In this document: positions 1 to 64,000 of the stretch, in pieces
Layout: each line of letters opens with the position of its first letter
Numbering within the stretch: position 1 is the first letter of the stretch
Source of the DNA: Klebsormidium nitens
Taxonomy: Eukaryota; Plantae; Klebsormidiophyceae
Length of the DNA stretch: 64,000 nt
NCBI GenBank assembly: GCA_000708835.1
Contig: DF236980.1
Span: forward strand, 271,441-335,440
Direction of reading: 5' to 3'
Program-made: the position numbers and the translations under genes
Notes under the pieces: generated by a model
The model's database searches: none
What the model saw: the letters and a program-made list of their open reading frames with translations, nothing else
What the model was told of the DNA's origin: nothing

Positions 1-2345
1 CCCCGTCGTCTCGGGCCGAAGAAAGAGTTCCATCTTGCAAAAGGACTCCGTCGTTTCCATTTGATTGCGCCGCAACTTCAGGGGGGTCACGAACCGTCCC
101 CTCAGCCAAAGATTCGCTTGTGTTTTCAGTCAGCGGCTCAGCAGACCCACTACAAACCTCTGCCTGGACCCCCTCCTGAGGGATCCCCCTCTCGCTCAAA
201 GTCCCCTCTTCTCGCTCCCCCTCCCCAGGTTCGGTTGCTGCACTCGGCCCCGCATTTGCAGATTGCTCCGTAAGTGCCCCTCCCGCTCCCCCTAAGCTCT
301 CCTCAGTGTTTCCAGCCCCGTCTTTGCTTCCAGCTCCATTCCCCTGTCCCTTTTTGCTCCCATCCCCCTTCTCCTTCTTTCCTTTCTTCTCTTTCTTCTC
401 CTTCTTATCCGTCTTCTCCTTGCCCCCCCCCCCCTCCTTTTCCTTCTTATTTTTCACCCCTGCCTCTGCCCCTCCATTTTTACTGGTCTCGACAATTCCC
501 CCCTCAATTCCTTTCGCACTGGCAACACCCTTTGTCTCACTACTAACCTCCCCATTCTCCCCCGTTTCCTCCCCTTTCTTCTCCCCATCCACCTTCCGCC
601 GATTCTGAGAGACGGGATACACCCACGGCATGTCGTATCGCTGTAAAATGTACCCGAGTTTCCGCAAATTGCAGTACACGTGATAAGCCTGTAGCGGCCG
701 CCCTTGGTGCAGCAAAAGGGAGTGGACTTGCTGAACGGATGCGGGCTCGGAACCCAACAGAAGCAACAGGCTGCCGCGCTCGACCATGTACCTGAGGGAT
801 GCAGATTCTGGGTTAGTGCCAGGGTTGGTGCCAAGGGCTGGTGCCAAGATGCAAACTGGGGTTAGTCCCAAAGTTAGAGAAGAATGTACGATATTCAAAA
901 CTTGGTTTTCTTGCTGTTCGACAAGGACACAGACGCACATTGCTGGTTGCAGAATCCTGTACCTGGATTTTATGCCTCTGGCAAACAAGGTGTCAGTCGT
1001 TTGCTCCACTTCCTTGGCTTCTCAATCAAGTGCCTCGCCAGACATTTATTTGCTTTGCATGACCGGATCAGATTTCAACATAAGCAAGGACAGGGACCAA
1101 CTCGCTAAGGATGACGAACGAATTACGGGACAATCCAAAACACGTTCACAGACAAACAGAAACAGATGTCCGAAGATGGAAGAAGCGATCCGGCGGAATG
1201 AGGCGGCAGACTCACAGCGCCTCCTCGGGCTGACAGAAGATACGGCCCTGGCGCACGATGCCCATGTTCTGCCACATGTTGCCCTTCATCACCAACGCCT
1301 CCGCCAGGCCCCGGTTCGGGTGCCACCGAGCGACAGACAGCGTTTTTCTGAGAGTGGGAACAAAAACCTGTTTGAATAACGCCCTTTCAGTTGTGGGCAT
1401 CTGAAAAGGTTCTGTCATGCGACGTCTTGTTGCAAGTAGGCGCCGGGAGCTTGCCGCCACGAGCTGGTTTTTAAGAGCATTGATTGCCACTTGTTGCCGT
1501 CGTTTAGGTGATGTGCATAAAAGAGCATTTGATGTGGTGTGCTCCAGGACGACTTGAGTCTGCGCAGCTAATGCACGAAAAGGGAAGTGAGAAAAGCTGG
1601 AGATAAAAGAGGCTGATGACTGGTCTCATTGACGCGCTCCAGGCTCCAATTTTAGATCTGTATCTTCAGACAGCGCCACAAACCATTTTCCTTGAGCCAT
1701 GCAACAAACAATACGGATGGTTATGAGAGGTCATCCAGCAGCTGCTGATTGCTTGGTGGCAGCTTTTAACAAAACAAGTGGTGGACGTAACTTCCCGGGG
1801 CTAACCATAAATTATATTGGACCAACTTGTTAATATCTGCTCTGATGGTTGGGTGGTGTGGTATGAATGAGCACCAGAGCTCAACCAGTACAGTGCGAGT
1901 GGCCGCTACTCCCACAAGGCAGCGGTAATGATGCATTGAAACCGTGCGTTGCACCCAGCAGTGAATGCGGATCAGAGGGTGAGTCTTTTCAACGAGGAAT
2001 CTAGTCTCGATACTCAACGAGATTGTCCAGAATGAACAAGCGCGATGGCCGTCGTTTGTTATTGGCGCTGTCCCGTCTGCCTCCGGCCAACTAGCAGAAT
2101 GCTGAAGGCGCTGTTTACACAGCACGCCTATCACGACCACCTCACCTCGTCGCCAGTCTCCGCTGCGCCAGAAGCTTATACACTTCCTTCAGCGCCAGCT
2201 TTGGTTCCTCCTCGTCCTCATCCAAGTCCATGTGCTTCCTGTTTGAATCCAGGAACTCGTCTTTCTTCTTCCGCCTCCCCGCACCTTTCTTCTTCCTGCG
2301 GGCGGGCCGCCCGTCAGGGGCCGGCCGCCCAAATATGATACCCAT
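1..2345 (-). CDS. TSEN54: tRNA-splicing endonuclease subunit Sen54 (3' end outside window)
   Basis: Exons 2345-2146, 1347-1216 and 791-<1 join through GT-AG introns. They read ..KDEFLDS..LKEVYKLLAQRRLATR|KTLSVARWHPNRGLAEALVMKGNMWQNMGIVRQGRIFCQPEEAL|YMVERG..YHVYCNLRKLGYILQR, matching the Sen54 N-terminal domain (W.P..G..E....G..W..MG....G...L.PEEALYL.ERG; Y.VY..L++LGY). The frame stays open to position 1. The start codon is uncertain because upstream exons are possible at ~2480-2690. Confidence 0.85.
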
Positions 2346-3004
2346 GACTTTGTCCAAGAAATTCTAAGAAGACTGTTAGGCCGACCGACTCAATTCACGA
2401 AGTTTTAGTTGAAGGATTGCTTGCCACACAATGTTCATATGTGACCGCCCTATCAGGCTGCTCGAAAGAAGATCGCTCACCGCCAACTTTTTTGACCATG
2501 TGGCTGACATCAGTGCAATCATTGTCTGCACGCGAGGAGAACCAAGAACATAGGTATGCACCACTGCAGCGAAAGTGGATGCAGGCACGCTTTTGGAAGT
2601 CATAGCTTATGTCTTACAAGCGTGGGGAGGCCAGTAGTTTGAACCATCGACGCAAAGAAAGGTGACAGCAGCACGATCGAACGGTTTGCCGGCTGTTTTC
2701 AGAGGGGTCCCTCAAGAGAGTCTTATACGCTATTCGCCGAGTGCACCTGTTGCAAATTAATGCTCTGATCGACAGTGAAGAAGGAGATCCAGCTGATCAG
2801 GGGGTCGATCTGCGCTTTCCCCCTAGCTCATCTTCCCTCTCATTTTGGCTCATGGTCTTTCCAAGACTCTGTGGAGAAGAACAAGGCATAGATAACCCAC
2901 CCTAGAGCGCTAGCTGGCGGCAAAACATCTGTCCCGCGGATGCAGCATATGAACCTGGCCAATTTCAACCAGCCCACTTCAGCAATCATTTCTTGATCAC
3001 AGCC

Positions 3005-4495
3005 ATGGTTCCTGCACCCAATGCAGACGACTCCCTCGACCCTCTGCTGCTAACCGAGGGCGGCAAGGCTCCTCTTGCACACATCCCCCCCAGACTTTCC
3101 CAACAGGAGACGCGCAATGCTGAGGTTGACATCATCTCGAATGCAGAAGATCCATTGCTAGGCAAGGCCCAGAGCTCTTCTCTTGGTTTTACAAAGCTAG
3201 ATCTTCTCGAAGCGATCGACGGCCGGGCACTGGCGGGTGCGGGCACCGCAAACCAGCTCCAGACGATCTTCAACATCATCAACCTATACATGGGCATCGG
3301 AGTCTTTGTCATCGGGCACGCATTTGCTTTAGGCGGCTGGGCGACCCTCCTATTTCTCTTCCTCTTCAGCGCCGTCTTCTGCTTCAGCGCTCAGCTCCTG
3401 TGCGCGTCCTTTGAGAAGTTGCCCGGGGAAACCGCACCTAGTTACCCAGCCTTGGGTTTCCTGGCGGGCGGTGCGGTGGGGCAGTGGGGGGTATTTCTGG
3501 TCTCCGTCACGGAGTTCTTCGGCGACACCTGTATTCTGCTGTTATCCATTTGGCAGTCCTTGATTGTGCTCTTTCCCCCAAGCGGGGGAGTGTGCCTGGG
3601 GCTCGTGTGTTTAGATCCTAGGCAGTCCGTGATTCTAGCCACTTTGGTGGCGCTACTCCCGGCAATCTGGCTCCGGGGTTTCTCAAAGCTGACAGTGATA
3701 GCAGTGTCTGGGGTAGTGTCCAGTCTCGTGCTGACAGCTGTCATGGTGGGCACTGTCGTGATTGACCCAACATCAGCGCACGTGAGTGGGGAGGGATCAC
3801 ACCAGCACACGTTCCTCAGGGCCCCATCACTGCCAACCGGAATTGGTGTGATGCTCGTGTCGCTCTCAGGCCACCAGTCGCTGCCCTCTTTGAAGAGAAG
3901 TATGAGGCGCCCGCAGCATTTTGGGAGGTGTTTGTACGTTGCTTTTGGATCCATGTTTTTGTTGTACGCTGTAATGGGGAGCCTTTCCTACCAGTACTTT
4001 GGCGAGAGCTGCGACGTTCTGGTGACCCACAATCTCATCAAGTCAAGCGCAATTTCAAAGTGGGTCATCTTGCGGTTCGGCGCTTTTCGAGTTAGGTTAG
4101 CCCAAGTGCTCTCAGCCCTGCTCGCTCTTAGCGCATTCTCAACTACCCCGCCGGTAGTTCTTGTCTTGGGCGACCTGCTAATCGACATGACACAAGGGGG
4201 AGCACAAGGCCACGTGTCATCCTTGTTAGAAAGGGGTCTCCGAACAGCAGTTCTGCTGTTAGCTTATGCAGTTGCTATATTCTTTTATGACGTCTTGGGT
4301 CTACTTTTAAGTTTCATTGGGGGCGTTGCTAGCATGTGCTCTTCGTTGCTGCTACCTAGTCTCTTCTACTACTTGTTGCACCGAAATGAGATGATGCGTA
4401 GGCACCAGATCGTTGTAGGCAGCGTCATTTCTTTAGGAGCCGCAAGTGCAATTCTCATCGGGGTCATCAACGTACAACAACTCAGCAACAATTGA
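3005..4495 (+). CDS. AAAP/Aa_trans-family amino acid transporter (AVT1/vesicular type), single exon
   Basis: Uninterrupted ORF from ATG 3005 to TGA 4495 with ~11 hydrophobic segments. Motifs QTIFNIINLYMGIGV, SYPALG, SLSGHQSLPSLKRSMRRP and SLLLPSLFY. Confidence 0.9.
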   Translation: MVPAPNADDSLDPLLLTEGGKAPLAHIPPRLSQQETRNAEVDIISNAEDPLLGKAQSSSLGFTKLDLLEAIDGRALAGAGTANQLQTIFNIINLYMGIGVFVIGHAFALGGWATLLFLFLFSAVFCFSAQLLCASFEKLPGETAPSYPALGFLAGGAVGQWGVFLVSVTEFFGDTCILLLSIWQSLIVLFPPSGGVCLGLVCLDPRQSVILATLVALLPAIWLRGFSKLTVIAVSGVVSSLVLTAVMVGTVVIDPTSAHVSGEGSHQHTFLRAPSLPTGIGVMLVSLSGHQSLPSLKRSMRRPQHFGRCLYVAFGSMFLLYAVMGSLSYQYFGESCDVLVTHNLIKSSAISKWVILRFGAFRVRLAQVLSALLALSAFSTTPPVVLVLGDLLIDMTQGGAQGHVSSLLERGLRTAVLLLAYAVAIFFYDVLGLLLSFIGGVASMCSSLLLPSLFYYLLHRNEMMRRHQIVVGSVISLGAASAILIGVINVQQLSNN

Positions 4496-5895
4496 CTAGG
4501 ATATTTATAATGATACTGCGCGCGCGCGAATCAACAGTAGTGGACAACCTTGAGTTGCTGATAATTCAAAAAGCATTGTCAGTTCATGACGACAATATCC
4601 CCGTTGGTTCTGGCGAGCAACGAGCATCTCAATGATATTGCAGTCCGGCGCATGTGACGGGTTTCCATAAAGCTTCAACGCGCAAGTCTCGCGTTGGACA
4701 CGTAGATGGTTGTGGTCTGGCTAAGTCAACATAATCCGAAGACCACGAATTGTGGTTAATTGCAACAATTCTAAGGAGCGTCCCAACATGGTGGACAAAA
4801 TCGACTTGGGGACTATATATGTTACGATTGTTTGTCACTGCGAGTATCAGATGGGATCATGATGCGTCATGCATGATACTTCGCTCAGATCAGTGTGCCA
4901 CAGCAAGAACAACGAATAAATTGAGAACAAGCGGGCTGTCAACGACTCGTGAGAACGAGGCGAGGCGCAGGTTTGCTGCATCATGTCCATATCCGTACAC
5001 TAGCCAAATCTATGATGACTTCAGTAAGGCGGCAGCTACTCGGATGATTGATGCACCTGAGATTGTGCGCGTACGGTCGAAGCGTATATTTCTAAGCATA
5101 TCGGGCATACGAAGTCTTCGTTACGTCAAGAAAAGCTAGTCACTCAATTTCTGATGGCCGCTCACATCCTGATCCTTCGGGGTCATTGGTTGGATGCGAT
5201 TATTGTTTGCATTACTTCATTTTCTCGTATGCTAAATGAGATAAGGTTGCGCCGCGTGACGATTGCGGGTACCAGACGTTTCGAGGACGTCGAAGATAGT
5301 AAGCATGGTCAGCTTGGCATGTGTGCTCTCCAGCAGCTCAGATTACCAGGACGCATCGCTTTGCTGTTGACTTTCTTATCTCAACAGTGGGTTGCGGCGC
5401 AAAACTTGGCTCTTGACTGGCTGCTTGACCAGCAATGTTGCACCGCTGTCTTTCGGACCATTGACCTTAAGAAGTCTTTGAGCCGAAGCCGAAGGCTGTT
5501 CCCCACAACGTACCTTTCGCTAACTTGAACAGATCATTGTTTGAGCGCCTGCTATCTCAAAGCAGAGTTTCACAGCAGCCTTGAAGACTTTGAAGCAGAT
5601 CAGCCCTGGATATGGCCCCATGTGGTCCTTTGCGTTCGAAGTGTGAAAATCAAACATCCTAGTAATGCACCTATGCATCTACGTCTCCGATCCGTCCAGA
5701 GATGAAGAGATCAGCAGCTTTCAATGTACTAGCATCCTCTTTTTGTAGGACTGCTTTGGCTCTCTGCAGTTCTCGTTCAACGCATGCATTTCCAAGTTCA
5801 GCGAATCTTCCTTTCTCATGTGCATGTATCGTTCTGATGTGGCATCTACTTGGACCTTTCACGCGGTAAGAGAAAGTAGGTAAGGATAAGCTCCT

Positions 5896-6255
5896 TCAAA
5901 TTTCACCAGGACCTTGAAAAACCTGGGAATGTTGAAGTCCTCGACCTCCCAGCTCCCAAAGTATCTCCTTGTTTATCCTTATGAACTTCCTAAAAACTGT
6001 AAGATCAAGCTCCGTCAAAGGGAAGGGATCTCCAATCACATCCAATGGCTCTTCGAGCTTGACACGAAACCAGTTTCCCATCGCTTTCCAATGTTCAAAC
6101 TTATGCACTTTCAGATGTGGATACTTTTCCTGAGAAAGCTCTCCTGTTGTCAGCCAGATGGACATTGGCAGTCCCGTCTCGCTTGGACTCAACCACGTCA
6201 TGCTGAAGGCTTCATCTTAGCTCACAAGATCGCCGAGATAGTAACGGTACATGTC
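5896..6255 (-). pseudogene. DUF4160-related (bacterial/phage MANL.P..TGLP family) domain exon, copy 1, disrupted
   Basis: Reads DEAFSMTWLSPSETGLPMSIWLT..LKV..WFRVKLEEP..VIG..L...DL.VFRKFIRINKEILWE. It has an in-frame TAA at 6219-6217 upstream of DEAFS and a 2-nt deletion near 5950 relative to copy 2. The AG acceptor is at 6257-6256. Confidence 0.7.
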
Positions 6256-6980
6256 CTGGCAACAAGGAAACTAGTCTTTGAGTCACCTTAGGAAGAAGAA
6301 TTTAGTCAGGAGGTTCACTTCAGGATACGTGATACGCGCGGATCGACAATGTCACGGTAATCCGAGCATCCGAGAATCTCTCATTCTGGGTGGAGGGCTA
6401 CTCAATCTGGTAACTTATGACACACTTATTTTGAGATGCCTATAACTGTTTCCAGCGGTCCTCCATCTCCGAGTGTCAGAGAAGAAGCTTTCTGTCGGAC
6501 CTTGTGAAACTTTCAGCCAAGGATTCAGGAAACTTCATCTTTGCCGTCTGGGATTGTGAGCTGGAGCTTGGTTGCAGTTTCAGACGTGCTGCTGGACCTG
6601 TGAGATTCTATCATTGTCATCCAGATTGACCCAGAATGCCAATGCTCATCTTCTTCAGCCACGCCCTTCTTAAGACTCCTTCTTCGCTCATGATTACAGA
6701 GGATTACAGAGGATCTTGTTAAGTCCCTCACAAGATCGAAATCCCGTTTTTATCCAGATCAGATCGTAGTATCCAGACGTTGTTTTGTCGATCGCTCTAA
6801 GGCGCTCGCACACAGATGAAACAAAGAGAGGAACCATCTGCAAGCGAGATTCAGAATCACTGGACGTTGCGGTGAGAGCGCGGATTGGTTACTTCGTCGT
6901 CTGATTTATTCGAAGAAAGGTCGAAGCAGCTCATTTCCCGATCATCTTCTAAACACGCTGTAATCAACAATTGTGTTCAC

Positions 6981-7161
6981 CTTGCAGGAGCATGTTCCGG
7001 TTAGCACGCTACTCCAAGCAGCAACCCCGATTGTCCCCACACTAGCTGTTGGGACTATAATGCCTTGCTTATCTCCTTGGATGGTCGGCAGGCTGAGGCC
7101 AGACTCCATGAGAGCAGAGGCTCCTCTTCGAAGGGTCTCGCACCCAAAGACGCCCCTGCTC
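6981..7161 (-). CDS. Upstream exon of the duplicated DUF4160-like gene, copy 1
   Basis: 181-nt AG/GT-bounded exon with the same length and splice sites as 9853-9673. Peptide SRGVFGCETLRRGASALMESGLSLPTIQGDKQ..AAWSSVLTGTCSCK. Confidence 0.55.
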
Positions 7162-7306
7162 CTACAGACACGTAAAATGGATTTCCTGAAAGGGTGTACT
7201 TGTGTAAGTTTCTCTTCTTTCGTTCGTTGATGGATGGGTGATGGATGCTTGCAGTTTATACGGATCAATGTCAACGTCTGATCGACGGAAGGCGGCTAAG
7301 AATGAA

Positions 7307-7500
7307 TGGTGCATGGTCTCAACTTTCGCCAGCAGCTTTCTTCGAACTATTTTTAGCGGCTTGCAGCATACAGGCTCCTAGTTATGGGAAGAGATGTCAC
7401 TTGGTGCATGGTCTCAACTTTCGCCAGCAGCTTTCTTCGAACTATTTTTAGCGGGTTGCAGCATGCGGGCTCCTAGTTATGGGAAGAAATGTCACTTGGT
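7307..7500. repeat. 95-bp direct tandem duplication (2 copies)
   Basis: ggtgcatggtctcaactttcgccagcagc...gatgtcactt starts at 7308 and at 7403 with only a few mismatches. Confidence 0.95.
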
Positions 7501-7816
7501 GGTATTTTTGGAGAAAAAGGTAGCAATCTTGTCAGCGACCTTGTCACCTGCCCTGATGCAAAGGCTGAATCGCAGCGGCGATGGCAAGGATCCTCTCAGA
7601 TTCAAGTTGGATTCAGACGTTTGGAATCGACTCCAATCCCAGCTTTCAGCTGACTGCGAGCTCCTATTCCAGTGATTCCGGAACCCGATTTCAAATCAAA
7701 CCAGCTTAACAATCAAAAGCACTCAGAAAGCATTCTCCGTGGCGGGGGATTAAGTACACACGTAAGCGCTTACCTGGGAAACATCCCTGCAGTCTGCGCC
7801 CCCGCCAGCTGCATGG

Positions 7817-8024
7817 ACTCCGATAACTCTCGTGTGACCTAAGAGCCGTGTGACCTAAGATAGGCACCCGGGAGACGGGTGGGGTTGGGCGCCTTGGTAT
7901 GGTGGTTAGGGTGGGTTGGGGTGCGGAGCGGTTGATTAATTGGGTTAGGTTTTTAGTTTGAGGTGCCCGGGTTACTCGTATCTTGGGTCACACGCCCGTT
8001 AGGTCACACGAGAGTTACCGGTAT
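7817..8024. mobile_element. MITE with 43-bp TIRs and a 9-bp TSD (Mutator-like)
   Basis: TIRs at 7820-7862 and 7979-8021 are 38/43 identical and each contains gtgtgacc(t/c)aa twice. The direct repeat gctgcatgg flanks the element (7808-7816, 8025-8033). The interior is noncoding and G/T-rich. Confidence 0.85.
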
Positions 8025-8737
8025 GCTGCATGGCGCCAATGCGGAGCCTTTTATTTTGTCGGAAATTTATAGGTAGACTTTGATATCCGACGATGGCCTC
8101 GCGGCCGCTACCGCGACCCGGGGGTTTTGAGGCTTAGCAGGCGCGGCCGTGCCGCGCGTCAGGTGTGATACCGCGGCCGCGCGTAGAGAAAAAGCGGGGG
8201 GGAAATCTTGAAACGCATTGTATTAAAGATGACTTTGCAATAGCAAGAGTTCAGACGGACAATGAACGTTGATTCAATGTTTGTTTCAGCAAGCTCCGTG
8301 CAGGTATATACGTTCCAAGCAAGGATGCCACTCTGGCGAGGACCACCAATTTCGTTGCTAGCCATGTTTTCCCCACGTCGTTCGCAGAACAGCAAAAGCA
8401 ACGCGGTTCTGACAAGCGAAGGCCATTCAATGCCTTACAGTGAAGTGCATACTTAATTTAATACGGCAAGAATCATAACATTCTTTGCGGCGATTCACAG
8501 GTGCGCCTGATAAAATGCTGTTCGGCGCATCTGGTTTTTGCCTGTGACCTACTTTTATAGAGAAGGCCGCCTCAGGGCGGGTTTCAAGTCTCTAACGGCG
8601 TTCGATGTAGCTCTCCAGTGTATGGTGATACCGGTAAGCTATTTGTAAACAGACTTCCTTGTAAGTATAGTCGTGCAAGCGAGCCATTCTGCTCGGATCC
8701 TGGAGGCGTCTTTCACGCAAGAAAAGTACGGACCCCT

Positions 8738-9097
8738 TCAAATTCCCACTAGCTTATCGAGAAGTTTGGAAACGCAAAACTCCACCTCCCAGAACTCCCA
8801 GAGTAACTCTTTGTTCAGTCTCATGAACTTTCTCACAACTGCGATATCGTCCTCCGTCAAAGGGTGCGGATCTCCGATCACTTCCATGGGCTCTTCGAGC
8901 TTGACACGGAACCAACTTCCCATCTGCGCTCTCCAATCGTAGTTACTTTGCACTTTTAGATGCGCGTACTTTTCCTGACAGTATTTGCTTGTTGTCAGCC
9001 AGATCGTCATCGGCAGTCCCGTACCGTCTCTGGGACTTAGCGACGTCATGCTGAAGGCCTCATCGTCGGTCACGAAGTCAGAAAGAAGGTAACGATA
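8738..9097 (-). CDS. DUF4160-related (bacterial/phage MANL.P..TGLP family) domain exon, copy 2, intact
   Basis: After the AG at 9099-9098 it reads YRYLLSDFVTDDEAFSMTSLSPRDGTGLPMTIWLTTSKYCQEKYAHLKVQ..WFRVKLEEPMEVIGDPHPLTEDDIAVVRKFMRLNKELLWEFWEVEFCVSKLLDKLVGI*. Confidence 0.7.
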   Translation of the reverse strand, partial: YRYLLSDFVTDDEAFSMTSLSPRDGTGLPMTIWLTTSKYCQEKYAHLKVQSNYDWRAQMGSWFRVKLEEPMEVIGDPHPLTEDDIAVVRKFMRLNKELLWEFWEVEFCVSKLLDKLVGI

Positions 9098-9672
9098 CTG
9101 GCAACAAGAAAAATACTGCTTTAGTCACCGCAACAAGAAGTTGAATCTCTAGGAAACTCGAGGAAGGGCAGATCCGAATTCCTTACTTACATATCTAAGT
9201 ATCCACGTCTTCTTCTCCCAAGTAAAGCTGTCACTCAGCAAAACCGTTGGGTTTTCATCCGAGTGTTCGAAAGATTTTCAGATTTGAACCGTGCTTGTCG
9301 GCAGCACTCCCTTCTGCATCTTTCCAGTGTTCTAGAATGAACTTCTTCTTCCAGCTCATTATTTCAATACCCGCCCGTACATTTCTTCCCTCGAATACAC
9401 CACCATTCAGCAAATCTGTCCCTGACAAACAGAGCAAGCCATTTACATAACCCAGATTAGACCATCACATCCAGGAATGATCTATCAGTCTAGTGCTGCC
9501 ACACTGCAAATCTTTCCCACAGGAAGCTGAACCGAACTTTGGGTCCAGATTCACTCTATCTTGGGGTCAAAACGCTTGGATTTTTATCGTTCTGAAGTTA
9601 TCCAAGAGGGTCCAGGAGCAGCTCAATTCCTCAACAACTCGACCTCAATGCATCCAATCGTCTCATCTTCAC

Positions 9673-9853
9673 CTTGCAGGAGCATGTTCCGGTCAGCACG
9701 CTACTCCAGGCAGCAGGCTCTGTTGTTATTCCACTACCTACTGGGCCTACAACGCGCTGCTTGCCCCCTTGGATGGTTGGAAGCCTAGCGCCGGACTCCA
9801 AAAGAGCGGAGGCGCCTCTGTGAAGCGGCTCGCACCCTAAGATGCCCCTGCTC
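9673..9853 (-). CDS. Upstream exon of the duplicated DUF4160-like gene, copy 2
   Basis: 181-nt exon (tgcAG|gagcagg ... tgcaag|GTgaag). About 10 differences from copy 1 are synonymous in this frame. Confidence 0.55.
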
Positions 9854-11490
9854 CTGCAATTGTTGCCCAAAAAGGACCCTAATAAAGTGCACTTGTTTTA
9901 CTTCCTGCTCATGTCGTGTATTGAATTCACTGTCTAGCGAAAGTTGCATGTACTGAAGTATCTGAGAATCAGATTGTGCATCCCACCCGATTTTGCCGGC
10001 AGCTCTTGTGAACTAGCTCTTGACAATCAGCCCCACCAGGCAGGGTCCAAAGAGAGTGTGGTTAGTCATCATGTTGGTGAGTTCCTCTGAACTCTCAAAA
10101 GATACCTTCTCAGAAGTCACTCCTGAGCCGTATGCTGGTTGCAGCCGCAACGGCAAGATGCGGCCTCCAAATCCGCCCTTAACTTCTACACTTCCAGACC
10201 TCAACTGCAAGCTCGTATCTCAATCTCAAAGCAAACCAAGGTGAGCGCATGAAGAAAGCTTTGAGGGACGCTTTCACTGTCAGGGCCGCGAGCTATCGAC
10301 GAGACTCACCTCAAGAAGTTTCCCTGTAGAGTCCGCAAGACTGCCACCGACTGCATGGCGCCAATGCAGCGCTTCTTGGATTGAACTTTCTGACCAACAG
10401 CATGATACCATACTATAATTTATAAATGACTCAGTTACGTCACGGTTTGATCGACGGTGGCTTCGCGGCCGCCCTCCGCGCGTACCGCAGCTGACCGGAG
10501 GGTTTCGAGGTTTACCAGGTTTAGGACGCATGCATAAGTTACTCCAATTGTGCGAGCGTCGGATTCGGCCGCGCGCTGCCGCTCGTGATAAATTACACAT
10601 CTGCATGGCCGCTCATGCAGGTTTTATCTGTGTTCTAGGACCTATCTGTGTCGAGCTCGAGCTGACGTACTGCTTAAACTCGCTCATCTCCTTGAGATCT
10701 GCCGCCTCGGACGTTGATACAAGGAACACACAGAGGCGGCCTGGGTCGATATGGCATGGCGGCATCGCGCGAAGTGAAAAACGGAAGTATGCCGCTGTTT
10801 TGCTGCATGTACTCATGGCCGGGCCCGGCTGTAGCTGCTCAGCATGTTTAAAACACAAACATGTGTGACACGCGGTCAACAGCTCGAGCACATGCCGGGA
10901 CGCGGCGTTCAAACAGTATACGTCCTTAACTAAAGATTCATACTTGCAACACTAATCGTAGAGACGTACCTAGATCACAATGATGCCATGCAGAACATGT
11001 CCAAGATTGACATCCGTATTAGCACGTACATGGCAGGCTGGCCGCGGGATTGGATAAATAATGTAACTGAATGTACCTTTCTACTGAATCCTATCTCCCT
11101 TGATTGACAAATGTCACTTCATTGAAAAGCGGCAAAAGCGTACTCACAAAATGTTCAATGAGATCGTTGATGCTTTCTTTGCATGGCACTCTGGAGTGAA
11201 TGCATGAGGCGGGCCAGGAATACAGGCCGCCGCACGAGTATCCAAACGTGCATCCATTTCAGCCATGGGCGAGAATATTGAACGATACCTGTCTACTGTG
11301 TTACAACAAATGCGGACTGTGATCTGTACTGACCAGCGTTTGGAAGAGGCCGGGCAGCTAGCTACAAAGATTAGACGTATGCACTGCGGCAGTCGGGCAC
11401 CTAATCGGCCCTCATCTGGTCGAGCAGTCTAGGAGAGCGCTCGCGACAAGCCCCTCGTTTCAATCATAGTCGGAATCCTCTACACGCACT

Positions 11491-21853
<10,363 letters not shown>

Positions 21854-23182
21854 CGTGTGCGGCTTTCGTGTAACTACTACCTGATTGGCAAAACACAGCT
21901 TCCTCTGCAGTTCCTAACGACCACCTAACACACACCAATTCATCCACGGCGCCTTGCTCACTTTTGAAAGAACCAGAATGAGGCTACCGTCAAAGCTGAT
22001 CGCTAGAACTTGTCTCAAATATGCTGTCACTGCTGGAGTACAAGTGTGGGGCCCCTGTCGCTTGCCACTGCCACAACTCACTTCAACAATTACCTTCACA
22101 GCCTGCTTCTGTTGGCCTCAGAATTACCTTCACAATCACATATAAGAGCTGGCGCACTGAAGGATAATCTGCTTAAGATGGGTGCGCATTTCCCAAGCAG
22201 TAACAAAACCCTGAGACTGAAAAGATTCAGCTCCCATTAGCTGCAATTCCCCCTGACATCCCAAGAGAAGCGTTGCTATCCCGGCCCTGCTCATTCTACA
22301 AACTGTGGCCGCCACATCAGCCGCTTTCTTCATTCCAAAACCAGTCAGCCCTGTAACATCATCATAAGATGGCCCCAAAATGACAGCATCAGCTGAAGAA
22401 AGGGGCTGCCATCAGGCTCTTGCCAACTGAGTGAGCGCCCTAGAATGAGCGCCAGCCACTGGCTGGACCGCAGCTGTTGCTTGCCAGCCTGCTGCACTAG
22501 ACTATTAGGTACCCCAATTATCGACCACTTATGTGGGTCCTATGGTCGAATATACAACCAACTTTGTGCAAAAATTTCAGGATATTTGGGACTACGAAGC
22601 CTGAAGGGCTCTCCACCGAATCATTTGAATCCACATTTTGACCAGCTCTAGGTCACGCTCTGGCACCAAAGCCCTCCTTTTGATAACCAAAAATTGCTAT
22701 TTTGGCAACGGGTCAAGCTGAATTAGCAGGAGTCAGGAGTCACGCCACAGGATCGGACTGCATTCTTCGAAACACTTGCCGTTGGCCACTTCGAAATGTT
22801 TTGCTTGAAAAGCGCGCCATTGTTGCCATTCAATGGATACATCATTCTGATTCATGGACCGTCCTTGTCATTGAGGAGTTGAGCCTAGGCCCAGGGACGA
22901 GCCTTAACTGAGGCCTAAAAGTATTCCCTTGGCCAGCTTGCTCGCGTCGCATGCTATCCCTCTTTAAGTCTTCTTTCTGGCTACCATCTTTTCTTGAGCA
23001 CACTGTAAGCACAGCGGTCCCCATTGTACGCCGGGTATAAAGTTTCGAACTGATCTGCACCTTTGTTTCTTATGCACGGTGGGCCGCTGCATTGAGGAGG
23101 CAGGCATGCAGCTCGTTGCATGGTGACTAGGTAGTGAGAAAGTGTTGAACCTTCCCACGGGCTTTCATTGCCTATCTCGATC

Positions 23183-26100
23183 ATGGCTGGAGGGAAGCGG
23201 AAAGCAGAGGAAGAACTAGATAGAGGAGATGGCTATAAGAATGGAGTGCGGGTAAGTTCCTGTTTCCTTCTAAAGAGGAATTTGTGACGCTCTGAAGTTG
23301 ACCTCGTAACTTTCAAGGTAATGCCTTCACTCAAATTCGTCGATATTTGTAGATTGTCAGGCTATATGTTAAAGGTCGCTCAGGATCTTCTTAACTGTCG
23401 TTAACGAAATTGGGCTTATACCAGTGGTGTCAGGGGCGCACTATCAGAAACCTTCTGAATACGTTCTTTCTTCTTCCTTCACTTCACTTGCAGGACGCCG
23501 AAGTTCCTTCGACTGGACCAAAGGCCCCTGATAGCAGTAGGAAAGCAGACTGCCTAACCACTGTGACGGCATTGAATACACAGTTTGCCAGGTAGGTGAC
23601 CAGACTTCTCACCATTTTGCTTGACGCCTTGGTAAGACTCGTGTTATTGAGAGCGCGCCAACTCAACCATGCATGCTTGCACAACGAGGCATCGAACGAG
23701 TTAAGTTCTTCAGAAATCATGCCTCTGACTCCGAGTCAACATTTGCTGCATGTTTCTTCAAAGCCAAGAATATGATGCCTTCAAGAGGGCGCACAGATCA
23801 AGCGTTGCAAGATGGGGCAGACTTTCCATTCTGACATAAATAGTTTCTGTTTCACTTCTATGTCTTCCTTGACATCTGCTTGCAGTTGGATCCAGAAGCA
23901 GCAGCAGGACAGGCCGTTTGATCTGTGGAGAACGGGCGCTCAGGATTACCTCAGGCATGCAGAAAAGATCCTGGTGAGGGCGAATGACTCGACTTCGATA
24001 TGGATTGAACGCTTTTGCTAGGTAACCTCCTGAAGTGGCTGCATGCCTCTGAGGATTGAAGCAATCTGGACTTTTCTGTGACTGTATCTAGAGACCGAGT
24101 ATAACAATGTGGCGCCAGAAGGGCTTTCAACGTTGCCTTCGCCCCTCACTTAATCTGTATCATAAAAACATCCCCACTTCCACAAGATCGTGTGCCACAC
24201 TGTAAAGACCACTCCTGGCCACAGCCATTTACCTCAGCATTCCATGTGCAGTCCGACTTCCATGACGTGGTCGATTGGATCAGCTCAACATCAGGCCAGA
24301 ATGGAAGCACCACAGAAACAGCCGAGCAACCCGAGGTCAGCAAGGCCCCAGAAACCAAGACGCCCCCGGCGGATGCCCCTGCATTCAAAGGCTGGGGAAA
24401 GTTTGAAAACGAGAATGGTAAGAAGCCCGCGGCAAACGGCGCTTCCCAGGAGCAGGGAAAGGCCTTTGCTTGGGCGCCTGCGGGTAAAAGCGGGGATCTG
24501 AGTGCTAGCCATAAGCCCGGGGACTGGGGAGGGGTCTTTCCTGGTCTGGCCTTTGGAAAGAAGGACGAGGGGTTTGGTGGTTTCACCGCCGGAGAAAAGT
24601 CCAAGACGGATACTGGGGGAAGCGCGCTTCCTGGCTGGGGGTCCGGTTTCAACACTAGCTCGAAAGGGGAGAAGGAAGCAGAAGGTATGGAGGTGGGGTT
24701 CAAAGCAGGGGACAAAAGGAGCGCCTTCAAGTTCCCAATGGGGGGCGCTTCTGAGGGGCCAAAAACAGCGCCAACTTTCACCACGTCTCTCTTCGGTCAA
24801 CCTGCCTCTACTCCAGGAACTTCTGCCGCAGTCGCCCCTTCCCCCCTCTTCACTGTCCCTCCTTTCCAACCCTCCAGTCTAAGCGCCCCTCCAACAACGG
24901 GCGGGAAAAGTGCTTCCGGTGAAACGCCAAAAACGGGGCCGCAAACCGCACCGGTCTTCTCCGTCCCAAAGTTCCCGAGCCTGGTCCAGGCTGCACTGGT
25001 CCCGGCAATCAAAACCTCGGTCACGCCGGGCGCGTTTGACTGGGCGGCTGGATTTAAAAATCCTGTCCCGAAGTCGGGGGCTGCTCCGAGCTTTGCGCTT
25101 CCGGGAGCCAAGGCGCTTGCGGGGGGAGCCGAAGAAGAGGGCAAGAAAGAGGGTGCGGAAAAGGAGAAGAAAGGGGAAGAGGAGGCTGGAGAAGGTGAGG
25201 TGACAAGCGGGGGAAATCTGGTCAGGACGAGTATGCTCACCGGAATCTCAATTGTTGAGGGTCCTTTGGTTGCTCAGTATTTTGCCAGAGCTCACGGGGG
25301 TTTGATAAACCGGATCCTTGTTTTGGCATAATATTGCTGTAGCATTGTATGCAAGCTGCCTACTTGTGCTGGCCAGATTTTTCGCATTGCCCTGCGTTGG
25401 CTGCGAAAAGGATGTCAAGTGACTCCATTTCTTCTTTTATGAGAGGTCAGTTTCTTGAGTAGTATCTCCCTCTCTGGTTTTTTGAGATCGTCTCTTGATT
25501 GCAAAAGCCCTTTTTTTGCAGGAGAGGCCCCGAGCGAGCCTCCAAGCCCGTCTTTCAAGGCTGCCGAGGAGGAAGGGGTAGAGAACGTCTTTGACACTCC
25601 AATTAAGGTGTACAAAAAGGGGCCAGGGCCCGACGGCAAGGCAAGCGACGAGTCCTTCAACTCAGCCTTGTCGAGTCCATTCTCATCTTCTAAGACTCTT
25701 GATTATCTTTTGTTTCTTGGGTCCATATATGCATTCCTTCAACTCTCTGTCGAACTCAGTTGACCAAGGACTCACCAAGGATCCTTTCATTCCTGTCGGG
25801 CAGCAGGTCCGGGTTTATTCTTCTTGGAAAATCTCGTCCAGACATATCAAGGTCCTGCATGGCTCATGTTTGAAAAGCTCGCTGACACGTCATGTCAGAA
25901 CGGAAGGAAGGAGAACGCGGACCGCAGTTTGCAGTCCGAGACCCCCACACCGATTGGTACTGGTCACTCTGCGCGCGCAAGCAGATTGAAGTAGGGCTGG
26001 CCATGCGCGTGGTCTAGCATAACCCATAGTAACGTAACTCAAAGCCTTCTGTTGACCGACCAGCCCGACTCCACCGAGCGCTCGAATGCAGCTAGGCGTT

Positions 26101-27450
26101 CATACCTGACAGATCGACTGCAGTCGCCGAAGAAACCACCCGGTGACCCGGAATATAACCAAGTACGTCAATATGAGTTGCGTGTGCAGAGTACCAACCG
26201 GTGTGGGGGTCCAGGAATGAAAACTGGAGTCCACGTTCTCCTTCCATGCGTTCTGTCACCACAGGATGAAGCTTGTCCGCATCAACGCGTGCCTGCCGTT
26301 TGGAGGGAGACCCTATCCAGTGATTGTAGTGGGCATTCCGCTAATGTTAGCGTGTTGTAGACTCCGCGCTAACCCGCGTCTTATTGGTGCAGTGGGAGGA
26401 TCAGGGTACGGGGTCCCTCATGTTGAAAAGGGACAAGGGGGCGGCGCTCAAGAGCAAGGAGGCGAACGCGCGGATCGTCTTTCGAAACCCGGTAAGCACG
26501 GCGTGATGCGCTTGCTTCTTGAATAGAGACTACATGGTGCGAGACAGAACAATGATACTCCCGAAAAGCTGAAGACGAAACGGTTCTCATTGGTAGAGAC
26601 ACACTTTTTACGAGTCATGTTTTACAGAACTTGGAAGGAAACTCTCAAGGCGAGATCCTGGCATGGAGCCCTTCCAGGTGGTGGACACAAAGTGCCGCTA
26701 GAATGAGGGCTGATGACTTGGAAGTCGACATTAAAGGCGGAGGTTTAGGGTTGTTGTCAACAGCGGTGCCTGCTCTGTCAACGTCAGGACAGGCGCGTCA
26801 CTTCTCCTTTCTGTTTGTCAAAAAGAGGACGGACTTAACCGTCGGTCTAACGATTACACGATATCGCTCATTTGCAGGGGGGAAAGGTGCTGCTGAACGC
26901 GCGGTTGTACGTGGGGATGAAGCTGGAACTTGGTAAAGATGTCGTCAACACGATTTTGCAAACCACGGTGGGTTTGGCCCTTAACCCTCCATCTCGTCCT
27001 GAATTGAAGGGCGAAACTCAAAGAAGCGGAGCCGTTTTGGAAGCTGCGCTTTTCAAGCATACACTTTTTCGATGCAACCCGTTCGGGAGACGAGCCTGAG
27101 CATCAATCTGGTTTGTAACGGGGAAGCTCATCACGTTTCGCCTGAATCTCGACTCTGAGCATTAGGCACGCCGACTCTAACCATGTCCGGGTGACGAAGG
27201 GTGCAACAAGCGGGTTAAGTTTGCTCCACAGAGAAGGTTGAGTCAGGGAAATGGTCTCGTTTGTGCGCAGGAGACTAGCACGCCGACGAAAGGCGGAGAT
27301 GCAGAAAAGCCGGCAGAGACAGTAACGGAGGTCGTTACGAGGCTGTACGCTTTCAAGCGTCCCAAGCAAGGAGGGATGGCATCGGAAGAGCTCAAGGCTG
27401 CTCTCGAGAGGCAAGTGCCGAGCGAAGATGCATCAAATGCGAAGTCCTAG
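23183..27450 (+). CDS. NUP50B: NUP50b-like nucleoporin / Ran-binding-domain protein, multi-exon
   Basis: MAGGKRKAEEEL, VTALNTQFA|SWIQKQQQDRPFDLWRTGAQDYLRHAEKIL (like the Arabidopsis At4g11790 block), an FG/FxF-rich low-complexity middle, and the RanBD segment GKVLLNARLYVGMKL. Stop TAG at 27450. Confidence 0.85.
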
Positions 27451-28584
27451 GTTCGTCATGCACTTCATGTTCGATAGCTCTCCACTGTGCAATGACAGTC
27501 TTCTTTTTGACATTGTGCGTCAGTGAAGTTAGAGCATATTGCAGTAATCGCAAGGATTGGGAACGCAATCATGCAAGGTCAGAACGTCTTTTGATCCTAT
27601 TGTGCGTGTCTTGGCTCCCACTCGAGAAAAGCTTGCTTCGCCTGAGCGTCGCTGAGTCAACGTATGCAATCTTCATTGGTTTCATTTCGGCCATATTCCA
27701 GCGCATGTCTGTGCCACTTTTGTGTCCGTTTCACTATCTTCTTGAGTAGGGACGCATGTCACATGCAGTGCACAGTGCTCCCGGCCGCGCGGCACATAGT
27801 GTGTGGTAATTGCGATTCTACATCATGCACAAAAACAGTGGGCCCGGGCAAATCGCTTGCCAATAGCTGCTCATGGAGACTTGATGTCGTGTGCTATCCA
27901 GCTAGCAGCCCAGATCGCGTCTTTATCATACTGAGCCGCGTCATCGAATATATGCACATATGTGGGCCCCAAGCTAGCTTGGTTGACCGCGCGGCCGGCC
28001 TAGAGCTATAGCTATATATGAATATGCAACCGTACCGTTTCAGCAATCATGTAGGCGCGCGGCCGCCCATGCTTATATATTAAGGTACTGAACAATTATG
28101 ATACCTATATGCATGCCTGTACACGTGTTAGTATACATATATGGGGCGGCCGCAATTTGATAATGCAATTAATGGTATCGAGGCGCGCGCGCCTCCGTGC
28201 GCCTTGAGTTCATGTGCATGTAATACCGTCACATGAGATTTTGTGCACCTGTCAATCATGTTATTTAAGAATGGATCAAGATTTGATCATGCGTGCGGCA
28301 TGATCGACCAACTTCGACGATGTTCCTCAGTGGGACGGTGATTAAGTTCACATGGGGCGCTGCTTGCTATATCCAAGCTCGTTACCTATACGTGGCGCCC
28401 GGGCCCCTGCCGCGACCCAATCTAGTGATTCAACTGACTGAGAGTACTATAGTTATTAACCTCGCTTGCAGCTGCAAGCAGGCTGCCACTTGAGCTCATG
28501 ATGATATTTTGCCATGGCAACGCTTCGCTAGACGAGCCAGCGGGGCTTCGTTTCAAAGGGACGCTCGCATAGCAAGCGGGCAGC

Positions 28585-31500
28585 CTATGTTGCAGCAATT
28601 GCAGCAATAAAGTCGTCCGACGTGGCAATTGCGCCGAAAACCCCTCCCTGCACATGAGAAGGAGAACCCTTGAACCCCTTGAACTCAAACTAGAAGGGCA
28701 AGAGAGAATGGGTGCGCCTCAACACGCTCGCGCTTCATGTGTGCCCCTATGTCCAGTCTGGAGGCAAAAGCAGGTCAACCGTCTTGGCAGCACGCTTCTT
28801 GGAGGGATCCTCAGGAAGACTGCCCGAAAAGACTATTGTTTTACTCAAAAGCACAGGCCGTCAACGAAGCTTTGCCTCCAGTTTACCGGTCCCTTTCTAC
28901 TTGCCATCGAAGTCTTGATGACGGACGCAAGTGCAGTGATGCTGGGTTTACAAATAAGTGAACGGAAGGACGCGATGCGCACTTGGCGAAGCTCCGCCAG
29001 ATAGAATGTAACCAATATTTCAGTTCAACGACGACAGGCAAAAAGAGGGGATGGGGACAGCACAAACCTCGTGGATAAGTGCCTCTACAAGCACTTGAAC
29101 ACGAGTCTCGGCGGCGTCATTTCATGGGCGATAAGAAAATGTGGAAGACGCGTGGCCTCACCTCCTTGACGATCATCCTGTGGGCTGCCACGTGATTCCG
29201 GACGTCCGTCGCTGCCGTGCAGTCCGTTAGGAGAAGACACTCGTACCTGCATGAATATAAACATCACCGTTGAAAACTTGGGACGGTATGAAAGGACTAG
29301 TCACCGAACGTGGCACCGAGGGCACATCTAAAGTTTTCAAAGAGCCGGCCAGGATCCATCGAAAAGCGCTCAGCCCAAAGTACAGTCCTTCGACTCATCG
29401 CCGGGCGCCTTCGGATCTCGTATACAAGCTACAAGATCTGCAAAAATGACATCTCGACTCGGATTGTCTGTCCCCGACCAGATAAGGTGAGGGGAAACCC
29501 TGGGGAATGGTAGTTCGTCGATAGAAGTGCTGCTTAGAAACGGCATGTCTTCCTTTTGGGAAACCTTTTTGGCCTGGAAACACGGCTCCTAAATCCACGT
29601 GACTGTCCTGACCCCGCTTACGGTGGAACACAAGTACGTCTTATGGCAACTCATTATAGTCGTGACTTACCCGCGGTCGTACGCTTCCCGCATGGTGGAG
29701 TGTACGCACACGTCCGTAGTGACCCCCGCCAGCACAACGTTGGTCACGCCCTTATTCTTGAGGATGATGTCAAGATCAGTGCCGCAAAACGCGCTCTACA
29801 CAAGAGAGAATGTTTATTGGTGCTCCAATTTGCTCCTCGTTGACCCGCACATACAACTCTCTTCGAGCTTCTTTACTTTCAGGAACATTTGTCGCTTCGA
29901 CCGGTCTCAAATAAGGTTCCACGTCGACTGGAACGGGTGAGCGCCCATTTCCAGTTTGCTCCTCGTTGACCCGCACTTACAACTCTCTTCAGCGGCTAGT
30001 TTTAGAGCTTCCTAACTTTCAACAATTTCCGTTCTTAAAGACCGGACGGCTCCGTTTTTCGAATCAGGTTAGATTCCGCGTCGACTGAAACGGGGTGAGC
30101 GCTCATCTGCGGTCCTCAGGACCAATGAGAATGCTTCGATCGATCACGTGGTAAAAGTGCAGACCTGGAACAAATCGTAGTTGGGACGGTAAGGTACAAA
30201 GCTGTACGCGGATCAAACATGCGAAGCTGGCGAGCCTAGCACTTCTCAGTCGATGTAGGTCGTTGTAGAATTTTAGGTGAAGGAGGTTCCAACTTATAGC
30301 CTGTTCTGCTTGCCGCCGCCCTCTTTCCTATCACCACCAACCCTCTCGAAACCGTTAGCAATCGAACCCATTCGAGAGGACAGCCTCGGCATCGCTCGGT
30401 TGAATTAAAAGCAATCTTTAAAAAAGTTTTACCATCACACACGCACATATGCGGGCTTATCAATAACCGGCTCTCCGGGCAGCGGGTACAACTCCGGGAT
30501 GATGTCATGGCCCTTCTCCCCCCGGATCAGGAAGCGGCCAAGGGGGCCCTCGCTGCCGATCGCTCCGCCGGCCTTCTTGGAACGGAACAGCTGTAAGTTG
30601 AAATAACGGAAAGGTCAAAGGAAGTAAACAAGTAGCTGGCGGCTCGAGATCACTTTGATTATTTCTCAAAAATGTTCTTAGATCGCTTGAATGTAGAAAA
30701 AGTGCTGGATAGCGAAGCTGGCCAGTCCCGTTTGAGTACAGAATGTGTGTGAGCACGTCTCGTTCGAGGCATAGTCGAAGTATATAGTAGACATGTGCCA
30801 GCCTAATGTAGCGGATTGAGGCCAAGGGCGGATTTGCGGCCAAGGATATCGAGTGATGCAGCTGTGTCCTGCCGTTATTAAGCTCCTACAATAAGAGCTT
30901 TTGAAGTGCCTATAAGAGGGCCTGGGCAACCCCTGAGACTGCCCCCCAAAACGGCTGTGCCGGCAGAAATGGCAATTTTGTTTTTATCTGGGCCAATCGG
31001 TGGTGGCTGTCCCTGCGAATAAACTTGAAATGCACTCTGGTCGGCCTCAGTGCTAGGTTTGAATAGATAAAGTATACAACTGGAGAGTGCCAAAACTTTC
31101 ACTTACTTTGTGCGGAGAAACGTCTGCCAGGTCTGGTCGATACCCTTCGCGTGTGTGAATGACGTGAAAGCCACGTGCCCGACACGCATCTAGAACCCTC
31201 CTGATTGGCGCAATCGGTTCCTGCATGAAGAACCGAATGACTTGACTTGAAAGAGATCACATTAACTTGGAAAAGCGCAAGAAGTCCTCCACAAGCTGGC
31301 ACTCAAATGTTAGTGGAGTAAAAATAACTTTGAAAGGGTCAAGCGGGACATGTCGCACAACGTTAGGTCACAGGCGAAGAGACCTCACAGAAGTCCTTGA
31401 ACGAAGACATCAGCCCAACTACACCTCTTATCTTCTGTCATTATCTTCGAATCTCTTGTCATACATGGGCTGTAGTAGGTAAAATAGATAGAAGGTGGCT

Positions 31501-32175
31501 CCACATACCCGCATTGCGGAGACGTCATAGCCCATGGAATCTACATAGCCACCCTTCTCACAAAAGTCCAACTGCATGTCAATGACAATGAAGACCTGCA
31601 AGAAGCTGGTCAAAGGTCAGACGTGGAGTTCTCCGAAGGACAACACTGCAAAGAGTGGGTTTTATCAATGAAGTTGTTAATAGCGCCCTTCCATTTTACC
31701 ACATGTTGGCGGCTGTGAAGGAGTTACAAAGAATCAGGATCCCATATAAGGTTGATAAATTCGAGGGGGATTCAAGTTTGTACTACGAAATACGAGTCAT
31801 GTGAGTGGCATAAATTCAACGCCTAACGCCATGGCACCTACTGCACATAGCAAGATCTTTTGCAGTCTGCCCCAATATATGATGCTGTCCCCAAGAAATG
31901 CAAAGTGCAGGATGTGGTTCGCCTACAAAGCAGTACTGATACGGGAGGCTCAGCTTTCAAGCAAAGCTCCACATTCTCATCATTCAAGAAGCAGTTGATG
32001 CAACCCAGACTGCGGGTTCTGTATTCAAGAAGGGAGGACAACCCACCGTATTGCTCTTGTCAAGGGCATGCACCCAGGGCCAATCATGGGGGTTGGCTTT
32101 CACTTTCCTAGCCTCTGGGGCTTGGTTACTCTCTTGGTTTTTAGTGGGAGGTGGTGGGGTGAGAATAGCTTCCAT
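28585..32175 (-). CDS. Isochorismatase-family cysteine hydrolase, biuret/guanylurea hydrolase (BiuH/GuuH)-like, 7 exons, ~248 aa
   Basis: Exons 32175-32047, 31595-31509, 31220-31107, 30590-30447, 29795-29671, 29246-29162 and 28647-28585 join in frame. They give [116 protein letters not shown]. The Asp-Lys-Cys triad is intact. Confidence 0.92.
29830..30110. repeat. Duplicated segments in intron 4 of the hydrolase gene
   Basis: gctcctcgttgacccgcac.tacaactctcttc at ~29833 and ~29958; ttcc.cgtcgactg.aacggg.tgagcgc.cat at ~29917 and ~30074. Confidence 0.8.
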
Positions 32176-33420
32176 GCTGTGACCAGCCCCGTTAGGGCCA
32201 GACTATCAAATGGTCATGCTGAGTTCCATTTCGAAAAGGACTGTGATAAGTGCCAATCTGTGGACCTCTCCCCAAGCTCAGTGTGAGCAGCTTGGGCGGC
32301 CCCGCCAGCTTCACAGGTTTTTTTAAGACTTCTTTGGTCTTTTGAGATCAAAAAGTCTGGTGCTGTGGCCCTATACCAGGAACGTATCACTGTGGGGCTG
32401 AGTTGTTACTTCCTTCCACACAGCATTGCCTGCTGGCCGCTCATTGATGTTTGCAGGCCAATGAGAATATCTTTGCAGTGAGATGGCGTTGGAAATGTTA
32501 CACATATATCGGCAGCGGCGTCGTAGATTGTGCAGTGCCCAGGGTCAACTCCAGCTGGTACCGCCAGCTGCAATAGGAGCTAGAAACACAAGGATACAGT
32601 GGTACCCAATAAATTCTGCAGGTTTCGAAAGCAAAGCAGAAAGATAGAATCCTGCGCAGACCGTACTCATATGATAAACATACATTTACGCGCGGCCGGC
32701 CGCGGGCCGGGCGGCGGCCCACTTGGCAGTAGCGCGGCCGGCCCAAGTCGGGAACCCTGATTACATTATGTAAACCCTTCAACACTTGAAGGCGTATACG
32801 TCATGGCCGTCCGCTGTTTTGTTCTTGGATCGCACGGTGCAAAACTGCCAGGCCGAAACTAGTGGGTTACGGCAACCGTCGATACCTCCCGATGGTACAC
32901 TCTTGGAAAGATCGTTGCGGTACGTACGGGAGTGGGCGGGGCTTCCCCTCCGGTTGGTTATTAACCCTTAGGCTAAAAACAAACATCTGACTCGGGGAAG
33001 AGGGCCTCACTAATGGTGCGTACCGGAGCACCCCTCTGCCTCTGTCACGGTGATTCAAATAATCTTGAATTGGCGCTTTCCCGCCTTTTTGCTTCAGTGA
33101 GTCAGCTGAAACTGCTGGTGTTTAGAAAGCTGAAGTCCTGAAGTGCATTCGAATTTTGGAGTCCTTGCGCAGGAGCGCTCTACTGACCCCCGTTGCAAAG
33201 GCGGTCCAGGTTTTCCAGATCGTACTACAGGCTACAGCGACCTGTCCTCAGTTGGTCGAGCGCAGGAAAGAAGGGGTATAGAAGGGTTTCCTTTTTAGCA
33301 GCCCTTCTGGGCTTGTATTCAAGTAACATGAGGTACTTGCATTGAGGAATCTGCGAAAGCAACAGCACTAGCAAGAGTTTTTGAACGACCTTGACAAACA
33401 GGATCACCGAGCCTCCCATC

Positions 33421-36400
33421 ATGGGGGACTCTCAGGAGGTAAGGCTATTCACTCATGCTCAACTCGAATTTCACCAACTTTAATAACTATGACGAGGACA
33501 AGGACTTTTAGTTCACTTGTCAAGTCATTCTGCAAGGCACCCTTCTTTTCAGAGCTGACAAGAGTGGGTCCTGAATGACGCTGCTTTGCCTTGCGAAGCG
33601 GCACAATACTACCTGCAGTCAATGCAACTGTTTATAGCAGCGGGAGCGATCCCGGATTCTTGGAACCTTCTGAACGCTTGCAGGGGTTTCAAAGCACCCA
33701 ACTTTAGATCAGCTGCATCATTCTGGCTTTTCAAGCTCTGTGTAGCTGACTGCTTTGAAGCTGTTGCTCTGAATGCTCTTTTCTCTTCTCACGCTCTTGT
33801 TCTCAGTGTCTCTGACCACTTCAGCTCTGCTCCAAGATTGTTTGGGGAGTGGGTTACTAAATTCTTGCAAAGTAGCTTCCTGGCAAAGGATTGAGTTTTC
33901 CAGTGTGTTGCCAGATTGCACCTGCTTGCGGAAACTATCGAGGGCTGTCACCATGTAGCAAGGAGATCGGGCTGTGGGTTTTCTCTGGTCAGCACCTTTT
34001 CAAGGAATCTGGGTTCGTGTTATTTCCACTCGGCACGTCCTCAGAGAACCTGATTGTATCTTGATCCTACTTAGCACCTCCTTTGTGAAACCTATCGTGG
34101 GTCATCTCCAAACGGCATCCGCTCAACAGTTTTGGTTGTGGATTCTCCAAAGTTAGCATCTCTACCACATTTCTTTTTGTGGGTCGTTCCCAGTCAGCAC
34201 CTTTTTATGGTTGTGGGTTGATCCCAGCTCGTGTCTCTTGAAGGAAATCGTGCTGTAGCTGTCACCGATCCCGGTCCCCTTTTGCTTGCAGAACACTGCG
34301 GCCATGTTGGAGGAGCAGACCGCCATGCTCGAGGAGGCCCTGGCGGGGTGGCAGGTGGCAGAAGAGAAGGCCAAGGAGTTCAGCAAGCAGCTGGAAGAAG
34401 CGCTCGCTCAGGTGAGGGGATGCACCAGTTCCATCAAGACTGCTGCTTGTTGTGCATGGTCTTGGTTTGGGTTGTTGCACTCAAGTCTTTGTAGGCCAGT
34501 ATCACAGACTGCTTAATGCATGGCGGCTCCAGAAGCGGCATGTTGTTTGGTCGCCACCTGTGTTGGCTGATTGCCTGCTGTCCACATGGAAGACTGAAGG
34601 CATGCTGTTCTTTTTTTCTTGCCATTGGTGGAATCATTGGCCTCAAATCGATTCCAAAGAGACAGCTTTCCAGCAGATTGAGGATTGTCTTGCAGCATGA
34701 TCTTGATCCGGGCTGATTTGTCTCAGTTGGTCTTGATATCTGCAAATGTGGATGCTATCAGTATCTGTGTGTTCCTGCTTGACCAGTTAACCGCTTTCTT
34801 GGGAATGCCAGATTGCCGGTCTGGGAACTGAAAACCGGTCAAGCTTCCTTCTGCACAAGCTTTCCGTCATTCCCGACTTGCTGAAGGAACAATTCATGAT
34901 AGCACTCGCACCAAAATTGCTGCGACAAAGGGCTGCGGATCAAGCTCTCTGGCCACTGCTGATCCTCTCAACTACCACTCCACCGTTTTCTTCCGCAATC
35001 ATGCTTCCAGTATCTTCCAGTATCAAGAAGTAACACCCTCGTGCACCCAAAGAAGCACTTATTCAGACGGGAGTTGCTGGCCAGCAATGGTTTTCTGACA
35101 TTCCTTAACCATTCTCTCCTCTAGGTCGCTGCCAAAGAGGAAGAAGCTGCCGGTCACGCCAAGGTGGCAGAGGATGCCGTCACAGGCTGGGAGGAAGCAG
35201 AGGCAAAGGCCGCTGCTCTTGAGGAAGACCTACAGAGGCTGCTCGAAGATGAAGAGAAGGCAAAGCGCGAGAGGGACGCAGCTCTGCAGCAAGTGAGGGA
35301 GGCCCAAGACAAAGAGGCCAAGCTGAGGGCGGAGATCGAGCAGCACAAGAAGAAAGACGCGAGCTTGAGGTGAGGATTCTCATTTCAAAGTTTTGCTTGT
35401 AGAGGCAGCGAGCTTCACGTGTTCCGAGGAAAAAGGTGCCAGGCAAAGGAGAGGCCTTGGAGGGGTGGTTGCATGCAATCGGTGCTCTTTGTTAGTTGAG
35501 CTCTTCCATGCAGAGACCTTCCGCTTCTGCAGTTGCTTCAAGTAGGTCTGTAAAGGAAGCATCTTTATGATTTGGGGAAGATCTGCGGCACATGCAAAAG
35601 GTCTGAATATGCTTTGAATTGAAAAGAAACTTGTGCATGGAACTGCTATACAGACATTCCAGAGGACACTTCAAAAGGTTTGTCTATATTCTGACGAGTT
35701 TGCTCGTTGGCTTCTAGGGAGCAACTGAGCCAGCTGCAGTCCCAGCTGGCACAAAAGGAGAACGCAGACCCCCGGCAGAACAACGGTGCGATCGAAGAGC
35801 TGAAGAAACAGACGGCAGCCAAGGTGAGGGCTGGATACACTGATTAACACTTATTGAAACACTGAAAGCTTTTGATTTCCAAAGTAGAAGGGTACAACTA
35901 TCTGTATGCTCTGTCTTCGTAACACTGGAAAGAAAACCTCAATCTGCAAGCGTCTAAGGCGGGAATGGAGTTGAATGAAAGGAACATGCAGATATTAGAC
36001 CCGTTTTGTGGGTATGGGAGCTCAGCACTTCAGCATCTTCTCAAAGGGCACCTTTATGCCTTTGTTACGAGCCGCTTCTTTGGCATGGCTCTTTATACTA
36101 AAACAGGACTACCCAACCAAAGGCATCAACGAACTTCCTTACAGCAAGAGACAGGAGTTACTGTGGCCGACCTCATCTCAAAATTTTCTTAGGCATCCTT
36201 AGTGCTTGAACGGCCATTTCACTTGCTAGAGTAATGAAACCTCAGCCCTCGGATCACCATCCTCATTCTCCTTCTTTCCTGGAGTCGAAGGCTGGAACCT
36301 CCTTCACTTCATTTCCTCACCTTTCTGAGACCTACAAAGTCTAGCCAGTCTTCTCCCTCTATCTCGAGATTTCCGACCTTTCTCTCATCAGTTTTGTTCG

Positions 36401-39400
36401 AACCAATCGGTTCCCTCAAAGGGCCCTCATTTGTCTGCCCTGTTCCTCATCCAAAACTCTCTCCTCGTAAAAGGCTCCAACCTCACGACTCTCTTCTTTC
36501 ACGACCTTTAGGTCCTTCCACACCGCAACTCAACCTCTGTCGTCAGCGCCTAACTGAGTCATCCCTTGCACTGAATAACTTCACCCCCAAACGCATTCAG
36601 GAACATGACAACCTTCCAAACTCCTCTTTTGTCCTCCTCAGGTTAAGGCGCTGAGCAATCAGCTGACGGAGGCCAACCGCGAGCTCGACGCCATTGCCAA
36701 GCGGCTGGAGAAACGCTCGACGACGCTGATCGACGCGGAGGGGAAGCGCAAGGACGCTGTGGCCTTGGTCAAGGGCCTCCAGAAGAAGAACCTGCTGGCG
36801 ACCAACGACCTCCAGGAGCTTACAAGTAGGTGCTCGAAATATGCTAAAAACCTCACCTTTGAGCGTGTGAGAAGGTGTTTTGTTTGACATGTCAGCCTGA
36901 ACTGTTTGCGAGCCCAAGTTTTCAGTCCAACTACGTCAAGGGCCTCCAGAAGAGGAATCTGCTGGCGACCAACGACCTCCAGGAGCTTACAAGTAGGTGC
37001 TCAAAACTCGTGTTATTTTCACATTGAAGCTCTTGTGAGAAAGCGTTTTGTTGACATGTCAGCTTGGATTGTTTGATTGTTCTCCGTTTCTGAGCGATCA
37101 TGTCAGGGGCCTCCAAAAGAAAAACCCGCTGGCCACGGACGACCTCCAGGAGATGACGAGTAGGTGCCCAAAACCTGTTGAGATCTTCGATTTGACCTCT
37201 CGTGAGAAAGCTTTTTGCCGACATGTCAGCCTAGATTGTTGGAAAGCCCAAGTTTTCAGTCAATGACATCAAGGGCCTCCAAAGAAGAACCTGCTGGCAA
37301 CGGACGACCTTCAGGAGCTTACGAGTATGTGCCCGAAGTCTCTGTCTAGGGTCCAGACTTGAATCTCCGTGAAATCTCTTTTTTCCAGAGACTCAACGGA
37401 AATAGGTTTCGTTTTGACCAGGCAGCCTGGAAATATAGTAAGAGCTTGACATTTTCTTGAAGACCTGTTTCTTGTAGAGTGCCGAAAAAAATCCCAGAAT
37501 TGTCTTCCTTCAGATCCTATTTCGTGGAAGCTGCTGCGTTTGCGAAGCTGGATTCTTCTAGGTGTAAGCTGCCATGAAGGCTTCATAAGGTCTCCTCAAT
37601 AGACCAAAACGCTGCACTGGTTGTTTTAACAACACGTCCAGGACATCGCAATGATTATTTGCACATTGGCTTGCAAAATCCTTAACCAGAAAACATCTGA
37701 AGAGCTGTTCTTATTGAACGCCACCAAAGCCTCCTTGTCAACTTTCTTCACATGCTGTCAGGCATCGTTTACGAAATAAAGAGAGGAAAACTAGAAATGC
37801 TTTTTCATCCGACTCTCGTAACCCCTTCCATGGACATGACTCCCATCTGAAGAAGCACTCCCCCCTTCCTTTCAACGTTCGAGATACGATTTCAAACGAA
37901 TCTGGGACTCTGTCCAAGTAAGTACAATCTGATCTGACCTCATCCATCCCTTTTGCAGGTTTGTCGGACAACCTGAAGTCCGGGTCGGAAGACACCGACT
38001 TCCGCCTCCATGCGGCCGCCAAGAAGCTCGCGAGCGTCGTCGAAGCATCGCGCGGCGGCGAGGCGTCGCTCCGCGGCAGCTTCGAGGCTCCGAAGTCGCC
38101 CGAAACGCCCGATGACGAGCGCAACGATGTCGTCGCGTCGCCCCTCAAAAAGGCGCGCAAGATCTCGATCGCGGCGCTCGAGTCCGCCGAGGGATCCCTC
38201 CAGGATGCGATCGCCGCGCGCGCGGGCGCGGTCGCCGAGGCCGAAGGGTTACGGATCTCGGTTAAGAAGGCGGAGGCGGAGGTCGGGAAGTTGCGCAAGG
38301 CGCTCGTGAGAAAGGCGCTCCAAGAGGGAGATCAACCGGGCAAACGGGGCCCGGGGTTAGCGGGCTTAACCGACGAAGCGATGACTGCGCTCGCGGAGGC
38401 GAAGGCCGAGGCGGAGGCGCGGTTGGCCGGGCTGGTTAAGGAGAAGGCGGAGGTTGAGGCGCGGTTAGCGTTTGCTAACCAGGAGAAGAGGGCGCTGGAC
38501 GCGGAGCTGGGGCAGACGAAACTAGAGCGGGAGTACCGGCAGAGCAAGCTGGCGGAGGCGGACGGGCAGATCGCAGAGCTGGAAGCCAACCTCGCCACCA
38601 TCATAAAGGTAGGGCGCTTTCTATATTGCCAATTATCCCAATTCAGGCAAAGGTGACACGATGTATCAACCTGCTTCACTTTTTTTCGAGTACTGGGAGA
38701 CACGATTGCAATGAGTGCTCTTTCTGAGTCTTGGCAACAACGAACTCCACTCAGCAAAGTGTACTTCCGCGCCGCAACCTTAGCATCTGACCGGCACCCA
38801 TTACAATTCTCGCTAAGCATCTTATTCGGCTTCATTATTGGTTCACGGGTAATTGCTGCACGCTTTTCTCGACGAAGCATGTCTTCTTCACGGAACCTTT
38901 TTTAAAGGAGCACCTCTCGTTACGATCCCCCTCCTTCTGACAGAGGTATGCACTCCCCTGTTTACTCCTTGAGTTCTTCTCACTTCCCTCTTTTCTTTTC
39001 TTACCAGGAGAAGCAGGTTGCTGACGCGAAGCTTGAGGCCATCGAGGGCGGCAACGAAGCGTTCCAATCCACCAGCGCCGAGCTCGCTTCGACAAAGGAA
39101 GAGAACGCCGAACTCGCGGCGAAGCTCGCGGAAAAGAGTGCGAAGGTTGCGGAGCTCGACAGTAACCTGGCCCAAGCGACGATGCGCCTCGCGCATCTGA
39201 ACGGGGAACTGGCGCTGCTGGGCGGGAAGAACGCGGAGCTGAGCGCGAAGCTGGCGTCGGGGAGCAAGGACAAGGGGGCGGAGCTGGCAATCAAAACGTG
39301 AGCTTGTTTCTGTTTTGAAGTTCTTGTTCTTGTTTTTGGATTTAATTTTCCCTGTCGGTCCTGAAAGTCGTCGTTGTCAAGCACTTTTGATTTTCGCTGT

Positions 39401-42400
39401 CGGGTTTGGGATTCGTCGTTGTCAAGCACACAACTCCCCCTTGTTTCAGGCAGTTCGTTGTCGCTTCGACCACTTCACTATCGGATTCCGAACCTTTTGT
39501 TGTCGAACTTCAGTCCCTCTAAGAGAAGCTTCTCAGAGAGTCTGGTGCAGCTAAGATGATTCCCTAAGTGGATAGTTCGTTAGGATGAGGACATAGCTTG
39601 AAGCTTAATTCGCTACCGCACGAAGACGCGCGACGTCCATTTCCGCCCCACGTCGACTGTCGCTCTTTCGCGCATCTCCACAGAAACAAACGCACGAATC
39701 AATTAGGATTGCTCGAAGCTGATACTGGTCAAACCATTTCTCGTGAAAACCTTTTCCGAACCGAATGTGAAGGTCCCATTCTTTGAATTTTTGATCGCTG
39801 AAAGAAAGTTTGAAACCCTCACGCTCTTATTTGTCTATCTCTCAAGCGCCACGCCATAGGAAACTCGCCGTGTTCGACACCTGTCCTTTGTTGCGCAGCG
39901 TGGGCAGAAGGACAGTGATTTTTCGGGGATTCTCTGTAAGACTTTTGACCCCGAACTTTTCTTTTTCGGACTGTACAACATTCTACAAATTCATTCCAAC
40001 CAGCAGCCGGGAGACTGAACACTAAAGCGACGCCTCCTCTTATTGCAGCGCGGCCCTGAAGCAGAAGGACACCGAACTTCACGACAAAGAAGTCGAGGTC
40101 GCACGCCGCGATGCGGAGCTGATGGCGCTCCGCAAGGAGCGCGAAGACCTGGCATCCAAGGCCGCAGACGCGACCAAGCGCGCCGCAGAACTAGACGTGG
40201 CGGCCGCCGAGAGCGGCAAGCGCATTGCGGACCTGGACCAGGAGCTCGCGGCCGCTATCAAGAGGGTGTCGGATCTCGACGGTGGGTGATTGACTTCTGT
40301 TTTTGGCGTCCGAAAAATCATCGTGCTTGGACTTAGGAGCAAGCAAATGCTGCCGAGTCTGTTGAGTATTCCAGATTTTTGGGAAATGTAGTGAACCTGA
40401 AAGTTCAAAGGATTGTTCTGTGTGTGCTGAGTTGAGTTCGTGAAAAGTTGAGTGCTGAGCAGCTTATGTCTGCATCAAATAAATGTCCGATCTTGCCATC
40501 TCGACGGTTAGTGGACACAATTCAGAATGTAGATGGTGTCGCTCCCACTAGTATTTGTCGCTTTGGGGTCACTGGACCGAGTGGAAAGAGCCTCGCGCCT
40601 GTGATCAAGAAATGGTTGTGTTGGAGGAAGATTGGTTGCCACGGGCTTGAATGCGTCTTGCACTTTGTTTCTTCGCGTTCCTTGTGCTGTGAATTCTCGG
40701 TTGTATCTCCGGCTTCCGTCTCAGTCCTTTGCTTTTTAACGAGATTGGTGGCTGCCTACGGAGGACTGGCTGTTTTTGCTGCACGTTGTCTTTTGACCTA
40801 CCCGTAGTGGCCGGATCAAAATGATTGCAATCTATTCCCAAAGTTCAAAGTATTCTCTGGTTGGAAGCGAAGTTGAAAACGAGCGATTCTCATCACCACT
40901 TTGATCGGACCTATTTCAAAGTTGTTCGGAAGACACCTGAAAACTGTTCCTTCTCACTCCAAGGTCCATGGTCTAGTCCTTTTTCTTGTCTTGCCGCTCT
41001 TTCCGTTCGCCTCTAGCTGCGACTCTGGGTCAAATAATCTGCTGACCTGAGTTCTCTTTCATGCAGCCGATTTGGGCGCAACCAAGGAGCAGATGCATGC
41101 CCTCGAGTCCGAGCTCGCATCCTCCAAGAAGCGTTCCGCCGACACGGAGCAACAGCTCGCCGCGGCGCAGAAGGCCCACGCTGACGTCAGCGCTGAGCTG
41201 GCGGCTGCGAAGAAGGCGTCGAACGAGGCCGCGGCGCAGCTGGCGGGCGCGCGCGCCGAGCTGGACTCATTCAAGAAAACGGTGATGGAGAAAGACAGCG
41301 AGAAGATGAGCGCTCACGAAAAGCTGGCGAAACTGGAGAGCGATCTGATGGGCGCTAGCCTAAGGATCTCGCAGTTGAGTAATGAGGCGGCGGTCTCGGA
41401 CGAACGGCTCGGGGAAGTCTCCCGGGCGCTGGACGGCGCACGGAAGCGTGTGACCGAGTTGGAAAGTGCGTTGGCCGAGGAAGAGAGGAAGGGCTCCGGG
41501 GCGAAGCGCGAACTAGAACGGGTACAGAAGGTGCTCGAGGAGCAGGGGGCGAGGGATACTGATTCTAAGAAGCGACTCGGGGAGGAGAAAGAGAGGGTTG
41601 CCGCGCTTGAGAAGAAGAACGGCGAAGCAGAGAAGGCCGCTCAGGAGGCGAAGCGGGAACTAGAACGGGTGCAGAAGGCGCTCGAGGAGCAGGGGGCGAG
41701 GGATACCGATTCTAAGAAGCGGCTCGAGGAGGCACGGGAGAAGGTTGCCGCGCTTGAGAAGAAGAACGGCGAAGCGGAGAGGGCAGCTGAAGACGCGAGA
41801 AAGGAAGTTGCTGCGATGAAGGAGAAGGTGGCGGCTTCTGAGAAGGCGCTGGGAGAAGCGAGGAAGGAGGTTGACGGGTTAAGGAAGGAAACGGACGGGG
41901 TCAAAAAGGGGTTAGAGGACAAGGAGGGCGCGGTTGCCGGGGCGCAGAAGCGGGTTACGGAACTGGAGAGTGCGCTTGCAGGGCTGTCCGAAGAGAAGGA
42001 CGCTCTGGAATCGGACGTCCAAAACTTGAAGCAGAAGAAGAGCAAGATGGAGAAGGAAATGGCGCAGGCATTGTCGAAGATCTCGGAGCTGGAGACCCGC
42101 GTGGATTCGGCGGCAAAGGAGAAAGAGGCCATCCGTGAGGAGCTTAAGGGGGTGCAGACCGAGAGAGACGAGCTCGTTTCTAAATTGGAGAAGACGGCCG
42201 GGGATCTGGAGAAGGCGAAGAAGAAGGCGGCGCAGGCGGCCAAGGAAAGAGAAGCTCTTGCCGAGGAACTGAGGGGAGTGGAAAGTGAACGGGACGAAGC
42301 GGTGTCAAAAGCGGAGAAGGTTGCGTCGGAGGCGAACCAAGCGAAGAAGAAGTCGCTCGCGGCGCTGAATGAGAAAGAGGACGAGCTGGCCGCCGTCCAA

Positions 42401-45400
42401 AGCGACAAGGAAGAGGCCCTTTCTAAACTGGAGCGCTTGGGGGCGGAGCTCGCCGCGACCAAGAAGAAGCTGCAGAAGGAGAAAGAGGTCGTCGCCGAGC
42501 AGCTGCGGCTGCTGGAAACGGAGAAGGAGGACACCGTTTCTAAACTGGCGGCGGATCTGGCGGAGTTCAAGAAGGTGGTCAAGGCGAAAGACCACGAAGT
42601 GCAGCAGACGAACTCGAAGCTGGCGCACACGTCGCGCGAGCTGACCGATTTTAAGAAGAAGTACGAGGAGGCGGCTAAGGACCAGAGGGCCGCGGCGGAG
42701 GTCGTGGAGCTCAGTTCTAAACTGGCGGCCGCGAACATCGAGCGCGAGGGCCTGTCCGCGGAGCTCATCTCGGCACAGGAAGAACAGAAAGAGCTGCTGC
42801 AACAGGTGAGGGTCAAATAGTTTGGTGAGAATCTTAAGCGGTTTTGCTTGGACAAGAGCAAAGATCCGTGTAGGGGAGTGGAATAACATCTCAAAGAATC
42901 GGTCATTCATTTTTTTTGGAGTACCAAGTTGCGGGATTATCAAGGTGACCAATTTGGGATGTGAGGGGTTACTTTGAGGGCTTAGTGTGGACCACCAAAA
43001 CACTTTTCTTGGCAACCATCATTCGTAGACAGGTGAAAAGCAGGGTCGTGACGTCTCGGGTTAGGTTTTACCGATTCTGGAATCGATAGTCTTCTGCAAC
43101 ATGTGCATGCGCCACAGAAAGAGAGCATGAGATCTTGTGTTGAGTTGTCACTTGGGGGTTGTTAATCCTGAAGCTTATCATTTCTGAAGTCGGCCGTTAT
43201 CTGCAACAGGTGCTTGCGCTGCAAAAGGAGAGCGAGAAGTTTGGGGTTTGAGTTGTTACTTCTACTTTGGGGGTTAGTGTTCCTGAAGCTCTTCATTTCC
43301 GTTATCTGTAACAGGTGCTTGCGCTGCAAAAGGAGAGCGAGAAGGCGCGCGACGCGGGCGCAAAAGCAGAGAAGGCGCGCGCACGTGTGCAGGAGGAACT
43401 AGACGCGGGACTCGAGGCGCAGAAAGCGATTGAAGCGGAGAAGGCGAAGCTGCGCAAGGAGGGGGAGGAGATGAAGGCGGCGCTCGAGCGGATCCGCGGG
43501 GAGCGGCGCGCTCTGCAGAAGCAACTAGAGGCGGCGGCGAAAGAGGCGGAGGAGAGGACGGCGAGCCGGCCCAAGGTCAGCGAATAATTGCGCTCTGTTT
43601 CTTGAGGTTGTTCGGTTTTCATCGGCTGCTTTGTGTGAAGATTCGGTTTAGGCCGGCTCAGGTTGGTAAGCGGAGTCGCGTTCTGTTCGTCTTTTGGACT
43701 CTTGAGTTTGAATGTCCTTGTTAGATTAGTTGCTTTGCTAAAGTCCTCATTCCGAGCGTCTTCTGTGGAGAGGTCTAACTAAGCAACAGTGTATGAGGCG
43801 GAATAGGTGAGACCGTATTCTGGTTCGATCGATGTTGGCGCCTTTCTGAAATTGCTTTGAGGTCATTCAAACAATGTCGAGCCAGATTCGAAGTACGTCG
43901 AGGCTTGATGTGACGGCTTGTTTGCCTCATGCGGACTATGACTGTTCTCTGAAAAGTCGAAGCAAGCGTGACGCTTTATTTCAACATCTGGATGTGACAG
44001 GCAAAGGGTGAATGCCTGTATCTATAACGGACAGAGTCCCTGAAGTGAGGTCTGTTTGCTAAGCTCTCTGTCAGTCAAGCAAAGCAGAGCGCTCCAATGC
44101 TTCCTTCGGGCCCCCAGGCTGCTCTCTTGGGGCGCCTGCAGAGCCTTCTAACGAGACGTGGCAGAATCTTGGAAACTGCGCTTTTTCGTGCTTCTGAAAT
44201 GGTAGGTCTTGGTAGGCAAGAACGAACCATCGCTAGGCGTCTAGGGCTTTACCAGGGTTTGCTTCCTAAAACGGGCTGCTTTTTCAATGGCGTTCTTGGT
44301 TGGCTTCTTTTGCTTTCGACCTAAGCCTTTATTCTGTGCTTGTCCTCCGGGTTTTGGCGCTTAGTCAAGACAAACACACAGTCTAGATGTGACTGGATGT
44401 GTCTCCCAATTGTCTGGTCCTTCTCCCTTGAGTTATTATTACAGGTGCTCCCACATCAGCTTAGGGTATCTTTCTCGCTCTGTCTTCATTTCCAGACCTT
44501 ACATTCGCCTGCAGTCTGGCTCGTTTCCTCTCTCTTACACCAAACTTCAAGCTCTTCAAAGTCATCACGCCTTTGACACAATACATGCGCCCAGCACTTG
44601 AATCCAGAGTTCATGAAGGACTTTTCTCTGGTCCGGTCAGATCCTTTCTCGGCAGCACAAGCAAGCTTACCTAAGGAGCTTTGTCATTGTCACAGTACTT
44701 AACGAAGATTTATCCAATCCTTACACTATTCTTCTTTTGTACTCCCTACCAATTCTGTTGCAATCCGCATCTTCGGTCAGAAAACCTGAAGTTTTCTTAT
44801 GCTGCCCCGCTTGGGTCTTGTCTTACAGGCCCGCGAATCTGGCAGAACTCTTTTTGGGACTTTTTCTTCGTTAATCCCATTATAGGCTGCTGTTGGTGTG
44901 CAGACCGACCCGCCAACTGGACTATGAGAAGCTAGCCGTGACGAGTGACGAAATTGCTTAAGAGTACAAGGCTCTTCTGAGAACACACTTGTCGTTTTCC
45001 GTCGGTCACTCAACAGCCACTAACAACCGCAATCGGTTACTCGAAACCATTCGACAAATTCTTGAGCAGAAGGTTTGGCTCGCGCAGGCCGCCACCGGAG
45101 TGCAGACCAATGCCCCGCTGGAGCAGGACACTCCCAAGAACAAACTCGTGTTCTATATTTGTGCAATCTTTAACAATAAGTAATGGGACTTTTGAACCTC
45201 TTCAGAACGCCTGAAATCTGATCAATCTATTTCTTGCGCAGGCCGCTGCCGGTGTGCAGACCGATGCCCCGCTGGACTACGAGGAGCTCGCTGCGATGCG
45301 CGACGAAGTCGTCCAAATGGAGCAAGAGCTGCTCGCCGTCAAGGAGATGATGCAAGCCAAGATGATCTCGCTGGACGAGCGTGAGCACCAACTAGGTATG

Positions 45401-48400
45401 GGCAACTCGCAGTGCCTGAGAGTCCTCTTGTTGGGCTGGAACCAAGGCTGGAAGGATGGTGGTTGGAAGGATGCTCCATTGCTATCTTGTTGCACCATTT
45501 CTGAATGTCACGGCTTAAAAGACCCAAGAGGCAGAGACTTTTAGTCTGTGTCTCTGGCAGCGACTTTGTTCGTGTTGATTCGTGTTGTTGCAATTTCCAT
45601 CCAATCTTGGCAATGCTGAGAGCAGATCGAGAAAGCTACGTCATGTTTCGCGAAACCTGCAAACTGGGCCGATTGTTCGTGCAAACCTTCGCAGGCGAGC
45701 GAGAACGGGCGACCCAGGCCAAAGAAGCCGCGATCGTGACCGGAAAGGACGCGCTCGCTGCGGCCCAAAAGCAGCACCGCGCCGAGCTGCGCAAGGGCGG
45801 GGAAACCAACGCGGGCGACACGATCCGCGTACTCAGGGTCGAGTTAGCGGAGGTAACCGAGCGGCTTAACCAAACCCGGAAGCAACTAGATACGGCGGAG
45901 AACCGTTGCGAGGAGCTGGCGAAGGAACTCCGCAACAAGGCCCAGGAGAACTCGAGACTCGCCGCGGAGATTGCGGCGGTTAAGATAACCAAGATTGGTT
46001 TAAGCGAGGAGGGTTTGGTAACCCCGCGGAAGGGGATTCCGCCGTTGGCGGCGGAGCGCAGCGGGGGGAGAGTGCTACAGGTGGCGTCGCTCTCGCAGGC
46101 GTTGGAGGAGGCGCAGAGATGGTGAGTCGCTCAGAATTTTCTCACGATCAAAGGCATTGGTTCTGAAGCAATTGATGATCTAAGTCGAGTCAAAACGTTC
46201 TAGAAGGGCAGGCCTTGGAGTTCAGCCCGGTATGGACATCTCTTGCGATCCTAAGTGGCTTCTCAACATGCGATTTGAATCGGACTGGAGTCCCTTGTTT
46301 CAATGTTGTTCCTTTGGACTTGATTTCTCCAAATCAGGAGACCATCGTTTTGCATGCGATTGCGTGCTTTTCAATAGATTCATCCGTTCTTCCCACAGGC
46401 CTCGCAATCCCTTATCTCTGGCACACTTTGCGTCCTAGCTCCGACAGTTCAACTCGACACTTCGATTTCATCCGTTCTTTCCACATTGCCTCCCAATCAG
46501 AGAACAGCCTTTTTCGCATTCACTTCCAAGGCTTCAACTCGACACTCAACCATCTTTCGTTCTTTCCCAGGGCCTCCCAAGCCGAGGACAGCCTTCGCAT
46601 GCGCGAGCAAGCAGTCGCCGAGGCAGAGGAGGTGCGCATGAGCCTGGAGCGGCGCGTGAAGGACGCGGAAACTAGGATGGCGGAAATGGGCGCCAGCCTG
46701 GAGAGGAAGGCGACCGAGGCGGCGCAGCTGCGGCAGGAGCTCGACGAGGAGCGCGAGGAGCGGGGTAGGCTGGAGGAGGATCTCGAGGTGGGTTAGCGGC
46801 CGGGTTAATGGGTGTGTTTGGGGGTTAGCGGAGGGTCTTTTTGAGGTTTGAGGAATGTGCTCTTATTTGAATCTGATGGACAAGGAGCGGGATCAGTGAG
46901 GCAAGCTGGAGGAGGACCTTGAGGTGGGTTAGCGGCCCGGTTAACGGGTGTTTGTGTGGGTCCGTGAGGGTGTTCCGGGTTGGTGGCTGGGTAACAACCT
47001 GAATCATACTCCGGTATAACGAGATTCGAGGCGTTGTCTCCGATTTTAGACTGGTGCGTGTGAAGCGCAAGGGTTTTGGATGCGAGGGCTGTGCAGAGTG
47101 GAGATCGTCGGACACGCAAGTCTCACCTTCGCACCTCTTGCGACGTCCTTCGTAACTCATTGTGTTTCCATCCGGAATGTAAGTCTTTCCAAGGGGCACT
47201 GGGTTGGAAGCCTTGGTGATTGTTGCCATCTCATGACGATCCTTGACTGAGGGATCTCGTCAATCTCTGACGTTAAGTTCGAATGTCTTACACCCTCGTG
47301 TACTTTACCCAGGCGCTCCAAGATGAGGCGGCCGCCAGCGACGCCGCCGCAATCGCGCAGCTCGCCGAGTCGGGCGCGCAGATCCAGTCGCTCACCGACG
47401 CCAAGACGCGCACCGAAGAACGCCTGTCGGCGCTCATGCGCGAGCGCGCCGAACTCGACGTCAAACTGGCGCTCCTGAAGCGTTCCAAGGAGGACGCCGA
47501 TGCGCAGCTGAAGAACGCGCGGGCCGCGATCGTGCAGCTCGAAGCGAAGCTGACGTCAGAGGAGGGCCGCTCGGCGGACCTCGAGGCGCAGCTGACGTCA
47601 GCGGGCGAGCGGGAGAGGAGACTGGGCGAGGAACTAGCGGCGGGTGAAAAGGAGATCGGGGAACTGACGCAGAGGGTCGGGGCGTTGGAAGGCGAGAAGC
47701 AGGGGCTTGAGGTTTTGGCGGAGAATCTGACGGGAGACCTCGAGGAGTCGCGCGATGAGACGGCGCAGCTCAAGAACGAACGAGAGGATATGAAGATTGA
47801 GTTAGCGCAGGTTAAGGCTAACAGCGCGGAGTTAGCGCGGGACCTTGCAGACACCAACGACGATCTCACCGACACTGAGAATAGGCTCGCTAAGAGCGAC
47901 GAGGACCGGAACAAGGCCTGGGAGGAAGTCGAGCGGCTAACCGGGGTCAAGGAGGAGCTTAATCAGCGGTTGAGCATGTTCACCGGGGAGATCCGTAACC
48001 TGAACGAGCGCCTCTCGGAGGTTATCGCCGAAGTCGCGGATCTTCACAAGAAGCTCGGCGCGCTACGGAGCGAGAAGCACGAAGCGGAGCAGTCGTCGGT
48101 GCAGGCCAAGGCCGCGGCGGCGGAACTGGAGCTGCAACTAGCGGCGGCGCAGAAACGCGTGGCCGAGCTCACGTCGAAACTGTCGGCATCCGAGCAGAGC
48201 AACCGCGAGGTTTCGTCGCTTCTCGCGGAAACCAAGGCCCAGAAGAAGGAGGTTGAAAGCGAGTTGAAGGAGACTCGCAGCGTGGTGGCGCAACTGGGTA
48301 ACGAGCTGACGGGGGTTAGGAACGAGGTTAAGGCGCGCGGGGCGGAGCTGGCCGCGGTTAAGGAGAAGATGGCGGCCAAGGTTAAGGAGGGCGAGGAGCG

Positions 48401-51400
48401 GGTTAGCAAGCTCAAGGGCGAACTGAGCGACGTGGTGCAGCGGGGCACGGAACTGGACAAGAAGTTCGGACAGGCCCTGCAGGTGAGCCGTTTGGAGCTG
48501 ATCTTATTTGCTTCGACACGTTTTGGATCTTGTAATCAGCCTGTAGTGTCGCCGCTCGGACAGACCCTGCAGCTCAGCCCTTTGGACCGAGCAAAATTGC
48601 GTTTTGAGTTCCCATTTTTGTGCTTTTTTTCGCCGTTACAGTATATACTTACCGACTGCGCGGTGGGATGAACGCCATTAGATCTAGATTTGGCTTGCCT
48701 GTCTTTGCCTCACATCCCTCACTTGCTCTCTTGCTCGAGACGAATGGACGGCGTCTTTGCTTTTGTGTCAGACTTCGCCACCTCTTCCCCAATGTCTCAT
48801 GTGGACCGTCGGAAAAGACGTCCCGCTTCTTTATTACCGAGGCCAGACATCCAAATATATGCCTTCCCCCTTTTGATCCTGATGCACTTTTGAGGCGATG
48901 TACCAAGTACTTAGGCTTGAGCAACAGAATATGGAATGACAGGAGAAACCCAGACCCTTGAGACATTCATTCAGTGGACGAGATGAGTTGGTGTGCTTTC
49001 GGGACCTCTTTCGTCACTTCTACATATTTTTTGTCACGTTCACAGCGTCTTACCTTCTCGAAACAAGTGGACATTGTTTGCCTCCATTCCGCAAAATCTC
49101 TGGTCCTTTGCATCCAACCAGCCCTTATCGGACGCCCATCCTCTGTTCCATTCTACAGGGCCTCGGCCAGCGCGACCAGGCGCTCCTGACCGCCAGCGAG
49201 GAGCAGCGGGCCCTGTTGGCGGCTCGATAACCTTTTTCTCCAATTTTTCAACTGACTTGTAATTCACCTCTCGTTTTACAGGGCCTCGCCCAGCGCGACC
49301 AGGCGCTCCTGACCGCCAGCGAGGAGCAGCGGGCCCTGTTGTCGGAGGTGGACACCCACAAAGGCGACGTCGCCAGGCTGGAGCACGAGCTGAACAGGGC
49401 CCTCGCGGACGCGTCCGAAACGTCGGCCAAGCTGTACAAAGCGTCCGCAAAGCTGGCGGAGACGGAGGCGGCGCTCGCGGAGATCAAGGAAGAGAAGGAG
49501 GGGCTGGAGACGGGGCTGAGCGCAGTGCAGCAAGAGAAGGCGGACGTGCAGGTGAGGGAGGGTTTGCAATAACCAGGTTTTCTAACTCTTTGGGACAGAC
49601 GTGCACGTGAGAGAGAGTTTGCAATAACCAGGGTTTTGAATCTGTGAGGGTCCGTCCGCTTCTGGTATTGCTGTTGATGCTTTGAGGTCTGTTTATCTCG
49701 AGTCCCTGGAAAGAGGTTTCCAGGTTTTGAAGTCTTCTTCGCAGACAAGTGCTGATATTCATTTCATGAGTGGCCTCGAAGGAGCACGAATCAGCGGTCA
49801 GAGGAAGAAAAGGAAGCTAGAGAAAGCGGTTGAGCAATCACCGAGTCCCGGCATTGAACTCGCGACATCCCATCTTGTCTGGTCGAGTCCGCACAATGTT
49901 GCGCCACTCGTGCTCGCAATCTGATCTCTCGTCAAACTTCTTTCCAGGTCCAACTGGCCCAGTCCAGCCGCGAGTGCGCGGAACTCACCGCCGCGCTCGA
50001 GGCCGCCCAGCACGAGCGCGCGCGCGTCGCCGCTGAGCTGAACAAGCTGAGCGCGGACCGTGATGACATCAGCGCGCTGCTCGCGGCGTCGACGGGCGAG
50101 GTGGCCGCGCTCAACACGAAGCTGGCGGAATCCGCCGGAGAGAGCGCAATTCTGAGCGGAAAGGTCGCGACGCTGAGCGCGGAGATCGGGGAGCTGCGGT
50201 CCAAGCTGGCGGGCGCATCCAACGCCAGGTACGCTTTCTTACTATTACATCATTGAAGTCAGAGACAATTTGCCCTATTTTGATACGGACAGACTTCGCT
50301 TACGGACTGCTTTGACAGAGTTTGAGTTGCTGATTCGAATGGACTCGGGTAATTGGTCGGAATCGTGAATGAAGTGGTACTTGATTGCTTCCGAGCGTAG
50401 CTCACATCACGTCACCCAAGATGGCTCATTTCAAAAGTTCGTTCATCGGACGGGTCCTACTGGGATTGCGTACGCTCGTCAACAACGCTCGCATGAGTGC
50501 GACAGTCTCCAGCAACTCGCGACCGTTAGCATTCTTATTCGCTTGACTTCGTACTTCTCCTGAAGCTCAGTTCGTCTCTTGCTTCCCAGGCTCGGCAACG
50601 ACGCTCGCATGGCCGCCACGTCAGCCCGCAGCTCGGACCTGTTTGCCAAGCTGGCGTCCGCGGACAGCCGCGTGGCGGAGCTCGAGGCGCGCCTGGCGGC
50701 CGTGGCGCAGCAACTAGAGGCGGAGCGCAGCGGCCACTCCAAGAGCGTCGAGCAGCTGCAGCAGCACGTCAGGAACGTGCGCGAGAGGTGCGCCCAGAAT
50801 CTGCCCGCTCTCGATGCTCTCAAAAATATTCAAAGGCGGATTTGATAGCGGGTCGATGCAATCGACAACTAAAAGGATACAGAAACGAGAGGCTTTGGTA
50901 TCAAGTGACTCAAACGAAGGCAATAGACATTGAAAAAGGTGGGAATGCTTCATCTGGGCTTGAATTGGATGTTGCTGCTGCGTTGTCCATTCTGTGGCGT
51001 ATTGTTGAATGGTAGCAAGCTCTGTCAACACCGTAAGACTGGAGGGGGCCGATGTCAGATGGTTCGATATCGACGGGCAATCCCGAAGTCAATACTTTTC
51101 GAACCCAAGTTTGTTCGTCAAAACGATTTGTTTATAAGGATTCAAGGTTGGATTCGATTCCTTCTCCTTGCTTGACGGGTTGTCAAGATTCTTTCGCCTG
51201 TCGAACGAAACAAGTTCCCTTTTACGGACCGAAGACTACAAGAGGACCGTCCTGTAAATCATTTCAGTCTGCCAGCACCCTTAGACCCTGCTATCCTTTT
51301 TGCTCGCCGCGGAGAAGGAGCCGAAGCATAAGGAGTCGCGGTGGCACATGACCTTGTTGTCTGCGTCTTTCCTCCTCGCCTTACCCTATCTCTCAGATGT

Positions 51401-53810
51401 TTTCTATCGTCATGTACTCTATAACTCAGTTTCTGCTTATCTTTTGCCAGGGGCCAGCACCGACTTCGATTTACCCTGTTACTCAGATATTTCTCTTCAC
51501 TCAGATGTTCGTTAACACTCAGATTCTGCTCGTTTTTCTCCAGGGCCCAGCACGTGGAGAAGGAGCTGAAGGCCAAGGAGTCGCAGCTGCAGAGCGCGCT
51601 TGACGTCAGCCGCTGGGCCGCGCAGTCCGTGGAGTCCCTTCGCGAGGAGCTGACCGCCGTGCTCAGCCGCCGGACGCCCGACGACCCACTCGCGTCCGGC
51701 GACCAGGAGGTCCGCGAGATGACCGAAAAAGTCATCGCCATGCAGGTGGGGGGGTTGAGAACCTTTTTCCAACCTATTCCGACCTGGTTCAACCTTTCGT
51801 AACTGGTTGAAAATTTTCAACCCGTCCTGAAGTGTTCCAAAGCTGCTTCTCACGGTTTGGAACCTGTCGCGAACCTGTTTCTAGCCTCCTAAGTGCTTCC
51901 CACCTGTTCTTAGCATGCACTATTTCACTTTTGGTGGCCTTCTGTACGCTTCTTTGGTCGGCTACGGAGGTAAACGACGTCAGCAAGCAAGCATACCTGC
52001 GAAAATCGATGACACAACGAAAACCTGCTTTTGCACGATTAGCGAGCGCTGCTCGCGACAGTCCGATGTTAACCCGTTCCGGTAGAAGAGACACTAGTGT
52101 GCCATGCAATTTCTGCGGAAGGGACATCCGTGCAGTGAATGCCCTCCTTGCAGGAACTTTTGGAGGTATCTTCGAGAGACTGTATAAAATAGGCGGAGTA
52201 CTGCAACTCATTTATTACCCCCTCACTTCCCGTTAGAACTGCCATTATTTTGTGGTTCCTTCGCAGTGTTTTGAATTCGTAGCAAAGATAGAGAAAAAGC
52301 TCATGTGAAAGACAGATCAAGGAAAGTCCTCTGATCGAATCCGCAACTGCTGAACCGTCCTGGTTTCTCTCTTCCCGCAGCAAAAGATGGAGAAGGAGCT
52401 GTCGTGGCACAAGACGGCGCTCGAGAACGCGCAGCGGTACCTGGACGGCGGCGAGAAGGCGGCCGGGGAACAGAGCGGCATGGACGCGCTGCGCAAGGAC
52501 CTCGCCGAGAAAGTCTGCCAGCTGAACCCCATCTTCACCAGGGTCAGCGTCCCCTCTAGTTGCAAATTAGGTTCGATCGAGTCTGGTTTGATTGTTCGAT
52601 TCGTCTTTGTTGTGTCGAAGTGATTAATTTGAGCAAGGACCTTGCCGAGAGAGACTACCAGCTCAACCTCATCTTCACCCGGGTCAGCGTCCCTGTCTAG
52701 TTGCAATTGACGCTTTTTCCAAGGTTTTTCTACTCTGATTCGATCGTTCATATGCCTTTGTTGGTTCGAAGCTCATCGTCTTCACAAGGACCTTGCTAAG
52801 AGAATCGGCCAGCTGAACGCCTCTTTCACTAGAGCCAGCGTCCCTCTTCCTTACTGGTCATTTGTTCCAAGACAGAATTCTGTATGATCCTTGCTGCATC
52901 GCCAGCAGCTGTCGAGCGTAGAAAGAATCGTACCGGGCGACCTTCAAGCACAGTGGGTATGGTTGAGAAACTGTTACTTGAGACCCTGATCCGTCGGCGA
53001 CACGGCTGGTCCGTTACTTCCCCAGTTGTACACCTCTTACTCTTGTTTCCTTGCTCGCAAGCTGTTGCCGGTTTACAACGAAGCTAACAAAAGCTGACGT
53101 CAGCGAACACTCTCTCTTTGCAGGAAGCCCAGATGGCGGAGGCGCAGTCCCAGATCCACTCCCTAGGGGAGCAGCTGGTCGCCCTTGCGGCCCATGGCGG
53201 CATGGACGACGCGCCCATTGAGCAGCGACCACGGAACCCCCGCCTCTCGGTGGACGGCTCCGAGTCCGTCAGCAGCAGCCTACCGGTCCGGAGGCTCCGC
53301 CCGGTAGAAGGCCCCGGGGCAGAGAAAGAAGGCGATGAGGTGTGGGAGGATGCCCCCGAGAGGCAGTGGGGGGATCCCCCGAGGAAGGTCCTCGGGGAGA
53401 AGCCCCTGGCAGAGAAGTCGACCAATCTGCCTGCGGAGAAGAGGGGGGCCGGGTACCCGGGGGACAACCCCGGGGACCAACCGGGGAACGACGCGTGGCA
53501 AGGGATGATGTGGGGCAAGCCTCACCGCTCGCAAGCGGGCAAGGATCACGGGGCTCCATACCCCTCCCCCGGTTACGCCCCCGAGTCTCCGGCCACTGTG
53601 CTTCCGAGGCGCCAGCTGTTGAGGGATCTGACCAAGAAGGGGGGGGAGAAGGGGGCCGACGCAGAGACCCCCCAGATGTTTACGCGGCGCATGGCGAGGG
53701 CGCGCGGTGAGAAAGGGGCGGACATGTCGAACGTGAGCCTCGGCAAGTTCCTGGCGAAGGCGACGTCGCCCGCTAATAGCCCGACAAAGCCGGGCCAAAC
53801 TGCCAAGTGA
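33421..53810 (+). CDS. Giant coiled-coil protein (~20 exons, roughly 2,500 aa) of unknown identity
   Basis: Phase-compatible GT-AG exons (33421-33438, 34292-34411, ~35125, ~35717, ~36642, 37959-38607, ~39007, ~40048, 41067-42806, 43315-43575, 45242-45396, 45695-46121, 46571-46787, 47313-48482, 49282-49551, ~49948, ~50590, ~51544, ~52381, 53122-53810). All are E/K/A/L heptad-rich, with a Pro/Gly low-complexity tail. The start exon is inferred. Confidence 0.8.
36768..37335 (+). repeat. Exon-end plus donor tandem repeat, ~167 bp x4
   Basis: (g/a)tca(a/g)gggcctcca.aaga..aa.c.gctggc.ac..acgacct.caggag.t.ac.agta.gtgc at 36768, 36935, 37102 and 37268. Confidence 0.95.
41501..41794 (+). repeat. In-frame 147-nt (49-aa) internal duplication in the coiled coil
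   Basis: AKRELERVQK(V/A)LEEQGARDTDSKKRL.E..E.VAALEKKNGEAE.AA occurs twice, at 41501 and 41648. Confidence 0.95.
52494..52850 (+). repeat. Exon-end plus donor tandem repeat, ~140-150 bp x3
   Basis: caaggacct.gc..aga.a...(g/a)ccagct.aac..c.t.ttcac...(g/a)g.cagcgtccc at ~52494, 52634 and 52785. Confidence 0.9.
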
Positions 53811-54971
53811 AGATTTGAATCACAATCGTATGGGTGAACATGGGTGTGCTTGGAATTGCATTGGGTGGTCCGGTGGAGTAGAGTAGGTTACGCGAGTAGG
53901 ACCGTATTTCTCGACGGACAATTGTTACCGCACTGCTTTAGGTAGGGTTGTGGCTGAAACACAGAGTATGCTTCAATAGGTTGTAGCTTCGTTTTGCCCA
54001 TTGAGCGGGATACCCAACCCAAAAGTGCCGCCCAAGTCGACAGAATTGTTGGAGGCCTTGGTGCAACTTACTACTGGTGATGTCAGACCGGCTTACACTT
54101 CCATTTCAACCCAAGTCCTTGTATACTTGGGTGATTGCATCACTGATTGGGGTACTTTTCCCGCTGCATAACTATCATGTAACGTAACCCCTTAGCTTCA
54201 ACATATTAGCACGGGTAAGGGTCTTTGAAATAAACTTGCATGTCGTATGTGAATGGACGTGAGCTAATCTTGAAATTGGTTCAAAGGCCTAGGGCCTTCA
54301 AATTGAGCATGCATGTTGTCTCCGATTTATGCGGACAGCTAAAGTTGCACGCGCAACATATGCCAATACAGTAGTCTATCATCGTGGAATGCGCGTTTTC
54401 AAATGCCGACCATTTATCCAAGCATCAGGCCCTCAACAAACTCTTGGTCAGTTTGTATTTTTCTGCGTTGCAAGGAGGTTGAAAATGCAAAGTATACCAG
54501 CGTACATCAACATGGAAGAGAGATCCGCAGACGGCGAAGAGAATTGTTTGATGCAGTCAAGCAATTGCGTGAACATAGAATCCAGAACTGCGGCCCACTA
54601 GACTCACTTGCGTGCAGGCAAAAAGCCCGGCTAATTTGAGTTGAAAGGCTCAGCCATATATAGATCTTAAGCACGAGATGCACGCTTCACATCAGCGTTG
54701 TTCCGAATTGTGCATCATGTAATTCATGACCAGCTTGCACCATGTCATGCTTCGTCGTTTACAGCCTACTCCAACCCGTGATTCACATCGTCCACACACC
54801 TATCCACAAAGCGCTAGAGTTCAGGCCTTAAAAAAGGTATCCAGAGGGTGACCGTCCCACGACCGTCCCGAGGTATCTCACAACAAGGAACCTAACAAGC
54901 CAACTTACTCCAAAATCTGAACGTCCTTCTTTACACTTGTAAAGCTTCCCCGTTGTTGGATCCATCATCCT

Positions 54972-57888
54972 CTAGGCTATCCTAACGACGATGGGCTGTC
55001 CTGCACTATAGAATCGATCCAAAAACACCCTTATGAGCGACTTGCCCTCGTACACTGCTTCCCAGAGCAAGCAGCAGTACTGCATCAACAGACTACACAA
55101 CGACACCACAATGGATTGCACGAATAAGCGTTGGTCGATGTAAATGCGCGTTGCTCTGGAGCTCCCCAGGACGTACAGGGTGGACTGAAAAATGGCCTGG
55201 GGTAGCGACTCCAACAGCAGTTCAGTCAGTCCCCGAGCCTCGTGGTAACGCTCGAAGACGATGATCTCGTCCCCCCCATGCCAGATGAAGCCCAAACCTC
55301 TCCGCCACTGACAGGAGATCTTGTACGAGCACCCCCAGCAGCCCCACGGGCAACAGGAGTATTGTAACCAACCCAGAAAACACGGAATCCTGATTCCCCT
55401 CAACCGCTCCACTTATGCCCAGCTCTGGCAGCGGCCACAACCACCTCACACGCACCCCTTTCCACCCACGCACCGGGCTCCTGGTCGAGACCCAAGACTT
55501 GGCTACCATGTACGCCCCCACGACGAACGGTGCGCAGACGGACGCCAGGATGACCCACATAGGCCACGCCCCATAAACTTCGCTCAGCACTAGGAAGTCA
55601 GTGACGATGTCCACCACAGGTAGGACGCCCAGCGCAGCTCCCCACAAGAAGAGGCCACCACGCCTCCAGCTGCGCATAAGCGCAAACTTACGTCAGCTTT
55701 AAGGATGAGGAAACCAAGGCGGGCCAGTGTGAATCCCGTGTGAATGATCAGAAGTCACAGAGTTTCAAAATTTATGGGAATTCAAGCAAGCAGAAAAAGG
55801 GACGTATAGGTAAAGAGCGCAAAAGAACGACTTACCCATGGATCTGGCCCGCATCTACTTCTTTGAGACCGCTTCCTCGGGTTCGACGTCGCCAGCGGGC
55901 TACCACGACGATGGGAATGGTTGCCAACAGCACCGCGGAAGCGAACACCCCGAAAACGAGCGCGGTGACCTTCTTCGCTTCAGGGTTGCCACACAGGTTG
56001 CCCGCCTGGACTCTCGAGAAACCGACTCCCGTGTACGCCCTCCCTTCGGGCCCAAGATCGATGTTGTCCACGAAATTGGGGTCCATCAAGTCGTAGACTG
56101 TGCCTCGTGCATTTTTAAGAGTATTGGTAAACGGGTTGGTAGCGTTGCTTAAGTCATAGACTGGGTAAGGAATGTCACCGTTGAGGAAGATCGATATTCT
56201 ACCCAAGCACACCCTTCTCCGCGTGCTACGCGGTAATGTCGCCCCAGTGCCCGCTAAGTTGACAATGCACCCTTCATCGCAGCCTCCCCAGAATTGGATG
56301 CTATCGAGATGGGGGTGCGAGCCCGTCAGGTTGACAATCTTGCAGGAGTTTGGCACAGACGAAAGATCCAGGTCTTTCGTGAACGAGTTACCAATGGACA
56401 GCGCCACATATGTGACATTGGTGTTTTTGAATGAAGAGGGTAGAGGGCATGTGAGCCCTAGGGTTGTCAAGAATCGAAAGTGGGACAAGTCAAGCCTTTC
56501 GCAAGTTGTGTCGGTAAAACTGAGGTTAAGGGTACCAAGACCCACAAGGCTGCCGAGCTGCGGGGGAATGGGGCCCGAGAGGTAAGTGGAAGAGAGATCG
56601 AGGCTGCTAAGCAGGCTGAGCTGGCCGAGTTGCAGGGGGATGGCCCCACGAAGGTCATTATGATTGAGAGAGAGATATGCAAGCTTGGTGAGGCTGCCAA
56701 GCTGTGGGGGGATTAAGTGCAAGAGGTCGTTGAAAGAGAGGTCGAGGTCGCTAAGATCAGCAAGGTTGCCAAGCTCTAAGGGTATGGAGCCCGAGAGGTC
56801 GTTATTGTTAAGCTGGAGATATGCAAGCTTGGTGAGGTTGCCGAGCTGTGGGGGGATTGGGCCAGAGAGCTTATTGCTGGAGAGGTAGAGGCCTTCCAGT
56901 TTCGCGAGTTTGCTAAGCTCCAAGGGAATGGGGCCAAGGAGGCGGTTGTTACTGAGGTCGAGAAATTGGAGACTAGTAAGATTCCCGAGTTGGCCGGGGA
57001 TGAGGCCTGAGAGGTAGTTGTTGCGAAGGGAGAGGATTTGAAGCTCGGAAAGGGTGCTGAGCTGCGGGGGAATAAGGCTGAATTTGTTACTGTCGAGGTA
57101 GAGGACTTGGAGGCTGGTGAGATTGCCGAGCTGCGGGGGGATAGGGCCCCAGAGTATGTTGCCATTGAGTAGTAATGTTTGGAGGCTAGTGAGGCCGCCG
57201 AGCTGCGGGGGGATGGGGCCTGAGAGAGTGTTGCTCCCAAGAGCAAGCGTGATGAGCCTGGTCAGGTAGCTAAGCTGCGAAGGGATGGGGCCAGAAAGGC
57301 TGTTTTTGAAGAGCTTCAGCTCTTTGAGCAACGTGAGTTGGCTAAGCTCAGGCGGGATTGGGCCGGAGAGGTTATTGTTGGAAAGGGCAAGGTTAGAAAG
57401 GCTGGTCAGGCTGCCGAGTTCAGGCGGGATGGGGCCAGAAAGGCGGTTATTGCTGAGGGAAAGTCTGGTGAGGTAGGCCAGGCTGCCAAGCTTCACAGGG
57501 ATGGGGCCGGAGAGATTGTTTTCGAAGAGGTAAAGTTTGGTGAGGTAGGTCAGACTGCCGAGCTCTGGGGGAAGGGGGCCGGAGAGGTTGTTGCCGCCGA
57601 GAACAAGTGTGTGAGGTTGGTCAGGGAGCCGAGTTGGGGGGAAATGGGCCCAGAGAGTTTGTTGCCGACAAGACTAAGGTAGGTGAGGTTGGTCAACCTG
57701 CCAAGCTCGGGGGGGATGGTGCCGTTGAGGCCTTTATACCCAAGGTCTATTTTGCTCTGGTTCCAAAGTGGGCCCTTGACTAGGTTTCCAATCTCTTCCA
57801 TAGTGGCTGAGCGCACCTCGCCCATGAGCCTGCACCCGCACAGGATCACCAGGACCAGCAACCTCACGCACAGGGGAGATGGAAGCAT
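54972..57888 (-). CDS. Signal peptide + ~18 plant-type LRRs + TM + XK-related-like multipass membrane domain; two frameshifts (pseudogene or sequence error)
   Basis: ATG 57888 gives MLPSPLCVRLLVLVILCG, then LxxLxxLxLxxNxLSGPIPPxLGx repeats, GNLCGNP and a TM helix. One intron (55835-55670). The C-terminal part reads VVDIVTDFLVL..ELLLESLPQAIFQSTLY..SIVVSLCSLL. Frameshifts at ~57601 and in the G7 run at 55277-55271. Confidence 0.8.
56500..57770 (-). repeat. LRR array, 72-nt period, ~18 units
   Basis: 24-aa consensus LxxLxxLxLxxNxLSGxIPPxLGx, read directly from the translation. Confidence 0.95.
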
Positions 57889-59599
57889 AGCCTTTGTGGA
57901 TGAGACCAGAGACTGTCTGCAGAGGCCATAAGTGAGCATTAGAGCATTCCAAAGCCAAATGTCTTTGATGGAAGAAGATTGATGCCTTGGATTGCTAGAG
58001 ACGAGAGACCCACGTTTGGCTATTGGAAGTGGGGTCCACCATAGGAATTTCTCATCCTCTGAAGCTTTGATCACAAGATGGACCTTTCCGTATACTTCGG
58101 CGATGCATACAGAGAGTATACTAAAGAGTCATGGTAAGAAATTGGGAAGCAACCAAGACCAATACATAGCGACGAAATATTAGGATCTGATGGAAAAAGA
58201 ACGAGATTAGAAACATCGACTCTGACTAGAACCCATTGGTCCAGCTACTACTAGCTACAACATGCGTGGCAGTTGATAATTGAAAGGCGCACTTCCACAA
58301 ACAGCAGCTCTGAAGGAAGTCCTTCAGAGCTGTTTTTCCACTCTCACCTTTCAGAGTTTCAGCAGTACAGCAAATGATGGAAAAAGAGGGGGTTTATCCA
58401 CAGTGACACGGTCTTCAAAGAGCCCACCAATACTCACCTTGACATGCCAAGTAGCAACGCAAGCTGCAAGCCACCAAACCAACCGGCCTTTTCACCATCC
58501 AAAATCTACAGAAGTGCCAAGCCGAACAGGCCTTGGAACCTCCCTTCCTCGTCTTTCTTGGCACTCTCCCATCCAAGACCCAGGGCCACAGAAATGCCAA
58601 GCCATTAACAGGCCTTGGCAACTCCCTCCTTCAGTTTTCTTCCAAGGCACTCCCTCCTCCGCCATTGAACAGATGCATGCACGATCGCTCTGACAAATCT
58701 ATCGCGCAAATCGCGGTAGTGTTGACATCGTCAACAACGACCCCCGGGCCGGGCCTCTGGAGTCTGCATGGCAATCATTGCAACGTCCTACCGGGGCCTG
58801 AAACGCGGCCGCGTCGGCCAGGGGGGCCCAGGGCTTTGCCACCAACTTTCACCGGTGCCGGCTGTCTAATGGCCCTCCTACATTGCTGACCGGCTGGCCA
58901 CACGGGCTAAAGCACCGGGCGCCGGGTTTGCCTAGGCGCCCAGCATTTTTTGCCGGCTTTCCAGCCGGTGGGTACGTGCCTTCGGCACCGGTGCATCTGT
59001 CATATCTGCCGGCCAGGTCCAGCTACACCGGTTCGTGGCAAGCAGTGGCGTCGGGCCGTCGGCATGGGTCAATGATTGAACGTGACCCCTTTCGCTGCGC
59101 CCGCCGCGCGGTATTCCGTACGGCGGAAATGATTGGCTCCGGTTTTGGCAGCGCGCCTTGATTTTCGCCCGGGCTTTCAAAGGAGACCCATGACCTGCAT
59201 GACCGACTCACCGAGTCTTAGCGAGACTGTGCGTCACTGTTGGCGCAAAATGGACGATCTACATTGTTGTATTAGTGTCTCCAGTAATTTTTCTGTCTTA
59301 ACACCCTCCCGTGCCGCGATTATGAATGAACAGATCTATGAAGCTGGCCGGTCGGTACCACACCTACACAACGCCGGTCCTCCGGTGTAAAACGCGTGAC
59401 AAGTAAGCTCCATATATATTAACAGCATGGCAAAATTCTTCAGACGAGCAACCCGGTGCTAAGGAGATCGGACTCACCTTCGTGGCCGGCCTAGCTTGAA
59501 GCTGCATATATACGGTGCAAGGGTTCTAGATTGACTGTCAACAAGCTGTCAACGAACAAACGAAGACAATCATATACAATATGGCAGGCTCCATCTAGA

Positions 59600-62500
59600 A
59601 TCAGGTATATGGGATCTGAGCAGTGCATGCAGGAACCATCCTGTTGGACTGGATCACCAAGGCTTTCGTGTGGTTGGAAGGATGCTCCGTTCTATTCTGG
59701 TGCACCAAATCTCCTTATCAGCCGACTCATTATACGACGTGGGTGTCAGCATGCTTAGTCTGTGTCTCTGGCAGCAACTTTATTCGTGTTGCTTCGTGAT
59801 GCAACTCTCATGACGTACTTCATGGCGAAGCTGAGAGCAGAACGCGAAAGTCACGTCAGCTTTCGCGGAACACGCAAACTCAGGGCTGATTGTTGTTGCA
59901 AACCGTTTCGCAGGCGAGCAAGAAAAAGCGACCAAGGCCAAAGAAGCGGCCCTTGTGACCGGAAAAGACGCCCTTGCCGCAGGCCCAAAAGCAGCACCGC
60001 GCCGATGTGCGCAAGGGCGGGGAAACGAACGCGGGCGACACGATCCGCGTACTCAGGGTCGAGTTAGCGGAGGTAACCGAGCGGCTTAACCAAACCCGGA
60101 AGCAACTAGATACGGCGGAAAACCGCTGCGAGGAGCTGGCGAAGGAACTGCGCAACAAGGCACATGAGAACTCGAGGCTCGCCGCGGAGATTGCGGCGGT
60201 TAAGATAACCAAGATCGGGTTAAGCGAGGAGGGCTCGGTAACCCCGCGGAACGGGATTCCGCCGTTGGCGGCGGAGCGCAGCGGAGGCAGGGTGCTACAG
60301 GTGGCGTCGCTCTCGCAGGCGCTAGAGGAGGCTCAGAGATGGTGAGTCGGATAGGGAGTTTTCGGCGGTCGACAAGTCGTTAATGGTCGTCTGACCAATG
60401 TTTCGAGTCTTTCAAGGTGTCGACTTGGTCTTACAAGGGCAGACGTTCTGAACTTTGCCCCGCTTATCGACAAGGCGTTTGCTATTGAGAGTCCTTCTTA
60501 GTGTGCCGCCTGGATTCAACTCTGTGAACCTTCGCAAAGCCGCCCCCAATCTTCTGGGTTTGGATGCAAGAGCCCCGACCTTATCTCCTGTCTGGCAGAT
60601 TCTTCTTTCAAATGCTTCCGCTTCTTGATGTAGGGCCTCCGCGTTTGCGCGAGAATTTATGCTTGTCTTTTATGTCTCCGATTTCAAACTCACCCTCTAT
60701 TCGTCACTTGGAGTTGGCAATAGCTGACAATTGCAACAACCAACCTGCGAGATCTGAGTCTCCGCCCAGTACCTTCGAAACGCCTTCTTATTTCTGAAGC
60801 CTTCCCCATCACCCCTTACACAGCTTTTCAGGCCTTGATCTCTTTTCGGGTTCTTCCAACACATATTTGCCTCTTATTCCGGAACACAGATTAACTTTCC
60901 AACGTTGCACCATTGGCAAATGCTGGCTTTTGGTGTCTAACGCTCTAAACGTTTGAACTTTTTGATTCCCACAAAGCCAAAATCGTCCGTTTTTCTCACA
61001 GGGCCTCCCAAGCCGAGGACAGTCTGCGCATGCGCGAGCAAGCAGTCGCCGAGGCCGAGGAGGTGCGCGTGAGCCTGGAGCGGCGCGTGAAGGACGCGGA
61101 AACTAGAATGGCGGAAATGGGCTCCAGCCTGGAGAAGAAGGCGACCGAGGCGGCGCAGCTGCGGCAGGAGCTCGACGAGGAGCGCGAGGAGCGGGGCAGG
61201 CTGGAGGAGGATCTCGAGGTGGGTTAGCGGCCGGGTTAATGGGTGTGTTTGGGGGTTAGCGGCCGGGTTAATGGGTGTGTTTGGGGTTAGCGGAGGGTCT
61301 TTTTGAGATTTGAGGAATTTGCTCTTATTTGAATCTGATGGACAAGGAGCGGGATCAGGGAGGCAAGCTGGAGGAGGACCTCGAGGTGGGTTAGCGGCCC
61401 GGTTAACGGGTGTTTGTGTGGGTCCGTGAGGGTGTTCCGGATTGGTGGCTGGGTAACAATCTGAATCATACTCCGGTATAACGAGATTCGAGGCGTTGTC
61501 TCCGATTTTAGACTGATGCATGTGAAGCGCAAGGGTTTTGGATGCGAGGGCTGTGCAAAGAGGAGATCGTCGGACACGCAAGTCTCATCTTCGCACCTCT
61601 TGCGACGTCCTTCGTAACTCCTTGTGTTTCCATCCGGAATGTAAGTCTTTCCAAGAGGGCACTGGGTTGGAAGCCTTGGTGATTGTTGCCATCTCATGAC
61701 GATCCTTGACTGAGGGATCGCGTCAATTTTCTGACGTTGAAATCTAGATGTCTTACACCCTCGTGTACTTTACCCAGGCGCTCCAAGACGAGGCCGCCGC
61801 CAGCGACGCTGCCGCAATCGCGCAGCTCGCCGAGTCGGGCGCGCAGATCCAGTCCCTGACCGACGTCAAGACCCGCACCGAAGAACGCCTGTCGGCACTC
61901 ATGCGCGAGCGCGCCGAACTCGACGTCAAACTGGCGCTCCTTAAGCGCTCCAAGGAGGACGCTGACGCGCAGCTCAAAAACGCGCGGGCCGCGATCGTGC
62001 AGCTCGAAGCGAAGCTGATGTCAGAGGAGGGTCGCTCCGCGGACCTCGAGGCGCAGCTGACGTCAGCGGGCGAGCGGGAGAGGAGACTGGGCGAGGAACT
62101 AGCGGCGGGTGAAAAGGAGATCGGGGAACTGACGCAGAGGGTTGGGGCGTTGGAAGGGGAGAAGCAGGGGCTCGAGGTTTTGGCGGAGAATCGGACGGGC
62201 GATCTCGAGGAGTCGCGGGACGAGACGGCGCAGCTCAAGAACGAGTGCGAGGATATGAAGATTGAGTTAGCGCAGGTTAAGCCTAACAGCGCGGAGTTAG
62301 CGCGGGACCTTGCGGACACCAACGACGATCTGACCGACACTGAGAATAGGCTCGCTAAGAGCGACGAGAACCGGAACAAGGCCTGGGAGGAGGTCGAGCG
62401 GCTAACCGGGGTCAAGGAGGAGCTTAACCAGCGGTTGAGCATGTTTACCGGGGAGATCCGTAATCTCAACGAGCGCCTCTCGGAGGTTATCGCCGAAGTC

Positions 62501-64000
62501 GCGGATCTGCACAAGAAGCTCGGCGCGCTACGGAGCGAGAAGCACGAAGCGGAGCAGTCGTCGGTTCAGGCCAAGGCCGCGGCGGCCGAACTGGAGCTGC
62601 AACTAGCGGTGGCGCAGAAACGCGCGGCCGAGCTCGCGTCGAAACTGTCGGCGTCCGAGCAGAGCAACCGCGAGGTTTCGTCGCTGCTCGCGGAAACCAA
62701 GTCCCAGAAGAAGGAGGTTGAGAGCGAGTTGAAGGAGACTCGCAGCGTGGTGGCGCAACTGGGTAACGAGCTAACGGGGGTTAGGAACGAGGTTAAGGCG
62801 CGCGGAGCGGAGCTGGCCGCGGTTAAGGAGAAGATGGCGGCCAAGGTCAAGGAGGGCGCGGAGCGGGTTAGCAAGCTCAAGGGCGAACTGAGTGATGCGG
62901 TGCAGCGGGGCACGGAACTGGACAAGAAGCTTGGACAGGCCCTGCAGGTAAGGCGCTTGGATTTTACTTCCAACATTTTGTTTCTTATGACGTATTATTT
63001 CGAACTTGATACGACTTGCTTTCCTTGCCTGGTTTGCTGTCGTCGTTACTCGTGCCAGATTGGCGGCGTCAGGGTCTCCCTTGTCGAACTTCGCTCTGCG
63101 AACGAATGAAAAGTCGATTCAAATTTCTCTTGCACCTTTGCAAGACAACCTTTGGAAGGCATCCGCTGTCCATCTCGCTTCTTAAAGAGCAGGCTTTTGT
63201 TGTCTTGTTGTCTTTTGCGTGTGCTCCCTGATCGAACCACAACGTAGGGTTCAGGTTAGTGAAGGAGAATAGGAATTCTCGGCCAAAGAACCCTATCATA
63301 TTGACAATCCTTCTCCCAAACGAGGGATGCAGTTGGCGTGTGTTCCGGACCTCTTTGGGCCATATTGCTTTGCTACGGTCCTCTTCAAAGCAGCACAATT
63401 GGTCAGATCAAGTGATTGCTGCTTTCCTTTTTTCGAGCTCCTGCCATCTTTCCCTTCGCTAGCTCCTTCCTCTTCGATCTATAGGGCCTCGCCCAGCGCG
63501 ACCAGGCGCTCCTGACCGCCAGCGAGGAGCAGCGGGTCCTGTTGTCCGAAGTGGACACCCACAAAGGCGACGTCGCCAGGCTGGAGCACGAGCTGAACAG
63601 GGCCCTCACGGACGCGTCCGAAACGTCGGCCAAGCTGTACGAAGCGTTCGCAAAGCTGGCCGAGACGGAAGAGGCGCTCGCGGAGATCAAGGAAGAGAAG
63701 GAGAGCCTCGAGACGGGGCTGAGCGCGGTTCAGCAAGAGAAGGCGGACGTGCAAGTAAGAGGGGAAATCTCAGCTTTATGATCCTCAACTTTTGGCGGGC
63801 TGCCTTGTGTAACTTCGGTTTCCAAGACTGGGTGTTGTGTGAACGTAATCTGATCACAACCTGGAAGTTTTCATGAGAAATTCTCTGGTAAAGGTGGGTG
63901 CTTCGTGATTTTAGAGCCCTCGGAAACTTGAACAGCACGCTGCTGTAATGGCGCTAGCTTTCCGAGCCCCTCGTGGGGATCCCCCGGTAGCTATACGCGC
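59600..64000 (+). pseudogene. 5'-truncated paralogue of the giant coiled-coil gene (copies 45395-49570; may continue past the window)
   Basis: Exons 59914-60341, 61002-61218, 61778-62947 and 63485-63754 match 45695-46121, 46571-46787, 47313-48482 and 49282-49551. There is a 1-bp insertion near 59980, and no homologues of the upstream exons were seen before 59600. Confidence 0.7.

What the first reader, a model, noticed from the sequence alone, without database searches (positions are those of the whole stretch)
8738..9097. Bacterial/phage DUF4160-related small-protein domain as the last exon of a spliced algal gene
Seen: DDEAFSMTSLSPRDGTGLPMTIW..LKV..VKLEEP.EVIG..L.EDDIAVVRKFMRLNKELLWEFWE, preceded by a canonical AG acceptor. 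Recalled from memory: a prokaryotic/phage family of ~100-aa proteins has the pattern E.LFEMANL.P..TGLPM.VW.S....H..RIKV....V....P.V.AG.L...D...V..WI.LN...L..YWEG and is related to DUF4160/HicA-like toxin-antitoxin components. Inference: a horizontally acquired prokaryotic toxin-like or RNA-binding domain that gained introns and N-terminal exons in an alga.
Basis: partly seen in the sequence, partly recalled or inferred. Interest (0 to 1): 0.75.

Follow-up and report, generated by a model that had tools for sequence, protein, structure and literature searches.

The report
Algal gene with phage-type DUF4160-like domain
The last exon of a three-exon nuclear gene of the green alga Klebsormidium nitens encodes a small domain otherwise found in bacteria and phages, a distant branch of the DUF4160 (DhiT) toxin family; the transfer looks old and shared with other green algae, and the function is unknown.

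Summary
Window 9097-8738 (-) is the last exon of the annotated K. nitens gene KFL_000310460 (195 aa, three exons, GT-AG introns). Named members are bacterial MAGs, and 21 IMG/VR viral contigs also carry it. 28 of 95 members match Pfam DUF4160, several above the gathering score; the alga's own sequence does not. No HicA link was found.

The interpretation needs three changes. (1) The nearest relatives are not prokaryotic. They are eukaryote-looking proteins with basic N-terminal extensions, including a multi-copy family in the chlorophyte Trebouxia. A single eukaryotic clade is not rejected (p-AU 0.82), so the transfer looks old. (2) A tandem paralogue 2.5 kb downstream has the same three exons, an in-frame stop and a frameshift. 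dN/dS between the copies is 0.24, so the domain was under selection. (3) The alga has replaced four of the family's most conserved polar residues. Bacterial members are solitary, with no DUF2442 antitoxin, so toxin activity is doubtful.

The AlphaFold model is confident (pLDDT 90) and has no match among solved structures. This scan had already met the same family at two other K. nitens loci.

The parts
8738..9097 (-). Exon 3 (last exon) of copy A, KFL_000310460: 119 codons plus TGA (8740-8738). It encodes the whole DUF4160-superfamily domain, roughly residues 9-119 of the exon.
9098..9672 (-). Intron 2 of copy A: 575 nt, GT...AG, phase 0.
   Evidence: Only its last ~40 nt align with copy B.
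9673..9853 (-). Exon 2 of copy A (181 nt): the main part of the basic, acid-poor N-terminal leader.
   Evidence: It is 78% nt and 68% aa identical to exon 2 of copy B, with dN/dS 0.44. No Pfam hit.
9854..10309 (-). Intron 1 of copy A: 456 nt, GT...AG, phase 2.
10310..10356 (-). Exon 1 of copy A: ATG at 10356-10354, 47 nt.
   Evidence: The joined frame equals P0001.
5896..6255 (-). Exon 3' of tandem copy B. It encodes the same domain (about 70% aa identity), with an in-frame TAA at 6219-6217 and a 2-nt deletion near 5952 that removes the near-invariant Trp and the last helix. Probably a pseudogene.
6981..7161 (-). Exon 2' of copy B: 181 nt, same phase as in copy A.
7774..7814 (-). Exon 1' of copy B: ATG at 7814-7812, 41 nt, GT donor.
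7817..8024 (.). 208-bp MITE-like insertion with 43-nt terminal inverted repeats. It is flanked by a perfect 9-bp target-site duplication (8033-8025 and 7816-7808) that duplicates the start codon of copy B.

Best explanation
Shown: window 10356-8738 (-) is a real, intron-bearing nuclear gene of Klebsormidium nitens. Its last exon encodes a complete small alpha/beta domain: four strands followed by three helices. The domain belongs to an unnamed family of about 115-aa proteins found in bacteria and tailed phages. That family is an extended, distant branch of the DUF4160 (DhiT toxin) superfamily.

Inferred for origin: the gene descends from an old prokaryote- or phage-to-eukaryote transfer that predates this species and is probably shared with other green algae. 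After the transfer it gained two introns and a roughly 75-residue basic leader, then duplicated in tandem. Copy A was kept under purifying selection, while copy B has recently been disabled.

Inferred for mechanism (about 30% likely): the leader sends the protein to an organelle. The domain no longer has the ancestral toxin-like activity, because four of the family's conserved polar residues (E16, N19, H43 and R46 of the exon numbering) are now S, S, K and H. It would instead act by binding the ancestral, still unknown target. It may do so as a dimer, since at least a dozen relatives carry two domains in one chain.
For: Gene model:
- The three exons translate exactly to P0001 (195 aa), with canonical GT-AG introns.
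- Copy B keeps the same exon boundaries and phases. Its exons are 75-78% identical in DNA to copy A, while the introns do not align.

Selection:
- Nei-Gojobori dN/dS between A and B is 0.24 for exon 3 (dS 0.81) and 0.44 for exon 2.
- Two further Klebsormidium-type proteins are 85% and 77% identical to copy A.

Family and its range:
- Profile searches recover the family.
- 38 loci are in bacterial MAGs and 21 in IMG/VR viral contigs.
- The model matches BFVD phage proteins at TM 0.81, E 4e-7.
- The nearest ESM Atlas clusters are Uroviricota and Bacteria.

DUF4160 link. DhiT is an experimentally shown growth-inhibiting toxin (PMC8198452), and DUF4160 is an effector domain in Menshen (PMC12065111).

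Old, shared eukaryotic origin:
- The query falls in a clade of eukaryote-looking sequences in FastTree (SH 81).
- Trebouxia sp. C0004 proteins appear among the profile hits.
- Constraining all 38 eukaryote-looking rows to one clade gives a better likelihood than the free quick search, with p-AU 0.82.
- The exon's GC content (0.49) lies within the range seen across the window.

Leader: 7 K/R against 3 D/E in 75 residues. Most other eukaryote-like members have similarly basic extensions.

Lost motif. Two-domain relatives.
Against: - No RNA-seq or protein evidence could be reached here, so splicing rests on the annotation and on paralogue conservation.
- The taxonomy of most 'eukaryote-looking' relatives is unknown. 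Only K. nitens and Trebouxia are named, and that group was defined partly from the sequences themselves.
- The backbone of the tree is unresolved. In the free IQ-TREE search the Klebsormidium, Trebouxia-type and 'core' groups are separate.
- No donor can be named.
- Organelle targeting is inferred from composition only. Extensions in ORF-called metagenome proteins may be artefacts.
- The biochemical activity of DUF4160 is unknown, so calling the replaced residues 'catalytic' is a guess.
- hhalign of the family profile against one canonical DUF4160 sequence gave nothing.
Confidence: 0.6

Rival explanations
1. One reading: a separate, fairly direct transfer from a bacterium or phage into the Klebsormidium lineage alone, independent of the other algal copies.
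For: - In the free IQ-TREE search the Klebsormidium clade (98*) plus P0153 does not join the 21-row eukaryote-like core or the Trebouxia-type clade.
- It sits on a long stem.
- Only two eukaryotes are named among the hits.
Against: - The tree with all eukaryote-looking rows held together has a higher likelihood (+27.9 lnL, p-AU 0.82).
- FastTree puts the query inside that group.
- The best non-Klebsormidium hits are eukaryote-like, not bacterial.
- The paralogues have dS 0.8, unalignable introns and host-like composition, all of which indicate age.
Confidence: 0.2
2. The protein is still an active DhiT-like toxin or effector, for example a eukaryotic defence or organelle-control factor, and not a detoxified binder.
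For: - It belongs to the DUF4160 superfamily, whose members are a validated toxin (PMC8198452) and a predicted Menshen effector (PMC12065111).
- The family shows rapid turnover: tandem copies, pseudogenes, other loci in this genome and a multi-copy expansion in Trebouxia.
- The fold core and K48, D84, N95 and W103 are kept.
Against: - Four of the most conserved polar positions are replaced.
- Bacterial and viral members of this branch are solitary. Only 1 of 54 small neighbouring ORFs is a DUF2442, and they sit between housekeeping genes. That is hard to reconcile with an unneutralised toxin.
- No PADLOC match.
Confidence: 0.15
3. The locus is a decaying, functionless remnant, or a passenger of a mobile element, that happens to be annotated as a gene.
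For: - Copy B carries a stop and a frameshift.
- A MITE sits at copy B's start codon.
- The earlier notes report damaged copies at other loci.
- The Trebouxia-type sequences look repeat-like, with truncated variants.
Against: - Copy A is intact over 195 codons with canonical splice sites.
- dN/dS is 0.24 over a dS of 0.8.
- Relatives 85% and 77% identical are also intact.
- The AlphaFold model is confident, with pLDDT 89.7.
Confidence: 0.1
4. Bacterial or phage contamination, or a misassembly, in the algal genome.
For: The domain is otherwise typical of bacteria and phages.
Against: - The contig is 335 kb.
- There are two copies with spliceosomal introns in conserved positions.
- A eukaryotic-type amino-acid transporter ORF lies next door.
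- A MITE with a target-site duplication is present.
- The base composition is like the surroundings.
Confidence: 0.01

Closest known systems
DhiT, the toxin of the dhiTA system of Dickeya dadantii 3937 (Pfam DUF4160, PF13711), and the DUF4160 effector domain of Menshen NsnC
   Same: Same superfamily. Positions 23-65 of the 65-position DUF4160 profile align to the strand-strand-helix part (about residues 62-104) of members of this family. Both are small alpha/beta proteins with no solved structural relative (PMC12065111).
   Different: - The algal sequence itself does not hit PF13711.
- This branch is about 35-40 residues longer: it has an N-terminal segment with the TGLPM motif, an insert after the second strand and a third helix.
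- It has no DUF2442 partner.
- It is encoded in a eukaryotic nucleus behind introns and a leader.
- Its toxicity is untested.
Uncharacterised proteins of uncultured tailed phages (BFVD A0A6J5LAD3 and A0A6J5LA28; phrog_14333; IMG/VR loci L039-L059) and of bacterial MAGs (L001-L038)
   Same: - Same family by profile search.
- Same predicted fold (TM 0.81/0.84, rmsd 2.0 over 114 columns).
- Same motifs: TGLPM-IW, LN and W.
   Different: - These are single-exon genes without a leader.
- They keep the E, N, H and R positions that Klebsormidium has replaced.
- They are 18-35% identical to the algal domain.
Trebouxia sp. C0004 hypothetical proteins WJX77_006762 (KAL0029905.1/KAL0029906.1) and WJX77_003167, and the multi-copy ~116-aa subfamily around them
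   Same: These are eukaryotic (green algal) members of the same family, some with N-terminal extensions. A common clade with Klebsormidium is not rejected.
   Different: - About 30-35% identity.
- They keep the HGPRIK motif.
- They are highly multi-copy and variably truncated, which suggests a repeat or mobile context that was not examined.
Other K. nitens loci noted earlier in this scan (s1-299444 tandem triplet; s1-323183 spliced gene)
   Same: According to those notes: the same domain family, introns, transit-peptide-like leaders, tandem copies and damaged members.
   Different: They lie on different scaffolds.

Membership tests
Pfam DUF4160 (PF13711) / DhiT toxin superfamily | The sequence itself matches the PF13711 profile. 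| tested here: not met
   no PF13711 hit for the exon translation, even at E<=10.
Pfam DUF4160 (PF13711) / DhiT toxin superfamily | Homology by transitivity: significant relatives of the query match PF13711 over a consistent region. | tested here: met
   - a Klebsormidium-only profile finds the family.
- 28 of 95 of those members hit PF13711, best E 1.5e-5.
- seven members score 25.6-29.8 bits (cut-off 23), always with profile positions 23-65 on the C-terminal half.
Pfam DUF4160 (PF13711) / DhiT toxin superfamily | An adjacent DUF2442 (DhiA) antitoxin gene. | tested here: not met
   - Among relatives, 1 of 54 small flanking ORFs is a DUF2442, and that one belongs to a canonical DUF4160 next door in L057.
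- The flanks are housekeeping genes.
- In the window the neighbours are the paralogue and an amino-acid transporter. The window's small ORFs were not all scanned with the DUF2442 profile.
Pfam DUF4160 (PF13711) / DhiT toxin superfamily | Growth inhibition on expression that is neutralised by the partner. | not testable with these tools
   This needs expression in E. coli. It has been shown only for DhiT (PMC8198452).
Unnamed extended DUF4160-like family (TGLPM-IW ... HGPRIKV ... LN ... W; about 115 aa) | Full-length profile match and the same predicted fold. | tested here: met
   Hits run from E 2e-14 to 1e-3 over profile positions about 3-110. The model has pLDDT 89.7 and matches phage members at TM 0.81.
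Unnamed extended DUF4160-like family (TGLPM-IW ... HGPRIKV ... LN ... W; about 115 aa) | The family's conserved residues. | tested here: inconclusive
   Kept: T26, G27, L28, P29, M30, I32, W33, K48, V49, D84, N95, L99, W103. Replaced: E16 to S, N19 to S, H43 to K, P45 to A, R46 to H.
HicA toxin family | A match to HicA profiles. | tested here: not met
   No HicA family among the Pfam hits of the query or of the 95 family members.
Gene of horizontal (prokaryote or phage) origin in a eukaryote | Integrated in a eukaryotic chromosome and processed as a eukaryotic gene. | tested here: met
   A 335-kb K. nitens contig, GT-AG introns conserved between two copies, a MITE and a eukaryotic neighbour. 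There is no direct transcript evidence.
Gene of horizontal (prokaryote or phage) origin in a eukaryote | Eukaryotic sequences nested within prokaryotic or viral diversity, with a patchy eukaryotic distribution. | tested here: inconclusive
   The family is overwhelmingly prokaryotic or viral, and only K. nitens and Trebouxia are named eukaryotes. However, the backbone is unresolved, the root is unknown and no donor can be identified.

The most novel reading that the evidence does not exclude
Green algae (streptophyte and chlorophyte) took over a phage or bacterial DhiT-like toxin fold and kept it as a fast-evolving, leader-bearing nuclear gene family. It would work either as an organelle-directed regulator or as a eukaryotic immune effector against bacteria or viruses. 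The tandem copies, pseudogenes and the Trebouxia expansion would then be marks of an arms race.
Probability: 0.1. Interest if true: 0.8.

Novelty: new variant of a known kind. Interest (0 to 1): 0.5.

Why it matters
DUF4160 is known only as a bacterial toxin (DhiT) and as a predicted effector in an anti-phage system, and its biochemical activity is unsolved. I found no paper that mentions it in a eukaryote: the eleven papers in the library that contain the term are all prokaryotic. Two searches that combined toxin-antitoxin and horizontal gene transfer with Klebsormidium or with green algae also found nothing on it.

An intron-bearing, leader-fused and selectively maintained branch in green algae would be a clean case of a prokaryotic or phage toxin fold being domesticated by a eukaryote. 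It also draws attention to a large, undescribed and partner-less branch of the superfamily in bacteria and phages. That branch offers natural 'motif-lost' variants for working out what the fold does.

The practical weight is modest until a function or a location is shown. The same family had already been flagged at two other loci of this genome by this scan.

Tried and rejected
- Direct Pfam, PHROGs, NCBIfam and PADLOC scans of the exon gave no meaningful hit.
- A profile search of PDB sequences gave one chance-level row.
- tblastn of the exon against the deposited phage and plasmid collections gave nothing.
- tblastn against the phage collection gave nothing for a viral member. For a metagenomic member it gave one uncultured 485-kb phage.
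- Foldseek against PDB gave nothing at E<=0.001. VIA-align against 48,161 chains gave a best Z of 3.6, which is noise.
- hhalign of the family profile against one canonical DUF4160 sequence found no alignment, so the DUF4160 link rests on the Pfam HMM hits.
- The search for related loci with the 95-sequence alignment failed because no stretch was conserved enough. A narrower alignment worked.
- The one metagenome scan, meant to fetch DNA of the eukaryote-like relatives, returned only five AT-rich prokaryote- or phage-type loci.
I therefore could not obtain the contigs, taxa or intron positions of P0002, P0003, P0153 and the eukaryote-like core.
- The listing of cluster members added no taxonomy beyond Trebouxia.
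- The literature has no hit for the gene identifier, nor for algal toxin-antitoxin transfer of this family.
- Contamination was considered and rejected (see the rival explanations).
I re-ran it by reference.
- No search or fold was run on a joined, spliced sequence. Exons were searched singly by reference. The joined frame was only translated in a script to compare it with P0001.

Full report
**What is at the coordinates.** The minus strand of window 9097-8738 reads as 119 codons followed by TGA. The stretch follows a pyrimidine tract and a CAG acceptor. A database search shows it is 100% identical to the C-terminal 119 residues of NCBI protein KFL_000310460 of Klebsormidium nitens, 195 aa, on a 335-kb contig. 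So the window is from this streptophyte alga.

Reading the DNA gives these parts:
- exon 1: 10356-10310
- intron 1: 10309-9854
- exon 2: 9853-9673
- intron 2: 9672-9098
- exon 3: 9097-8738

Both introns are GT-AG, and the three exons translate to exactly the 195-aa database protein. That joined translation was done only in a script, as a frame check. All searches used single exons by reference, and no search or fold was run on a joined sequence.

**The family.** Direct scans of the exon against Pfam, PHROGs, NCBIfam and PADLOC found nothing. The word-indexed protein search found only two close relatives of 111 aa, 85% and 77% identical.

A profile of these three sequences was searched exhaustively against 1.84 billion representatives. 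It found at least 150 proteins at E<=1e-3, ten of them at E<=1e-10. Two hits (a TPR protein and a repeat protein) are false.

The family's range is as follows:
- The named members are bacterial MAGs.
- A genome scan gave 38 loci, in Alphaproteobacteria (including Stellaceae and Geminicoccaceae), Methylococcaceae, Nitrospirota, SAR324 and Acidimicrobiaceae.
- An IMG/VR scan gave 21 viral contigs of 6-323 kb.
- The ESM Atlas neighbours are Uroviricota and Bacteria.
- Among deposited phage genomes only one uncultured 485-kb phage has it, and PHROGs barely covers it.

**Relation to DUF4160.** 28 of 95 members hit Pfam PF13711. In seven members checked individually the scores are 25.6-29.8 bits against a cut-off of 23. 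The alignment is always profile positions 23-65 of 65 onto the strand-strand-helix part of the protein, about residues 62-104. The family is therefore a distant, longer branch of the DUF4160 superfamily.

I also think the N-terminal strands correspond. The family's H-G-P-R-I-K-V segment would match the canonical P-P-H-x-H-V segment seen in L057:3364-3612. This correspondence is my inference; no tool showed it, and hhalign against that single canonical sequence found nothing.

What is known about DUF4160:
- It is the toxin DhiT of the dhiTA pair of Dickeya dadantii, with DUF2442 as antitoxin (PMC8198452).
- It is a predicted effector domain of Menshen NsnC, reported to have no structural homologue (PMC12065111).

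No HicA relation appeared anywhere.

**Structure.** With the 95-sequence alignment, AlphaFold2 gives a confident model (pLDDT 89.7, pTM 0.83). It has four strands (residues 18-20, 32-34, 46-50 and 62-66) followed by three helices (82-94, 96-105 and 109-115). Foldseek finds no solved structure, and an all-against-representatives search gives a best Z of only 3.6. In BFVD the model matches uncharacterised proteins of uncultured tailed phages (E 4e-7, TM 0.81/0.84, rmsd 2.0), which are members of the same family.

**Context in prokaryotes.** The bacterial genes stand alone between housekeeping genes:
- gyrA and enolase (L013)
- sufB and an ABC ATPase (L003)
- a class IV aminotransferase (L016) or a methyltransferase (L018) upstream
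- chorismate synthase downstream (L020)

Of 54 small flanking ORFs, only one is a DUF2442 and one a canonical DUF4160. At least the DUF4160 is in viral contig L057, right after the family member. This branch is therefore not a two-gene toxin-antitoxin module. At least twelve proteins carry two copies of the domain in one chain, which suggests that single-domain members act as dimers (inference).

**A second copy in the window.** tblastn of the exon against the window finds a paralogue at 6249-5950. Reading the DNA shows the same three-exon gene 2.5 kb downstream on the same strand: exon 1' at 7814-7774, exon 2' at 7161-6981 and exon 3' at 6255-5896. It has GT-AG introns in the same positions and phases.

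Its exons are 75-78% identical in DNA to copy A. The introns do not align, apart from about 40 nt before exon 3. Copy B has an in-frame TAA at 6219-6217. It also has a 2-nt deletion near 5952 that destroys the near-invariant Trp and the last helix, so it is probably a pseudogene.

Nei-Gojobori dN/dS between the copies is 0.24 for the domain exon (dS 0.81) and 0.44 for exon 2. Both exons therefore evolved under purifying selection for most of their separate history. Conserved exons set against unalignable introns also independently support the exon-intron model.

A 208-bp MITE-like element with 43-nt inverted ends and a perfect 9-bp target duplication sits exactly at copy B's start codon.

**Where the algal gene came from.**
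- In a FastTree of 259 domains the query groups first with its two close relatives (99), then with P0004/P0153 (96). It then falls in a 27-row clade (81) of proteins that look eukaryotic because they have N-terminal extensions.
- A profile of that group finds two named proteins of the chlorophyte Trebouxia sp. C0004. It also finds a large multi-copy subfamily of about 116 aa on contigs of up to 3 Mb.
- In an IQ-TREE (LG+C20) analysis of 107 rows the backbone is unresolved. The eukaryote-looking rows fall into three supported groups: Klebsormidium 98*, a 'core' of 21 rows 97*, and Trebouxia-type 98*.
- Forcing all 38 eukaryote-looking rows into one clade gives a likelihood 27.9 units higher than the free quick search, with p-AU 0.82. 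A single eukaryotic origin is therefore allowed, though not proven.

Caveats: only K. nitens and Trebouxia carry names. The group was defined partly from sequence features. The root and the donor are unknown.

The exon's GC content (0.49) is ordinary for the window. The neighbouring long ORF is a eukaryotic-type amino-acid transporter. Contamination is excluded for practical purposes.

**What it may do.** The 75 residues ahead of the domain hold 7 K/R, 3 D/E and 14 S/T. Most other eukaryote-like members also have basic, acid-poor extensions. This fits an organelle-targeting leader, but it is composition only.

Against the family consensus, the alga keeps the hydrophobic core and T26, G27, L28, P29, M30, I32, W33, K48, V49, D84, N95, L99 and W103. 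It has replaced E16, N19, H43, P45 and R46 with S, S, K, A and H. Its nearest relative P0153 also lacks the H and R.

My preferred reading, at about 30%, is a detoxified module sent to an organelle that works by binding. The rivals are a still-active toxin-like effector (about 15%) and a decaying remnant (about 10%). The core statement, that this is a real spliced gene with a domain of the prokaryote/phage DUF4160 superfamily acquired by an old transfer, I hold at about 0.6-0.7 overall. Gene reality and family membership alone are near 0.9.

**Relation to earlier notes of this scan.** The same family was already reported at two other K. nitens loci: a tandem triplet (s1-299444) and a spliced gene with a damaged front end (s1-323183). 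Those notes reach a similar conclusion: a distant DUF4160 branch, nearest relatives eukaryotic, and an old transfer. I reached my conclusions from my own searches before reading them. They are not independent evidence, and I could not compare the sequences.

**Verdict.** The finding is a eukaryotic, intron-bearing, leader-fused variant of a known prokaryotic superfamily. Its function is unknown and its interest is moderate.

Noticed in passing
window 5896-7814 (-): A tandem paralogue (copy B) of the whole three-exon gene. It has an in-frame TAA at 6219-6217 and a 2-nt deletion near 5952. dN/dS against copy A is 0.24 for the domain exon and 0.44 for exon 2.
   Followed up: yes
window 7817-8024, with flanks 8033-8025 and 7816-7808: A 208-bp MITE-like element with 43-nt terminal inverted repeats and a perfect 9-bp target-site duplication (a length typical of Mutator-like elements; from my own knowledge). 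It is inserted exactly at copy B's start codon. The duplication creates an upstream ATG with a 10-codon ORF.
   Followed up: partly
window 7307-7496: Two tandem copies of a 95-nt unit (96% identical) inside intron 1 of copy B.
   Followed up: no
window 2993-4495 (+): A 500-codon open frame with a full-length Aa_trans (PF01490) amino-acid transporter domain. It appears to be intron-free over this stretch and is the next gene downstream of copy B.
   Followed up: partly
L057:2911-3612 (IMG/VR contig of 150 kb; L058 is the same): A member of the extended family is followed directly by a canonical DUF4160 gene (3364-3612), and a DUF2442 gene was found among the neighbours scanned. So both branches of the superfamily lie side by side in one viral contig.
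   Followed up: partly
L013, L003, L016, L018, L020 (bacterial MAG loci): The bacterial members are single small genes wedged between housekeeping genes: gyrA|X|enolase in L013, sufB|X|ABC ATPase in L003, a class IV aminotransferase (L016) or a methyltransferase (L018) just upstream, and chorismate synthase just downstream (L020). This placement is more like a free-standing selfish gene than an operon member.
   Followed up: partly
P0255-P0300, P0276, P0313, P0318 (proteins; Trebouxia sp. C0004 and unnamed sources): A highly multi-copy, closely similar ~116-aa subfamily with many truncated variants, on contigs of up to 3 Mb. It looks like a lineage-specific expansion in a chlorophyte, possibly carried by a repeat.
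   Followed up: partly
P0068, P0151, and P0005/P0008/P0009/P0014/P0025/P0093/P0103/P0146: Domain fusions. P0068 carries a C-terminal DUF5678. P0151 has a weak, sub-threshold CBM_20 starch-binding match at its N-terminus. At least twelve proteins hold two copies of the domain in tandem.
   Followed up: partly
L060, L062, L064 (JGI metagenome contigs, GC 21-38%): AT-rich contigs with two family genes in tandem, so adjacent paralogue pairs also occur outside the algae.
   Followed up: no

Follow-up and report, generated by a model that had tools for sequence, protein, structure and literature searches.

A leucine-rich repeat ectodomain joined to a half-XK-like membrane module in Klebsormidium nitens: a probable pseudogene of a green-algal receptor-like family

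Receptors of the plant lineage with leucine-rich repeats (LRRs) are known to signal through kinases or kinase co-receptors, and the same ectodomain wired to an XK-like membrane module would represent a different output logic. A locus in the alga Klebsormidium nitens raises the question of whether such an arrangement exists, what its membrane module is related to, and whether this particular copy is a working receptor. It occupies 57888-54972, on the minus strand, of the window (by which we mean the whole stretch of 64,000 nucleotides analysed here, from contig DF236980.1), and consists of an LRR receptor part, one intron and a multipass membrane module. The locus is KFL_000310510 (100% match; the exons of the stretch rebuild the annotated protein exactly), and its assignment to a green-algal family of receptors with LRRs and a single-repeat XK-like module is one that we hold with good confidence. 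The explanation developed below, taken as a whole, we regard as probable. A first-pass annotation of this DNA had described an LRR ectodomain fused to an XK-like, scramblase-type domain, and every element that it described was found on the minus strand. No second copy of the gene was found within the window, and no kinase or additional exon was seen downstream of the module.

Layout of the gene and its relatives

The features of the gene are as follows.

57820-57888, minus strand: start codon (ATG 57888-57886), then a predicted signal peptide whose hydrophobic core precedes LRR 1; identical to the start of KFL_000310510
56539-57759, minus strand: LRR array of about 17 plant-type 24-residue units (Pfam LRR_1 and LRR_8; 24-residue motif periodicity)
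57604/57603, minus strand: frameshift 1, loss of a single base within an LRR (three-frame translation; the LRR consensus resumes in the next frame)
55976-56538, minus strand: juxtamembrane ectodomain region, about 190 aa, Cys-containing (paralogue conservation)
55901-55969, minus strand: receptor transmembrane (TM) helix TM0, a 23-residue hydrophobic stretch followed by RWRRRTR
From TM0 to the end of exon 1 at 55836, minus strand: basic linker
55670-55835, minus strand: intron, 166 nt, GTAAGT...GCGCAG, phase 2, joining both ORF frames without loss
54975-55668, minus strand: half-XK-like membrane module, split by frameshift 2 (end-to-end alignment with intact paralogues)
55597-55611, minus strand: DIVTD motif in helix a1 (direct sequence reading)
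55271-55277, minus strand: frameshift 2, a G7 run with one extra G (intact paralogues imply six G)
55223-55185, minus strand: ELLLESLPQAIFQ segment of exon 2
55197-55223, minus strand: ELLLESLPQ motif in helix a4 (direct sequence reading)
54974-54972, minus strand: stop codon

The ATG is followed by a hydrophobic, signal-like segment, in agreement with the signal peptide proposed earlier, and the LRR part is recognised by Pfam (LRR_1, E 8e-34; LRR_8, E 4e-26). The repeats are plant-type LRRs, as had been claimed, but their number is 16-17 regular units, evenly spaced from about 57759 to 56539, rather than about 18. The juxtamembrane region is non-canonical and ends in the residues GNLCGNPEA, with TM0 at 55969-55901, and these correspond to the GNLCG cap and TM helix that had been noticed. 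It is 57-67% identical to the equivalent region of the paralogues, and no Pfam family was matched by it. Atlas features yield a weak lead from this region to irregular LRRs.

The signal peptide, 24-residue LRRs, juxtamembrane region, single TM helix and basic stop-transfer sequence are shared with the plant LRR receptor-like kinases (LRR-RLKs) and receptor-like proteins (LRR-RLPs). Unlike an LRR-RLK, the algal protein has no kinase domain (no kinase family was matched by Pfam in any gene piece or paralogue), and instead of the short tail of an LRR-RLP, TM0 leads into a multipass module of about 230 aa. The splice predicted at 55835-55670 is a canonical GT-AG intron which joins the frames exactly as proposed, and the annotated model uses the identical junction. 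LGR-type GPCRs and other animal LRR multipass receptors likewise have an LRR ectodomain joined directly to a multipass output; the seven-helix, G-protein-coupled output of the LGR type, however, is unrelated to the algal module in fold and lineage.

The fusion of LRRs to the membrane module is also present outside this locus. A search for intact paralogues had been suggested, and LRRs and module occur together in the annotated K. nitens proteins P0009, P0010, P0004 and P0013, as well as in uninterrupted ORFs of relatives, including ORFs on environmental contigs. KFL_004840040 and KFL_003250200 are among the intact paralogues. A profile search with the module returned 129 representatives at E<=1e-3, and among 68 weaker profile matches 32 have LRRs. 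Proteins with LRRs and module are found in the chlorophyte Botryococcus braunii too, so the architecture extends beyond the early-diverging streptophyte in which the first-pass annotation had placed it. This is a green-algal type-I receptor-like family, whose members have a signal peptide, LRRs, a Cys-containing juxtamembrane region, TM0, a basic cytosolic linker and the module. The literature search returned no XK-related proteins in algae and none combined with LRRs, and the LRR plus half-XK design appears to be undescribed in the literature searched.

The membrane module and what it may do in intact members

About five further hydrophobic segments had been proposed to follow the intron. The module, of about 230 aa, is indeed multipass, although only four of the segments are TM helices and one is partly inserted, from the cytosolic side. 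In the AF2 model of paralogue P0010:466-705 (pLDDT 87.8, pTM 0.81; AF2 from a 7-sequence alignment gave pLDDT 61 and was not used) the order is helices a1 and a2, the partly inserted helix, a beta-hairpin, and helices a4 and a5. The beta-hairpin (model residues 127-137) lies in the cytosolic segment that links the partly inserted helix to a4. Both exon-2 pieces of the locus align end to end with the intact paralogues, at 67% and 75% identity, and the protein terminates some 20-40 residues beyond a5. The model contains one repeat unit only, and each family hit contains a single module. A second repeat or tandem module was considered and rejected, since the multi-stretch profile matches are collinear pieces of one module.

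XKR9 is built from a pair of related repeats, and each comprises four TM helices together with one helix that is only partly inserted (PMC8298096). The algal module shares the helix order of the N-terminal repeat (ND) of the XK-related proteins (PF09815; XKR8, XKR9, XKR4, XK and CED-8), and its cytosolic N-terminus is consistent with the topology expected after TM0. In the XKR family the hallmark is a conserved, buried cluster of acidic residues, borne by TM1 and TM3 of the ND (PMC8298096), and scrambling by Xkr8 requires D26, D30, E137 and E141 (PMC8500837). The two motifs to which the first-pass annotation had drawn attention can be read directly, as DIVTD at 55611-55597 and ELLLESLPQ at 55223-55197; the D-x3-D spacing of the former equals that of Xkr8 D26/D30, and the E-x3-E-x3-Q spacing of the latter equals that of E137/E141/Q145. 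The acidic pairs of a1 and a4 thus have the spacing of the residues that Xkr8 scrambling requires (PMC8500837) and that form the XKR9 ND hallmark (PMC8298096), the acidic cluster being mapped by motif and spacing against published residue numbers and not by a residue-level structural alignment.

The module differs from the XK-related proteins in having one repeat with four TM helices rather than two repeats with eight, in following an LRR ectodomain and an additional TM helix, and in being without a Pfam match. The characterised XK-related proteins are from animals, whereas the LRR-linked module is green-algal. No C-terminal caspase-cleaved inhibitory helix or regulatory tail was recognised in it. 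An XK-fold protein works with a single-pass partner bearing a large ectodomain in the case of Xkr8 with basigin or neuroplastin and of XK with Kell (PMC8500837). In the algal protein one chain contains both the single-pass portion with the ectodomain and the XK-like portion, which are fused rather than associated non-covalently or through a disulfide, and the ectodomain is made of LRRs rather than being Ig or peptidase-like. Basigin also touches the C-terminal half of Xkr8 (a9), which is absent from the algal module.

Within the family, the two Asp residues of DIVTD are conserved in 23/32 and 25/32 members. The acidic residues of a4 are not family-wide, E153 being Arg in 10 of the 32 and the Botryococcus members being without them. 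The Klebsormidium subfamily retains all four acidic residues, the a1 pair and the a4 pair. Positions that are near-invariant across the family are W35, D117, R145 and G168.

The first-pass annotation had put forward a direct coupling of ligand sensing to a membrane effector, which might scramble lipids, form a pore or bring about cell death. For the intact members a mechanism can be proposed, tentatively, and as a complete chain of events we think it rather unlikely to hold. The LRR ectodomain would bind an extracellular ligand, and oligomerisation would pair two single-repeat modules into an XK-like eight-helix assembly or change their packing in some other way. Lipid handling at the plasma membrane would then be altered by scrambling, or a lipid-transfer partner would be recruited via the cytosolic beta-hairpin. 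The output of such receptors would be something other than phosphorylation.

It is possible, although we lean against it, that the intact members are not scramblases and that the half-XK module serves as an anchoring or adaptor platform, either recruiting a VPS13-type bridge-like lipid-transfer protein via the hairpin or providing an interface for oligomerisation or for a co-receptor in signalling. XK and XKR2 bind the PH domain of VPS13A through a beta-hairpin of the second cytosolic loop (PMC9436381), and by analogy the cytosolic hairpin of the AF2 model could offer a comparable site. That the near-invariant positions are those four and not the acidic residues of a4 would be easier to reconcile with a role in structure or as an interface than with a conserved catalytic path. 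The full acidic set kept by the Klebsormidium subfamily, however, argues the other way.

The proposal that the module handles lipids could be taken further, by analogy, to a semi-XK unit that works as a ligand-gated scramblase, in which an LRR-driven dimer would complete the XK-like eight-helix body in the plasma membrane and the extracellular ligand would directly trigger loss of lipid asymmetry; we consider this doubtful. SemiSWEET is a half-size, single-repeat transporter that dimerises, and SWEET is the two-repeat form. Their fold is unrelated to that of the algal module and the comparison is an analogy only, which suggests a dimer for a single repeat of a two-repeat fold. If a ligand-gated semi-XK scramblase did exist, it would mean kinase-independent signalling or a cell-death output in green algae, and it would serve as a present-day model for the ancestral state from which the two-repeat XK fold arose.

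Relation of the module to XK-related proteins

The AF2 model of P0010:466-705 was aligned structurally, with VIA-align, against 48,161 PDB representative chains. XKR9 (7p16_A) took rank 1 with Z 9.6 (rmsd 3.5, 152 residues aligned, chain 4-190), a score below about 13, the level at which the notes of the tool say that helical models can match by common arrangement alone. XKR4 (9boj_B) took rank 2 (Z 8.0) and XKR8 (8xej_X) rank 13 (Z 7.0, chain 7-182), and Z>=8 was reached only by XKR9 and XKR4 chains. A repeat of the alignment was consistent, with XKR9 7p14_A likewise at Z 9.6. A check of an AlphaFold model against XK structures had been suggested, and by structural alignment XKR9 and XKR4 were the best of all chains, through their N-terminal halves. 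The ND fold is therefore indicated by the top ranks, at Z values under the caution level for helical models, whereas the Foldseek search that had also been suggested gave no match at E<=0.001 against the PDB.

A link at the sequence level is provided by three intermediate proteins. The A2 profile, searched against 1.84 billion proteins, matches P0132, P0133 and P0126 at E 1e-4 to 4e-4, and these score 37.7, 17.9 and 22.1 bits, respectively, against Pfam XK-related (gathering cut-off 24.8), all within positions 4-173 of 337, the first half of the profile. Any Pfam XK signal is seen in only 3 of about 117 family hits. Neither piece from the window (E<=1) nor any of five paralogue modules (E<=10) matched Pfam XK-related, and the same was true of 49 further family members. 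Language-model atlas features linked the module to PF09815 clusters at 0.93 and 0.90; a fold search of the atlas yielded noise only. PDB sequence searches with A2, A4, P0132 and P0133 returned nothing relevant, a word search with P0132 returned only P0132 itself, and one with A4 returned more family members and no XKR.

The XK-like character claimed in the first-pass annotation thus stands in part: the two top structural ranks, the transitive link to PF09815, the language-model features and the acidic residues support it, while the single repeat and the failure of Pfam count against it. We give little credence to the view that the module is a small bundle of membrane helices with no kinship to XK, resembling it through chance short motifs and a common four-helix arrangement. 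Such a bundle would be in keeping with the lack of a Pfam XK match in any Klebsormidium member, with the empty Foldseek and atlas fold searches, and with Z values of 7-9.6, such as helical models can attain through arrangement alone; just below come Piezo, pannexin and designed bundles, at Z 7-8. Chance would nevertheless have had to place a family predicted beforehand from motifs at ranks 1 and 2 among 48,161 chains. The XK alignments are also the longest, at 150-156 residues where the other chains give about 100-120, and without exception they fall in the N-terminal half, which is the half over which the three algal-profile matches fit Pfam XK-related. The spacing of the acidic motifs identical to that in Xkr8 argues in the same direction, and the language-model features independently indicate PF09815.

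The module is not a full XK domain but one repeat, equivalent to the N-terminal domain of XKR9, and its distant homology to the ND of XK-related proteins from animals is a partly supported conclusion. XK-type proteins, which have so far been studied in animals, would by this homology be placed in green algae as a single-repeat form. The family makes the origin of the two-repeat XK fold a testable question, and likewise whether lipid scrambling needs anything beyond an N-terminal repeat and its acidic residues.

State of the KFL_000310510 copy

Two frameshifts had been reported in this gene, and they were located at 57604/57603 and in the G7 run at 55277-55271. The public gene model excises 57674-57565 as a 110-nt intron, bypassing frameshift 1, and the annotated protein stops 14 codons past the G7 run of frameshift 2. 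The public annotation of KFL_000310510 masks both.

Both frameshift sites are present unaltered in read-derived contigs of runs X1 and X3. One 4148-nt X1 contig and two X3 contigs cover 54900-58100 with 0 differences and 0 gaps, and the contigs rebuilt from X1 and X3 reads have a k-mer depth of 18-25; these runs possibly represent the sample behind the assembly itself and their sequencing platform is not on record, so a systematic homopolymer error at the G7 run could still be involved. RNA-labelled runs from several studies contain next to none of the words of the stretch, in contigs that drop rare transcripts, and the sole exact RNA-labelled piece is one 261-nt contig (depth 2.1) at 57141-57401.

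Because both frameshifts stand in the read contigs, RNA support is near nil and the gene model evades the lesions, this copy is probably a pseudogene and not a working receptor. Judged by sequence conservation its inactivation is most likely recent, since the module of the locus keeps 42 of the 44 positions at which seven intact members do not vary. It seems improbable to us that the gene is instead intact in the organism, with both frameshifts being sequencing or assembly errors and the product a functional LRR-half-XK receptor with its full length of about 920 aa. A G7 homopolymer is a classic site of error, all pieces are open apart from the two indels and carry the conserved positions just mentioned, and the confirming runs may be the assembly's own source. 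Error of this kind fits poorly, however, with frameshift 1, at whose site there is no homopolymer longer than two, with the agreement of the X1 and X3 contigs at both sites, and with the scarcity of the stretch in RNA-labelled runs. As a probable pseudogene the locus adds little functionally, and it shows turnover within the family.

No RNA contig covers the junction at 55835-55670, and an ATG lies just upstream of exon 2 at 55677, but it is extremely improbable that the predicted intron has fused two adjacent genes in error, one for the LRR-TM portion and one for the multipass portion, as the GT-AG intron is canonical and frame-keeping, relatives carry LRRs and module within single uninterrupted ORFs of 667-768 aa, and the order of LRRs followed by module recurs in two Botryococcus proteins and in no fewer than 10 annotated proteins of K. 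nitens. A further run, X6, has the appearance of a bisulfite library.

Anatomy of the receptor locus and its public model

When the juxtamembrane/TM part of the receptor gene was used as query in a word search, Klebsormidium nitens KFL_000310510 came first with 100% identity; the next matches were paralogues with 57-67%. The gene is present as a single copy in the 64-kb window, and its features are as follows.

Features of the KFL_000310510 locus (all on the minus strand)
57888-57886, minus: start codon ATG, opening a frame with a hydrophobic signal-like beginning
~57759-56539, minus: plant-type leucine-rich repeat (LRR) array, 24-residue, regularly spaced, 16-17 regular units; Pfam LRR_1 E 8e-34, LRR_8 E 4e-26
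between 57604 and 57603, minus: frameshift 1, one base missing, within an LRR
55976-56538, minus: Cys-containing juxtamembrane ectodomain region, ~190 aa, C-terminal end GNLCGNPEA
55969-55901, minus: TM helix, 23 residues, then a basic linker
55835-55670, minus: canonical intron (GTAAGT...GCGCAG), 166 nt, phase 2
55669-54972, minus: second exon, hydrophobic helices
55611-55597, minus: DIVTD motif, in the second exon
55277-55271, minus: frameshift 2, a G7 run with one G in excess
55223-55185, minus: ELLLESLPQAIFQ motif segment, in the second exon

The signal-like start, GNLCG, TM helix, DIVTD and multipass exon described in the first-pass annotation can all be read on this strand, its splice coordinates agree with ours, and both of the frameshifts it reported could be located. 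The LRR array is likewise of plant type, although the earlier count of ~18 repeats falls to 16-17 regular units. The juxtamembrane region (57-67% identity to paralogues) matched no Pfam family; its language-model (atlas) features hint only weakly at irregular LRRs (recognition 1306).

Joining 57888-57675, 57564-55836 and 55669-55222 reproduces the deposited 796-aa protein exactly. The public model drops 110 nt of LRR-coding sequence (57565-57674) as a GT..AG "intron", and frameshift 1 is thereby compensated and hidden. Its stop falls 14 codons past frameshift 2 (window 55222-55272), so the model lacks helices a4 and a5 of the C-terminal membrane module. Modelling round two indels has therefore made the deposited protein an artefact. 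Four intact K. nitens paralogues (P0009, P0010, P0004 and P0013) read through both frameshift sites. In comparisons based on the window pieces as they stand, the exon-2 pieces align end to end with intact paralogues (67% and 75% identity) and retain 42 of the 44 positions invariant in seven intact members.

Reads from run X1 rebuilt one 4148-nt contig (depth 18) and those from run X3 two contigs (depth 21-25), which across 54900-58100 show 0 differences and 0 gaps against the window; both indels are therefore present in the reads. A homopolymer sequencing error is a less probable explanation of the G7 run, as X1 and X3 are perhaps from the assembly's own sample and their platform is not on record, but frameshift 1 lies outside any homopolymer. 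Words from the stretch are almost absent from the RNA-labelled runs of several studies. Only one RNA-labelled contig, of 261 nt (depth 2.1) within the LRR array, matches exactly, and none spans the 55835-55670 intron or the module. We consider this copy to be probably a recently inactivated pseudogene. The anatomy of KFL_000310510, its probable pseudogene status and the masking of its frameshifts in the public model are newly brought out here.

Run X6 (DNA) differs from window 56576-57648 at 34 sites, every one C>T on the plus strand with some C kept; the run appears to be a K. nitens library treated with bisulfite. The gene is flanked by a ~4 kb direct repeat (45541-49550 and 59755-63753; 88-94% identity, ~14.4 kb spacing), each copy carrying a coiled-coil ORF of ~455 aa (47283-48671; 61748-63109) with weak ATG16/FPP-type coiled-coil matches. 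The pair may have arisen by segmental duplication or belong to a dispersed repeat.

Spread of the LRR-module fusion

At least 12 K. nitens proteins carry the module, the intact LRR-plus-module paralogues sought by the first-pass annotation among them. On environmental contigs, relatives have the LRRs and the module within one unbroken ORF (667-768 aa). With a profile built from seven Klebsormidium-type modules (A2), a search of 1.84 billion proteins returned 129 representatives at E<=1e-3; LRR domains occur in 32 of 68 weaker profile matches, plus most of ten others. In Botryococcus braunii, two proteins of 1140 and 1088 aa combine a signal peptide and an LRRNT-like cap with plant-type LRRs, a TM helix and the module. 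The design was earlier placed in an early-diverging streptophyte; with Botryococcus it spans streptophyte and chlorophyte algae. Literature searches found no published paper linking XK-related proteins with algae or LRR receptors. The present analysis adds the chlorophyte members, the three Pfam-positive bridge proteins and the residue-level parallel to the Xkr8/XKR9 literature set out below.

The annotated K. nitens protein P0007 (905 aa) runs from an LRR-plus-module gene directly into a second LRR array, apparently because the gene model joined two tandem members of the family.

Relationship of the module to XK proteins

Pfam XK-related (PF09815) matched neither the window pieces (E<=1) nor five paralogue modules (E<=10), and profile searches of PDB sequences with the module were blank. 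By language-model features, the nearest neighbours of both window pieces are PF09815 clusters (0.93 and 0.90). The A2 matches include three metagenome proteins, P0132, P0133 and P0126 (E 1e-4 to 4e-4), which score 37.7, 17.9 and 22.1 bits against Pfam XK-related (cut-off 24.8, exceeded by P0132); these matches all stay in the first half of the profile (positions 4-173 of 337).

In the AlphaFold2 prediction for paralogue P0010:466-705, built from a 32-sequence alignment (pLDDT 87.8, pTM 0.81), two long TM helices are followed by a partly inserting helix pair, a beta-hairpin, a second TM pair and a short amphipathic helix. Structural alignment to all 48,161 PDB cluster representatives ranked rat XKR9 first (Z 9.6, rmsd 3.5, 152 residues, chain 4-190), human XKR4 second (Z 8.0) and XKR8 thirteenth (Z 7.0, chain 7-182); only XKR9 and XKR4 reached Z 8 or above, all values lying below the threshold under which the tool advises caution with helical models. 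Foldseek, one of the checks suggested in the first-pass annotation, gave nothing significant with the module model, and XKR9 again came first when its weak list was re-examined.

Three independent lines (language-model features, the A2 profile bridge and structural alignment) thus point to XK. Because of the Foldseek result and the level of the Z values, the link is a supported remote relationship and not membership. XKR9 is built from two related repeats, each with four TM helices and a partly inserted helix (PMC8298096). Structural and Pfam matches are restricted to the XK N-terminal repeat, module proteins terminate shortly beyond a5, and the algal module is one XKR9-type repeat. The XK-like domain of the first-pass annotation stands as a likeness in features, profile and fold, but as one repeat only and with no direct Pfam XK-related match. 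Two modules per protein were rejected, as multi-stretch profile matches are collinear pieces of one module.

The three metagenome proteins also end after a5 and lie outside LRR fusions, a sign that single-repeat XK-like proteins may form a larger group.

Conserved residues, topology and possible mechanism

In the N-terminal domain, TM1 and TM3 bear a buried cluster of acidic residues that the XKR9 paper regards as characteristic of the family (PMC8298096). Scrambling by Xkr8 requires D26, D30, K/R134, E137, E141 and R183, and its proposed lipid path is built by a1, a2, a4 and a5 (PMC8500837); all these residues and helices belong to the N-terminal half. In the window, the D-x3-D of a1 and the E-x3-E-x3-Q of a4 are kept at the same spacing as in Xkr8. 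Among 32 family members W35, D117 (partly inserted helix), R145 (a4 start) and G168 are near-invariant; the a4 Glu residues are variable, with E153 replaced by Arg in 10. The Botryococcus proteins (P0078 and P0130) retain Y-D-x-V-T-D on a1, but the Glu residues of a4 are gone; both proteins also carry a low-complexity tail of ~130-180 aa with a further hydrophobic segment at its end.

The positive-inside pattern together with the XK fold would place the LRRs outside, with the receptor TM helix (TM0) crossing the membrane, both ends of the module in the cytosol, and its partly inserted helix and beta-hairpin facing the cytosol. Most economically, a ligand would act by altering the receptor's oligomeric state when it binds, by analogy with other LRR receptors. 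Two single-repeat modules could then pack into an XK-like body, the acidic interior of which may affect lipid movement. The module may also serve as an adaptor, a role compatible with oligomerisation: in XK and XKR2, a beta-hairpin of the second cytosolic loop binds the PH domain of VPS13A (PMC9436381), and the algal model has a predicted cytosolic hairpin ahead of a4.
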